DNA of 63,422 bases, the filler included, from Olpidium bornovanus S191 (Eukaryota; Fungi; Olpidiomycota), in NCBI GenBank assembly GCA_017911155.1. It is 29 parts of 29 records of this genome, joined end to end, with 100 filler letters (N's around TTAATTAATTAA, not from the genome) between each part and the next. Parts side by side here need not be neighbours in the genome. Positions count along the whole stretch, not along the records: positions 35,420 to 36,524 come from JAEFCI010001670.1; 28 more parts are not named here. One strand, 5' to 3'. Numbering within the stretch: position 1 is the stretch's first letter; the number at the start of each line of letters is the position of its first letter. Below are positions 1 through 63,422 of this stretch, piece by piece. The translations under genes and the position numbers were made by a program. Under the pieces are notes generated by a model. That model had not been told where the DNA came from and did not search any database. It worked only from the letters and a program-made list of their open reading frames with translations.

Positions 1-569
1 CATGATTTCTTGGTGTAAGCGCTAGAGTACGAGCGCTCGCGGACCGTTCGCCGCGCACCGGGATTGACAGGAGACGGTCAAGAGCTTCCGCCGGTTTGTG
101 ACCCGTCCGCCGTGGCGAACTGCTGACCGTTCTGCGCTGCTTTTCCACCCCAGTCCCGGAACAGTGTGGCGTGGTTCTGTTCCGCCATTTCTGGATCGTG
201 CGGAATTACATCTGGATGGGCAACCAAGGCTACGTCTGGGGCGTCGCCGGACAACGGCGAGGGTGTCACAGGCACCAAGGAGCTGCGTTCTTCGGCGGAG
301 CAGGCCGCGAGGCACTGCCACCTGATCGTCGCCATGGCACTGGCGCGGATCAGGGACGTCTCTCTTTCGGTCTTGACGGGAGATTCTGCCGAGTGCGCCG
401 CTTTGCCGTCCCTGCCGTTCGCTATGCCTGCCCTGCGACAAAGCTCAACGTACTTCGAGAACTTCGTGCACATGTTGTTGTTTTCCGTCCCGTCCGTGGC
501 AAATTACCCGCCGCGTAATCTCGGTAGTTCGGCTCACCGCGCGTTCCCCGCGCTCCCTTAAGGTACTCT

Positions 570-1280
570 GTCTACGCTATCATGGGCACCCCGCTGGACG
601 GAATCTTCATGGACTGCTACTTCAGCGACAGGGCGCACTGGCCGTCTCCGGCGCCGTGGATGAGAAGTCCGACGACCCCGGGACGGAGTGGCAGGGATAC
701 CAGCTTCACAACTGCGCGCCGTGGGTGCAACCGGCCCCGGACTCGTTCTGGGGCGCCCGCCTGGTCATGGAGTGGCGGTTCCCGGGCCAGGCCGCGGACA
801 GCGCGAGACACGCCTCTCGCGAAGGCTGCCTGGTCGGAGGCGAGCGCGACGCGGTTTCCGGGATCGGCAAGGACCCCCATCGCTTTCACGGGTTGGGCGA
901 GGACGCCATCGGTAGGTTCGCGATCAAGGACCACCGGTGTCGTTCGTGAAGACGTACGTCGACGCCGACGCCACGCGCCCGCCGCCCACCGCCTTTGTGG
1001 GAGTCGCGATGTGCAGCCTGGTCATCGCGGGAAACTGGAGAATCCACGACGACATGTGAGGCGGGGACGCGCGAGCGCTTTTGGGGTTTCCCTGCGGGAT
1101 CGAAAGAACAGGATGGGGGTGACGCGAGGTTCCGTCGCGTGCGCCGTTTCTGATTCTTCCTTTTCGATTTTCCGGCCCCTCGCGGTCTCACGCCCTGTCG
1201 ACGCCAGCGAACTCGACGAGCTCAACATGCCGCCGTACGAGGGCGTGTTCTGGAACTGGCCGACGGCGCTCGTGGAGGGG
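570..1280 (+). CDS. Possible spliced hypothetical protein fragment
   Basis: Protein-like stretches (DSFWGARLVMEWRFPG, FHGLGEDAIGRFAI, ELDELNMPPYEGVFWNWP) lie in different frames. I recognised no family and could not resolve the exon structure. Confidence 0.25.
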
Positions 1281-1936
1281 GCGAGAGCTCCGTGGATGTC
1301 TCCGCAACCTTTGCGACCCGGGGAGAAGCAACCGTTTTAGGCCGCGGACAGCTCGGAACGTTTTTCTTTCACGTCTGCTATTTTTTTTTTTTTTTGTTTT
1401 TCGTTTGTTTGTACGTTTCCACCGCCGTTTGTATCCACCTCTCGGGGGAAAAATTCACCACGCAGACTGCCTTTCCAACCCCCCCCATTCCGCCCCGCCA
1501 ATCTCCGCTTTATCCCCGTAGAATGCTCTCCGTCCCTTTTTCGGACCTTATGTTTAGGGCAACGACAAGACTTTTTTTTTTTTTTTTTACTATGGCAGCG
1601 CACCACCCCTCGCCACCGTCTTTGCCCCCCATTCCCACAAACTGCGTCCACGCTGTCGAAAACACCTGCCCGCTGTCGGGCCTTTTTCCAACTTGTCTAC
1701 GAAGAGCCCCGGGTGAACCACTTCGGGTTCTATATCTCACACGCACACCGGCATCTCCACGGGCGCTCTCGAGATTCGCGTTTGCGATCGGGGGGTCCAG
1801 TAGAAAAAATAACAGCATGTACCAGTATGTCGACTAAACCATCACGGACGGGCAGAAGACGGATTCCGCCAGGAATTTGGAGGACCCCGCGGGCGAAACC
1901 CCTGAGAAACCCTCACGAGCTATTTTTTTTTTTTTC

Positions 1937-2036
1937 NNNNNNNNNNNNNNNNNNNNNNNNNNNNNNNNNNNNNNNNNNNNTTAATTAATTAANNNNNNNN
2001 NNNNNNNNNNNNNNNNNNNNNNNNNNNNNNNNNNNN
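1937..2036. other. Artificial contig-joining spacer (first of 28)
   Basis: 44 N + TTAATTAATTAA (stops in all six frames) + 44 N. The same 100-bp spacer starts at 1937, 3881, 6908, 8806, 11110, 15335, 16758, 18897, 20257, 22018, 24476, 25966, 28389, 30521, 31819, 33041, 35320, 36525, 37863, 39100, 42697, 52616, 53989, 55861, 57120, 58898, 60032 and 61319. Confidence 0.98.
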
Positions 2037-2246
2037 CATGGTAGGGTAGGTGGGCCGAAGGAAGCATTCACCCTCGCCGCCTCTGCCAATCACTGCAAAG
2101 CAAGAGATTGCGCCAATGAAATGCAGTAATTCCCAACGTTAATGAGCAGTCAAAAGTGACTCGAGCCGCCCCGCGCCAAACGCCACCGGAACCGTCGCTC
2201 CCCTCGCCCCCCGCCGCTCCCGCCGCCGCTCCCACCGCCCGCCGCG

Positions 2247-3880
2247 ATGAGTCGTCTGCGACAGAAATGCGTGTTCATGTGCGTGCAAGCCGTGGTTCTC
2301 GTGTTACAGGCCCTTCCCCTCCCCCCACTTGCAGCTCGGCGAAGATCCTCGGAGAGAGGGCGGGACCTGCAGGCCGCCCGGGCTGACACGTTGATCTCTA
2401 TGGGGCCCCCCTGCGACGCGTTACCGGCACCGCGCAGAACGGGCGCGAGCGCTGGGATCGGCGAGGTAGCCGGGGCTTTTGAGGCCGGATTTCGCGGGAT
2501 TGGAACGGTTTTTTTGGACAGCGCCGCCCGCTAAGCCCGGGTTTTCGCCGACAAAATCGTACCAGGCTTGCGCGCGCGAATTCGCAAGGAGCGGGTCCAA
2601 TCTGGTAAGTTGGCAGCTGCGAGGGCGACCGTGTTTGTTCTGCGGGAACCGCCCTTGCTGAGACAGGCGGCCGGCCGTGTTCCCCAGGTCCTTTCTGCGC
2701 GGCGCGTAGACCGACTTGACAAGCTGAAGCAGGAAATCCGCCGCGCCCACCCCGACGTGAAGGTGCACTGTGCCGCCCTGGACGTGCGCAACAAGGAGAA
2801 CGTCGACGGCGTCTTCAGAAGCCTCCCGGAGGAATTCAAAGACGTCGACGTGCTGGTGAACAACGCCGGTACGAAAGGGGGAGGGGGGAGAGGGGAAGGG
2901 CTTTGAATCGCGGCGACGAACGCACGTGGGGGCGCCCTCCGTGATGCTCATGCGCGCCTTTTCCCATTCCCACCCTGTCGGCAGGGCTCGTTTTTGGCGT
3001 CGATCATGTCTTGGACGTGCGGAAGGAGGAAATGGATGTTATGCTGGACACCAACGTGAAAGGCTTGGTCTATTGCACTCAAGCTGTGCTCCCGCGCATG
3101 AAGGAGCGTAACTGCGGCCACATTATCAACCTCTCCAGCGTCGCGGGTGAGCGATCCAACTTTTGGCCACCGCCCGCCTTTCTCTCGTAAACGGCTGCGT
3201 TTTGTTGATTAAGCGGAACGTACGAAGGAAAGGATCCTTACGCTGGAGGAAGCGTATACTGTGCCACGAAGCACGCCGTCGAGGCAATCACGAAGTCTCT
3301 GAGATTGGAGCTTCTGGACACCGGGATCCGCGTCTCCTCAATCGCTCCTGGTCTGGATTTTGTCGATCGAGCCGCCGGCGCCGCGCCGCGACCACCGTTT
3401 GCAATGCAGGCCTGATGCAGCCTTTTTTTTTCTCCATCCAGGTTTGGTTGAAACCGAGTTCAGCGTGGTACGTGGACTGACCAGCCGCAGAACGTGGAGT
3501 TGAAGTTTGCTTTCCGTGCGTTAACACTTTGCGCGCATCTAGGTCCGTTTTCGGGGTGACAAAGCTAAAGCGGATAAGGTGTACGAAGGGTTGCAAAGCG
3601 GTCCGCTGACCGGGCAGGACATAGGTGTGCGAACGGACGGATCGCATCATCGAAGTTTTCTTTCTTGGCGTTCGCTGACGTGGTACACGCGCCGCGTGCT
3701 CCTGCAGCCGAGACTATTGTGTTCGCCGCGTCAAGGCCGGACCACGTTCAAATCGCCGACATGCTGATATTTCCCACTTGTGAGTGGTAGCTCCGGCTTG
3801 AGTTTTCCCGCGATTGCGGCAGTTTATTCATCCGCTCAACTTTTTCCGTCTTCCTCCAAAAAGCGCAAGCGTCTGCAACC
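2247..3880 (+). CDS. NADP-dependent short-chain dehydrogenase/reductase, YdfG/YMR226C-like (10 exons, 3' truncated)
   Basis: Spliced by hand (exons about 2247-2278, 2438-2465, 2566-2604, 2688-2868, 2985-3146, 3227-3350, 3442-3467, 3543-3624, 3708-3779, 3865-3880). The product reads MSRLRQKCVFITGASAGIGEACAREF...VDVLVNNAG...GHIINLSSVAG...YAGGSVYCATKHAV...IAPGLVETEFSVVRF. This contains the TGxxxGIG, NNAG and YxxxK SDR motifs. Confidence 0.95.
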
Positions 3881-3980
3881 NNNNNNNNNNNNNNNNNNNN
3901 NNNNNNNNNNNNNNNNNNNNNNNNTTAATTAATTAANNNNNNNNNNNNNNNNNNNNNNNNNNNNNNNNNNNNNNNNNNNN

Positions 3981-4671
3981 CATGCCTTGCCTACACAAGA
4001 AACAACCGTCAGATGTCGTCCATTGTCGTTTCCAGTTCCTGGCCTTGAATCTCGTTATTTGTAGTCTCACCCTTTTTGGAAAAGGTTGCGCAGGTCGCGC
4101 TTTCCTGCCAGACGTCGTTTCCATACCTGCTGGGTGAAATCATCCCGGTGCTGCTGCATCGCACTGTTCAGCTCTAAGGCACCACGGTCGCAAGTTTAAC
4201 GGCCGTGAAAAAAGTGTCAATGACCACGCGCCCCGACGGCCTGTACCTCTCTCGTCTGACATCCGGTTCATCAGCCGGCTCCTAAATATGCTCTTCCGCA
4301 CGGTCGGGTTGACAATCGCCACAACCGCTTCCATCTGAAGGACAGCAAGCGCATCCTCCTGCCTGCTGGCCTCTGTCAACGCCTAAAACGGTTCAGTTCC
4401 CGTTACTTTTTGAAATTTGCCGGCAAAAGGTGCACAACAGTGGAAATATTTGGGCAAGCCCTGGCCTTCTCCTTACGCGCATCTCGTTAAGGTCCTTCAG
4501 CCCTTTCAGCGCGATCTCTTTTCTCTGGCCTAAGGAATTGTTGAACATATGATGGGCCAGCTCCTTGACGCAGGCAATTTCCTTGGGGCTAACCGTGAGG
4601 AGAGTCTTGTCCTTCTCCTTAAACTTCGTCGCGGGAACCACCAAGTCCCCCCGCATGGTCGCGGTCGCCAT
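3981..4671 (-). CDS. Spliced hypothetical helical protein (3' truncated)
   Basis: GT-AG exons join in frame: MATATMRGDL...LKDLNEMR | ALTEASRQEDALAVLQMEAVVAIVNPTVRKSIFRSRLMNRMSDER | ELNSAMQQHRDDFTQQ | VRLQITRFKARNWKRQW. Family not recognised. Confidence 0.6.
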
Positions 4672-5410
4672 GATGAGCTGGAGCTCGGCTCAGCGATCCC
4701 CGCTCCCCGGATCCAGCTTGAGTTATCTGCAGGGCGGAGCTCGGGAATTAGTCGACCCTTTTTTCAAAACCAAATGCGCAGGTCCCAAGGCCCTTTCTGC
4801 TTTCATCGGAATCGTGCGCGGTAGTCGGCAGCAGAAAGTTTCCGCCGACCCAATTTCGCCCGTCCTCGGTCCTGGCGGTCGGCGATTTCCGCTGCCGCGG
4901 GCGTTGCCTCTCTCACCCGGAATTCTCGCCGGTGCAGTGTCGGCCGCTTGCCAGGAGCGTTTCCGCGTTTTGCCTGTTTCTAGCTTCCCCGTCGCGGCGT
5001 CGTTGCTCACCGCGAGAAAGAGGGAGAAAGACGGGAAAGAACGGTTGGGGCTAATTACTGCGAAGATAAACTGGTTTTTGTTTTGTCTTGCGAAAACGAA
5101 AACGCGTGTGCGCAGCAAGGGGGGTTTTTTTTTTCTTATTTTTTTTCTTTTTTTTTGGTTTTCGATTCTTTCAGAGATATGCGCCCCAGGCCCCCCACCC
5201 AACCCGATCGCGATCGCGTCCTCCCGAGTCTACAGAAGCAGCACTGTCCTCGGAGGGTGGGCGCTCTTCTGTCGGCATTCGCACGACCGGACGCATCCGA
5301 CGGTGCTCCAGTTTGGACCGCGCGAGCTGACGTCCTCCCGACGACGTCGTGTAAGCTTCTCTGGCGGCCCCTCCCAGTCGTCTGCCGACCTTTAGACGAC
5401 TGAGACGAGG

Positions 5411-6358
5411 ATGTCTGACGCCGGCTCGGGTGACGAGGAGCAGAGGGAGGAGGGACCCAGCATCGGAGTGCGTGACCGCTGCCCTTTGCTCGCTGCCGGA
5501 CTTCATCCCTCGAGCTTAAAATCCTTGGCCGCAAATTTCCGCAGATTTACGAAGGCGACCGCAACGCCCAGAAGCAGCGGCACGGGCGCGGCAAAAACAT
5601 CTTTCCGAACAAGGACGTGTACGAGGGCACTTACGTCAACGGGAAACGCGAGGGGACCGGAACGTATTCGTTCCACTCGGGAGCAAGGTACACGGGAGGG
5701 TATCACAACAACCTTCGCGAAGGAAAGGGCCGGCTGGTTTACCCCGACGGCTCCAGGTACAGTGGTACGTCCCGGGGGTGCCTTCCGAGCGGGGAGGCGA
5801 ATGAGTCGACCCGCCGCGGGGCTGTCGCATCGAGTGACCATCCCACAACCCCGACGTCTGACGGCTGTTCGTTGGTGCGCACTGCCAGGGGATTGGAAGC
5901 AAGGGAAGCGTAATGGGGTCGGCATATACTGGTATGCCAACGGCGACAAGCACCAAGGCGAATGGCTCAACGACCAGAAGCATGGTAGCGGAACGTACAC
6001 TTTCGCCTCCTCAGGCTCGCAGGTTCGCATTCTGCTTTTTTCGCAGACAACAGGAGCGAACACCGCGCCCGGCATGCTGAGCAGCGGCCTTTTCCTCCCG
6101 CGTCGCCCTGCAAAATCTTCGCCTTCCCCCGCTTGCCAGAAAAAGGGAGTTTGGGAAAACGGCACGCTTTTGGGACCGGGCCAGATCGTCCACGCCGACC
6201 ACACCATCAAAGCCGAATTCGTGACGAACGAGCACATACAGGCCCCGGCAACCGTCCTGTACCACTCGACTGGGTTTGAGCAAGTCATCGACAAGATCGA
6301 GCCCTTCATACAGCAGCTGCCAATGCCGGAGAAGGAAGCGGTGGCCGTGGAGGACTAG
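5411..6358 (+). CDS. RSPH1: Radial spoke head protein 1 homolog (MORN repeats)
   Basis: Exons 5411-5467, 5545-5764, 5889-6022, 6140-6358. MSDAGSGDEEQREEGPSIGIYEGDRNAQKQRHGRG...YEGTYVNGKREGTGTYSF...LVYPDGSRYSGDW closely follows the RSPH1 pattern (acidic N-terminus, YEG.RN...RHG.G, YPDGSRY). Confidence 0.9.
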   Translation: MSDAGSGDEEQREEGPSIGVRDRCPLLAAGLHPSSLKSLAANFRRFTKATATPRSSGTGAAKTSFRTRTCTRALTSTGNARGPERIRSTREQGTREGITTTFAKERAGWFTPTAPGTVVRPGGAFRAGRRMSRPAAGLSHRVTIPQPRRLTAVRWCALPGDWKQGKRNGVGIYWYANGDKHQGEWLNDQKHGSGTYTFASSGSQVRILLFSQTTGANTAPGMLSSGLFLPRRPAKSSPSPACQKKGVWENGTLLGPGQIVHADHTIKAEFVTNEHIQAPATVLYHSTGFEQVIDKIEPFIQQLPMPEKEAVAVED

Positions 6359-7007
6359 AAAAACGGCTAAGAAACTAAGTGGCGTGTGCCACAGCTATGA
6401 CGGGCATCGGTACAAAAATCACGGGGTGGGAGCGGCATTTCATCGGCAACACTGCTTGGTCAATTCCCCGCTTGATCTCTGACAGACGTCATTCGGCAGT
6501 GACTTGGTTGGGTCTGCGAGAAAAGGCCAGCATTCAGTGGGCGGTGAGGTTGCTACTGATCCACCATTGGATAAAACTGTGCGTGTGTCCAGGGATGTCC
6601 AGAGTCGCAGCGCGTCGAGTTGAGCTCCTCCTGCGGACCCTTTTTGAGTCCACCATCACGGGTCGTGCACAATCGAATTACCCGCATGGGCGGCAAAGTC
6701 CTTTCGTTAAACCTAAATACATTTTCGTCTATGTAGCAACTAAGTGAGAGGACCATCGGCCTGCCTGACGGCCCGGACGGTTGTCACTTTATACGGCTGT
6801 TCCGGGGCAGTGCGCGGCGCGTGTTTCGTTAGCAGCGTTGATTGCTGTTGCGGCGGAAAGCCTGCGTTGCGGAGGAGGTTCCGCGTAAGGTTCCTACCCG
6901 TACCCAANNNNNNNNNNNNNNNNNNNNNNNNNNNNNNNNNNNNNNNNNNNNTTAATTAATTAANNNNNNNNNNNNNNNNNNNNNNNNNNNNNNNNNNNNN
7001 NNNNNNN

Positions 7008-8091
7008 CATGGTTCAAACGGCAAAGTCTCCCCCGAAATCACCTTTCGCCTCTCGCGAACTATAATCTCCTCTAACTCTTGGTCATCCGCTAATCGGGGA
7101 TCATCCCTATCGACGATTGGCGAGATTTAGCGTGCTACAAGAAATAGCATTCTATAGATGAGGTCCCGCCGATGACCAACCTCCGAATTTCTCTGCCGAC
7201 GGCTGACGGCAAGTAATACTCGTCGCGCTTTCCGCTGTGCTTGTTAGGCGAATTCGCCAAGTAGTCGAAGTACACTGGATTTTCGATAACGAAGTCTGGT
7301 TCGCCAGCTTCCGGCGCACTGCTTCAGTCGGAGTACATGTCGTGGTGGACAGTGAGGCTCGCGTGCCACACTCACGGCTGTCGGAAGAGGGGGGAGATAG
7401 CGCCGCCTAGCATGCGACCAACCTCTGCCGTTTCTTCTCAGCTTCTTTTAGCGCAGCCATCTTCATTTGAGCGGCCAGCAACTTTTCTGCCGTTTTGGCA
7501 AGGTTGTTCACCTGTCCAGTGCGCCGCTTTCGTCTTTCCACCTTCAATGACAAAGAGGCCGTGCCCGCAAAAAAAGACAAGGCTGTGGTGAATTTTCCAA
7601 TAATCGTCCGCGAGGGCGGTAGAGGTAGGGATCCGCTACGCACCATTGTCTGCCTTTTGAGCTCCGGAACGCCGCCGTCGAACACAAACACGGGCTTCAC
7701 GTTGAAGAAGAGCAGTTTGCATATTCGCCGGAAAAACCCCAGGGTGTGTGCGTTCTGGAGCGCGTTCCCCTCCTTGTCCCTCATGGCCTTCAGGAATTGG
7801 TGGAGCCATATGCTGGCGTCGACGGCCAGCCGCGTCCCGGCCAGCGACTCGAGCTTCACCTTACGGGCCACCGGAGACACCAGATCCCAGAGGCCCTGCG
7901 CACACCCAGGAGATGTGAGAGGGTTGTGCCGCGCAGGGGCCGCAGACGAGACCACCGAGATCTCGTCGAACTCCCGCTGCCGCCGGCCAACATTCAGAGT
8001 ACCACCTGGCGGCCCCGTCTTTCAAATGCTAGCACGACCTCGACGCGGAGCGGAGGAGTTTCCGCGCACGTCGACTCACCTTGACACCCAT
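7008..8091 (-). CDS. RAD2: XPG/Rad2 structure-specific endonuclease, N-terminal part
   Basis: Exon 8080-8091 (MGVK) joins 7644-7895: GLWDLVSPVARKVKLESLAGTRLAVDASIWLHQFLKAMRDKEG...FFRRICKLLFFNVKPVFVFDGGVPELKRQT, the XPG-N domain. Later exons include DDPRLADDQELEE. Confidence 0.95.
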
Positions 8092-8978
8092 TTGTGGCTG
8101 TCTTGCGGATCTGTGTTCGACTAATGCCGCTCGAAATGGGGTATGTTTGTGCGCCGGGCAGTGCTTTCCATGGCCCGGAAATTCTCCGGATCTGCGATGG
8201 AATTGTGCCCTGTTTCCTTACCGGCTGGGCCGTCCGGCCAAACCCCGCGCGGCGCACCTCGTCAGTGCCGCCTGCGGGCTCCGAGCAAACAAAGCGACGC
8301 GCCGAAGACGACGGCGTGGACGGCGACGGTGACCAGCGCGTTTACCGCTCCTATTCTCCCCACACAGGAGAGATCAGCTACGTTTGCGAGTGCGGGGCCC
8401 GGTGCGGACGGCCCAGCTTCCAGTGTGGTCAAGTGGTAAAGCAGTTGAATCGATATTGCACAAAACAACGTCTCTAGCTAAAATGCGATCTATATCCGCC
8501 CTCGTTGGTGTCACCACCGTTCGGTCGCTGCCACTGCTTTTCAGCAGCCGTATGCCAGCAGCACAGCTTTTACGCTGTCAACAGACTGCCTCCATTCTGA
8601 TCACGTTTGGCACTCCGTTATGACTGGATTTTGCGGGAAAACGGTGCTTTCCGCAAGTGCTGCGGGATCACCGGCTGTCGCTATCATGACGGCCATTGGA
8701 TATCTGGCGATGTGCGTTGATTTCAACGAGAATTGTTTGGCGAGGCCAGAGCTGAAAAGTTTATATTATTGCCAGCGTCCCTTGCGCAACAGTAATTTGC
8801 CCGTCNNNNNNNNNNNNNNNNNNNNNNNNNNNNNNNNNNNNNNNNNNNNTTAATTAATTAANNNNNNNNNNNNNNNNNNNNNNNNNNNNNNNNNNNNNNN
8901 NNNNNCCGTTTCCCGCTTTTTTTTTTTTTTTTTTTGGCTGATTTTGTAACAAATATTTGACTTTATTCCTCCGTCAAG

Positions 8979-11074
8979 ACGTGCCTCCAACGGAGCCCTT
9001 AAACTACTCAGCGATCGCTCGCACCGCCCCTTTCTCGAGAGCCGACATCGACCTCGGCATCAAGGACATAGCCCTTGGGATGTTCCGTGTCCTGCAAGAA
9101 AAGGGATCGGCCGTGTTCCCGGTCCCCGGCATCGGCAGAATCATTTTCCGGCAGGGCCAGGCGCGGCTGAGATACGATCTCGCGTTTTGCGCTGCAATGA
9201 ACGGCTTGCCGCCGGAATGCGCACGCGGGTACAGGCCTACGACTGCCCGCCCCGTTTGCTGCCATAGCAGGGTGCAACCTGGGTGATTTCTGAATTCCTG
9301 CTGCTGATACTTTTCGCCATCTCGCCACAAATTTCTAGCGTCGAATCTCCGGATGACCTCAAGAAGCCGGTCGTGCTGAACCATCCTGCCGGCAGGCTGA
9401 CTAGAGACGAAGGCGTCACCCTCCATCCGGACATCAACTGGCACTTGTCAGAAAGCCAGAACTGGACACAGCCTGTCCAGTTAGCGGCCGACAGCCAGAG
9501 CTGGGCCCAACTTGTCCCGTTAGCGGCCAACAACAGCAGCTGTCCTCCCCTGGATGTAATCCTGGTGGAACCCTCGCAGAGGAAGGACAGGGCTGATGGC
9601 TCCTCGGTCGACGAGACGGGAGACCCGAAGCCTATGCCGCGGGCAACTGAGGATTTCGGCAGCGGCGGCGTCGCTCCCAGGGGTCAGCGCGCGGAATCCG
9701 CGGATTCCCTTCTGAGGCGCCTGAAGCGGACCATTCTCGCCTCGGAGGTCAGCTTGCCGGTCATCCAGGCGGAAGTCGAACATGCAAGGAAGAAAGCGGC
9801 GGTGACAAGGCCGCGGCCGTCGAATCCCATCAAACCTCCAGGTAAGGTTTTTGTGCGTACGTCAGTGAGACAAGAAAAGCCAAGGCGTCTTTGCGGGCGC
9901 AACGGTTTTTGTGCGCGGATGCGGGATGCTCATCCGTTGGCCGGCCTGGACGTCTGGTTTCGGGAACGGGCTATGTTCCGCATTTCCAGACGGCACGCAT
10001 CTGCACAGCAATTCCGGAAACCGGTTGTGGAGAGACGGCAGGTGTCCGCTGTGCTGGGCCAAGGCAAAACAGTTCAATGATATCCGGGAGGACGAAAGAA
10101 TGAAAGAGAAAGATTTCGACAAAATGATCATAAGGCTTTCCATGGAGATAGACCGCCAGCTGGCCTTAAAGGAAAAGGTTCGCTTTGAGTATGCCGGGCG
10201 AAACGTGCCGTTAGGGAGTGGAGAGAGGGGGGCAGTTGGTTCCGCTGACATCGATGTTGGAGAACAGGCTGCAAAGGAAGATAGAGCAAAGAACTGCGTT
10301 GAAATCGCACAGTACAATTGGAAAACTATCCTGAATAAGGTTTGCCGTTGGATGGTCGGCTCCCTGCGTTACCTTACGCTGCAAGGGCTTATGATCCCGG
10401 CCATTCAGGAAGAACAAAAGAAAGCGGCTGCAAAGGCGTCGCGAGAAGAGAAAATCAAGTATACGAAGCCCCAGACGCGGCCGCGAGAGTGGGACCAGCG
10501 ATTTGCTGAAGACCTTAAGAAGCAGGTACTGACCAGTCGAAATGAAACATTCAAGGAAACCGCGCCGCTGACATTTCGTCTTCAGATCGAATCCCAAAGA
10601 CAAAAGGCGCGCGCGGATCGTAGAGCCTCAGAGCTAGAGGTTAAGCTGTCGAACCAGCAGGCCACAAAATTGTAAGACCAGCAAAAACGAAATGGACGGG
10701 CGCTTTCCGGGCTCCCCGTTTACTCTGCCGGCGTTTCCTTTTTTGCCGTCAATTATAAAAGGCTGGAAGAGGCCAAAAACAGAGAACGCCTCGATGACCT
10801 TCACCGGAAGCAGCTTCAACACGCGGCCCTGCGTTGGAAAATCCGGACCCAGAAAGAGCGCGAGGAGCGGGATCGGCGTGTCGACGACATCCCCTTCGAG
10901 AATGTGTTTGTCGCGGCCGACAGTGGCAGGAATGGGCCCATCGCCGAAACGGCCAAGCAACTTTTAAACGAGCAAATACGCGTTCTTAACATGACGCGCG
11001 AAAACGCGAAGCAGGAGAAAGAGCATCAGCTCCTCGTCTCGAAAAATTTGCTTGAGACCACGAAGAAGGAGTAA
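8979..11074 (+). CDS. CCDC81: Coiled-coil domain-containing protein 81 homolog (5' truncated)
   Basis: HU-like domain VPPTEPLNYSAIARTAPFSRADIDLGIKDIALGMFRVL...PGIGRIIF...LRYDLAFCAAMNG, a HLHSNSGNRLW...CPLCWAKA motif, then coiled-coil exons ending at TAA 11072-11074. Confidence 0.8.
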
Positions 11075-12766
11075 GCAGTTTCGATCCGCTAAAAACCCGG
11101 CCCGGCAGGNNNNNNNNNNNNNNNNNNNNNNNNNNNNNNNNNNNNNNNNNNNNTTAATTAATTAANNNNNNNNNNNNNNNNNNNNNNNNNNNNNNNNNNN
11201 NNNNNNNNNCATGACCTTTGCCCTGCTTTTTGTAACCGACGCGTTACCGTTCTCTGGGACGATGGTAATTCAGGTTTAGGATTTGCCGCGAAGCTTCGTG
11301 TTTTTCGGCCCAGACGTATGGAGTGTTTGCGCAACAGGCCGTTTTCTGCCTGTGGACAGGGATATGCGTTCCGCTGAAATTTCTAAGATTGGCGTCCTGC
11401 GATTTGTAGACGTAAACGCACAGAAAATATCTCCTGAGTGTGATCACTCCTACACCGACGACTCTGTTTCTTGCTTGGCCGCATTGGTTCATTTAGCCAC
11501 GAACGCGGCAAGAAAAGTGCGGAAACATAGTTGGGTAAATGCTAGTAGAATATGAACGGCTGGGGTCGAATCCAAATTGACACTTGTACGTGAACTGTAA
11601 ATGCAATGCAATCCGACCGGAACGGTAAATCCTCCTTTGCTTGTTGACGTCGCTGCGCGCAGCTCGCGGCACCGAAGGAGGTATGTGTGAATTGGGATAG
11701 ACGTGTGGAATCCGATACGCCAGTTCTTTGTGGTGTCCTCAGTTCGTCTGCAAGGAAAGGTTGTCGTGGCTTCCCACAACCAAACCGTCTTGCCAACGCG
11801 GGTCGTCGGCGTCGATAATTCACGGAAAAGGTTAGGGCCTCGCACAATCGATGCACTCTCCTGGTAACAGCTTCGTGGTGGGGCAACGGAGAAAAGTTTC
11901 TGGACGGATGCTCGCAGGTGCTTGATGACTGTTCCAGGTCGGCGGCGTCGTCGCTGGGAGCGTTGTCGTGGCTTTTCCGCTTCTGTGTCGGTGAAGACCG
12001 CCGAAGTAGGTCTTAGATGGTAACAACGCTGAGTGCGACCGGCATCCCTCCAGGGACGGTGTCCAAGAGCAACTTTGGCGAAACGGTCCGCCGCGCGCGC
12101 TTGCGGCAAATCCAAGGTCTCTTACTCTCTTTTCGCCGCTTGACGCAAAGCTCCCCGTTCCTATCACCCATTCCCACCCCCTCCTTTTTGTTTTTTTGCG
12201 CATGATACGCAGGTCGTGGGTGGGCGTTGGCTGCGAATTCGTTGGCCTTTGCCCTCGTTCGTACCCAAATTCTTGCGTGCTGCGCTCGAGCATGCTCGGT
12301 GCGTGTATGCAAATGCACAACGCCGGCGTTCACCGCGCGGGACGAGGCGCTTCCCGGGCAACGGTCTCAATTGTCATCGGCCTCTTTTCGCAACCTGCGT
12401 TGCCGTGGGCGGCTCCCCCTCGCAGGCCGCGGCTGCGGAATTCGCAGGATTCCGGCCGCGGGGTGCCGGCGGTGGAGGGTCCTGCGGGGAATCTCCCTCG
12501 GCCCGCCGCCTGCCCCACGCGGCAAACGCGCCCGCACCCCGGCGCGCGCGCCCCGTTTCCCTCGCGCGCTGGACGCGCCCCGCCTCCCCTCCCCGCGCCC
12601 GCCCGCCCGACCGCCGTCGCCCACGGCAGGCGCTGCAGCCCCACCCGCCACGCCCGGCCTCCCCGAAATGCACGTGGCGAGAAACGGCCCGTCGCTGCCG
12701 TTTTCCCCGAGGGGGAGCAGGAACGCCAGTTCCCGTTTCGCGGTCTCGCCGTCCGCGCTGATCCCC

Positions 12767-14929
12767 ATGTGCTGCCGCCTCGCGTGGAAGAGGACCGGCC
12801 GGGCAGTTCTCGGCGCGCTCGTCGCCGCGATGATCTTCTGCGTCTACGACATTCAGCTGCGGTGGCTCCCGGGGCCGCCGGCATCCTTTGTCCCGCCGGC
12901 GCCCTCGTCGGCCTGGTCGGACCGTGAAAGCGGCGACGCGCACCAGGCTAAAGTCGCATCCCTTGGCTACCGCGCGTTTACTCCGAAATACCTCGGCGGA
13001 TCATTCGGCCTGCAGGAGCCCGCGCGACCGCGTCTATATCCCCCAACCACCGTCACTGCCGAAGGCTCCGATCCTCGAATGCGGACAGTCGGGCCGTTCC
13101 GCAGCGGCAATGCGGCAGAAGCACAGAGTCCTTCGCCCCCTCGAGGGACGAATGTTGCTCCACCGTCCTCTCAGGCCACGTCTATGGCAGCATACCCCGC
13201 GGATCTTCAGTACAAAACCTTTAGAAGGAAACACCGGTGTTGGCGAGAGCCCTGCAGATTCCTGTTTCCGGGCGTCCTGGGCGAGCAGCTGACGAAAGCA
13301 AGCCTCCATTTCTACCAGCTTGCACTTCTCGCCCGCCGCCTCAACCGAACCATCGTGCTACCGAACGTTGCTGACAGTAGGATCGAGTCGTGCCTTTTAT
13401 ACCCGTTCACCACCTATTTCGACATCGGCGATCTTGGTGATATGGTCGAATGGATCGAGGTCACTGAATTTGTGGAGATACTTCGGGACAGGTTTCGGAA
13501 CAGGCCGTACGGCCCCGGCGATCTCCGAAAACGCCCGAACCTTCGACGTCGCGGGCTGGTAGATAGCGCGATTCCGTCTCGTGCTTTACCCGGTCCGAAA
13601 GACATCGCAACAACCGACGATCCCACGATGCTGAAATACAATTTACAGCAAAGTTTAACAAATCCGCCGTGGATAACGGCCCAATACCTTGTGTTTTCGG
13701 TGCGCTCTCTATCGCCCGAAGTCGACAGGCATCATCCGCGGGGTCTAAGGGAACTCCTGAAGTGTTACCGTGAGAAGATGATCAACCCAACCGGCGCCCC
13801 GGCCAATCCGCTGCCGTTCACGCGGCCGATGCTCAATTTCGTCCCGCCCGAGAATCGCGTCGCGGGGGAGACGGACGACACCTGGCGCTTCGCCATCCGG
13901 CCACGGCGACACGCTGACGAAGCGGAGGTGTGGGACGCCTACGCCCGTTCGGTGTTTGCGACGCTCGAGTCACTGGCTGACGTCGACGTGCTCGGGGTGC
14001 ACTACACGTGGCGGAAACCATACCTGTTTCCCTCGGTTGCGTTAACGCCGTTAAATTACAACCCAGCCCTATGGGCCCGAGCTCGCCGGGTAGTCACGAC
14101 GTACATGGCACGGCCGTTTGTCGCTGTGCACTGGCGCATGGAGACGGTTGACCCGCGCGGGATGCCCGCCTGCGCAGACACGCTGGCGCAGCATCTTCGG
14201 AAGGTGAAAAAGGATTTGCTGGAAGCGCGGAGGTCTGCGCCGTCTGCCAATTCGCCGGGGCTTTCGCCAGAGGATATCAGCGTGTTTCTTGCGAACGACC
14301 TCCCGCCGAACGAGGGCGAGCTGCTCCGTCACCGGGCGACGACGTTCGTGAACGCCAGCAGAATGTACTACGCCGCGCGGCAGAGGCTGCTGGACGTTGA
14401 GCCCGCGGTTACGACGTGGCGGGGACTGTCGGCCGAGGACCGGCGGCGGGCCGCCGAGGAGGGCCGGGTGGTACCAGACGAACCGACGGGCGAAGCACGC
14501 GGTGACACGGGCATTCTGGGCATCATCGACAAGCTCGTCTGCTCGCTGGCGGACCACTTCGTGTCCGGTCCCCCCGGCTGCTCCAAGGGTTCTTCGTTCA
14601 CCGAGCAAATAGTCGCGCTCCGCTCTGGACGCTCGCGGTGGCTGCCGCCGAGTTTTCAGGGCGCCGGGGGCCTCGACGGGAAAGACGAAGAAGAGGCAAA
14701 CGGCGGAGCCGCCCGCGTTGTCGATACGAAGCGGCGCGGCGCGCAGTTGGAAGGGCCGCTATCGAACCAGGATGGGGAGATGCCCACGCTCCGCTTCCCC
14801 GCCAACGTCTCGGACATTTGGCCCGGCCCCAGCGTCTGGTATGTCCGGCAAGTCGCAGCCGAGTACGGTGTTAGCGTCGGAGACGACGCCGCCGACTTGG
14901 GCGATTCCTCCGAGTGGCTGGGGCGATGA
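12767..14929 (+). CDS. GDP-fucose protein O-fucosyltransferase-like type II membrane glycosyltransferase (intronless)
   Basis: Long uninterrupted ORF. A likely start at MCCRLAWKRTGRAVLGALVAAMIFCVY gives a TM anchor. Motifs GEQLTKASLHFYQLALLARRLNRTIVLPNV, PFVAVHWRME, SVFLANDL and GILGIIDKLVCSLADHFVSGPPGC are typical of the O-FucT fold in early-diverging fungi. Confidence 0.8.
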   Translation: MCCRLAWKRTGRAVLGALVAAMIFCVYDIQLRWLPGPPASFVPPAPSSAWSDRESGDAHQAKVASLGYRAFTPKYLGGSFGLQEPARPRLYPPTTVTAEGSDPRMRTVGPFRSGNAAEAQSPSPPRGTNVAPPSSQATSMAAYPADLQYKTFRRKHRCWREPCRFLFPGVLGEQLTKASLHFYQLALLARRLNRTIVLPNVADSRIESCLLYPFTTYFDIGDLGDMVEWIEVTEFVEILRDRFRNRPYGPGDLRKRPNLRRRGLVDSAIPSRALPGPKDIATTDDPTMLKYNLQQSLTNPPWITAQYLVFSVRSLSPEVDRHHPRGLRELLKCYREKMINPTGAPANPLPFTRPMLNFVPPENRVAGETDDTWRFAIRPRRHADEAEVWDAYARSVFATLESLADVDVLGVHYTWRKPYLFPSVALTPLNYNPALWARARRVVTTYMARPFVAVHWRMETVDPRGMPACADTLAQHLRKVKKDLLEARRSAPSANSPGLSPEDISVFLANDLPPNEGELLRHRATTFVNASRMYYAARQRLLDVEPAVTTWRGLSAEDRRRAAEEGRVVPDEPTGEARGDTGILGIIDKLVCSLADHFVSGPPGCSKGSSFTEQIVALRSGRSRWLPPSFQGAGGLDGKDEEEANGGAARVVDTKRRGAQLEGPLSNQDGEMPTLRFPANVSDIWPGPSVWYVRQVAAEYGVSVGDDAADLGDSSEWLGR

Positions 14930-15064
14930 TGAAAGCAGGCGGAGGTTATGCCCCGGATTGGGAGAGTATCTCGAGAGTAGCTTGACTCTGCCACTTGCGT
15001 TAATCCTTTCGACTTTGCATACCCACGCACCCTCCATTTACCCAACTTTTCAAGACTAATTCAA

Positions 15065-15320
15065 TCCAATGCGACATGCACTCAGCCTATCAAACCTTCC
15101 TACGTGCCATACCCATCTCACGACACCTTACCCTGCATCCGAAAGCCTGCAAACCGCGAGTCGTTTACAACGTTTTAAACTCTAATTTATTGGCGTGAAT
15201 TGATCTAACGCGACATGCACGCAGTCAATCAAGCCGTCTTATGTGACGTACCCCATCTCGCAACGACTACCTTGGATTCCGACAGTTGTACACACGAGTC
15301 TCTACAACGGCTTAGGGTCT
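15065..15320 (+). repeat. Degenerate direct duplication (about 120-bp copies, 139-bp period)
   Basis: tccaatgcgacatgcactcagcctatcaaaccttcctacgtg (15065) aligns with tctaacgcgacatgcacgcagtcaatcaagccgtcttatgtg (15204). Similarity continues to tacaacg in both copies. Confidence 0.75.
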
Positions 15321-15434
15321 GTGGAGAAAAGCCGNNNNNNNNNNNNNNNNNNNNNNNNNNNNNNNNNNNNNNNNNNNNTTAATTAATTAANNNNNNNNNN
15401 NNNNNNNNNNNNNNNNNNNNNNNNNNNNNNNNNN

Positions 15435-16368
15435 AAGTCGGCGAGAAAAGAAAGGTGGGTCAGATTCGGCACAGGATGCAGATCGAACCCGAGCGCCGCC
15501 ACCAGGGGTAGGTCAACGTACCATTACGCTTTGCCGGATGCCGAAGTCGAGCATGGCGCAGGAGTCGGCTACGGCGGGCAAGGGATTGACGATGGCGATG
15601 ATTAAAGAAGCGACGGATAACATTCGCGGAGCCGTCAAGATAATCTGGCCGATGGGTCTGCCGGAGTACGAGACCGTGAGGAAAATCCTCGACGGCGCGG
15701 AAGACCTGACCGGCACCTCGGTGTGTGCTCCACTCCCGTGGCCGCTTAAACCGGTGTTATTCTTACGTGTCCCAGTCACGTTCCTGGTTCTCGCCTGTCC
15801 TTTTCATGACATGTTTTTTTTTTGCCGCGTCCCAGCATGCTTCTGCGGTCATGCCGCCCGATTCGTGTCCTTGGTGGGCCGGAAAGGAAATCCTGCGCGG
15901 AAAGACCTTGAAGGACTACGCTGGTCCGAACAAAAAGACCAGAATTATAGCCAAGCTGGTTCACGTCAGTTCCTCCTTCGTCGTTACGAGCTAGAAATTC
16001 TCGCCCTCCTGTTTTTGGCCTGAGCCAACGCCAGAATCTGCAGAAAGGCGCCGGCGCCCCGGTCCCGAGAACCCAATGAGCGAGAAAGCCCAGAAGGAGA
16101 TGATGGCGTACTACTTCAGAAAACAGGAAGAGCACAAGGTACTCGCGGAAACCCGTTCCATTTTTTTTTTGTACCGTTCTCCCTCATCCCCTCATCCCTT
16201 CGGTGAGCGGTCCGAAAAAACTAAGAGCAATTGACTTTTCCGCCGGGCATTGCCGCCGTTTCAGAAATTGGAGGAGAACGATGAGGACGACTACTTAAAC
16301 TCCCCGTGGGCAAACCCGAAGGCCTGAAAGCGAACGGCGTCAGGAACGTGTCGTGGCGTCCGACTTGA
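15435..16368 (+). pseudogene. CFAP298: CFAP298 (C21orf59/Kurly/FBB18) homolog with two apparent frameshifts (pseudogene or assembly errors)
   Basis: GLTMAMIKEATDNIRGAVKIIWPMGLPEYE...EDLTGT | WWAGKEILRGKTLKDY...KTRIIAKL | KGAGAPV / MSEKAQKEMMAYYFRKQEEHK | KLEENDEDDYLNSPWANP / GVRNVSWRPT*. Frame breaks and in-frame TGA codons occur at 16077-16079 and 16325-16327. Confidence 0.85.
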
Positions 16369-17088
16369 TGTCTATGAAAAACCTCGATCCTGCTGCCTAT
16401 GGTGCCTGGTCACAACAGTTAGTTTAAAACCAATGGCGTGTTCAATTATTGTACGTGTTCCCTTATCAACCCGTTTCCGCGCTGTGCTGTACTTGAACGC
16501 AGAACCGTTCGTCTGGACGCGTGGGTATCTGCAAAACCCTGTTCCGGCTGTTTGGAGTGCGGGGAAGTATCAGAAAACGGTCGGAGCGAGAGTTTAGAAA
16601 ACACCATGTTTTGGGTGTCAACGTTTTCGCAAGGTACGCTCACGCGGGTGCCCGATCACATTCCAGATAAGCGAGTGCACCGGGATGCTGCCCTAAGGAC
16701 GTGAGCTCGCCCAAGGCTAAAAAAAAAGGAACGTCGCTGGCCATATCCGCACTCATGNNNNNNNNNNNNNNNNNNNNNNNNNNNNNNNNNNNNNNNNNNN
16801 NTTAATTAATTAANNNNNNNNNNNNNNNNNNNNNNNNNNNNNNNNNNNNNNNNNNNNCATGAAAAATGCCGGGAAGATCCTTGGCACTTCGATTGGGAAG
16901 TTCTGCTGTGGAATGCCTTCTGGGGCGGCACGTGATCTTGTGTGCACCAACCTCAATGCGCAATGGTGGTTTGAGAGAAAGCAAAGCCAAAATTGAAGAA
17001 ATCTGCACCCCTTTGCCTTCCTCCCTTGCGAAAATAAAACGGGAACAAAAAAAGAAAAATCACTAAAGGGAAAAAAAACGGGAAAGCC

Positions 17089-18665
17089 ATGAGCGCCGGA
17101 GACGCCCCCAGCTTCTCCATCGCGAGGGACTTCGTGTCCCAGGAGCAGTGAGTCCTTTCCCCTCCCCCTTTTGCACGCGCGCGCGCGTGCCTGCCCGCCT
17201 GAATTTCCTCCGACACGGGCGCCCGTCGGCAAGACCGGCAGATCCTCCCGGCCGGTTTTCGTTGACACGTCTCCTCCCCGCCCCCGTCGGACGTCGGAAA
17301 ATCCCCTCTGGCAGGATCGACGAAGCTCGGAGAACGAGGCAAGAGGAATGGGAGAAGGCGTACGCGTCCGGGGCAACTGGTAAGCCCGACGGAGCACCGC
17401 CGCCTCGGCGAGCGGTCAGCCTCCGGGGCGGAAGGATGCGGGACTGGGAGAGAGGGTGTGGGAGGAAATTTGCGGAAGTGCCGCGAAGAAGTGTGTCGTC
17501 GGTTCGCTCTCCTGGGAGAGGGGCCCCGGGGAAAGCTTAGAGTTCGCCACGCCGTGGTCTGCGTCCTGTGCTTTGCGCGGGTCCCCTGACGCTGTTGAAG
17601 ATAAACAGGCGCCCCCGGAGGAAGAATATGATCCCCGGACACTGTACGAGAAGATCGCGGCCAACAAGCAGGTAGTTATTTCCCCGGGCGTTTTGCCCAC
17701 AAGACCGTCTAGACCTTTTTTCACAATGCGCGGATTTTTGCTGACTTCCGCCGCCTGCACCGTGTTGGGATAGAAAAAGGAAGATGAATTCGCTGAAGCA
17801 ACGCGCCTGAGTACGGAAGAAAGTGGCCACGCCGCGACGTCAGACGGCTGCGCTTCAATTATTCGTCGGCTTCTGAGCGAAGACTACTGTTTTGAAATTG
17901 GTTTACAGGCAACCTCATCCACAGGATCGACGAGGACGAAATGGATTTCCTCACCACCCTCGAAACGTTTGAGGCGCAGAAACGGAAGGAAAAGGTGGAG
18001 GAGGAGAAGGAGGAGTTGACCGAGTACAGAAGGTAGCGGAGAAAGTTTTGTGGGAAACAGTACGGATGTCAGTGTTCCCACTGGCTGCCCCTCCGCCTTT
18101 GCAGATCGCCTAACCGCCCTGTCTCCCGTGAACCTTCTGAAGGGCGCAGGCCGCGCTGAACACTCCGGAACCTCCGACCGTCGCTATCGCGAGCTCTGGC
18201 GTCGTCCCGCCTGGAACCGTGCCGGCGTCAGCGCGCCCCTTCATCCGGCGGAAACCTAACGTGCAGAAAGCTGTGATGACGTCCGGTGTCATCCTGAACA
18301 AGTTGAAACGGAAGACGTCGGCGTCACCTGACGGGCCGGCCGCCGAGAACAGAGTTACCGAGAAGGGCGAACAGCAACAGCAAGCCCCGTCTTCGACGCG
18401 GACAGGGCAGAAGCGGAGGAATGGCGTCGGCAGCGCCGGTGGCGTCGGCAGCGCCGGTGGCGTCGGGGAGGAAGGCAAAAGCGAAGAAAAAAAGCCCGGG
18501 CCGAAAGCGGGGAAGGGAACGGGAGAACGACCGTTGCCAACGAGAAAGAAGCACAAAGTCTCTGGGAAAAGGTCGCAACCCGCGTCGTCAGATCAGGCGG
18601 GGCCGTCCGTCGGCATCGCCTTGGTCAACTACGACGACGACGACAGCGACGAAGATGACGAGTAG
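17089..18665 (+). CDS. PSME3IP1: FAM192A/NIP30/PSME3IP1 family protein
   Basis: Spliced product MSAGDAPSFSIARDFVSQEQ | IDEARRTRQEEWEKAY | APPEEEYDPRTLYEKIAANKQ | KKEDEFAEATRL | NLIHRIDEDEMDFL...EELTEYR, with the family-typical C-terminus ALVNYDDDDSDEDDE*. Confidence 0.9.
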
Positions 18666-19827
18666 CCGCTCTGGAACCACTCGCCTCCAATCGGGGGTTT
18701 TTTCTCTCCTGACCTTGCCCGTCACACACGTCGAAAATGTGCTCGGTATTCTGGGGCTCTCCACGGATGTAGCGGGCAGCTGGTCGTGTATGTATATCTC
18801 GGCCGTGTTGGTCGTTGCGCAAAGCTGCGTTCGACCAGCGGTGCGGGTTAAAGTGGGGAAAAACAACACTGTCACCTTAAACAACCCAATGACATGNNNN
18901 NNNNNNNNNNNNNNNNNNNNNNNNNNNNNNNNNNNNNNNNTTAATTAATTAANNNNNNNNNNNNNNNNNNNNNNNNNNNNNNNNNNNNNNNNNNNNCGCG
19001 TGGGGGCGGCCCCCCCCCCCCCCCCCGCGTCCGCCCGTTCGCCCGCCCTCTCCCCTTTCTGCCCTCCATCCCTCCGGTCCCCTTCCCGCACCGCTCGACG
19101 TCCGCGACATTCCCGCCCGGACAGCCGTCGGTCAGGTCAGCGTCGGCGGCCGCAGTTACCGTCGTTACGCTCCACCAGCCCCCTGTCCCCTCTGCGGTTG
19201 GTTGGGATCTTGTGGAGCGGAGAGGAGAGAAAGTGGGCGCGCGCCGAAGCCAGCGGCCGCCGTGTGCGCCACAGGGCTGCGCAGATTCACCCTTTATTTG
19301 CACTACATTTTAATTATTTTTTGGCCTTGCGGACGAGTAAGGCACAACAAACCGCGAATTAAACTGTCGGACTGGAAATCCCTTCACCGCAGGTAAATGC
19401 GCGCAAGGGCGCACCACCCCACCCGCGCGCACAATTTGCATCAAACGGTTCGCCGCTTTTTCTCCAAAATCGGATTGACTTCGCGGAAAAAGAAGCGTTC
19501 AGAGGGCGCGCGCACGGCGGGACGTTGTATATACGGAGTGTCAAGGATTAAACACCACGGCCAAATCAATTAAACATCAGGAGGGCCGGCGCCGAACGAT
19601 ATTAGTTACCGACAGAAAAAAAAAATCCGGACGGATATTCAGATACGGGAATAAGGGAGAGCGGGTATAACGGACCGCCTTTTTCGATCAGCCTGACAGG
19701 TCTCTCACGCCTTGCGTTTAATGGGGGTTTGATCGGGGCAGTCGCGCGTTTTGGGGCGTCAAAAACCAGGCCGTCTGCGGGAAGCGTATGACGCGACCCG
19801 TACCATCCAGCGCACTGGTAGGAATTT

Positions 19828-20056
19828 TCAAAAAAGCGGAGGACCTACCGGGACGGTAATATATTCTGTGGCTCTCATCTTTAGTTTGACCTCCTGTTTT
19901 CGCCTGCTGGCCTTGCGCACTCGGAACATCCGGCGGCATTTGAAGTACAGCGGGAGAGCGACCACGCAGAGGATGATGACTCCAGCCGCGGCCGAGAAGT
20001 TGATCAGCCCTGTCTGCACGTCTTCGTCCTGTGGCAGATCGCGAAAGTAGTCAACA
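19828..20056 (-). CDS. Exon fragment of a single-pass membrane protein
   Basis: After a cccag acceptor: DYFRDLPQDEDVQTGLINFSAAAGVIILCVVALPLYFKCRRMFRVRKASRRKQ, a hydrophobic helix followed by a basic stop-transfer run. Family unknown. Confidence 0.4.
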
Positions 20057-20125
20057 CTGGGAGGAAAATCACAAAAAACCGCACGCCGTTGCGAACCCCA
20101 AACCCCTTCCACCCCCCTCCCTCCC

Positions 20126-20160
<35 letters not shown>

Positions 20161-20356
20161 ACCCCCCCCCCCCCCCCCCCCCCCCCCCGCCCCTCCTCCC
20201 ACAAAACGTGTCGACCGGCCATTTTCTCGTACGGACATGGATTATTTTGCCCGACGNNNNNNNNNNNNNNNNNNNNNNNNNNNNNNNNNNNNNNNNNNNN
20301 TTAATTAATTAANNNNNNNNNNNNNNNNNNNNNNNNNNNNNNNNNNNNNNNNNNNN

Positions 20357-21197
20357 CATGAAGAACGTCCAGTACTCGTGTTCCCTGCTCTGGAGCTCTA
20401 GGCGCACGGTGAAACGGCGCGTGTACACCAGAACAATCGTGCGACCCCATCCGGAATCGGGCACGCAAAAATATGAGCGGCGATGGGACCAGTCGGCAAA
20501 GGCTGTTTGCTTGACTGACAGCGTGGGCATACCGGCTGATATTCCGACAAGGATAGACGTGAACAATATGAGGAAAAGGACAAAATTCTGGAAGTACGGA
20601 GCTGAATTCAGGAACGGGGGCATTGAAAATTGTTAGCTGCGTCATGTCCCCGCGGATAATCTACCAAGCAGCGGGACGTCAGGGCAGGAGGCGCCGTCCT
20701 TTTCGACACCTGCCTTCTACTACCCACGCTGCCCAAGCGCCAATGGGAAGGTTATGTATGTTCTTTGCCCTGGTGAGGCGCCGGTCGATTTTTGCCTCTC
20801 CTTCCAGAGTCTGGGTACGCCTGAATACGGTAAACTTGATCAATTGATTCGGCCCATCGGCGAAGATTCGTCGCAATAGTTTTTCATCTGTGAAGACAGA
20901 CGAACCGGCAGGCCAGTGCTCGATTAGAGGCTGACTCCCCCGATGGATTCCAGAAAAACAAAAAAAAATGAAGTGAAAGCTTGATCCTCGCCTGTCTTTG
21001 CACCACGAATGCCTGAACGCCGTACCTCTCAGATCTCTGCTCGTGTACGCTGGTGCCTGTGCGCTGGACGTGTCGCCTATGTTATCGAGTACCTGAAATT
21101 CCTCGATGAGCTGATTGCGAAATATTGACGTTCGCGAGGAAAGGTCGTGGAACGCGCTGTTGTAATCTGCGGCTTCCGCTGTGCGCTGCGAAGACAT
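20357..21197 (-). CDS. Spliced hypothetical protein (3' truncated)
   Basis: MSSQRTAEAADYNSAFHDLSSRTSIFRNQLIEEFQVLDNIG...PLIEHWPAGSSVFTDEKLLRRIFADG...NLPIGAWAAWVVEG has protein-like composition and GT-AG signals. No family recognised. Confidence 0.5.
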
Positions 21198-21669
21198 GGC
21201 CGCGGAGTCTGACGCCCGAGAGCTTATCGACAGCCCCGAATCGACGGAGAATGTAGACTGCATATTGCGTATGTTTCTGCGGTAAAATGGGTCGATGATC
21301 TTTTTTTTTTGTTTTGGTACTTCCTGCTTGAACCTTAATGCCTCGAATTGGCAGCCGCCGTTTCTTCCCCCCGCTTTCGTTCACGAGTCAGGGTCGGCGT
21401 GACCGGCCGCTCGGGTTCGACGTGCGGCGGGATTCTAATCAGAGGGACCCCGTTGGGTTTCTGCTCGCGAACCGCAGACGCGTTGCTGCGGCTCCGCTCT
21501 CCAGGCGATATCCGGAATCCTCTACTTTACAGCGACAGCGAAGGAAGCTGGCCGGCTGCCGCCCGGGTCTGCTTTTTTGCGCCGCTTTTTCTTTCCGCGT
21601 CCTGCTCGTCCGGGACGTGCCAATTCGGACCTCTCCAACGAATTTGTCAATACTTGTGTGCGTGCGTGC

Positions 21670-21672
<3 letters not shown>

Positions 21673-21709
<37 letters not shown>
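21673..21709 (+). repeat. (TG)n microsatellite
   Basis: About 18 perfect TG units with flanking TGCG/TG variants. Confidence 0.95.
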
Positions 21710-21712
<3 letters not shown>

Positions 21713-23169
21713 CGTGTGTGTGTGCCGTGGGCCTTTTTGTGCCCGCGTGCGCGCGCGTGTGAACGTGGCTTGGCTACTTTGACGAAACCCGGGCGAAAAG
21801 AAATACGCGCCACCCCGACGTCGATGGGCACGCAAGTTTACGAAGAACCGCCTGGTGGAGAACTGCATTGCATTGCATTGCGTTGCATTGCGTGCCTCCA
21901 CAAAAAACAACCGGCTGCGCGCGAGAGGTGGAGAAAGCTCAGCAGAGCCGAAATGGTGCGGGGACCACGCGGATTACGTGGCCCGACGGAAAACGGAGCC
22001 TCAGTCGGAGCGAGCGCNNNNNNNNNNNNNNNNNNNNNNNNNNNNNNNNNNNNNNNNNNNNTTAATTAATTAANNNNNNNNNNNNNNNNNNNNNNNNNNN
22101 NNNNNNNNNNNNNNNNNCCCCCCCTCCAACCGGCGGGTTCAAGTTCTGACCGCCGACGGGAGGAGAGGAGGGGAGCGAGGGGCTGGCTGCGCACCATTTC
22201 CTGCCCGCTTGCTTCGGAACGCCGGGAAGCGCGTTAGGTTCTGGTCTGCGGGGGAAAGGGGGAAAGGGGGGGGGGGGGGGGGGGGAGGGGGGGGGGGGGG
22301 GGGGGGGGGGAGTGCGACAGGCCGCGTTCAGACAGGGCGACGCCCGCTTTTGGCCCGCCCCCAATGGCAGGCCGGCACGCCGGCGACGGCGCAGAGGAGC
22401 GCGCAACCCACGTTGCACCGCGATTCGGCTTCCGCGTCGGGCAGCAGTCGGCGACCGCGGTCACGCTCGGCACCGGCGTCTGCCCCGTCAGGAACGCCAC
22501 CTGGTCGAGCAGGGAACCCGCCAGCTCGGCGGCTTCCTCCGGGAAGAGACAACAACTGGCTGCCGCTGCGGCGGCGGCGGCCATTTGGGTTTTTCGGGAG
22601 CCACGCGGGCGTTTTCCGCGGTCTCGCTCCGAGACTGACTCCCTTTTGGGATCAGGGTGCGGGGCCATTAACGGGACCAGAAAACCGGGGTCAGCGGGAA
22701 ATATAGGCGGGGCTTGGGGGCGCCGGTGACCAACGCACACACTCACACGCACAAACAAACAAACAAAAAAAAACCACGCGGGCGCGCGAGTCTGGACCGG
22801 AACACAGGGCAGCGCGTGCCGAGCGCTCAAAAGCTTCGTGGTGCACATCTGGAACGCTCTCTCTGCGGCGGACAGACAGTGGGAATGTGGCAGAGCACAG
22901 TCCGAGGTTGCGCTTCCCGCGAAACCGAGATAAGGGTTAGGTGAATAATGGTCCATGTGACAATGAACAGAAAAAGGCGAACGACTAAAAGATTCACACA
23001 ATCCACCTGGAAAAATTCTGGGGATTTGGGCAGACCATTTCGAGTTGGCCCAAGAGTTCTGCAAGAAAGCGTTGTGTCCAGGTTCCAGCAAAATGCCGTT
23101 TGATCCAGTAAAAACCCACCTCGGCCCCCGGCAGACCGCCAAGAAAACGAGCGCGAGCTCGCGGCAACG

Positions 23170-24208
23170 GCGCAGTCATACTTTGGCGCTGAACCCGTAT
23201 CATACGCGGGAAGCGACGACCGGGCCGGAAGCAGAACAATGGCGAGCAGCGAAGCAAACGGAAATCGACATTATGGCAAGGCTTCCCAGCATGGGAGCTG
23301 GTCACGGGGCCCCGAGATAGAGAAGTATTGCAAAAGAACGGGTGTACAAGCGAAAGATGAAAACATGACGGAACCATCAACAAGTACTGCGCCAGGTTCG
23401 TAACACGAGGAATTACTGTTACCCAAGGGGATAAATTACCAAGACGCCTTCCCACCCGTGGTGTCGGCAACGGCATTGAGAGTCATAATCGCCGTCGCTA
23501 CAAGAAACGGATGGAGCATACGTCAACGGGATGTTGTCCTGGCTTATCTCCATGAAGAGCTGGAATGTCAATTTATACATGGAACAACCCAAAGATTTCA
23601 AGACTGGAAACCAAAGTTTGCAAGCTCATCCGGGCGTCGTATGGGCTGAAAAAAAAAACGCAGCAGGGGCTTGGACCATTGCCTGCATCAAGAATTTGAC
23701 CCACCTCGGTTTAAAATCGTTGTCAACCGAGCCCTGTGCGTGCGTGCTCAAGGGACGTCAGGGACGGCCGTTCTGTACCGACGGGTCACACGGTATCCCG
23801 GGCGTTCGAACGAGACAGAAACGCGTCGCGACGGTTCGTCCCGCGACGCAGGTTGATCGTAACGGCGGCACACAGGAAACGTTCCTGCGGATCCGCTCGA
23901 TTCTCAGGGCAAACAGACGAAAAAAAAAAAAAAAACAAAACCGGCCGTCCTAAGAGGCGACGAAAAGCCGCAACGTGACAACGATTAAGCCGCGGAGCTG
24001 ACGACGAAGGACGTCAGGATGTCAAAAAGAACCACGCGCATTGACATAACGGCGTCATTCGCCTTCGTCAACGCGCCGCCCTGGAGAAGCAATCACCGTC
24101 AGAAATAGTCGCGTCCGCAATATCAACGCGGCGGACGTCTTCGCTAAACCTCTGGACAGAGCCTAAGTTCACCAAGTTCGGGGAGAGATGCTCGGGATAA
24201 CGCGTTGA
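23170..24208 (+). mobile_element. Degenerate, internally deleted Ty1/copia pol remnant (RT + RNase H)
   Basis: Frameshifted fragments EATTGPEAEQWRAAKQTEID, KHDGTINKYCARFVTRG, LRVIIAVATRNGWSIRQRDVVLAYLHEEL, YMEQPKDF and LGLKSLSTEPC match RVT_2. SKRTTRIDI and NAADVFAKPL...EMLG match copia RNase H (SKRTKHIDI, ADIFTKPL). The YVDD region is absent. Confidence 0.9.
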
Positions 24209-24319
24209 CGATCCGAGTTCACACGTCGGACCGCCCGGGATGAAGAAGCCGCAGAGGGGAGAAGAAAGGGCGGAAACGGTGATATAGAGTAACCGCGGGC
24301 ATTGCGGGGCGCGCAGCGA

Positions 24320-24360
<41 letters not shown>

Positions 24361-24575
24361 ATTCTCAGACTAGCAGAAAAGGCTCACCCCCCGTCGTGTG
24401 GGCGGTTGGGGCAGTTTTACGACCTGCCGAGGTCGCGTCCCGGACTTGTCGAGTGCCGGAGGCAGTTTTTCGACCNNNNNNNNNNNNNNNNNNNNNNNNN
24501 NNNNNNNNNNNNNNNNNNNTTAATTAATTAANNNNNNNNNNNNNNNNNNNNNNNNNNNNNNNNNNNNNNNNNNNN

Positions 24576-24800
24576 CATCATTTCTCCTAGGCACACCATT
24601 TCCCCTTCTTATTACTCCTTCATATATGCGCGTTCTGAGTACTTAGAAACTAAACAGGGCTGATATTTTGGGTGCTTGGAAAACTCTCATTCATGCGTCG
24701 CACACATATTTTTCGTGTAGTTCAGTTTTTCCCTACTCTAAAACACCTCCACCTCACCACGGAGAATAAACACAAAACAAACACAACGGGTTATGACCCC
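24576..24800 (+). mobile_element. 3' part of a 5' LTR plus half-tRNA-iMet primer-binding site (copia-type)
   Basis: AT-rich segment with TATAT (about 24622) and AATAAA (about 24766), ending ...ACACAACG directly before GGTTATGACCCC (24789-24800). That is an 11/12 match to GGTTATGAGCCC, the complement of the tRNA-iMet anticodon arm. Confidence 0.7.
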
Positions 24801-25119
24801 AAGTCGGACCTGACGGCGAAGCTCCCCTGCCGCCGCGGCCGCCGCCCGCCGGCACCGCGCCGCCGCCGCGCGCCCATCGCCGCGCAACCGCCGCCGCCAC
24901 CGCCGCGCAACCGCCGCACGCTGCTGCCGCCGCCGCCGTGCGCCCATCGCCGCGCAACCGCCGCCGCCGCGTACCCGCCATCGCCGCGCGCTTCGCCGTC
25001 ACCGCACCCCGCGCTTCGCCTTCGCCAGTTTTTTCGCGCACTCTCCGGCTGGTTCTATCCATTTTTCACTCGTCAAAACACGCAGGCCAAATCGCGTTGC
25101 GTCCCTTCTACCGTCGCAA

Positions 25120-25965
25120 CAAGCACGCCAACGGTATGATCGCCTCCACACGGTCCAAGACTTCTCTACGACGCCTTCACGAGCAAATGGAACAGCCCTA
25201 GGTGGACGCGAGGGTTGCGTCGGACACAGAGAGGGGCAGCGAACTTGACGTTGCCAAGCGGCTTGAGAAGGTCGGTATAAACTCACATGCCACACAGAAT
25301 TCGCGTGTTTTCGGGAAACCACCCGACAATTTCAAAGGAAGAAACAGAAGAGGACTCCCAGCGCAGGTTCGGCATCGGCTGACGGTTACCCCTCCCGCAG
25401 CAAGGCCGTGCTGCAGCCCGGAAAGGGGCAGGGAGGGGTCCGAAAGGACAAAGGAGCCGTTGGCCATGCCAACTGGCAAGACTTGGTGGGTTCTTCATAC
25501 CACAGTGAATACTCCGTTAACAAGGAAGCGAGAACCTCCGATAATGCTCTCTCTTCCGTCGCGCCCAACGACACTGATCTAGAACAAGTCAGGAACAGGA
25601 GGAAACGCCGTCACAACTCACGGCTGAAGTGTCGCAAAGACAAAAACACGCATAAGTTGACTACCTCCAACGAACCCGATACCGACTCAGAGGATGAAGC
25701 AGAACGCCTCCGCCGCAGACGCCTCCGCCGCAGACGCCGCCGCCACCGTGAACGAAGGCGTCATACAACCAGCTCTTCCTCAAGTTCGCCGTCATCTGAC
25801 GAAGACCGCAAGCTGTCACACCGGAGTTCTCGTCGATGTTGACACGGGACTCAGAACGACGACAAAGCACTGCGCAAGAAATTGCTGGACACCGTACCAA
25901 AGTACGACGGGACCGGAGGAGCAGCATGCGTGAATCTTTTCATCGAGAAGTTCGAGATGTACATG
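25120..25965 (+). mobile_element. Disrupted gag-like region of a retroelement
   Basis: KPPDNFKGRN, a low-complexity R/S block, then after an in-frame TGA (25840-25842) KKLLDTVPKYDGTGGAACVNLFIEKFEMYM, which resembles the retrotransposon gag P.(F/Y)DG...F..(K)FE pattern. Confidence 0.5.
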
Positions 25966-28497
25966 NNNNNNNNNNNNNNNNNNNNNNNNNNNNNNNNNNN
26001 NNNNNNNNNTTAATTAATTAANNNNNNNNNNNNNNNNNNNNNNNNNNNNNNNNNNNNNNNNNNNNCCGTGCTTACCGGGGGCTCCGCCGGAGGGCATCTC
26101 TTTACCACAGGGGGGGGGGGGGGGGGGGGCGGTGACACGGCTTGGGCCACATTAACCCCGAGAAAATGGCTAAATGTTTTCGCCGAGATGACGGGCAGCT
26201 GTTCTGAAATATCGCGCAAAGGGCGTCGGACGCGAGCGCAGAGTCAATTTTGCGGGGGGTGGAGGGAGGGGCTGGAGACGCAGGACGGGTGAGCTGCGGC
26301 GAAGGGTTTGACACGTTTCGGGCGGCGTTTACAACAGTGGGAGCGGCCTCAGTCCCACGACCCGACGCGGACAAAACTGCACCCTACGAACGCCGACAAG
26401 TCGGCGCCGAGGGCCGCTGCAGCTGGGTCAGAGGACCCAGGTAGCCCACCCCCCAACCGGCCGCAGCTGAGGCACATCCGCGCGGTCCTGGATTTTCCCG
26501 CTTTCGTAGGGGGGTGTCCCTCAGCAGCCGCCGCTGCCGCTGCCGCCAAGCCGAGCCGGGCGCGCGGACGGTGCACTGATGAGTGCAAACCTTGCAGGAT
26601 AGCTGCAGAATCCCCCTGCACCTCTCCCGAGTCACAAACGAGAAGAAGCTCGCTATTTCACCAAAAGCGCTCCCTTGAATGGAAGTGGACCGTGGGACAT
26701 GGATCCCAATTTTATATCCCTATCCCTCGAGGGAGGAGGAAATGTTGTAACGCCTTTAGCAAGCGCTCTCGACCACGTTATCAAATCTGCCAATTTGCCT
26801 TGAACGGGCGCCGCACACGTAAATTCCGGCCCTCCATTGCAGACGCAAACAACCAAAAGAAAGAAAAAATAGATTCCGCCTCGTACCCTATTCATCGTTG
26901 GCTTTGCGCGTTGCCCCGTGGCTCCGTACTTCTGCCAGTTAGTGGACAGTACCGGGCGCGTCGCCGCCTTCGCCACATTCCGATGTCCCAAATTGTCCAG
27001 TCAGCATGGGCGCGTCGCCCTCAGAAAAAAAAATAATTCCGGCTCCATCCTCCTGAAACCTCACTCCCCGCACGTGTCGGCTCTCATGGTCGGCAGGTTT
27101 TGTCCTCGGAAAGGTTGAACCGTCCAACATGAACGACAAAAGTTGCATTCCCGCCTTTTCACCTGCGGCGCCGAGCTGCGGCGACAGCACCAAGGAGGTT
27201 GTCTCAACTCGGCTGCGAAACGCCAGCCTGAAAGCGAGGCGGAAAGAACAAAGCAGCGCAGCCGGAGCGCGGTCGTTCGTGGTGATTTCGCCCCCTTTTC
27301 CGGGAGCCGAATACGCAGAGAGGGAAATTCACGGTTCGCGCGCCCGCATCGCCCTGCAAGTGGCCTTTCCCTGGCGGCGACCTCAGCCCTCCGTGGAGTG
27401 AGACCGTCTTCGCCTCCACACCTCTTCCCGCACACCCCACGCTTGCTGCCGCCCCGTCCGCGTCAGCCGCGTTGGAAGACGGATGACCTCTTCTGGGGAA
27501 TTACCACGCAAAGGCCGAATCAAGATGCTCCAACGACGGGCAAGGTGCAAACAGAACGAGCCATGCCAGAAAGGGGCGCCATCGGTTTCCCTGCCATAAT
27601 CCCTGCTCTCCACGGCGTTTCTACTACCGTCCGGCTTGCTCGCGTTGTCACTGTTGCTGCCGGTTGCCTAAGCCGGCTTGCTTTTTGCCTGCTGGTGGAG
27701 GAGCAAAAGCTGGTGCCCTGTAGTTGCGGCCGCTTCTGCCGTTGGCGGCTCGTACAGCATCCTTGATTCCCGGCCCAGCGTGCCGACCAACCAACACAAC
27801 TTGCGCGATGCCGGTTCACCCGGGGCCGCGTCGAAGTCGTTCACCCTACTACAGTGCCCTGCTTCAGTTTCTACCGCTGTTGCTGACGGCTGCATCAGGC
27901 GCGAACGGTGGATGCTGGGTAATATGCCTAACTCGCCGCAAAGCCCCGTTCGGAGGTCAGAGGGGTAGGGAGGTCAGAAAGTGTTCCGAGAAAAATTTCC
28001 TATTCGCGCGGGAAAGGAAAATTCCGGGTCGTGCGCGCCGGAATTTTTTTTTTTTTTTTTTTGGATGCGTCCGGAACCGAAGTTTGCCCTTCATATTGTC
28101 CGCCGCGGAAAAAAAAAATTGACGAATGCGGGAGCCGGAATTTTAATTGCGCCGGAATTCAAATTTCGTGCCGTATCTTCCGCTCAGCGGTTTGCCCTGT
28201 TATCCGCCGCACAGACTGCTCCCCAGTCCGACAAAACTCCCGTTCGCCGTTTTCGAAGCGCAGTCTGCATGGGAACGCATTCAGGCATTGAGTTCGTTGT
28301 TGGCTTTCTGGGCCGTCAGCAGTCCGATCCTCGTCAAGCCAATTGGGACACCGAGATGCGCGCTTTGCAGTACCAGCAGACTACGGCANNNNNNNNNNNN
28401 NNNNNNNNNNNNNNNNNNNNNNNNNNNNNNNNTTAATTAATTAANNNNNNNNNNNNNNNNNNNNNNNNNNNNNNNNNNNNNNNNNNNNCCCCGCGCG

Positions 28498-28528
<31 letters not shown>

Positions 28529-28599
28529 ACCCCCCCCCCCCCCCCCCGGCCGAAAAAACCCCGAATCTCGTCGCGTTCGGGCCTCGCCGGTCCGCAGGG

Positions 28600-29950
28600 A
28601 CTTTCCGCTCACGTTCTGCAGAAAGGTCCGACGTGAACGACGACGCCTGCGGGTGCTCCGGGGCCGGCTGCGCCGAATGCGGCAGCGGCTCTTGGCCCTG
28701 TTCCAGGCCGCTCTTCTGCGCTGCCGTCACCATCCACGCGAACCGCAGCCGGAGAAGGCTCGGAAACGACTTGATGTGCAGGACCTGCGTCTCGACGCGT
28801 CTCCTCTGCGAAGGCACTACGTAGCTCAGGAAGGACGTCCCGACCGTAGTCTCCGGGTTGAGACCGAGCACCATCGAGGATGACACGTAGAGGATGGTCA
28901 GCGTGAGCGTGTAGCGGTTCAGGATCATCGCGACCCGCGGTTCCGGCGTCACCGGCGAAATTGAGGGGAGCGGTCCGGCGAGCTGATCGCGGAGGTGCGA
29001 TAACTTCGTGTTCCAGTTCTTGCGGGGAATTGTCGGAGAAAAAAAAAAAAGAGTCAGACAGCGAGTGCTAATAGAAATTATTTCGAGTGAGGGACGGAGT
29101 GGGGGGAGGGGGGGGGGGGGGGGGGGGGGGGGGAATTCATCCGCAAGCCGTCGAAACATACCAGAAAGCGGATGTTCCCTTCCAGATCGATGTCAATGCA
29201 TTCTTCCGCGGTGCTCTCGCGGTCTGCGCGGGGAGGAGCGTTCGCGTCGCTTTTGTCACAATTTTGTTTCTTTTTTCCAGAAATCACAAGACGCGAGAGG
29301 AGCCAAAATGGAAAGCCGCCAATTTTCGAAGCGGCCTCCCGCAACTTGCGCTAAGAAACGCGGCGGGTGCGGTTCTGGCGCCACGAGAGGTCGAAAACGC
29401 CGCGGAGTCCGGGGGACCCGTCGCGGCTGCGTGGGCGCCCGCATCGTCCCTGGCCCGGCAGAAGCGGGGGGCCCTCCATAGCCGGAGGGGGAAGGAGGAG
29501 GGGGAGGCCCGGGCGCCCGCAAGGCCGCCACTCACGTAATTCGCGTTCGCCGTCCGGGTTCCGCAGTGCAACCGTAGAGATGCAAATGTCCCCGCACAGG
29601 CAGCTTGTCGAAGCTATCGGGACAATTTCGCCGCTCTTTGTCCGGAAATGGTAACGAATGACGATCCCGGCGAACTCCGTGTTCAACGCTAGGAGCCAGA
29701 GACGATGCACGGCCGTGACCTGCGCCGGGTGCGGCAGGTCGGCGCCGGATAAGCCTGCCGAGGAGCGAAGGGAACATCAAACCTCCGCCAAGCGCAGGAC
29801 GCTCGGATCGTTCTCCCGTTTCGTGATCTGAAAGGAGACACGCCGACCTATGCGTTCCTCTGGCAAGTAGCCCAGCACATCCTCGACAGACGGGGAGACG
29901 AAGAGACATTTACACGCGCGGCTGTCGACCGTGATGTAAGACAGATCCAT
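28600..29950 (-). CDS. Fungal tandem PAS-like domain protein (partial)
   Basis: MDLSYITVDSRACKCLFVSPSVEDVLGYLPEERIG | GIVIRYHFRTKSGEIVPIASTSCLCGDICIS | EPRVAMILNRYTLTLTILYVSSSMVLGLNPETTVGTSFLSYV...LRLRFAW. The EPR.A.ILNR(F/Y)T..LTI.Y motif marks a conserved fungal PAS-like family. Confidence 0.7.
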
Positions 29951-30400
29951 ATACGGCGAGCGCGGCACCTATCAGGCAGGTGGGAGGGTGTGAAAGGGGA
30001 GGGGGGGGGGGGGGGGGGGAGGGGGGGGGGGGGGGGGGGAGATGCGAACGTGGGGGGCACGGGAATGTCACGACAAACGTCAGAGCAGATCGAAGGGCGG
30101 CGATGATCCTTTTTCCGCCGGGGGGGCAGACCTGGCTCGCATCGGCGCGGGCGACGCCTCTGTCGAGGGAGAGCGACATGGCTGCGCTCGGTCTTTCAAT
30201 CGGGAAAGCCGGGGAAGGGGAGGGAAAAGGCCGAGGCGCGGGAGGCCCGGCTTTTCCGCGCGCGCGCGCGCGCCTTTATGCGGTGGGGGACACTTGGAGC
30301 GCGGCGGCCGGGCCGCGCGGAGGGGGGAAAAGGGGGAGAAGACGGGTGGAGGGGGTGGTGGATTTTTTTTTTTTTTTTTTCCTTCCCTGTCGAAGAAAAG

Positions 30401-30438
<38 letters not shown>

Positions 30439-30473
30439 CCCCCGGGCCCCCCCCCCCCCCACCCCCCCCACCC

Positions 30474-30520
<47 letters not shown>

Positions 30521-30620
30521 NNNNNNNNNNNNNNNNNNNNNNNNNNNNNNNNNNNNNNNNNNNNTTAATTAATTAANNNNNNNNNNNNNNNNNNNNNNNN
30601 NNNNNNNNNNNNNNNNNNNN

Positions 30621-31080
30621 CTCTCCTGTGACGTTCCCTGAGCGCCTTCACGGAGTCCTTGACTGTCCTTGACCGCCTTGAGGTCGTGGACGCAGTCGTG
30701 CTCCGCATGCGTTGTACGCCTAGAGGGGTGTACGGTGGCGTGGTGCTTTCGCCCGCTCTTCCTTCCATGGTTGCTTCTCTCCTTTCCGTGGTTCTGCTTC
30801 GGACGGAGTTGAGGCGGTAGTTCTCTTCTTCGGAGTTGCGGGAGTCGCGGGTTGGGCTCATAACCTGAACGATGGACGTGAACCAAAGGAGACAAAGGAA
30901 GACTCGTGCACAATGGAGGGGACCAAGGAGGGAGGGCGGCGGAGACGGCGGACGCCGGGCGGCGGAGGCCGCACGGCGCGGTTCGGAACGCTGTAGAGTT
31001 TCTACAAGCTTCTGGCTTGTTTTGTATGGCGTCGGCGTGCGGGATTTACAGGGGGAAGAAAGGAGGGATGATTCCCGCAG
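30621..31080 (-). mobile_element. Copia-type LTR end, half-tRNA-iMet PBS and start of a gag-like ORF
   Basis: The minus strand reads ...TCGTTCA|GGTTATGAGCCC (PBS = 30854-30865, a perfect complement of tRNA-iMet GGGCUCAUAACC; LTR-terminal CA at 30866-30867). An ORF MSPTRDSRNSEEE... starts inside the PBS. The upstream LTR boundary is not defined. Confidence 0.65.
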
Positions 31081-32102
31081 GAGTCTGCGCCACCGTCTAC
31101 TTCCGGCCCCCCTTTTTCCAACAACTCCCCTCCCGCCCCGGTGCCGGCGAGCCGGAGAGTAGTGGACGGCAACACGTCGAACCGGGGGGAGGGGGGGAGG
31201 GGGAGAAACGCGGGCCCGTCCGCGTTTCCGCCGTTCGAAGGGGAACCCCCCCCCCCCCACGAACCGCCGGGCGGACCCGCGCGGACCTCGGCCGCGCGCG
31301 CCTGTGCGACCCCAGCTGCCAGACTCCCCGCCTCCGACGTCGAAGACGCGCGCGCCGGCGCGGTCGAGCGGAACCGAGGCCGCAGCAAACGGCCCCGTTC
31401 CACCCCCCGACGCGCGACCTTTCGCCCGTCGCCTGGCCGGCTCCCGCCCGGGATCGCCAAGAGTTGTCGGCTTCGATCCCCGCGCGGTGTCAAGTCCGGC
31501 CACGACCCCATCGGTGGCTGACAGTCGGGCGTTGCCTCTTCGGCCCGCCGCCGACGGGTTTTGAGGCCGCGGAGGCGTCGCGCGTTCTGTTTGCGCGGGT
31601 TGTTTTTGTTTCGCGATAGCCCGCCGTGGGATCCCCTTTTGCAGGGTACAGATCTTGCGCAACTACGTCTCCCCTTCTGCATGATCGTTTGCGCCTCATG
31701 CCCCACCCACCGCACTTCCGCCCCGGTCAAGGGCTGGCGTAAGGAATTTGGCCCCGCGGGCCTCTGAGCGAGTCGGAAGTTGTTTGGTTGAATTGGCGGC
31801 CTGGCAGGGGACGCAGAGNNNNNNNNNNNNNNNNNNNNNNNNNNNNNNNNNNNNNNNNNNNNTTAATTAATTAANNNNNNNNNNNNNNNNNNNNNNNNNN
31901 NNNNNNNNNNNNNNNNNNGATGGTTCCCCCCCACACACCCCAAACGCGCAGAGGAGAGAGAGAGAGAGAGAGAGACTCGGACGGGGAAAGGGGGGCGGAT
32001 ATGGCGACGGGGTGCGCGGCGGAACAACCGCCTGCGGCCAGCGGCGCGCGCGAACACCCCGGACACGCGCAGCCCGTGTGCGAGCTGGCGGCTCCTCCCG
32101 AA

Positions 32103-33040
32103 ATGGCCGAGCCGGACGCGGCCCTTAAGATGGACGACGTCTTGACGTGAGTCCCTCCGCGTTTCGCGTGGACGTTTGCGTGAGCGCGATCTGGCCTCGC
32201 GCAAAAGCCGCTCCTCACCGGTCGCATTTCGCCCTCCATCCACGCGCGCTCGCGCGACCGGAACACAGCGACACCCTTGTGGACGGGCTGTTCCTCCCGT
32301 TCCGGACTCGGAAATTCTCCGAGGTTTGCGCGAACGCGAGCCTCTGGACGAACGACAGCCGCACCTCTGTCCTGGAAATCATCAGGCAGAAGGTTTTCCC
32401 CGGGGACCTCGACGGGGCGGCGTTCGACTTCCTCCAGAGGTGTGCTTCCCCCGCGGCAACCGACGGCGTCGATTGGGTGCCGCCCAGACTGCGTGAACTC
32501 GGGCTTACGTATTTGTCTTGATGTTGCAGGATTCCCGCCGTACTGGAGTACGTGCAGAAGAATCTGAGCGAGAAAGTCGAGGACTTCTGCATGTAAGTTG
32601 CCACCTCTTGACCACTCGACGTTTTATAACCTTGGACCTATGCCGCACGTACCGACGACTTGCTCGTATCTTTCTAGGCACACAAAGAGGTATTTCAGCC
32701 TGTACCTCCCCAACGCTGGCTTCGAGGTCGGCCAGACCTTTCGATACGACCCCGCCAAGGCCGAGGCGTGTCTTCTCGCCACCAAGGACTTCGCCGTTGG
32801 CGAAGTAATCTCGCTCTGCACCGGCACGCTCGCGTACGTGTCTAGCGATCAGGAAAACGCCCTCACGGGCTCACAGCAGGACTTCAGTGTCATGTACAGC
32901 TCGAAAACCAGACGCATGGGGGTGATGACCGGGCCGGCTCGATTTGCTAACGTGAGGATTTTTTTGCGAACATCCGTGGTGTTTGCTGTTGGCTGCAGCT
33001 GACGTCCTCCAGGATCCCGTTTTGCATTACCGAAGCATGA
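32103..33040 (+). CDS. SET9: Histone H4K20 methyltransferase Set9/KMT5 (3' truncated)
   Basis: DDVLT|DTLVDGLFLPFRTRK...RYFSLYLPNAGFEVGQTFRY...EACLLATKDFAVGEVISLCTGTLA...QDFSVMYSSKTRRMGVMTGPARFAN|HD, the SUV4-20/Set9 SET domain. Confidence 0.92.
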
Positions 33041-33140
33041 NNNNNNNNNNNNNNNNNNNNNNNNNNNNNNNNNNNNNNNNNNNNTTAATTAATTAANNNN
33101 NNNNNNNNNNNNNNNNNNNNNNNNNNNNNNNNNNNNNNNN

Positions 33141-34685
33141 CATGTCCATCCAGAGGAGCCAGTCGTAATGCGGGAGCAGCTTCTCGACGACGTCGATCTT
33201 GCCCCACACGAACTTGCGCGGAGGCGAGCGCGCCGCCTGCTGCGCGAACTCGGCCGACCGAGCGACGAAGGCGTACCCGTGGCGCGCGGCGTACGACCGC
33301 TTGTTCTCCGCGGCGGCCACGCCCGCCTCCACCATGCACGGGTCGCCGTGTATGTAGCTGCTCGTGACCACCGCGATGCTCAGCTTCGCCGGGGCCGCCG
33401 CCGTCGGCGCGCTCGTTTGGACCGCCGCGGGCCCGCCCGGTCGCCCCAGCGGCCGCCGGCACACCGGGACCGGCCGCGGTCCGCCCGAACGTCCAACGAG
33501 CGAGAGAAGCTCCTCGTCCTGGTACACCCCGGCGACGGCCAGCGAGCGTTCGAAAAAAGGGTCCAGGCGGTTTCTCCACGCGGCGAACCGGCGGTCGTGG
33601 ACCACGTTAAGCTTCGTGCGCTCGCCCGATTCCGGCCGCGACAGGATGAAAGAGTCCCAGAGGTCCTCCGGCGGGCCTTCGTCCGCCGCGACCGCCATCG
33701 CCCGTAGCAACCGCGCCCACGACGCGAGCATCCGAATTGTCTGGTAACCGACCACAAACGTGCGCGCCGCGCCGACGCCGAACATCTCTGCGCCTGCCGC
33801 GAACCCCCAGAGAAGGTAAGCCGACTGCTCTCCGCTGAGGGGGACGGCGAATTCCGGATAGGATATGTTCTTCGCGTGCAAGTTTTCCAGAATGCGGTCC
33901 AGGCGCAAAAATGTGAGGTCGTCTGTTACTATCGCGTGGTCGTACGAACGGGGGTGCGCGGGCTCACCGGCCCTTGCTACCTGTCATTTCGGAGGCAGCG
34001 GCCTGTCAATCACGGCCAACTTCGAAACACGCCCATTTCGTTCGTGGGTCGGGATGCGCACCCATTCGGCAACGGCGGCCTGGCGCTCCAGGATATTGGC
34101 GCCAGTCGAATTCCTGTCTCCCTCAAGCCAGACTGTCTCAAGCTGCACGATGTCGTCGTGTTCCATGAGGTCCACCCTATAGTGTCTCTCCTCGTCGAAC
34201 GACAGCTTGGCCTGCGCGGGCAGGCTTCTCTGCGGCTCGCCAAAGACCAGAAACTTGTACCGCACGGGCCCCGCCTGTGCGAGACATGGTCGCAGGTTGT
34301 CGTTCACGCCGAAAAGCAGGCGCCGGATCTGCCGCCTTCGCGCGACGTGGCGCTTGCGTGAGGCGATGGCCACCAGGACCGGCCTGCGCCCGTCCGGAGG
34401 GCCCTCTGCGAACTCCGCGCCGGGAACGACGTCTTCGCGGGGTCCGCCGTCTGCGAGCCGAGCCCCGGCGAACAAACTGTACTCCTGCTGCTGTTCGCCC
34501 CTTCCAAGACACGGCGCGCGCACCTCGGTCGCCGCGGGGTTCCACCCCTGGCGCAGGAAAATCGCCGCGCAGAAGAAGATGGTCAGCAGGCACGCACAGC
34601 CTGCCGCCGCAGTGGCCCCGAGTGGGCGGCCGGCCGTCGTTATCGGCAAGCGCATCTTTCCGCGTCCTGCTTCCCCTCCTTCCAT
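33141..34685 (-). CDS. Type II membrane glycosyltransferase: GT31-like domain fused to GT34 (GMA12/MNN10) domain (3' truncated)
   Basis: N-terminal TM segment (CACLLTIFFCAAIFL), then VLVAIASRKRHVARRRQIR...EHDDIVQL...YDHAIVTDDLTFLRLDRI (GT31-like), then IAVVTSSY...AAENKRSYAARHGY...WGKIDVVEKLLPHYDWLLWMDM (GT34). One probable 81-nt intron (gtgcgc...tgacag) spans the TGA at 33984-33986. Confidence 0.8.
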
Positions 34686-35419
34686 CTGGAGGTGTGGGGT
34701 GTGGGCGGGCAGCCCGGCTCGTTTCTTTTGTGCCGCCCAACCCGGGCGTTTTCCAGGCGCGAGGGCGTAGGGACCTCACCGGCTGATGCGGCGAGATTCG
34801 GCCGGAATCCCGCCGCCACTCACGAGTTGACGGTGCAGCTGACGCCATCCTTCGTCGGCCGCCGAACTGCCGTCCACCCGCAGCCGACAAAGGCCGACGT
34901 CGATTAAACGGCTGCCGTTGACGGTCGCACCAGCTGGTGGGCGAGGTGTGGTCGGCGGTCGTCGATATTCAAGCGCATCCTGTCGCCGAACGACCTGCCG
35001 ACCACAGTCGAGCGTGATCGACGAGCTGCAGTCGAATCGTCAATTCTTCGGCGGCCGCTGCCGACGACGGATCCATCGACGAGCTACAGTTGCGGCAGCC
35101 ACGAGGAACCAAAGATGCTACAAACGCAACAACGTGCAAGACCATTCTGGATTCCTTCAGCGAACCCATGTTTGACCATGGAGCCGCATCAGCACCCGCA
35201 TGAACAACCCACTGCTTAGGTTGAGAGTCTGCGCAGCTCAACCGCGCAAGTGAATTTGAAATCTTCGCGACATCTCAGCGCAAAAGGTCCGCTCCGCACA
35301 GTTCGCGTTTCCTCCTGCCNNNNNNNNNNNNNNNNNNNNNNNNNNNNNNNNNNNNNNNNNNNNTTAATTAATTAANNNNNNNNNNNNNNNNNNNNNNNNN
35401 NNNNNNNNNNNNNNNNNNN

Positions 35420-36076
35420 CATGAGCTGGAGCACCGGAATCTCCAGAGGGAAGTTGAAGGTCGTAATGAGGACCGCGGGGCCGTACGGCCAGCGAAGGCC
35501 CTGGGACCGCTGGCCTAGGTGATTGCCTGGTACGTTGAAGCCCCTGGCGCAGAAACGCACATTGTCGCCGCAGAAGTTCTCCAAGAAGTTAAGGGTGACC
35601 CGGACCTCGGACATAGCCTGGTCGTAGCTCTTGGGACAACACCGTTGTACGGTGCGGGCAAAAAAATCGAGCACCTACAAAACAGAGGAAAGCACATGAG
35701 GTTTCCAAGGAGAAAGCTTGTATTTCGCGAGAAAAAGATCGCAGCGCCCTCGTTGAAGACGAGTAACCCCCATACCTCAGGCTTGCGCATTTCTATGACG
35801 AGCTTCGTAGTTACGTCGCCCCAGAAGACATAGCGTTCCGGTTTCTTGAAAGGATTGTGCAGGCCCGACTTGGGACACAAATTGAGGCTCTTGACCCATG
35901 GGGCCAGCTCATCCTCTTTTAAGAGGGGAAAGTAGCAAAGCGCCTCGCCGTTCAAAGGATCTGGGATGATGAGAGACGTCTCTTTGCTGGCAGGCTGCCA
36001 CTTCCCGCCGAGGAGCGAATGGATCTGGAACACGTCCTTGCCGGACTGTGCTTTGGGGTCGTAGGTCGCCCACGGA
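35420..36076 (-). CDS. ALDH12A1: ALDH12-family (plant-type P5C/glutamate-semialdehyde dehydrogenase) fragment
   Basis: PWATYDP...IPDPLNGE...CPKSGLHNPFKKPERYVFWGDV...KPE | VLDFFARTVQRCCPKSYDQAMSEVRVTLNFLENFCGDNVRFCARGFNVPGNHLGQRSQGLRWPYGPAVLITTFNFPLEIPVLQLM. These motifs are diagnostic of ALDH12. Intron at 35675-35775. Confidence 0.9.
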
Positions 36077-38698
36077 CTACGGGACGGCGGGAGAATCGCC
36101 GGTTGAGCGACAGCGGGTCAGCTTGAGGGGAAAAAGGAAGACACCCGACGAAAAAACCAACGAACAGGCCCGAAGAAGTTGCTCCGGCGTCACACTAACA
36201 CAAAAAGTTCGCGCCACAGCCTGGGACCGGAAGGGCGGGCTCCCGCGTTCCGCTTTCGTCCGCAGCTCGCGACAAAAGCGTGAACCGCGTTATTCCGCGC
36301 CCCCCGTGGGAGCGCGGCGGGGAGGGCAGGTTTTATCGCGCTGCCAAAAACGCGCCGTGTTCCGCCGTTTTTCCGGCGTGGTACTCACATGGATGGCGGC
36401 ATCACTCTCGTTCGGGCGCGGCTAAGTGGCGGGAAATGATGTTTCCGGGCGGGGGGCGGCGGAAGGCGGCGCGGGGGCAGGGAAATTTTTTTTTCTTTTT
36501 TTTTTTTTTTTTTTTTTGTCGGAGNNNNNNNNNNNNNNNNNNNNNNNNNNNNNNNNNNNNNNNNNNNNTTAATTAATTAANNNNNNNNNNNNNNNNNNNN
36601 NNNNNNNNNNNNNNNNNNNNNNNNCCAGCGCGCGTCGCGCGCGGAAGATTACACGTCAACGGAGCGCTTTTACTTCGCACGAACGCGCGGACGTCTCCGC
36701 GCATCTTCGATTGCAAATCGACGTAGGTATATAAATAATAACATGAGATGCGGCAAGAAGGGCCCACGGCCGGGCTTTATGTAAAGAAAAAACTATCCTT
36801 CGATTGGCCGGAGGCCTTTTCATTATGGATACCTACGGAGATACCTACCCATTGCGCGCGAAAGTATTCCCCAGTCCATTGGCGCGATGCGGTTACTTTC
36901 TTGGAAGTCTTGCCCATGCGGATGATCAGGCAATATGCTTCTCCGCCGCCTGCCGCTAGACATAGAGAATAGAGTGGCCATGACCGACGCGTGACTAGGA
37001 TTAGGCTTTGGGTTTTTAACCGCCGGGGCGCAGATGCGAAGTTCATCTTTCCGTTTGTTGTGTTCCCGCGTGTGTCCGTGCGCGCGCGCGTGTGTGTCGG
37101 GTGTGTGTGTTTGAGGGCGGTGTGGAAGCTGCAAATGGGGAAAGAGCGAAAATGTAAAAGAGCATTTTTTTAGGCCGGCGTAGACGCAAAAAAGGGCCGG
37201 GAAACCCGTTGCAGTGCGGTGGGGGTGCTCTGCGCAGCAATAAAAGTCCCTTCTCTCTCGCTCGGCCCCGAGTCGCGTCGACAACGATAAACGGCTGTCG
37301 TTTTGCGCGCGTTTTGAGCCGCCGAGAAATCCCGAAAAAATGCGCGCGTCGCAATGCCCACTGTTCGTTCCTCTTTTTTCCATTCATTTTTTTTCTCTCT
37401 CTTCTTTTTTTAGGTTGTTGCTTCTCTGCTTTTATTCCCCTTCTTCCTTCTACCCCGTCCCCCCTCCTTCTCAAACTCCTCCGTATTCTCCTCCTCGTCT
37501 TTCTCCTGCTGGTTCTGGCGCGTGACAGCCGCTTGTGGGGGGGGGTCCTCCGAGGGGCGTTCAGGCCTGCTTCCGCTTCGGGTTCTGCGGAGACTCTTTC
37601 CACATCTTCGCGACCCTGCGGGGTCGGGGCGAGTTCGCGTCTGTCAGTTCAACAAGGTTCGAGGCGCGGCAGACGGAAAACAGTTCGTTTCGTTTCCCCC
37701 GGGGTCGCGAACGCTTACGCGGCAAACGCATCGCTGTGCTTTATGCTTGGATGGGAAGCTTTGTACGCCGGCAGTTGTTCCTGCAAGGAAGCACAAGCTG
37801 TGAGACCTCCGGCGGCTTGCGGAAGGGGCGAGGTGGGGGGGGGGGGGGGGGGGGCAAAAGGCNNNNNNNNNNNNNNNNNNNNNNNNNNNNNNNNNNNNNN
37901 NNNNNNTTAATTAATTAANNNNNNNNNNNNNNNNNNNNNNNNNNNNNNNNNNNNNNNNNNNNCATGCCAACCAAGAACATCGACTTAATGCCATATGTTC
38001 GAGGTTTAAATTCGTGAATGGCAACTTTGAACATCCGCTTAAACAAATGTCCGGATTTGCGGGAAGGGCACCTTTTTGCGACACGAGAAATTACTCGCGA
38101 CCAAGGGCACATAGCGCAAAGTCAAAAAAAGAAAATCGCTGACGCGAACGCACGCACAAACAACTTTGCTCCCGCCGTTGTCAGACTGCGCCGGCATCCT
38201 CGCCACGCCTTGGAATGGCGGCGGGCAAGTTCATCTACTGCCGCCCATTCCCCGGGCGCCATCGCCGCTCTCGAGAGAGGGTGAAAGGCGGTCGGAGAAA
38301 GGAGGGCACTCATCCCTTTACGGATGCGGCGGCTTCGCGTCATCAGCCAACGTGAAAGGTGTGTCTAATTTGAAGAAAAAAGACTGGTGACTGACTATAG
38401 AAAAGATCCTAAAAAGTACAGTCGATGGGGAACGGGAAAGTTCGGGCGGACGCTGGCCTCTATTTATACCCCGCCCCCCCCTCCCCCCGGCCTTCTGTCG
38501 AAGTCGCCCCCCCATCCCTCTCCGCTCTCCCCCGGGAGGAATTTGTTTTGGTTTGCGTCGCTTCCGGTGGTGCTTTTGTCAGTTTACTTCGTGGCCTACC
38601 AAAGGGGCAAACTGCGCAATCCGCAGAAAGAAAAATGGAGAAGGGTGCGGCGGCGGGCGGCGAAGAGGGGAGGGGAGGGTTGCTTCGAATCTTGACAT

Positions 38699-38776
38699 CC
38701 CCCCTCTCCGCCCTCGTCCCGTCCTCCCCCTCTCCGCCTTCGTCCCGTCCTCCCCCTCTCCGCCCTCGTCCTGTCC
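38699..38776 (+). repeat. 26-bp pyrimidine-rich tandem repeat x3
   Basis: Unit TCCCCCTCTCCGCCCTCGTCCCGTCC repeated three times with single mismatches. Confidence 0.85.
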
Positions 38777-39199
38777 TTCCCAACCCCTGCCCGCAGCGCT
38801 TTTGGGCCCTTAACCTTCCCGCCGCATGCCAAAACCCGCTTCCGGGATCCCCTCCCTCCCAGGGCCCCTCTCTGCGGTGGCGGGAAGGCCACCTTTCGTG
38901 CGCGGGAGGAAGAATATTCGGGTGAGCCGAGCTCTCTTCTCCCTGCCCCAGGGGCTCGGGCTGGCGTACCCTCTCTTCCCTGCGGACTCACGCACCCTCC
39001 CTACCTTCCCCACCGCATGAGGCAACAGGGTTTGCGGGCACAACCTGCGGGAGATTTTCCTGTTACATAACCATATATTTTGCGGCCGGCAAGGGAGGGN
39101 NNNNNNNNNNNNNNNNNNNNNNNNNNNNNNNNNNNNNNNNNNNTTAATTAATTAANNNNNNNNNNNNNNNNNNNNNNNNNNNNNNNNNNNNNNNNNNNN

Positions 39200-42100
39200 A
39201 GTCGTTCCCTCCTTACTCTTCTTCTTCTTCTTTTTCTTCGCCTCCGCGTAAACTATCGGGGCATCCTGCAGCTGCGTCAAATTCTGGAGAAAAAGGACGA
39301 CAGAGTGAAGCGGGCGCATGAGACGCAATAACTGCCGCAAGTAACCGAAAGGAACGTCGGAAAGGGGCATCGGCGCGAAGTGTGCAAACCTCAGGCCACC
39401 CGCGAGCATCCCGCGGCTCGTGCGCGATATCCTGCAACTGCAGAGTCCGGTCAGGCGGCTGGTCCAATCTAAAACTCAGGGAAGGCGCTGGAGGTTGGTG
39501 CTTTCACAAGGTCGAAGAGGGGGCGCGAACGCGACAGGAAACGCGAGAGGTATCGTCAGCATCGACCACGCCCAGAGGCCAATCGGTTCTCCGGCGCCCA
39601 GAAAATGTCGGCCTTTTTTGTTTTCTTTGAGCGATTTGTTTTTAAACCGCACTTACGGTCTGGAAGGGCGCTGGGAGCGGCGGCACTGGCGGTCTCTGGA
39701 ATTCCACGTTCTTCAGCGCAGTGTGGTTGACATCTAGTACGTCTCTCTTCTTCTTCTTCTTCCTCCTGCTGGCGTGCTCGCTACCCCCGTACTTCGTGTC
39801 CTTCTTGCCCGCGGTCCCAGCAGCCGGCGGGCCGTCCGGCTCCTCATTTGAGAAGACGGCGTTTTCGGGCATCTCGTACGTGCGGTCGATCTCCACGGGC
39901 GGAGGGGACGGAGACGAGGTTCGGCGCTGCTGAATCGGTGACCAGCCGAATCCTAAAATTAAAATGTGTGTGTATCAGCTGACGAATCAAAGCAACGCGG
40001 GCGTAGAGACGACAGGCTGCAGTCACCGCGAGGAACAAAAAAAAAACAGCGCAAGGCTAGGGCAGATGCCCATCAACGTACTGTTATCTGGGCTGTCCAG
40101 AGTAAGCTGCACAATTGGGATATCGTCGACCGAGCTGTAACCCTGGTCTCCAACGTCGCGGCCCGTCTCGCCACACGGAAGATAGAACGGACCATTCCTC
40201 ATGCGCAGCTTGCGTTGCTGGATTGGGTACGGAACTTGAATCAGTTCGTAATTCAAACGCTGGAAAAACAAACAGTTGCGCCGCTCCTCAGGGAGCGGCC
40301 AAACCAAGAATAAAAGTACCTGCTCAGTCTCTCCCCTCCGCCCTCCGGCACCCACGTCAATCCCGCCACCCTCAAACATGATGTCGCCCCAACCAGCGTT
40401 CGTACTGACAAAGCCGAACGCCTCGGGTACGTGCGCAGGCGCATGTCCCGCGTCCGCGGCCTCGGGATGAATCCACACCGAAAGATCAAGGCCATCTGGA
40501 ACGGGGACCTTGCTCTGGGCCCGCGGAGCTACGGGGTTGAGCTCCGCTGAGAAAAAAAGCGGCCGGAAGGACGTGAACCGGGCGGTCAACGCCGCGGTCG
40601 ACGGGATAGCGCATCCCAGCTCGGACGGGGGCTGAAGATTCGCGAGAACTAGGCGCGTGACCACGGCGGCCGAGCACGCCTGGTAAAGCAAAAATCCATT
40701 AAATTTTGGGTCGGGTAAGGCAACGCGATTTAATACATAATAACAAATCTGTTGCTCTCCGGCCTCACCCTTTCTTGTACTTCGATATGTTCGCTGACGG
40801 TGAACGGCACCAGCCCTTCCGACAGGAATCTGCCGACGTGCGTGACTTCCTCTACAAGATCTTGGTAGGCGTATCCCAGCGTGCCAAGCCAGTGAATGAA
40901 TATCTTGAGGGCGTTATGGACGAAAACTTGCTGGACGGATCCTGGCAGGTCAAGGACCTCGGGTTTCATTAGGTAGGTGATGACCTGCGTGGGGTCCGAC
41001 AAGAGTCTTTGTTGATGGCAAACAAATGCAAGGATATGAATCAAAGGCTTCGAATGCGGCTGGCGCCGCCAAGGACAAAGGAAGCAAGGGAAGCATACCC
41101 GCAATATTCCCCGCAAATCCACGCGGCCGCTTCCAGAATTGGAGGAATTGACGCGCACTTGACTGTAGCCTCGAAGAGCGAGGCGTCCGCCAGAACTTGC
41201 GTCTGGAAAGGTGAGTTCGTCGCGTTCAAGCGCAAACATTTCACGGCAGAATTCGAATTAAGGTCACGTCGAGCAGAAAGAACAAACCCCACACAAACCA
41301 ACATCTTCGCCAAACAACCTACCATAAGCTTGACCGCCGTGCTCCGGGCGCTCTTGACGCGGACGGCAACGTCCATCAACTGGCCAGAGATGAGCGGACC
41401 GAGCTCGGGGGACGGGTTTTGCGACGCGGCGCGCGCGAGCTCGACAAGGACGGCGAGATACCAGTCGAAACTGCTGACAAAAGCATAGCCGTCGGCCGAG
41501 CACGCGCAAATCACGCATCGGATAATGTCCGCGCGGAACGCGGCTTCCAGGAATGTGGACGATGGCACTTCGTGCTGATCGTGCCGGGACCGCGGCAGGG
41601 CCGTGTCCCCCTTGACCAACAGCAGAGACTCCACGGCGGTGGGCGAAGGGGACGGGGGGACGGGCCGCAAGTGGTTGGTCAGGTGCTTGATAACCTCGGG
41701 AAGATTCCTGCGTGTCACCATCCCCGAGACGAGGTCTAGCGCGCGGGCACGGATGCTGTAATCAGGGTCGTCCACGCAGTGCAGCACGATGTCCCTGTGC
41801 TCCGCGATAAGGTCCGGGTGGATGTCCAGGATCTTCCCCAGAGCAAGCAGCCCGATATATTTCAGGTTCTGATCTGCGTCCTCAAGGAACCGCCGGAGCT
41901 TGTCCACACACATCCGCGCCAGCTCATCGCCGCCCCCCCTGACGTTCAGCATTCCGCTGGATATGACGGTGAGGACGCACTCGTACAGGAGAGACATCGC
42001 CGGCGTTGTCCTGATGATGTTGGTAATCGGAGGCATCAGCTTTTTCGCTAAACGCGGCTCGAGCGGGGGAAGCGCGCGGAACTGGAATATTCGTTACTGT

Positions 42101-42638
42101 TTTTAGCCGCGGCGACAACGAGTCTTCTCCCCAGGCGAAAGCCGATTCGCCTACCCACCAGCTTGATAACTTTGATAAGCATCCAGTTGTTTGCACTACT
42201 AGTAAGTAGGGCAAACATGTGCGGCGCCAGCCCTAAGTAGTTTGCAGGATTATGGCAAGCTAGCTCGCAAATAACGTTGATGGTCGCGGAGACAACGGCT
42301 GGTCGGCGCGCAAATCATTTGCTTCGTCAGTTCGGGTGATTAGGGGCAAATTGGCGTGCGGCATTTCACCTCGCCGAGCCGCCGAGAATTCAACGTATAC
42401 CTGGATCAGGATCGTCCAGAAGCTCCTTCACCTTCGGCCATGCCGTGATCAACAGGTCGGGGTGCTTCAGGGAGGCTTTATATAAAGCAAGCACGGCGCG
42501 TTTTCGCACGTACGGCCGGGAGTGGTGCAACAAGCCGACCAGTTCCTGGCTCAAATCGCGGCCCAGGTCTGGCGTCATGATTCCTGCCAGCCCAGTTACT
42601 GCCAAGCCAACCTCCAAATAGTTCGACGAGGCAAGATC
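39200..42638 (-). CDS. AP3D1: AP-3 adaptor complex subunit delta (both ends truncated)
   Basis: YLEVGLAVTGLAGIMTPDLGRDL...HSRPYVRKRAVLALYK...LLDDPDP; PLEPRLAKKLMPPITNIIRTTPAMSLLYECV; KLRRFLEDADQNLKYIGLLALGKI...DYSIRARALDLVSGMV; FDWYLAVLVELA; LLEAAAWICGEY; VSEHIEVQER; VPVPDGLDLSVWIHP. Confidence 0.95.
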
Positions 42639-42796
42639 CTAAATCGCGGCCGGAAAGCGTTCTTCAACTCCTGCACAGCGACAATGTGTACCCTCGNNNN
42701 NNNNNNNNNNNNNNNNNNNNNNNNNNNNNNNNNNNNNNNNTTAATTAATTAANNNNNNNNNNNNNNNNNNNNNNNNNNNNNNNNNNNNNNNNNNNN

Positions 42797-44595
42797 CCAT
42801 GTATCCATCCCGTCTATCTTGTGCACGAACGGCGCGCGAAGCGTGTAGCGACCCTTCCCCTTGCCGTCGGCCTGCTTCGGCACCCGAACGACCTCGTCGA
42901 GCGGCATATTATACCCTAGGTAACAAGTGTAGTTCCAGCCACCGTAAAGTGGATATCGTGGCCGCAGCTGGAGGAGCGACCGGTCACGGACACTCTCCAG
43001 GCGAAAGTTCGATGTCGACACGTTGCCAATCTCATCGCGGTAGTACGGATTTCGGGCAGAGAGCGGGAGAACCAGGTTTAGCGACTGGACAACCGACGTA
43101 AGATGCTGCACGTGCGAGTACAACTGGTAGTCCACCCGGCGGAATTGTCCCTTCAGCCTAGTCGGGAGGATATGATTAGAGTGTGCGGGGCGGTAGTGGA
43201 AGCACTCCAAACATAACCATACAAATTTGGAACGAAGTGTGGAACTTTATTATGCGTATCGGTTTCCGCATTAATACGAGTTTAACCCCTAGAATGTACC
43301 TTGGCCCGACGTGAACAAAATGGTAGTGCTCCTCGACGGCAGCATTGCCGCCCCAATGCGAGATCTCGATTTCGCGCAGCAGGCTCTTGGCGGCAACAAT
43401 GCCCTTCAGGCTCTCGAAATGGGTGAGCAATGGTTCCTCCGAGAACGCGCTGACATTCCCATAAGGCCCGAACGTAATCAATGATCCGGAGCGGTCAACG
43501 GGGAGCGGGCCTTGTGGAGCCGAAAGGATGGTGTCTGAAGGGAATCTTAATCGGTCGAGATGTCCACAAGTGTTATTGTCCGCGTATGAGCTCATACTCG
43601 CAACCACGGATGTCCGTAATCGATGTCCACGAGCAGAGCGCAAAGAATTAGACGTTGAATACCGTACCGGACGACTATCTTCTGCAAATTGCTCGCGTAA
43701 GGCGACATGAAGTATATGTTGCCTTCGTAGTAAAGCGTCTGACGGTCGTTCTGGTCCACTTCCAGCGGAAGCGGGTACAACAGGTCAGTAAAAGTGAAAC
43801 GAATTGTGATTGTTCTCGTCGTCGAAGGGGCTAACGGTGGGTCCAGCGTTATCTTGTAATTTTGTAGTTGCCTAAACGTAGACGGCCGAGAAACGGTTTA
43901 GAACCAAGTCACGCCACTCCGGCTATCGTATCTCGTATGCCTGTCGCGCGCTCATCACAACGGCGTTATTGAGCTTCGAGCGCACGGCGCAAATTAGGCA
44001 ACGCGCGGCGACTACCGGCCAACGCCTTTTCCTGAGACTTCACTGTCTAGGCAGCACAAAAAGCCGGTTCGCAATTTCTCACTTCTTTTGAAGGCGAATG
44101 GCGCGCGCAGCAAATGTAAACACACCTCTCGTTCTCGACACCGCCCTCCCGCATGTCCAGTTTGAGCCCGGTTTTCTTGTCCGTGCATGAAAAATGGGCG
44201 ACATTTCCCGCGCGAGCCAATGGGATCACGACGTGGTACGCGGACACCGCCTGCTTCCCCGAATTTTCGACGGCAAGGGAGATCGTCTCGCGAACGTTTC
44301 CGCCCGTGGAGAGGTCGACGGTGCGGATGAGGTTCGCGTGGAACAGCGAGCTGGCAGAAGCGGGCAGCGGCGGCGCCGCGGTTGCCGGCACGGGGCAGAC
44401 GGTGAGGAGGCCGAGGACGACCGCTGCGACACACCGCAGGATCGCCGCAGCCTGGGGTCGCAGCCCCAGCAAGGGCAAAGCGTGGCTTCTCCGCTTGACA
44501 CCCCCGTCCCGCTGGGCCGCAGTGTCCGTCCGCGGCGGCGGTTCTCCGGGGGCTCCTGTCAACATCGCTCGGTCTTCCCCACGCCGAGACGTCAT
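42797..44595 (-). CDS. OST1: Oligosaccharyltransferase subunit ribophorin I (3' truncated)
   Basis: Signal-like hydrophobic segment, NLIRTVDLS, YPLPLEVDQNDRQTLYY, ITFGPYGNV, SLLREIEISHWGGNAAVEEHY, YYRDEIGNVSTS and LQLRPRYPLYGGWNY, all Ribophorin_I signatures. Confidence 0.95.
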
Positions 44596-47412
44596 CTCCG
44601 CGCGGTTTCGTTCGCGCGCGCTCCGTGTGCGTCTGCAGACGGGAAGAGCGGGGGGCGTTTCCGAGCGGGGTCCATCGCGGGAAGAAATACAGTTGATGGG
44701 AAAAAAAAATGATTTGAGGCAATTCGACTCCGCTTGGGGCTCTTGCCAGCTGAAGACGCGCCCCGCGCAGCAAAAGCCTCGCGGTTGCAGCGGCGCTGCC
44801 TGCCCGAAGGTCCAATTCCTGCGGGTTCTTGGCTCCGGCCTGCGACGCGCTCCGTCACGCAGGTTCCGAAGTATGGGGCGAAAGGAGGCGACGTTTGGTC
44901 GACGAAAACCAATCAACAGGTCGCAACGAACCCTGCCGCAGCTCGCTTGCCGTGCGCCTATTCCGCGGAGCTTGCGTCACCATCAATTCCGCCAGGGACA
45001 GCCGGCAACAGCTCCTCACAGGGTTTCTCTACCTGGCGAAGGAAAGCTCGGAAGTCTGACAACCTTGACTCGCATCTTAGATTCACTACACCACGGTGAG
45101 AATTGCTCCCTCAGAATAAGCGCACCAATCTTGGGCTGAATCGGCGGCAAGTCATGCAGCGAACATTTCAGTTCTGCACAAATCCTGCAAAAACCCTGAT
45201 CGTGCAAAAAAATCCAGGCGCTCTGCGGGGAGTATTTTTGACGGCTGGCCGCGTGCCTTCTTTTCATTTTTTTGATAATTGCATTCTGCCACGAACGTTA
45301 AATCGTCTTTTGAATTCTGCGGCAAATCATGCCCCAAATCCTGCAGCAAATCCCGCTACAAATTCTGTCGTGAATTCTACTGCGAATCCTGCCACACATT
45401 GTGCAGCAGTCCTGTGATGTACCCGCAGCAAAATTCAGTTGCGGATTTTGCAATAAGTTCCGCAATAATTCGGAATGATTGGAATCTTGGCGGAAACTTT
45501 TATTTAGTAAACCAGCTATTACTATCTGATTTGTATTTCACTACTACAATTATATTTTATACATATTATTGCTACAATATATTACTACTACAATTGTAGA
45601 TCATAGTATTTCGGGCCTATGATAGATTGCTAAGTTGGGCATTGTCCATAATAAGTATCGGACCAATAGGTGCGGTTTTGGCCAACGAACGATGCATGAC
45701 TGGGATTTTGTTGAAAATGTTGCGGGGACCTAGACAACGGTCAGAACGGAAGCATCAGCAGCAACGGCGAGGGCTGCAACCGCGGCAACCGGCGCAACGG
45801 CCAAAATGGTGGCAACAGGCGCAACCGCTCCAACGTTCGCAATGACGGTAACGCAACACGAGTTCGCCGATTCGGGAGATTTGAAAATTCACAGGGTTCG
45901 TGGGTTTCGCAGATTCAGAATCCCGGCGCCGGAATTGAAGCTGGAGTTGGAGCCGGGATTCGCGTATTCACGGAATTTGCAGATACGCGGGATCGGGAGG
46001 TTTGCATATTCACGGGATTCGCAGATTAGCAGGATTCATTTGGGGGGTTTGCATACTCGCGGGATTCGTATATTCGCAGGATGAACAAGTTCACAGAATT
46101 CGCAGTTCGCAGGCTTCGCAGATTCACAGATTCCAAATTCGATGGAGCCAGAACCAGAAATGAAACTGGAGCTGGAGGCGGAATTACGCCAAGTTCGCAA
46201 ATGTGGAGATTCAGATTCGATGGACTCTGGCCGGAGCTGGAACCGGAGCCTGGATTTGAAGATGTGCGTGATTCGCATATTCGGAGGTTTTACGTATTGA
46301 CGCGATCAGGGGATTTGCAGAATACACAGATTCTTAGCATTCGCCTATTTGCGAAATTGGCAGACTTAGATTCTCAGAGCCGGACCAAGAGCGACAGGCT
46401 GGAGAAACGGGTATTGCAATTTTTAGATTTATAGTATGCGCAAATTCCCCGGATTTGCGGATTAGCTGGATTCGCCGGTTTCCAAGATAGGAAGATTTAG
46501 ATTTGCGGAACCGGAACCGGAGCCGGAGCCGGAGTTGGACCCGCAGCCGGAAAAGACAGAGCCAGAACAAGCGCAAAAGCCAAAGACGGAGCCGGTATTC
46601 ACAAATTCACGGGAATAACAGATTTGTGGATTTGTCGGTTTATAGCCTTTGCAGATTCGCGGGAATTCGAAATTCAAATCACAGGTTTTGCAGATTCGCA
46701 GCAGTTTGCGGGTTTGCGGAATTCGGAAAATTGAGGGATTTTCAGGTTCGCAGGATTTGCAGATTTGCAGAATTCGCAGATTCACCTGGATTCGCAGATG
46801 TTTCACGGACGCGGACGCGGAGCTGGAACCAGAACTAAAGCAGGAGACGGATCCAGAGCAAAAGGAAGATTTGGAAGCAACCTACATAGAAAGCAGATAT
46901 GAAGGCAGATTTGGAAAGCCATCCCGGAGGGGTTTGCAAAGCAGATCTGGACGGCAGATTCCAAGGCATATCTGGAAGGCAGGTTAGGAGAGCAGGTTCA
47001 GATTCGGAGGCCAATTCAAAAAACAGATTCAGGTTGCATCCGGGAAGCAGATTTTGAAGGCAGGTTCGGAAGGCTGATTTGGAAGTCAGATTCGGAACCA
47101 GCATAATACGTAACAAGATCTGGCCCAGGATTTGCCACCCTTTGCGACCAGGATCTGCTGTACAGGATCTGCAGCAGGATTTGTAGTTTGTGGCAGGGTC
47201 GCAGCAGAAACTTATAACGTAATTTAAAATAGAATTCGATAAAATTTGTAAAGAAGTTTAAGGCAGTTTTGCAGCAAATCTCTGGTAGGGTTAACTGCAG
47301 AACTCGAGCCAGCATTCACGACAGGCGTAGCTGCAGGATCTGTAACAAACGCAGAATTCAAGGCAGATTGTCAGAATGGCTTTACCGGCCAAGCCACACA
47401 CCTGGTGAATAA

Positions 47413-47486
47413 AGGCAGATAGCTCATTCGGTTAGAGCGTCGTTCGGGGAAGGGGAAGTTCCTGAGTTCAACCCTCGGTCAGCCCA
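47413..47486 (+). tRNA. tRNA-like sequence (degenerate) inside the 5' LTR
   Basis: Full cloverleaf spacing: acceptor AGGCAGA/TCAGCCC-A (5/7 paired), D stem GCTC/GAGC, 7-nt loop CGGGGAA with a poorly paired anticodon stem, variable loop AGTTC, T arm CTGAG-TTCAACC-CTCGG, then CTTTT. Lacks U33, so it is probably not a functional tRNA. Confidence 0.65.
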
Positions 47487-47646
47487 CTTTTGATGCGCAA
47501 CAGTTTATGAGCCCAATCGTGACTTCGTTTCTCTGATTGTGGTTACGCGAGTGGCCGAGCCCCATTGACAGCAGTGCCTGAGGTGCCTAGCGCAAGGGGG
47601 GGTATTGGATTGGTTTTGCCAGGTGAGCCAGACACCTGGTGAATAG

Positions 47647-47717
47647 GGGCAGATAGCTCAGTTGGTTTGAGCGTCCCTCCAAGGGGAAGGTCCTGAGTTC
47701 AACAATCGGTTGGCCCA
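47647..47717 (+). tRNA. tRNA-like sequence (degenerate) inside the 3' LTR
   Basis: GGGCAGA-TA-GCTC-AGTTGGTTT-GAGC-G-TCCCT-CCAA-GGGGA-AGGTC-CTGAG-TTCAACA-ATCGG-TTGGCCC-A-CTTTT. A-box TAGCTCAGTTGG and B-box-like GAGTTCAA are present. The anticodon loop is shortened by 3 nt. Confidence 0.65.
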
Positions 47718-48900
47718 CTTTTGATGCGCAACAGGATTTACCATACAAATTGGGCACAATACAAGACAGTATTTGCCAAAGGATTCGCCAAAAATTTAAG
47801 GCAGAGGTCATAAAAAGATTCACCGCAGAACTTAACGCAGGATACTTACTGAATTTTTGACAGAGTTTAAAGCTGGATTTGGTATTTGCGGCAGAATTTC
47901 GATTTGTCACAGGGTTCGGCGGAATTAAAGCTTGATTTAGCATGGGACTCGGTGCAGAACTTTCAGGGTGGTTCGCCCCAAAATCCCAGCAGAATTTGTG
48001 GTAGGAATCGCGGCTGGGCGTACAACAGGATTTGTGGTAAAATTTCCCGCAGACTCTGCTGCATATTTCCCGCAGAATCTGCTGCATATTCCCCGCTGAC
48101 TTCACTGCAGCCCAGCAGAAATTCCCGCAGAACTTGCTGCATCCAAGCAGTAATTCTCGCATCCCTGCATAATTTGCCGCCAATTTCAAGGCAAAATTTG
48201 CGGCAGAATTGGACATTAAATCGCCAACGGATTCGCGACAAGCCTCGAGGCAAGATCTGTGGCAGAAATCGACACGAAATTTGATGCAAGGTCCGCGGAC
48301 AAATTTGCCGCAGAATTTGCGGCAGGATTGGCAGCAGAATTCACAACAATCTTCGCAGCAGAATCAGCTCAAAGTTCACAGGAAATGCTCCGTGGTGACC
48401 CTGGCGATATCTCTGAGGAAGCAAAAACTTGCCAAGGTTAGTGAGTTTGGCCGGTTCTCCAGGTGCGTACCCGCCGGGGTCAGCCTGAGGCCGCATGTGG
48501 GGAATTTTTTTTTCTGTATGTTTTGGGAGGGCCGCGCAGGCAAACCTTCCGCCGCACGCCGTTTTCGTCGCCCGCGCGACCCCCGCGCTCCGGGGAAAGG
48601 GCGGGACGACCGCCGCAGCAGCAGCAACAGCAGCGCCACACGTCGCAACACCGCCGCACTCCCCTCCCCGTGCGTCCGCGGAGCGGCTTCGAAACAGGCG
48701 TCGCCAGGGGGGCCCGCGCCGGCGCGGGCGCTTGCCGCGGCCGGCGGCCAGTCTCTGCGGAGTGAGCGGCGCGCGGGGCCGCGCTTCGTTTGCCTCGCGC
48801 GGCGGGCTGGGCTTGGAACGGGACTGCGGTGCTGACTCTGCCCGGCGCTCTCTCCTTGCGCGGCAGCAGGTCCGATCTCCAATCGGCGGGAAACGCAGAC

Positions 48901-51900
48901 ATGGAGCCGACGCCGTCTGCCGAAGTTGGGCCAGCGCTCTCGCGCGAAGACAGCGGATCATGTTTCTCACGGCAGGCTTCAGTCGTGGACGTGCTGCACC
49001 TGCATGACAACAGGATACAGTTTGACAACGTCTACCTCAACTCCCTGCACGCTTTGAAGCGCCTCGAGCTCCGCAATAACGCGGGGGTGCCCATACTTGT
49101 CAAATTACGTTCGAACTTGGGCACTCAGGTCGCCTTCCAATTGACGAACGAGAACCTGCCGCGGGCGTTGGTGCCGCAGCAAGCTGTCGAGCCGCCGAAC
49201 TCTTCTGCCGTCGCCTCGCCGCTCTCCGAGTCTGAGCTCGCGCTGGGCTTGAAGTCCGTGCTCAGGCCGGCCGCTGACGCGGCCCCGTCCGCAGTCCCTC
49301 GTACATCTGCGAACGGGTCTGTGACGTCAAAGTCCGAAGCGGCGCTTTCGATACTGAGCCACTCCACCGATTCGCTTCCGACGTCGGAGGCTGGCGTTGA
49401 ACGTGCTGACCGCGACTACGACGACGAAGACGGCGCCGAGGACGAAGACGTGTTTGTGGACGCTGACGAGCACCTCGGTACGTCCGCGTGATAGGAACGA
49501 TGCGGACTTGCCTGCTGTTTGGGTGGTTGCTGACACCGCTGACTCCGCTGTGCACTTGTAGGCGAATCCGAAGGCTCGGATATGTTGCCCTCCCCGGACA
49601 TCGCAAATATGGGAGGGGGTACAGGTCATCACTTCAACAGCGTGGCCTACGGGGAACACAGCCACCAGTATAATCAACTCTTTAACTACGTCAACCATAT
49701 CGACGAAGTGGGTATTCTGCCTGGTAAATCCCAGCAGATCATAATTGCATTCCTTCCGGATGACAAGGGCGAGTCACGGAGGAAAGGGGACGCGTTAGAT
49801 GGAGATACCTCTGTTGAGACAAGTGATCCTGAAACGTACGACTTCTTCGAAGTCAACGGCTTCATTCTTTTGTACGCGTACCTCCTTGGACCGCGCTTCG
49901 TGCTGGAAAGCTCGTTGAGACCACGAGAAGTCGAAGGGTCACCCACGGAGTCACCCAGTCAGAATCGCGTATCTTGGAAAACAAAGGGCCGACCAGTCCT
50001 GTTTTCAGGTAGCGGTATGTTTTCGCGGAAATCGTCAGAAGACGTCCCTAACTGGAGTGGTTTCTGGCGCGCAAGCGGCATAACAAGCAAGGTGCTGGAT
50101 GACAGCGTGTCACTCTCGCCAGTGAGCCAGGATGGCACGGTCGCCTCCACTGCGCCGGTTCGAGAAGTCGAGCCACACGACGACCAGTCTGTAGCTCCCA
50201 ACAAGCCGCGAGGAGTGGATTATCAATGCGAGATCAAATTTAGGTCACGTGTGTGCCGGTCAGTACTGTGGACTGACGAGTCGGCGATCGCTTTCGACGA
50301 TTGTATCGTGGGGGGGACGTACTTCAGAGACTTCACAATCTGGAACAAGTCTGAGATTGAGCTCTATTGGTGCCTCAACACAGTGGATCTCAGCAGTATA
50401 CCCAACTTTGCGGACACGCTCCGTTTTTACGACTACCATTCTGGCCGGCCGCTGGATCTCCAGCATGGCGAAAATACCACGAGCCCAGGAGTCGCTGACA
50501 ACAGCCGAAATCTTGGCGCCTCGCTCTCTCACAAAACGGTCGTTCTCCAGCCACCGATTTCCGGATTTGCGCACAGGCGAATCAGGGTGGTGTTTCGGCC
50601 AAACCTGGTCGGTGATTTCAACTACGATCTCCAGCTGGAAAACGCGAACGACGCGTCAAACGTTGTAGAATGTCACCTGCATGCCACGGTGCGGCCCGCC
50701 GGCTCACCCGCGGTGGAGGAGTCGCTGGTAGTGTCTTCCGGCAACGTTTTGGACTTTGGAGATTGCTGTGCTGGTGCATGGGCCAAGCAGCAGCTCGTCC
50801 TACGCAACATCGGAGAATGGCCGCTGGAAGTCAAATTCGTCGGACCGGAAGACACTGGGAACACCGTGGACGCTAGCGAAGCAATCGACAGCGTTGTGTT
50901 TGACCTCGGAGCTGAGCCGGACGACCTTGATAGGGAGCTGGACGATGATGATACGGTGCTTGCCGACTTTACCTTGGTTCAACCTTCAAGCGTCGCGAAT
51001 GCCGATGTGGAGCCACTGGCGATCAGCACGGTTGATGCGGACCTGAAGACTGCGGCGGGGCTGATGTCGCCTCTCGCCTCCCCATCGGTCGATTTCAGCA
51101 GCTGGCAAAGTTCGAAGGCGAGCCGCACCTCTTCCAGGGCCACCAGCCCGACTCCTTCGAAAAAGCATTCGCTCCAAATCACAGCTCCGTTGATTCCGCC
51201 GCCGGCACACCAGGAAGAGTCCCTCCCGGCATCCGGCGCACCCCGATCAGCAGCTTGGAGCTATCAGGGCGCGGCAGAGGGCGTGCAAAGGCCGCGCCGT
51301 TCAAGTGGCAGCCGAAGTGAAAAACCTACCGTGACACGGACAGGCTCCGGGCGCGGAGCGCTGACGAGGATAGAGGAGCTTTTCCTGAAGCCTGGCACCG
51401 AGAGGACTGTGCAGGTCTCCTACCGGCCGCGCAAGGACTCGTCACTGAATGATTACAAAGCCGGCAAGCTCGTACGGAGGATCTTCCGGATCGTTCTCTT
51501 TTACAGTCCCATTAAGTACGCCACGTTCACCGATCATAACCGGCACGAGGAGAGCACGGACACAAGCACCGCTCTCTCCGGCAGGCCGCAGACCACGCTA
51601 ATGGAGCGGAAGATAATTCAGTGCAAGGCCCGGACGTGCACGTCGTTCGTAGACATCCAGCCCGCAGACGGGCTAATCAATTTCGGCGACACGGACGTTG
51701 GAGTGCTCAAATCCCATTGTATGACAATCTTCAACCAGTCGGAGATCCCCGCGCAAGTGCAGCTTTGGTTCACCTCCAAAATCCTGAACGCCTACCGCGA
51801 CGTCATCAACATCGCTCCGAACAAGAGCGTGGAAGTGAAACTCGACATTCACCCGCGGAAAATAAATCCCGACTACCGGAAACAGATCGTCATCGCAAAC

Positions 51901-52615
51901 TTGCTGAACCGAGATAACGACAAGATCGTGGAAGTGAGGGCGGTGAACATCGACAAGCACCGCATCACGTTCCACTCGTTATTCTACCGAGTCGGCACGC
52001 GGGAGAACACCAACTGGCTGGACTTTGGGTCGATGGTCCTCAATTGCCCGCAGGTCAGGGCGCTGACCATTGAGAACATTTCGCAGACCAGTGCCCTCCC
52101 CCTCGAAGTCACCACAAGTCTGCCCGCGGAAGTCCGGGTGTACCGCCAGGTCCCCGCCGGTGAACGCATGCTGGACCGCGAGAGGGAGCGGATGAAGACT
52201 CGCGGAAGGGAGCGTCAGTTGGATGCGCTGACCCAACAGGAGCTGCCGTCGGCGTTCGACCAGCTGCCGCTTGAGCTGACTGGCTCCGCGGTAAACCCCG
52301 GTGTCTTGCACATCCCGAAAACGGAGGAGCCGTCCAGCACGGATCTTTCGCAAGCTGCAAAAGTCGTCGGGAGAACTTCGGCTGCCGATCATCCACCGCC
52401 AGCTGCTGAGAGCGGCGAGGAAGGTGCTCCTCTGCCAGCTACAGAGAATGCGAGGCAGGCGGGACCGGGGGCGGCCCACGCGGAGACGAGTCATCCGTCG
52501 GCCTTGTCGGCCTCCAACGTCGGCGAAGGCATCGCGCAGACCGCCGCCAGCGACTTACCAAGTCTGGTTACAAAAATTGGCGATCCTTTCTCCCCTTCGC
52601 TCCCAAATTCCGGCC
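48901..52615 (+). CDS. Large multi-immunoglobulin-fold (ASH/PapD-like repeat) protein, 3' truncated
   Basis: Exon 48901-49477 joins in frame to a >3-kb exon from 49562. Repeated beta-rich modules: IQFDNVYLNSLHALKRLELRNN, IAFDDCIVGGTYFRDFTIWN, LDFGDCCAGAWAKQQLVLRN, INFGDTDVGVLKSHCMTIFN, LDFGSMVLNCPQVRALTIEN ((L/I)xFG...xxN pattern of ASH-like domains). Confidence 0.8.
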
Positions 52616-53206
52616 NNNNNNNNNNNNNNNNNNNNNNNNNNNNNNNNNNNNNNNNNNNNTTAATTAATTAANNNNNNNNNNNNNNNNNNNNNNNNNNNNN
52701 NNNNNNNNNNNNNNNAGCAGCAGCAGCAGTGTCAGGGGGATTTCACGGGCATCGCAGGGTGAAGATATAACGACGACAACGAGGCGGTTTTTTTTTTGCG
52801 CGCGTTAATTTTGGCAATCCATACAATTAGATCATGGTATGGCGGGCATTTTTTTTTTGGTGGGGGGGGTAATTTTTTAGCAGGAGCTAATTGTAGTCCA
52901 GTGCCTGCGATTTGTCGCGGCCGCGCACCCCGCCTTCCCTGCCAAGGGCAAAACGGACGACGCCCCAACGTCCCGGCCGACCCCGCTATCTGACCCCACA
53001 CTTTTTTGCCGGAGCAGGAAAATCCTGACAAACCAAACTTGTTAAAACAGGGGATTACCGGCAAACAACTCCACCGCCACCGGGTGGGGTGGGAACCACA
53101 CCGAAAGACACGAGATTTGGAAGGAAGGCCTTTGGTTGCTGAGGTTGTTTTTGGATACGTATAGTGTTTTTCCCTGCGCCAGCAGCGGCGCGAACGGCAG
53201 CGCCTC

Positions 53207-53259
<53 letters not shown>

Positions 53260-53318
53260 TGTTTTTTTGGAGACGTTTGGGGTTTTTCCCCCGGCCCGCA
53301 GCGGCGCGAACGGCGGCC

Positions 53319-53353
<35 letters not shown>

Positions 53354-54088
53354 GCCGGGCCGGCGGCGCCGGATGTGTTTGAAGTTGTCAAAGCACGTAA
53401 CTGCAGCCCGCAGCCGTTACGCGGTAAACGGCAAACAAGCTGGGCTTTTCATCCCGATCCCAAACGCGTGCAACGAACTTCCCTAATCCTCCCACAATGC
53501 TATGGAGAGGTTTCGCGAGGGACAAAACTTTTTACGCCGATGCGCAGTTTTCGGCAGGCCCCGCCCGTTTTTGTTTTTTTTTTATTTTATTTTTTAGGGC
53601 TTCGCGTACGGGACGCGCGCGCGGGGGAGGGAGAGCGCGGGAAATGTTCGCACGCGACGCGCCCACGCATTTCCCCCGCGTTTCGCCCCCGAATTTTTTT
53701 TTTTGTTTTTCCGTTTTCATTGTTTGTGTTTTTTATTTTTTTTTTTTTCCCCCTCGTTTTCGCCCGCGAGAGCCGGCACTCCGCTAGCGACCCGCCCGCC
53801 GCTTTATCCCAGCCGGCCAACCTGGCCGACCCACTTCCCACCTGCGGTTGCCGAAGCAACTCCGCCGCATTCCCCCCGTTTTCGATCGCTCTCTCTCCTC
53901 CGCCCGCCTCCCGCCTCTTCCGAGCCGTAACAACAACGACAGCCCCTTCTGCCTCCTTGCGCGGGCGAGAACGAAAGCTCCAGCCCTCNNNNNNNNNNNN
54001 NNNNNNNNNNNNNNNNNNNNNNNNNNNNNNNNTTAATTAATTAANNNNNNNNNNNNNNNNNNNNNNNNNNNNNNNNNNNNNNNNNNNN

Positions 54089-55278
54089 GACGTTCGTCTG
54101 TAGGTGGGAAGATTGTTACGTTTTAGCGCAAGAAGAGCCCTGAATATCACAGTCCAGAAAATTTGCACGTACAGAGCCAGTAAACGAAACTTTGCGAATA
54201 TCCGCATGTTTGGTCAACTCTTCTCCGACCTCTTTGGTGTGTTTATGGGAGGTGGTGACGACATTCAGAACGCCCTGCGGAACGCCCGCCCGCATCCCAA
54301 GCTCCGCAAGGGCAAGAGCAGAAAGGGGCGTCTCTGAAGCCGGTTTCACAATCGTTGTGCATCCTACAAAAGTGGGATCACTTAATGTCAGTGGTATCCC
54401 AGATTGTCAGGGAAATAAGTTTGACGTACCTGCAGCGAGAGCTCTCCAAAAGAAGACGCCGAAGGCAACAGTGGGGTTAGGTCCTGCATGACCAAGGCAA
54501 CATCCAATACGCGGCCTGTTCGATTACCAGCACCAACTTTGCGTGTAATCATCTGGTCGCGGACGGAGTTTCACGTTCCGGACCGGCTTCTCAATCATGA
54601 TGCTACCCGCTTCCGTAAACCAACAGCAACAGATTAACGACACGACGTACCGCAAAAGGGAAATTCCAAGGCGTTATAATGGCCACCACTCCAACAGGTT
54701 GCTTGAGGACAAGGAGCCGTTGATCAGGAACGGGGTTTGGTATGACGTCCCCGTAAACTCTGCGAGCTTCTTCGGCAAACCACTCGATGAAGCTCGCCCC
54801 ATACCGCACTTCGCTCAACGACTCCTTGAGTGGTTTCCCGTTCTCGAGAGTGATCAAGACTGCCAAGTCACCTTCGCTTGCCGTTATTAGCGAGTACCAA
54901 GACTTCAATATTTGGTGGCGTTGCTGCGTGGAAATAATCCGGAATCCCAACATAACCGCGGTGAGCCACGGAGGGCCTTTGCTGCAATGTGATGACCTGC
55001 GGCAGAGTCCGCTGCACCTTTGAGGTGTACGTCTTCCATTCGTCGAACGCTTCCCGTGCAACGCCTATTGCCTTTCGGACGTCGCTGACTTCGAAATCCG
55101 GAACATCCGTAATATGGTCTCCAGTCGATGGGTCTGTTTTGTCGGATTGGCGGAGTTAATGCCGGGTTGCCTTTGTGAGGCACGCCGTTTGAGTTGCTCC
55201 GCCTCGTGCCTTTGACTGTGAAGGTTCCTTGGCAGTCTGCACCGATCCACTGGTTGCCTACAAACGCTCTGGACTTCA
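54089..55278 (-). CDS. UGA2: Succinate-semialdehyde dehydrogenase (ALDH5/GabD type), partial
   Basis: AFVGNQWIG...DPSTG...[39 protein letters not shown]...[18 protein letters not shown]|MITRKVGA|ALAAG|[21 protein letters not shown]...IRKVSFTGS. Confidence 0.93.
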
Positions 55279-56230
55279 CTAGGGAGGAATCTCTCGGCCT
55301 ACGCGAGCAAGCGATGGCGGACTATCCCGTCACAGCGACACGACCGGCCAGACATGGGTCAGACTAAGAGAGTGCCAATCTGAAGACGCCACGTACACAT
55401 CGCAGAAGACCCACGTATCTGGAAACCGGGCTGCAGAACAGCCCCCAAACACCGGGGCGAAAGCCGGACACCCTGGGCAGCACGGGGGTTGACGCGAACA
55501 TTGCGAAAGTCGCCTCCTGTTCGCGGAAGCCCACCAACGCGGGGCCGTTAAAATCGTAGTTCAGCTGGGCAGGGCATGACGCGGCTCGCCTCTGGAAAGG
55601 GCCCGCAGGACTCGCCGACACGCCGTCCAGCCGCGCCGCAGTTCCGAGCGAGCGGCGTGCTCGGCGCACCTGATCTTACGGCGCGAGCGCGGCGGAGGTC
55701 CCCGAGAAGGTTGCGACGGGGCGGGGCTGTGGACGCCCTGCATGAGCCAGCAGCAATTTCATTGCACCCTTTGGATTGGCATAATCTTGCGCAAACATTC
55801 AACTGAATGGCACCGCGGACAGGGCGCACCAACGCACCTGCCCTGCCCAAAAAAGTATCCNNNNNNNNNNNNNNNNNNNNNNNNNNNNNNNNNNNNNNNN
55901 NNNNTTAATTAATTAANNNNNNNNNNNNNNNNNNNNNNNNNNNNNNNNNNNNNNNNNNNNGGGGCGAGGGAGGGGAGGGGAGGGGGAACAGGACGGGAAG
56001 GGTCCGTGCGTCCTTCCTCTCTCTCTCTCTGTCTCTCGCTCTGTCTCGCGGGGAAGAAGGCGGGGCGTGCGTGGGGAAGACGGGGGGAGGAAAGAGGCGC
56101 GGGGGGAGAACGCGGGCGCGGGCGCGGGTGCGGGGAAAAGGAGGAGTGGTGGTGGCCAGCGGCCACTCTCAAACACCACAGCAGGTTTATATAGTGCTAG
56201 CAGCTCTCGATGTTCCGGACAAGCTCGGTG

Positions 56231-56382
56231 CCGCTCCTGACGTGCTCAGCGCGCTCTTGACGCTCCTGTTGCCGTTCTTGATGTTCCTGACGTGCTCAAT
56301 GCCGCTCTCAACATTCCGGACGTGCTCAATGCCGCTCTCGACGCTCCTGACGTGCTCAGTGTCCCTCACGACGCTCCTGACG
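56231..56382 (+). repeat. 30-bp tandem repeat (3 full units plus degenerate and partial units)
   Basis: Unit near ACGCTCCTGACGTGCTCAATGCCGCTCTCG at 56281, 56311 and 56341, partial at 56371, degenerate at 56231. The minus strand encodes the decapeptide repeat EHVR(S/N)VESGI. Confidence 0.85.
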
Positions 56383-57059
56383 GTCGGCGCCTCGAGCGCA
56401 GTCAGCTGCCAATGCGGCTTAAAGCCGCGCTTTTCCCCAATATCACGCACAAGGCGTACTAGAGCGACCGGACATACTGGGATCAATTGTATTTTGCTCA
56501 GAAGAATTATTGCCGTTGTTGGCGGATTTATGGCAAGCCAATTGGGGGAGATTCAGAGCGTTCTGGCGTCTGGGTATCGGATAACTGTTTCTTGACCTTG
56601 CAACATTGTGAACTGATGCGCCAACCATACGCCGTGCATCTACGGGCCTTCTCAGGTGTGCTCTGCAACTTTGATTTTGCGTAGTAGTTTTGCATAGTAG
56701 TTTTTCAAACTCGGCCAAGGAGCAGTCAGACCCACCGGGATCCTCGTATTTTGCTCATAAAAGTCATTTCCATCCTTGACAGGTTTTAGGGAAGCCAATT
56801 GGTTTGATTCAGAGCATTTGAGTCTCTGGATGTCAGACATACGTTTCTAAATCTTAAGCCAGCACGAAAGGGCTTTGGCGGTTTCCGGCCGGGCGGGCGG
56901 CGGGACCTGCGGCGGCCGCGAGGAGTGGAGGGGTACAGGGGGGAAGGGAAGGGAGGGGCGGGGAGGGGACACAGGGGGAGGAGGAGAGGGGTAAACCAAA
57001 ACCTCCCGATGACGGCTGGCCCCGCGCTGGTTTTCCCAAGTTGTTGCGGCGGGTGGCGG

Positions 57060-57116
<57 letters not shown>

Positions 57117-57283
57117 ACCNNNNNNNNNNNNNNNNNNNNNNNNNNNNNNNNNNNNNNNNNNNNTTAATTAATTAANNNNNNNNNNNNNNNNNNNNNNNNN
57201 NNNNNNNNNNNNNNNNNNNACATGCATAACGTTTGGTGCGATTCCAAAGAAGTGGGGGATTTTGTCTTATATTTACCTTCTAA

Positions 57284-58279
57284 AATTTCCTGTGCCTTCT
57301 TCAACGCGACCTCGTATCCAGGCACAATCTCTGAAGGGTGCAATCCCATCCGGATGAGACACTCGGCCTGATGTAAAAGCTCGCCCGCGAAGACGACAAC
57401 GAAATTCGTCCCATCACCCATCTCCGCCTCCTGCTGCTGGCTGGCGGCAACGAGGAGTTTCGCGGCCGGATGAATGACATCCAGTTCGCGGATTATCGTT
57501 GCCGCATCGTTGGTCACGAAGAGCTTCTCCAGGTGATTAATGACCATCTTGTTGCGGCCTGTTGGCAGGTCATGTTCATATCAGCGGTGCACAATCCCAG
57601 TAGCCGTTTGGCATGACACTAACGTACCATTGGGACCTAGCGACGTTCTCGTGATTTCCGAGAGTTCAAGTACGGCGGAAATATTCCGCAGTATAGCCTC
57701 ATCGATACCGGACAGTACCTAAACAACAAATAACAGCAACCACTTCCGATTAAACAACAGAAGCGCGTGAATTGTGTGGCTTGCAAGCGTTCCACGCCAC
57801 TGCCCAAAGCCACCCCCTTCGTAAAACTTCGCTATTTTTTTGCAGTTATTTGCAGAAAGCATAAGGCAGCGACAGCGTACGGCGGCAGAAGCGCGGGAGA
57901 GGAAGCGAGTTGGGCAGCGAGGCGGCACGCTGGAACGGGAGCTACCGCGTCATTGGTCAAATACAGCAGGCGTGGGCCGGGTCTTGGCAGGAATGGAACT
58001 CCTTCCGCAAAAAGGAACGCCTTTTGCCACTCCCAACGAGTCCTCAACGGGTTCACACCACTCATCGCCCCCCCCCTCTCAACCAACAGCTTCGTCCGGC
58101 CTCGGCCTCTTCCGCGCCGAAACGTCAGCCTTTATCCAGCTTGGAAATGACCGCTTCCCCACGGGCCGCCTGGTCCGTACCCGCGTCCCAATTTAGCCGC
58201 GCCTCCGCCTCCGCCGCTCCCCGCGTACTTTGTATCCCTCCTTGAACAGCTGCGTCGGCTTCGGAATGCGGAGCGCCAT
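57284..58279 (-). CDS. CCT8: T-complex protein 1 subunit theta (3' truncated)
   Basis: MALRIPKPTQLFKEGYK | VLSGIDEAILRNISAVLELSEITRTSLGPNG | RNKMVINHLEKLFVTNDAATIIRELDVIHPAAKLLVAASQQQEAEMGDGTNFVVVFAGELL. Confidence 0.96.
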
Positions 58280-59858
58280 AGCTGTTGTTCGTTCGTCGGG
58301 AGTGTGAGCTGGGAGGAGGGGAGGGGGGAAGGGGGGGGAGTGCGGCCGTTGTAGTTGGCTGGCGCCTTCGTTTGCGCGGGAAAAAGGCGAGCGCCGATGT
58401 TTTTTCCCATCATCCAGCCCTGCAACATCGCCCCGCACACCCGCGCCCGGCTCCGAAAAACGAAGGAGCAAGCAGGCCGGTGCATAAAAGAAAAACAGCA
58501 CGAGCGAGCTGCGCTTCGTGGCCCTCAAGAATTACCTGTCCTGGCCTCGCCGGACCTTGTTGAATTCTTTTTTTTTTGGACATTGTACGACGAATAAGAT
58601 GTCACACACACGGCATCCTCAACATGCTTGACGCAATAAGTACCGGGTGCTGCACGCAATTCCTCACGACGTAATCCCCGCAACATTGACCAAGCAATGG
58701 CAGCAGAGCAAAAACACAACCTGGAGGCGATGCCAACGCAATGTGTGCACGACGATGTCGGTACAGATACCAGGGATGGGCTTGCGTGACATTATATCCT
58801 TGACATCGCGCGAATTGTATCCGTGTGCGCACGCGCGCGCCGTCGCCCCGCGTGTCTCTCAATCTTGCATTTTCCAGCTCCAGAAGAGTATTGCATGNNN
58901 NNNNNNNNNNNNNNNNNNNNNNNNNNNNNNNNNNNNNNNNNTTAATTAATTAANNNNNNNNNNNNNNNNNNNNNNNNNNNNNNNNNNNNNNNNNNNNCAT
59001 GCTACAAAAACAAACCTTCCCATTTTAAACTGCCAGCACTGGTTTTTGCCCTACAGATATGGCCGTGGAACCTTTCCGTTCTAAACTGCCCAAGACACAG
59101 ACAAGACGCTCCACACGCACTTTTATTCTCCTTTTAAGACCCAACTTTTATTTTCGGTAGCTTTTCGTATCATCCTTTTTTTATATTTTTTTGCACATGG
59201 CGGCCGCGGTGGAGATTGCCTGGGAGAAACCTGCTCAACCCAGGGAAATCAGCAACCTGGCGAAAACGCAGCACGCGAGCGCAAGCAGCCCGTGCCGTCT
59301 CTGCTTTGCAGCACGTCGAAAGCTGGGGAGCTCTTGTCAAGGCGACGCGCCTCGCCTGCGCAGAAAGGCACGGCCGCGTCGTTCCCGCCGGCGGTGGAAG
59401 GGCGGCGCCGCGGAAGTGGGGACCGGGCGGGACCTTCGAAACCAAACTGCCTCAGCGCGTGTCGGTCGCGTGCGCGCAGACGCTTCCCGGTTAACGCCCG
59501 CGAACGGCGGACCGCGCGAGACCCGGAAGTTGCGGCAGCGTACAAAAAAATGCGGGCGCCTTGGTTCCGCTGACTGGAAGAGGAAGGCGTTTCGCTTGCC
59601 GACGCAACGGCGCGTCCGTCGGCCGCCGCGCTACGCCTCGCCTGCCGCCTGCGCAGCCTCCTCCGTCCCGGGGAGACGTTGGCAGCGGCAGACCCGAACA
59701 AACAGGTCCACGGCCGCCGCGCCGCCTGAGCCCCGCGTCCTGCCCCGCCCATAGCGCCGCGGCGTGCGACCGCCACCCGGCGAGCCGGGAGGGGGGTTTT
59801 TTTTCCGGGGCGCTCGCCATCTTCGGTTTTCCGCCGGGGTGGGGGGCGGTGACGTGGC

Positions 59859-59862
<4 letters not shown>

Positions 59863-59888
<26 letters not shown>
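59863..59888 (+). repeat. (AG)13 microsatellite
   Basis: Perfect AG run. Confidence 0.9.
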
Positions 59889-59889
<1 letters not shown>

Positions 59890-60238
59890 CCCCTTTCCTT
59901 CCCCTTCCCCCCCGGCCGCCCTGCCTGCCTGTGCGGCCGCGGAGGGGGGCCGGGCCGGGGGGGGTTATTATTTGGGTGCGGGGCGGAGACAAGTTTTTCC
60001 CCCCCCCCCCCCCCCCGCTCCCCCGGGCCCGNNNNNNNNNNNNNNNNNNNNNNNNNNNNNNNNNNNNNNNNNNNNTTAATTAATTAANNNNNNNNNNNNN
60101 NNNNNNNNNNNNNNNNNNNNNNNNNNNNNNNGGAAGGAGTTTTGGGAAGCGCAAAGTTGTTTGCCGCCCCTCGGGTTTAGCGTTTCTTAATGGTTGTTTA
60201 ACCGCCGTGGTGGGCCGCCCTGTTCGCTGTGCTCCCAG

Positions 60239-61161
60239 TGGTGTACTCGCAACCTAAGGACTCCTTCCTCGGCGGGCAGCACACGCTGAGCAAATATCTG
60301 GAAATACAGACATGGCTCAAGGTGCCCTAAAGACTTCAGGGTCTCGTTGGGGGCCCCAGCCGTCTGTTTTGTCCTTAGACTGAGCCTCGCTGGGCGTTCT
60401 TGGCGTTTGCGGGCGGCGGGGGAAAAAACGAACGAACGAAAAACGAAAAAAAAAACACTGCGCAGGAGCGCGACGTTCCTCAGACTCTCGAAGACATCGA
60501 ACGAGGCTGTTCAGTCGACGTCAGCGGCAACAACGAGCTTCTTTCGCAGCTGCAATCCAATCCTCGGGTGGAGTACGATCCGGCGAACAAGACGTACCGG
60601 TACAAGGTACCCGAAAGCAAAGAGAAGAAGCACGGGGCTGCTGCGCGGGGTGTCCCCGCCGTTTTCCTCGAGAATTTTTTTTGTACATCATCCGAAACGG
60701 CCCTTCCCGCCCCCCCCCCCCCCCTCCCTTCCCCCACCAACCCCCACCGTTTCTGCGTTCTAGCACGCGTTCAACATCAGAACGAGAGAAGATCTTCTTG
60801 CGTACGTCGCGGCCCACCGAGACGAAGGTGTTTTGCTGGAGAAGCTGAAGGATTCTTTTGTGGGAGACAAAATGGAGGAGGTCGTGGAGGTGAAGCGCGC
60901 CATCAAAATTTCTTGTCAACGTGCTTCACGGGGCTTATGATTGCAGCGCGGCGGCAGTGCGTTGTGCGTGCTTACATCCTTGTTTCCTTTTCCCCTGCCC
61001 ACCCCCCCCTCCCCACGGCCCCCCCCCTTCACCCCGGTTTGCCTCGGGCTGCGAGTAGAATCTGGTTAGCACTGGCGAGGTGCTTGTAATTCGGAAAAAG
61101 AACATGACGCCCATTGTCGTATATTACAATGACAAGATTCACAACATGGCGATGGATAAGC
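60239..61161 (+). CDS. TFA2: Transcription factor IIE beta subunit (partial)
   Basis: VYSQPKDSFLGGQHTLSKYLEIQTWLK | ERDVPQTLEDI...LQSNPRVEYDPANKTYRYK | HAFNIRTREDLLAYV...GVLLEKLKDSF | EVLVIRKKNMTPIVVYYND, matching Tfa2/GTF2E2 winged-helix segments. Confidence 0.88.
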
Positions 61162-61244
61162 GTAAGCCTTCGGGAGAAATTTTGACGTCAAGGTCACGGC
61201 AGTTAGTCCTAACGAGCGGAAGCGTTCCACCTCCACCTTTTCCC

Positions 61245-61283
<39 letters not shown>

Positions 61284-62056
61284 CACACCCCCCCCCCCCC
61301 CCCCCCCCCCGCCGCGCANNNNNNNNNNNNNNNNNNNNNNNNNNNNNNNNNNNNNNNNNNNNTTAATTAATTAANNNNNNNNNNNNNNNNNNNNNNNNNN
61401 NNNNNNNNNNNNNNNNNNCATGTGTTTTGATTTCCTGCTACGGTGGCATCGCTCGGATGCAATTTCCACAACACCAAAGGCTGTCATTGGATCGTCGCCC
61501 GTCACGCCTGCGAACAGTTGGCTGAGAAGGGGCAATTCCCGACCAGTTTCGGAAGTCGCCGTTACTTTCAGTAGGCGAAGGCGTGATGACGCTTTGCCTG
61601 CCGCGATGGTGTCGCCGCAAAAGCACAGCCTGACCAAGTTTGATCTCCTGTCCCAATACGCCCGATCCGAGTCAGACCAGACGGCCCTGCGACGTTCCTA
61701 TTCCATAACCCAAATGCGGCGGATTTTAACTCGACCCACGAGCAGCCGTGTCCGGGACCGTTTGCCAGGAGAAAGGCTCTTCGTCGTTACCGACCTTCTC
61801 AGGTGCGCCGCCGCATGTCGGGTTAGCAACCGGAACGCGGAGGCTGCTCTGGGGCACCGGCAGCAGATGAAAGCAAAAACCAAAAAAAAAAAAAAAAAAA
61901 AAAAACGAACGGGTAAAATACTGTTGCGTCCCGCAATAACTGTGGTTACCTGAATTTAATAGGGGGTACCGGGACTTTGTGGTTCGAAACGTCGGAGGAG
62001 CAGTAGATACAGGGGGTGAAAGGCGAGAAAACCGAGCCCTGTGCCTGTTGCCTATC

Positions 62057-63167
62057 TTAGATTTCTTTGCTGCTGACGATCTGCACGGGATGCGGACCTC
62101 CAGGTGGTGCTGTGGCATCGCCCTCCATCACCACTGTCTTCATGGCGGAGAGGTGGGATTTCGCGGCCTGGTAGGCCACTACCGCCGGCGGCAGTTCGTA
62201 GTTGTCCGCGCTGGCCTTGGCGGCCGGCCCCAACAACCTGTCGGGCATCGCCTTCTCTTCCATGAGTCTCCAGCCTGGGAACGGGAAACAGAAGGATGCG
62301 TGAGAAAAAGTGGACGCTTGGATCTCAGGAAAAAAGGGGACGGGGCACTTACTGTCTTGGAAATACAGCTCGCGGGCGTAGGCAATCGTCAAGTTCAGAT
62401 GTAACGCTATGGTCAAGTGGAAAAAGCTGAATTTGAACTGCGGGAGTAGCACCTGCAACACGGCGGCGTTGGCCGGTAGGAGCGTCAGCGTAAGTAGAAC
62501 CTGTGTTCGAAACCGGCAGCCCTGGTGGAAACTCGGAAGTTAGCAATCAACACTCGAGCTGACGCTGTGGCATGGTATAAAGGCGGACACATTACTCCCA
62601 CCCAACCTTTGTAGAGCCCACGGCCGACAGCAGAAAGAAGACCGTCATAATGTATTCGTGCTTTTGGGAAATTAATTATAACTGTTTACCGGAATTAAAC
62701 AGGGCGGGCGAGGCCTCCGGCGGAACATTAATCTTACGCACCTCTAGAGAAAAGGGGGCGTAAGTGGCGCAGGATCATGACATTCGGCGCGACTGGCGTT
62801 CTTCCTGCTTACCCACGGGTTCCAAGACCTTCTCGTCGTCCGGCAGCCGGGATACGTCCACGTGAAGGCGCCAGATGTAGGCGGAGTTCAACAACACGAC
62901 GAACATCGCCATTAGGAGTTGGAACCTTTTATCTGACCGAGCTTTCCACAACGCGGTGGCGAACGAGACGAGGATGGTGAAAGCTATGAACAACATCAAC
63001 TCGAGCATGGTGAGGTGACTTTCGTGCACAAAGGCGAATCCGCCGATGGCCACGTCCACCGCGACCAGCCGTATGATCGAGATCCAATCGCCGCAGCATA
63101 CTCGGTCGCAATGCCTTAGGTACTGCTTCCACGTGGAGTCGTCGACGCTCGGATCCCAGAGCGACAC
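62057..63167 (-). CDS. Multi-pass membrane protein fragment
   Basis: Several hydrophobic helices (IIRLVAVDVAIGGFAFV, LMLFIAFTILVSFATALW, FQLLMAMFVVLLNSAYIW, VLLTLTLLPANAAVLQVLL, FFHLTIALHLNLTIAYARELYFQD) followed by RLMEEKAMPDRLL. Identity uncertain. Confidence 0.45.
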
Positions 63168-63422
63168 GAAGCAGACAAACCGTTGATAGAACGAAACCGG
63201 ACCGCACGCTTTCGTCGAATCCCCTTGTACTTCGGACTTGACTACAAGGTCGGGCGGCGGGCAGCGCCGGCTTTGGCTTCGGCTATGGCGAAGCCTGAAT
63301 ACATGCCATTTAATGGGCGGCGGAGATGCAGAGAGCGAGGATCACGTGAACGCAGAGCCTTACCAAAAGCTCTCGCGCTCGAAAACGTCCCGAGTTATCT
63401 GGAATTTTTATGGGAACATTTA

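Follow-up and report, generated by a model that had tools for sequence, protein, structure and literature searches.

The last step of proline catabolism is divided in textbooks between two families of aldehyde dehydrogenases (ALDHs), ALDH4 in animals, fungi and many bacteria, and ALDH12 in plants. ALDH12 is listed as plant-only in PMC7823795; PMC10888605, citing Korasick et al. 2019, gives bacteria, heterokonts, plants and animals as carriers of the family. A literature search found no paper linking ALDH12 to early-diverging fungi. In the window (the whole stretch of DNA analyzed, 63,422 nucleotides with filler included, labelled Olpidium bornovanus S191), a first-pass annotation had placed a plant- or protist-type ALDH12, the enzyme that oxidizes pyrroline-5-carboxylate (P5C), at positions 35420–36076. 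The features of the contig piece concerned are as follows:

35420–36524: contig piece JAEFCI010001670.1, about 1.1 kb, with one gene, on the minus strand
36486–36517: T tract of 32 nt on the plus strand, an A tract with one interruption on the strand of the gene
36389–36473, minus strand: exon 1; the X3 and X4 transcript contigs start at 36473, with 36389 spliced to 36076
36403–36473, minus strand: 5' UTR within exon 1, followed by the start codon (36402–36400), with 14 coding bases in the exon
36077–36388, minus strand: intron 1, 312 nt, GTGAGT...CCCGTAG; joint 36076/36389 in X3 and X4
35776–36076, minus strand: exon 2, 301 nt, present in spliced contigs from three runs
35675–35775, minus strand: intron 2, 101 nt, phase 0, GTATGG...TTTTGTAG; absent from the X1, X3 and X4 contigs
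35420–35674, minus strand: exon 3, incomplete at the contig edge, with translation VLDFFARTVQRCCPKSYDQAMSEVRVTLNFLENFCGDNVRFCARGFNVPGNHLGQRSQGLRWPYGPAVLITTFNFPLEIPVLQLM

The coding part of exon 1 specifies M-P-P-S and two bases of an Ile codon that is completed by position 36076, and the predicted protein reads M-P-P-S-I across the exon 1/2 junction and then PWATYDP. No ATG precedes the one at 36402 in the transcript, and none lies in frame upstream of it within the piece; the closely related protein P0270, described below, starts at the equivalent place (MSIPSWATFDP). Exon 2 (translated from 36075 to 35776) reads PWATYDPKAQ...CPKSGLHNPFKKPERYVFWGDVTTKLVIEMRKPE, with CPKSGLHNPFKKPERY inside it and EMRKPE at its end, and encodes the N-terminal arm and the first part of the ALDH12 protein. 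Exon 3 reads, in order, VLDFFART...FLENFCGDNVRF...PGNHLGQRSQGLRWPYGP...FNFPLEIPVLQLM, and FNFPLEIPVLQL is also encoded in it (35674–35420). The four motifs quoted earlier as signatures of the family are all encoded on the minus strand, CPKSGLHNPFKKPERY by exon 2 and FLENFCGDNVRF, PGNHLGQRSQGLRWPYGP and FNFPLEIPVLQL by exon 3; the range given with them covered exons 2 and 3, and missed exon 1 (36473–36389) and the 312-nt intron 1. The piece is the 5' third of an expressed nuclear gene, with three exons and about 190 codons. The T tract lies just upstream of the mapped 5' end of the transcripts (36473) and is probably low-complexity sequence of the promoter region. No record matched the 172-aa genomic ORF at 35518–36033 exactly, and an Rfam scan gave a chance-level match only. 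A plus-strand ORF at 36048–36425, antisense over intron 1 and without support, was rejected as spurious.

Expression and splicing were analyzed with Logan contigs from runs X1, X3 and X4, which come from three independent studies with one shared organism label and were aligned to the piece. The contigs had lengths of 1651, 1723 and 2304 nt. Intron 2 was exactly skipped in all three, and intron 1 (36388–36077) was also skipped in those of X3 and X4; both introns are of the GT..AG type, their joints appearing as CT..AC on the plus strand. The GT-AG intron that had been predicted from the genomic sequence (35775–35675) was thereby confirmed by the transcripts. Run X1 used an alternative donor of intron 1 after 36200 (GTTAGT; joint 36076/36200), which retains 189 nt (36388–36200). 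The reading frame of this isoform meets a stop directly after MPPSM, and the product is probably unproductive (or regulatory). Transcript contigs and window differed at only 2–3 bases: a single codon, with changes at 35920 and 35922, encodes Leu (TTA) in the window and Val (GTT) in X1, X3 and X4, and 36435 shows A>G in the X3 and X4 contigs. Such differences fit an assembly and RNA data derived from different strains or alleles of the same species.

Assignment to a family was based on searches of solved structures with phmmer. Exon 3 matched maize ALDH12 (PDB 6d97_A, residues 126–210) at E 1.2e-38, and exon 2 matched the same chain (residues 29–118) at E 1.2e-14. The next-best chains, which were succinate-semialdehyde dehydrogenases, PutA and other ALDHs, appeared at E 0.085–0.25, and PutA, at E 0.14 with exon 3, was the one exception to the lack of any ALDH4 chain at E ≤1 among solved structures. 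Because only the ALDH12 chain matched well, all others lying at E ≥0.085, the fragment is by sequence an ALDH12 and not an ALDH4/Put2, in agreement with the initial family call. Scores with general profiles lay below the cut-offs: Pfam Aldedh (PF00171), present in all full-length relatives, gave 22.2 bits on exon 3 over profile positions 71–147, slightly short of the cut-off of 23, which accords with the fragment being only 85 residues long, NCBIfam gave weak generic ALDH matches of 10–20 bits against cut-offs of 450–1750, and TIGR01237 and TIGR01238 reached 11–14 bits on the fragment against cut-offs of 485–660. Under the ALDH nomenclature, members of a family share at least 40% sequence identity with established members. 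Identity to angiosperm ALDH12 was 40–46% for exon 2 and 71–75% for exon 3, placing both exons within that rule and bearing out the divergence from land plants that had been remarked upon, and in the trees described below the window exons fell inside the set of ALDH12 sequences. The positions of the catalytic Cys and of the general-base Glu fall downstream of the contig edge (35420). The transcript contigs of X1, X3 and X4 extend 1.0–1.5 kb past this edge, and transcripts of 1.65–2.3 kb are long enough to encode some 526 aa. From the intact sister protein P0270, the conservation of the fragment and the length of the transcripts, we infer that the enzyme is catalytically competent.

The positions of the introns were compared with those of other ALDH12 genes. 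The Marchantia gene has a phase 0 intron between K123 and L124 that aligns exactly with intron 2 of the window gene, located between ...RKPE and VLDFF.... The chance of a coincidence is about 1 in 100 if some 17 introns are distributed over about 1,635 Marchantia coding positions, the number of introns being an estimate (12 exon segments were mapped). Ectocarpus and a genomic relative of the window gene (L001) have no intron at this site. The shared position and phase suggest that intron 2 is old among eukaryotes, and make it unlikely that the gene arose recently from a bacterium or through cDNA. In a separate observation, an exon begins at the RYL(L/A)YG motif in both Marchantia and Ectocarpus, whereas no intron lies there in the window gene; thus, intron loss and gain differ between lineages.

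To place the gene among its relatives, the exons were searched and entered in trees as separate rows, and identities are given exon by exon. An exhaustive search of representative proteins with exon 3 returned 410 proteins at E ≤0.001, many of them fragments; well-covered matches did not exceed 72% identity, and short partial ones reached 81%. The closest protein, P0270 (526 aa, from a Logan transcript of SRR27165748), was found with a profile made of the two exon rows and protein P0051, and is 68% (exon 2) and 81% (exon 3) identical to the window. P0270 aligned with 6d97_A end to end at E 1.9e-221, no other solved chain falling below 1e-20, and it retains the catalytic-region motifs LEDAGFDWK and GQKCSAQS. 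A further near relative is P0402 (SRR27165743). A search with P0270 returned P0337, from another run (SRR10376311), at 85% identity, and then a group of proteins at 62–66% that, going by their source labels, includes those of Amoebidium parasiticum (Ichthyosporea), Pygsuia biforma (Breviatea), Stygiella incarcerata (Jakobida) and Trimastix/Paratrimastix (Preaxostyla). Plants, green algae, oomycetes, Ectocarpus and Tribonema followed at 58–63%. A protein-atlas search yielded clusters of ALDHs whose taxa were uninformative, and the full-length protein of the source organism itself was absent among the matches listed for the two profiles with exon rows and for P0270. No named fungal ALDH12 appeared among the best 120 matches in each of three lists (the two profiles with exon rows and the P0270 search), lists that were length-filtered and that exclude only full-length annotated fungal members with an identity to P0270 of roughly 61% or higher. 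The assumption that ALDH12 is missing from annotated fungi is uncontradicted, since no named fungal member was present among the best 120 of any of the three lists.

Several observations on these relatives stand apart from the placement of the gene. The transcripts of P0270 carry a CT-rich 5' leader of about 100 nt (TCTCTCTCTCCCTCTCC...), and their GC3 is 0.57, versus 0.73–0.78 in the window exons. P0051 is encoded at 763–2046 of L001 (SRR30664515), a GC-rich genomic sequence read through an intron right after FNFSLE; its N-terminus (MTSPAIPPWATLDP) also has no presequence, and it clusters apart from the window, with an MMETSP sequence. Two plant models at the top of the score lists, P0151 (Artemisia annua, 833 aa) and P0152 (Quercus suber, 653 aa), are over-long and are probably fused or tandem gene models.

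A maximum-likelihood tree of 41 rows (LG+C20+F+G4), with exons 2 and 3 of the window as separate rows, grouped both exons with P0270 and P0337 in one clade with support of 100/100 and a long branch of its own. Its sister was a 10-row clade containing Paratrimastix, Stygiella, Pygsuia, Amoebidium and unlabelled sequences, and the joint 14-row clade had support of 100/98. Land plants (100/98), chlorophytes (99/96), oomycetes (100/99) and ochrophytes (100/98) formed separate clades, and a quick tree of 57 rows gave the same picture. The broad eukaryotic phylogeny that had been proposed as a check on the first-pass annotation showed that the gene lies outside plants, green algae and stramenopiles. 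The label "plant/protist-type" was accordingly right as to ALDH12 and too narrow as to distribution: the 100/98 clade holds Amoebidium and Pygsuia, and bacteria also carry the family.

The tree bears directly on whether the sequence came from a plant, either as contamination by the host or because a root parasite recently acquired it from its host plant. Plants are where ALDH12 is best known, and in exon 3 identity to the angiosperm counterparts is 71–75%; exon 2 is 40–46% identical to plant sequences, however, against 68% to P0270, the land plants occupy their own 100/98 clade, and the presequence of plant ALDH12 is missing. When the window clade was forced together with land plants the arrangement was rejected (delta lnL 63.7, p-AU 0.0012). 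Host-plant contamination and recent plant transfer were thus excluded by the tree and the AU test, and we regard an origin of this kind as having almost no likelihood. The earlier argument against simple host-root contamination, made from divergence, holds with this test (p 0.0012), which equally removes transfer from the host plant from the three origins that had been proposed; of these, ancient retention fits best, and a protist contig is unlikely. The window gene is, judged by its sequence, a new and diverged member of ALDH12 within a protist-type subclade free of presequences.

Amoebidium, a holozoan, and Pygsuia, a breviate, belong to Obazoa and are relatives of fungi and animals, and the retention of an old gene is consistent with the data because relatives occur in Holozoa and Breviatea. 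A single-gene tree is compatible both with vertical descent and with an old transfer between eukaryotes. The gene could be native now and yet have been acquired horizontally, with a non-plant eukaryote or, further back, a bacterium as the donor, instead of having been present in the opisthokont ancestor. The mixture of Preaxostyla, Jakobida, Breviatea and Ichthyosporea in the 14-row clade hints at some transfer, one bacterial sequence is nested close to Colponema, and the three lists of best 120 matches contain no named fungal ALDH12. Such an acquisition is nevertheless improbable given the two spliceosomal introns, one of them common to Marchantia in position and phase, the position of the window clade as sister to the labelled protists and not nested within them, and its at least three diverged members, with GC3 of 0.57–0.78, which indicate an established lineage.

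The bacterial sequence is that of P0408/P0363, an ALDH12 of 528 aa encoded at 8001–9587 on bacterial-looking contigs of 18–36 kb (L007–L009) with dense genes, where its neighbors are the exonuclease VII large subunit and a WYL-domain (WYL/RNase T) gene. It nests among eukaryotic ALDH12 in the 41-row tree, next to Colponema, and because of this nesting ALDH12 can be said to move between domains. Also nearby are another Aldedh gene and one for cytochrome b5. Marine metagenome contigs of 3.6–32 kb (L026–L048) gave many uninterrupted matches to exon 2, at 38–42% identity, and ALDH12-like genes seem to be common in marine, probably bacterial, genomes.

N-terminal extensions, taken as the residues before the conserved WAT/FAT-DP motif, were tabulated across the relatives. 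In annotated plant, green-algal, oomycete and Ectocarpus proteins they comprised 24–47 residues with 2–7 Arg/Lys and almost no acidic residues. In the 14-row clade of the window, 9 of the 11 full-length sequences had 5–14 residues, of which 0–2 were basic, the exceptions being P0338 (22 residues) and P0345 (44). The window protein has only MPPSIP, six residues and none basic, ahead of WATYDP, and a plant-type presequence is not seen in it; such a mitochondrial presequence is a mark of the location of the plant proteins and not of the ALDH12 family itself. The enzyme would appear to lack a cleavable mitochondrial presequence and, unlike plant ALDH12, is probably cytosolic or imported without a cleavable signal.

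The occurrence of the gene in sequencing runs was assessed by the presence of sampled words. Eleven runs, drawn from four or more studies with the same label, contained 36–62% of the words, approximately the exonic share of the piece, at depths of 14–95. By contrast, none of 9.7 million reads from a raw deep RNA run with the same species label (X24) fell on the stretch, and the share of sampled words in a DNA-type run with this label (X20) was only 6%. The gene may be silent or thinly covered in these runs; alternatively, its source may be missing from some samples of the label. Small shares of the words were present in soil metagenomes. When 241 million metagenome records were scanned with exon 2, relatives did not exceed 52% identity, except for short matches of 29–45 residues at 59–62%.

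These data can be read as indicating that contig and transcripts belong to a heterotrophic protist, a different eukaryote present alongside the labelled organism in cultures or samples. In line with this, the contig is very short and isolated, the labelled members of the sister clade are all protists, X24 has no read at all and X20 has 6% of the words, and soil metagenomes hold small shares of them. An occasional contaminant, however, would not produce near-identical spliced transcripts in 11 runs of at least four studies at depths of 14–95, and no relative above 52% was found in the 241 million records, the short matches at 59–62% apart. With no close metagenome relative, the source does not belong to the common free-living organisms of the environments in that collection. 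A protist associate thus strikes us as unlikely, with somewhat more in its favor than an acquisition by transfer. Were the contig a contaminant, it would be a useful flag on the assembly, and ALDH12 would then say nothing on the labelled organism.

Taken together, we consider it likely that the locus is an expressed, native ALDH12-type gene of an old, vertically retained eukaryotic lineage, with a predicted role in the conversion of P5C to glutamate. The product would be a P5C dehydrogenase of the ALDH12 type, acting at the last step of proline breakdown and converting to glutamate the P5C/GSAL supplied by proline dehydrogenase and ornithine aminotransferase. The gene would most likely be native to the sequenced organism and descend vertically from an old eukaryotic ALDH12, which would have been lost, or replaced by ALDH4, in well-studied (Dikarya) fungi and in animals. 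Against a native gene count the 1.1-kb contig, on which there are no neighboring genes to tie it to the host genome, the zero reads of X24 and the 6% of words in X20, and the unlabelled state of the nearest relatives, P0270 and P0337. The narrower proposal that the source is a true early-diverging fungus with the first fungal ALDH12, vertically retained, free of a presequence and probably cytosolic, is put forward tentatively, as possible and short of an even chance. If the owner is fungal, the opisthokont history of the enzyme would be one of differential loss and not of a clean split between kingdoms. Retention in fungi would mean that ALDH12 and ALDH4 coexisted in the opisthokont ancestor and were then differentially lost, and that some fungi finish proline catabolism outside the mitochondrial matrix.

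Compared with known systems, the window gene belongs to the same family as plant ALDH12, represented by maize ZmALDH12 (PDB 6D97) and Arabidopsis ALDH12A1/P5CDH. Its exons align to residues 29–118 and 126–210 of 6d97_A with no notable gaps, and by analogy the same reaction would be expected, glutamate semialdehyde + NAD+ to glutamate. The plant enzymes differ by their mitochondrial presequence and separate clade, and exon 2 of the window is only 40–46% identical to them. With the Marchantia gene the window gene has one intron position in common, and it has fewer introns in the region. ALDH4 (human ALDH4A1, yeast Put2) and the ALDH domain of bacterial PutA act at the same step of proline catabolism and have the same ALDH superfamily fold, but they form a different family with no significant sequence match to the window (PutA and generic ALDHs at E ~0.1). 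The P5C dehydrogenases of Stygiella incarcerata (P0342), Paratrimastix pyriformis (P0346), Pygsuia biforma (P0341) and Amoebidium parasiticum (P0339) lie in the same 100/98 subclade as the window gene, measure 524–533 aa and have the same short N-terminus, a few residues before WAT/FAT-DP; P0346, P0341 and P0339 are 49–54% (exon 2) and 65–69% (exon 3) identical to the window, Stygiella P0342 being absent from this ranking. Together with these Amoebidium, Pygsuia, jakobid and Preaxostyla relatives, the window gene defines a distinct, presequence-free branch of ALDH12 in heterotrophic eukaryotes near the fungal–animal stem.

Follow-up and report, generated by a model that had tools for sequence, protein, structure and literature searches.

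A probable Helenus-type TRIM with a tRNA-like module in each LTR from the zoosporic fungus Olpidium bornovanus

Elements with tRNA-derived sequence in their LTRs

Helenus was described in 2024 as a TRIMp3 with tRNA-derived sequence in its LTRs; its box A follows the pattern TRGCY...YGG, its box B reads GGTTC, and the published elements have a total length of 311-1263 bp (Kojima 2024, PMC10886601). The fungal members, of at least 311 bp, mostly have a primer-binding site (PBS) of the tRNA-iMet anticodon-loop kind, with Copia-like PBS regions and target-site duplications (TSDs) of 5 bp (PMC10886601), and the 12-mer GGTTATGAGCCC opens 48 published Helenus interiors (Kojima 2024, PMC10886601). Among fungi, Helenus has been reported from rusts (Pucciniales) and a few Agaricomycetes only (PMC10886601).

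The window analysed here is a stretch of 63,422 nt joined from records of the O. bornovanus S191 assembly (GCA_017911155.1), and the element under study lies in a 9.8-kb piece of it (JAEFCI010003067.1). Olpidium is the zoosporic lineage closest to terrestrial fungi. The element is very probably a copy of a Helenus-type TRIM, with a tRNA-derived module in each LTR, from a multi-copy O. bornovanus family. Its dimensions (LTR, interior and LTR of 134, 100 and 131 bp, 365 bp in total) are within the published fungal range, as illustrated by Helenus-4_PTrit (130/95/355), and it represents a new family of the already described Helenus type.

Anatomy of the Olpidium element and its other copies

Two colinear direct repeats were found at 47369-47502 (5' LTR, 134 bp, TGTCAG...GCGCAACA) and at 47603-47733 (3' LTR, 131 bp, TATTGG...GCGCAACA), all features being given on the plus strand. 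The repeats were 81.8% identical over 132 aligned columns, with 14 transitions, 10 transversions and 5 gap columns (K2P 0.21), and the pair gave a BLAST E value of 1e-32 within the 9.8-kb piece. A search of the whole piece found no third repeat copy and no solo LTR. The termini were TG...CAACA in the 5' LTR and TA...CAACA in the 3' LTR. Between the LTRs lies a non-coding interior of 100 bp (47503-47602), with stop-free frames of at most about 50 codons. No long ORF was present across the element, the longest stop-free frame being about 50 codons, and a protein-database search with this frame gave zero candidates for other copies.

Directly after the CAACA of the 5' LTR stands the PBS (47503-47514, GTTTATGAGCCC), which matches the Copia/Ty5-type half-tRNA-iMet primer site at 11 of 12 positions. 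Its family form, GGTTATGAGCCC, is predicted to be complementary to the anticodon stem-loop of initiator tRNA-Met. The polypurine tract (PPT; 47594-47602, AAGGGGGGG), read directly from the sequence, abuts the TATTGG of the 3' LTR. The element was confirmed as a non-coding LTR-PBS-PPT-LTR unit, both LTRs of which carry a tRNA-like module. The preliminary description of this locus had proposed a 365-bp LTR retroelement with LTRs of 134 and 131 bp, about 82% identical and ending in TG/TA...CAACA, and a 100-bp interior holding a half-tRNA-iMet PBS and a PPT; all of this was borne out, the PBS and the PPT each adjoining its LTR. Its remark that the TSD was not clean held as well, as CAGAT and GGATT agreed at 1 of 5 positions in register, and a 4 of 5 agreement (AGATT/GGATT) was obtained only with a one-base shift. 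This comparison is uninformative, because both flanks consist of GCAGATT-type repeats. Short tandem repeats surround the element, which is situated some 0.5 kb upstream of an annotated gene model.

Other copies were sought in the Logan contigs of two public runs (X1, and X2, a probable RNA run), in which the contig is weakly represented (share 0.06). Both runs carried the unique DNA of the contig at 0-3 differences. In each run 28-29 contigs were aligned, about 25 of which were short, of high depth, 80-95% alike and piled up on the element only. The summed depth was 137-683 in bins spanning 47263-47715, 0-6 in the flanking bins and 3.3 for the unique-sequence contig; contig depth is not copy number, and the other copies are known from short contigs alone. 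Seven other-copy contigs joined an LTR end, the interior and the following LTR without a break. Unrelated sequence, in loose ends 72-255 nt long, set in at 47501-47503, 47605 and 47733, positions that coincide with the LTR ends as proposed: contigs switched to unrelated sequence at 47501-47503 at the end of the 5' LTR, and left for unrelated flank before 47605 and after 47733 around the 3' LTR. These short contigs indicate that the element is one of a repeated family whose LTR ends are sharply defined. The base at 47504 was changed from T to G in 17 of 17 other-copy contigs (12 from X1 and 5 from X2), giving the canonical GGTTATGAGCCC. The LTR termini of the other copies were TGTTGG...CAACA, and the LTR of one of them began TGTTGGAAT (loose end at 47599). 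The window copy is an old, decayed and inactive insertion, with LTRs about 18% diverged and no usable anticodon arm in either LTR.

The 20-mer made up of the LTR end and the PBS, GCGCAACA followed by GGTTATGAGCCC, was present in 25 metagenome loci. In the three loci whose ORFs were checked (L005, L007 and L019), gag-IN-RVT_2 Copia polyproteins were encoded downstream of the junction, which in these loci is the LTR/PBS boundary of autonomous Ty1/Copia elements. L005 and L007 also had a G-run PPT and LTR termini TGTTGC...GCGCAACA, with the GGTTATGAGCCC 12-mer following the LTR; a G-run followed by TGTTG likewise ends published Helenus interiors. A link of the element to Copia is thus supported indirectly, by the LTR-terminus/PBS junction. 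None of the 25 loci had the LTR or interior of the window element, and none had a tRNA. They were therefore rejected as copies of the family and are other elements sharing the junction, those with checked ORFs being Ty1/Copia. A scan of viral contigs with a family-specific 18-mer gave a sole match (L026), where only those 18 bases agreed; this match was attributed to chance.

The tRNA-like modules

The module of the 3' LTR (47647-47717) matched the Rfam tRNA family RF00005 at full length (model positions 1-71) with 30.3 bits, against a gathering score of 29 (E 0.0041). Its A box is TAGCTCAGTTGG, and its anticodon loop is shortened to 3 nt. The module of the 5' LTR (47413-47486) is decayed; it was recognised by homology to the 3'-LTR module and by relaxed ARAGORN, which alone called it, as tRNA-Pro(GGG). 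It gave no Rfam match even at E<=10, also in a scan of 152 nt, and default ARAGORN reported no tRNA in the 9.8-kb piece. This module has the A box TAGCTCATTCGG, a T arm CTGAG-TTCAACC-CTCGG and the discriminator A at 47486. The box A pattern TAGCT...TGG/CGG is present in both LTRs, and the B-box regions are GAGTTCAACCC in the 5' LTR and GAGTTCAACAA in the 3' LTR. The module is situated near the 3' end of the LTR, 45 nt in from the LTR start. One base past the discriminator, TTTT runs were read directly in the 5' LTR (47488-47491), where the run is a possible Pol III terminator, and in the 3' LTR (47719-47722). With Rfam run on the whole piece at E<=10, tRNA was the sole family matched, and 5S rRNA gave no match.

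Thermodynamic folding of the tRNA-like segments and of the whole LTRs gave no cloverleaf, and the stability was not significant (z +0.9 and -1.0); support for the tRNA shape thus comes from the covariance-model alignment and from the boxes. The preliminary description had assigned a tRNA-shaped segment to each LTR. This was upheld for the 3' LTR by its Rfam score, and for the boxes and the TTTT runs, but the 5' copy failed in Rfam and neither copy folded as a cloverleaf.

In the other copies, the A box is TAGCTCAGTTGG (changes at 47427 and 47429), and the T stem and a TTCGA loop are restored (changes at 47463 and 47470). Their B box, read from short contigs of the two runs, is GAGTTCGACC; that of the window copy is AGTTCAAC, not GGTTCGA. 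The anticodon stem of the other copies is TCCCT/AGGGA and the loop CCGGGAT, with the anticodon GGG (Pro), a C at position 33 and a D arm of the TAGCTCAGTTGGTTAGAGC type. Such a conflict of isotype between the GGG anticodon and this D arm matches what Kojima describes for most Helenus. Over 47483-47503, T run included, no difference in the other-copy contigs was among the differences listed. It had also been suggested that the anticodon loop had decayed while the promoter boxes were kept. The first part agrees with the anticodon arms being unusable in both LTRs, but the boxes of the other copies are better than those of the window copy, and selection acting on the promoter boxes is for this reason only suggested.

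Proposed mechanism, alternative readings and known systems

From these features, a Ty1/Copia element would copy the non-coding element in trans, with reverse transcription primed at GGTTATGAGCCC by an annealed initiator tRNA-Met truncated at its 3' end. Plus-strand synthesis would start from the G-rich PPT, and the termini, TGTTG...GCGCAACA, would serve as recognition sites for the Copia integrase. More speculatively, the tRNA module might act as an internal Pol III promoter. R could then correspond approximately to the module itself, U5 to the 11 nt from the T run to CAACA and U3 to the first ~40 nt, with the TTTT of the 5' LTR partly read through and that of the 3' LTR ending the RNA. Against Pol III production of the genomic RNA stands the TTTT between the module and the PBS, which would stop Pol III ahead of the PBS unless termination is leaky.

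There is an appreciable, though minority, chance that the element is a real TRIM but that its transposition template is not transcribed from the module; Pol II, or read-through starting outside the element, would then produce the genomic RNA. Within this reading, the module would be a passenger, either the relic of a SINE or tRNA insertion in an ancestral LTR or the source of a separate Pol III RNA of ~80 nt ending at the TTTT. In Cassandra, the 5S unit reportedly forms such an independent Pol III transcript, ending at its terminator. The TTTT, one base past the module and without change among the differences listed, would end a transcript ahead of the PBS, with 11 nt of the LTR still to come, and one contig of X2 spans the 3' LTR plus 72 nt of flank, unlike a Pol III RNA stopping at the T run. 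Pol III use by Helenus is itself stated as unvalidated (Kojima 2024, PMC10886601). Against a passenger module, the other copies have retained their A box, T arm and B box better than their anticodon arm, and these parts are also less decayed there than in the window copy, which fits selection on the promoter boxes. In addition, an LTR of 134 bp leaves only ~40 nt upstream for a Pol II promoter, and four Ts in a row terminate transcription only weakly with some fungal Pol III enzymes.

Two further readings compete with the proposal. The LTR-interior-LTR arrangement is formally equal to 1.6 tandem units of ~234 bp, and might have arisen by local tandem duplication of a tRNA pseudogene and its surroundings, with PBS-like and PPT-like strings present by chance. 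The lack of a clean TSD and the short-tandem-repeat surroundings are compatible with this, as is an upstream flank, CAAGGCAGAT, faintly like the PPT region CAAGGGGGGG; that likeness, however, is accounted for by the minisatellite around the element, whose unit is AAGGCAGATT. The 11 of 12 match to the Copia/Helenus PBS begins exactly at the repeat end, for which we estimate a chance of ~2e-6 at a fixed site, and the PPT stands exactly before the second repeat. The termini are of the TG..CA kind, TGTTGG...CAACA in the other copies. Above all, the short contigs of the two runs revealed many diverged copies with LTR-interior-LTR continuity and different flanks, so that a tandem duplication confined to this locus, named beforehand as the reading that would undo the proposal, failed when the other copies were searched. 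It is largely refuted, and we consider it extremely improbable. The source of the DNA must also be considered, as the assembly was binned from a metagenome of zoospores raised on cucumber roots (PMC7865070). Were the contig or the repeat family to come from a different member of these non-axenic samples, such as a basidiomycete, both host and novelty would be wrong, and all published fungal Helenus are from basidiomycetes. Against such an origin, the element is physically joined, on the same 9.8-kb contig, to a gene for a HYDIN/Cep192-type Ig-repeat protein, whose named relatives, among those listed, are from Mucoromycota and chytrids, with no basidiomycete, as fits the phylogenetic position of Olpidium. 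The protein encoded on this contig has 100% identity to one from O. bornovanus. Moreover, none of six LTR 8-11-mers occurred in the published Helenus consensus set. A foreign origin is therefore judged to be very improbable.

With the element taken as a Helenus-type TRIM of O. bornovanus, the known host range is widened beyond Basidiomycota among fungi. The supposition that no such family had been described from a zoosporic fungus is in agreement with the published Helenus host list, which does not include O. bornovanus and whose fungal hosts are all Basidiomycota (Kojima 2024, PMC10886601). The element provides a second, sequence-unrelated fungal case, as set apart by k-mers, that combines a tRNA-like module, an iMet half-tRNA primer site and Copia-type termini, and it bears on whether tRNA-bearing TRIMs had a repeated or an old origin. 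The absence of shared k-mers among the six tested from the LTR indicates a family separate from published Helenus, and possibly an independent origin. We regard it as unlikely, though conceivable, that the Olpidium family shares ancestry with basidiomycete Helenus instead of reflecting an independent capture, or that the T4 run sets a tRNA-sized R, with leaky Pol III termination acting much like the ignored 5' poly(A) signal of retroviruses. Common ancestry is suggested by the shared iMet PBS, the TGTTG...CAACA termini, the place of the module in the LTR and the presumed Copia partnership. If it were true, tRNA-bearing TRIMs would be ancient in fungi and would have co-evolved with one Copia clade since before flagellum loss; alternatively, they would have moved horizontally between plant-parasitic fungi. 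Elements of the Helenus type inflate predictions of tRNA genes and pseudogenes, and can seed regulatory sequences near genes. No new mechanism is opened by the Olpidium element, the Pol III question being common to all Helenus.

Among the more distant systems, SINE2 elements similarly have a tRNA-derived part with A and B boxes, are non-coding and depend on the enzymes of another element. In a SINE, however, the tRNA head comes first and the tail is A-rich or LINE-related, and copying proceeds by target-primed reverse transcription. A tRNA-derived SINE was ruled out here, since the element has a PBS and a PPT and lacks an A-rich tail, and its module begins 45 nt into a terminal repeat. Cassandra of plants, with 5S rRNA in its LTRs, and Ajax of nemerteans, with a 5S promoter fragment, follow the same TRIM design, in which a small-RNA gene brings an internal Pol III promoter and a terminator. 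The Olpidium module is tRNA-like and not 5S, and the hosts and probable autonomous partners differ; membership of Cassandra or Ajax was ruled out by the Rfam scan. Ty5 of Saccharomyces and copia of Drosophila are Ty1/Copia elements primed by a 3'-truncated initiator tRNA-Met, and their PBS is likewise directed against the tRNA-iMet anticodon stem-loop, right after an LTR ending in CAACA; the metagenomic Copia elements have the identical 20-nt LTR-end/PBS junction. Unlike Ty5 and copia, the Olpidium element lacks gag and pol, has an interior of only 100 bp and carries a tRNA-like module in its LTR.

Helenus is the closest system. The Olpidium element differs in its host, an olpidiomycete beyond the published host list, in the T4 run directly after the module, kept in the other copies among the differences listed, and in the window copy having no clean 5-bp TSD. 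It is also set apart by short k-mers, none of the six from the LTRs being shared; among the strings tested, those common to the element and the Helenus consensus set were the PBS 12-mer and a generic D-arm 14-mer alone. The architecture, the PBS 12-mer and the dimensions agree: both have short LTRs with an A/B-box module near the LTR 3' end, an interior with little beyond PBS and PPT, the PBS GGTTATGAGCCC in a Copia-type PBS region, a PPT with a G-run end and the termini TGTTG...CAACA. Both, finally, have a non-functional anticodon arm and an anticodon at odds with the rest of the tRNA body.

Anatomy and surroundings of the element

The 5' LTR (47369-47502, 134 bp, starting with TG) and the 3' LTR (47603-47733, 131 bp, starting with TA), both ending in GCGCAACA, were examined by direct reading of 47100-48000, with a repeat finder and by alignment, and have the termini given in the preliminary description. 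The colinear LTRs, previously estimated to be about 82% alike, had a measured identity of 81.8% over 132 aligned columns (14 transitions, 10 transversions and 5 gap columns; K2P 0.21; BLAST E = 1e-32), and no third LTR copy was found within the 9.8-kb piece. The 100-bp interior has the described layout, with the primer-binding site (PBS) GTTTATGAGCCC (47503-47514) adjoining the CAACA of the 5' LTR, and the polypurine tract (PPT) AAGGGGGGG (47594-47602) adjoining the start of the 3' LTR. The element is non-coding, as had been proposed, with all open frames across it at or below about 50 codons. As the sequence on either side consists of GCAGATT-type repeats, no target site duplication (TSD) can be read in this old copy. 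The window copy is clearly decayed and dead.

The element is embedded in an intergenic tract of about 3 kb (45300-48350) composed of degenerate short tandem units of 8-26 nt, of the GCAGATTT, GCAGAATTTGC and CAGGATCTGC types; its + strand is skewed towards G. From 49582 onward, the rest of the piece encodes a HYDIN/CFA65/Cep192-type protein with Ig repeats, which shows 100% identity to 'MAG: hypothetical protein BJ554DRAFT_5917, partial [Olpidium bornovanus]'. Among the matches listed, its named relatives were from Mucoromycota and chytrids, which would be expected for Olpidium. The assembly is described as binned and non-axenic in the genome paper (PMC7865070), which contains no transposon analysis. 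The first 64 residues of the deposited gene model P0001 (BJ554DRAFT_5917), encoded by 48244-48435, are translated repeat tract, and in the interval 48641-49800 a spliced contig from sequencing run X2 begins only at 48641 (GT..AG introns 48762-48866 and 49477-49560 removed); the annotated N-terminal part therefore looks doubtful.

Other copies in two sequencing runs

Contigs of two public runs (X1 and X2) containing short parts of the window were placed on 45300-49800 at a likeness of at least 80%. Both runs carry the unique DNA of the 9.8-kb piece almost unaltered, with 0 differences over 168 nt in one contig (record 1), 3 over 278 nt in another (record 9) and 2 over 1207 nt in a third (record 14). 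The last lacks two GT..AG introns, so X2 is probably RNA. For each run, 28-29 contigs fell on the interval, mostly less than 95% alike. Contig depth was limited to bins spanning 47263-47715, where the summed depth of 137-683, not being a copy number, was read only as 'many copies'; it was 0-6 in flanking bins and 3.3 for the unique sequence of record 1. The repeat tract was of low, only single-copy-like depth in both runs.

Several contigs (records 4-8, 11 and 12) span one LTR end, the interior and the next LTR, and further contigs exit at the proposed LTR ends (behind 47501-47503, before 47605 and behind 47733) into 72-255 nt of unrelated, mutually different sequence. Other copies with LTR-interior-LTR continuity, on which the preliminary description had made its reading depend, are thus present. 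These contigs with differing flanks, together with the better-kept copies, largely rule out that the element is just a tRNA pseudogene duplicated in tandem at this one locus.

The window copy is less well preserved than the others. The loose part before 47605 ends in TG, giving the LTR start TGTTGGA, and the LTR of one other copy begins TGTTGGAAT, which yields the classic TGTTG...CAACA inverted termini. Position 47504 is G in 17/17 contigs of other copies, which gives the PBS GGTTATGAGCCC. Differences at 47427 and 47429 regain the A box TAGCTCAGTTGG, those at 47463 and 47470 a perfect T stem with a TTCGA loop, and those at 47442, 47443, 47446, 47451 and 47452 an anticodon stem TCCCT/AGGGA with the loop CCGGGAT. 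None of the differences listed lies in 47483-47503 (tRNA 3' end, TTTT, GATGCGCAACA and first PBS base); a further 46 differences fall outside that listing. Contigs with loose ends at 47436 (X1) and 47451 (X2) share only the part of the module from the D arm to the 3' end and differ upstream; they may be other sub-families, true parent-type tRNA genes or chimeric contigs.

tRNA-like modules, Copia signals and the proposed life cycle

The preliminary description had placed a tRNA-shaped segment in each LTR. Both modules do keep the A box (TAGCTCATTCGG / TAGCTCAGTTGG), the T arm and a TTTT one base past the discriminator, but only that of the 3' LTR (47647-47717) passes a formal tRNA test, matching the Rfam tRNA model at full length (30.3 bits, gathering score 29; E 0.004) with the anticodon loop down to 3 nt. 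The 5' LTR module (47413-47486) had no Rfam match, including when a 152-nt stretch was scanned at E<=10, and was missed by ARAGORN at default settings; at a relaxed threshold it was called tRNA-Pro(GGG). MFE folding of the modules gave no cloverleaf and no unusual stability.

JGI metagenome contigs were scanned with the 20-mer GCGCAACAGKTTATGAGCCC, which spans the LTR end and the PBS, and 25 loci matched; the LTR or interior of the element and a tRNA were found in none of them. Ty1/Copia polyproteins lay downstream of the junction in all three loci with ORFs tested (L005, L007 and L019), each comprising gag (copia-type in L005 and L007), integrase and RVT_2. The window junction is therefore a genuine Copia-type LTR/PBS junction. 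The LTRs of L005 and L007 start TGTTGC behind a G-run PPT and end GCGCAACA. The signals of the element for integrase and reverse transcriptase (termini, PBS and PPT) are of the Copia kind, and we infer that the family is mobilised by a Copia element of the O. bornovanus genome, the Copia elements seen being from metagenomes.

L005 (whole locus, - strand) is a 5,060-bp soil-metagenome contig with the junction twice, 4,738 bp apart, and an uninterrupted 1,489-aa Copia gag-pol in between; as the contig has the same sequence at both ends, it could represent a tandem or a circular form, or else a young element wrapped around during assembly. The Copia element at L007:9640-14307 (- strand) has a 5' LTR fragment (127 bp present) 100% identical to its 3' LTR, termini TGTTGCG...GCGCAACA, the PPT GGAGTGGGAG and an intact 1,395-aa polyprotein; it was apparently active in the recent past and is related to the kind of element that could mobilise such TRIMs. 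In the Ty1/Copia-type pol at L019:1689-4697 (- strand; rve, SH3_retrovirus, RVT_2), the integrase and the reverse transcriptase are separated by a chromodomain (PF00385, E 7e-11), a domain usually found in Gypsy chromoviruses rather than in Copia.

The life cycle is most likely that of any TRIM. RNA running from R of the 5' LTR to R of the 3' LTR would be packaged by the proteins of a Copia element, the minus strand would be primed at GGTTATGAGCCC by a 3'-truncated initiator tRNA and the plus strand at the G-rich PPT, and the DNA would integrate via its TGTTG...CAACA ends. With the tRNA module as promoter, U3 would be approximately the first 40 nt, R roughly the module as far as the T run, and U5 the final 11 nt. 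Some transcription would then have to continue past the T4 run of the 5' LTR, which is plausible for a four-T terminator. Alternatively, with a fairly low but appreciable probability, the module may be a mere passenger or give rise to a small RNA transcribed on its own, the template RNA being made otherwise.

Comparison with published Helenus elements

Helenus was defined as TRIMs with tRNA-derived sequence in their LTRs, with fungal hosts only in Pucciniales and three Agaricomycetes, a PBS resembling that of Copia and a TSD of 5 bp in fungi; a usable tRNA is absent from most of them, and their use of Pol III is unvalidated (Kojima 2024, PMC10886601). In the published sequences the tRNA-like part lies near the 3' end of the LTR and is followed by T-rich sequence, and the PBS 12-mer GGTTATGAGCCC opens 48 Helenus interiors (sequence file of PMC10886601). 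The dimensions of Helenus-4_PTrit (130/95/355; table of PMC10886601) are nearly those of the window element. The window element has all structural defining features of Helenus apart from the TSD, which is unreadable in this copy, in agreement with the preliminary classification as Helenus-like. Full-text literature searches yielded no later account of Helenus in hosts beyond Kojima's list, and none in Olpidium. None of six 8-11-mers from the LTR of the window element was found in the published Helenus set, and the family is therefore separate from those published. The window element belongs to an already described element type, within which it forms a new family from a host lineage new to that type.
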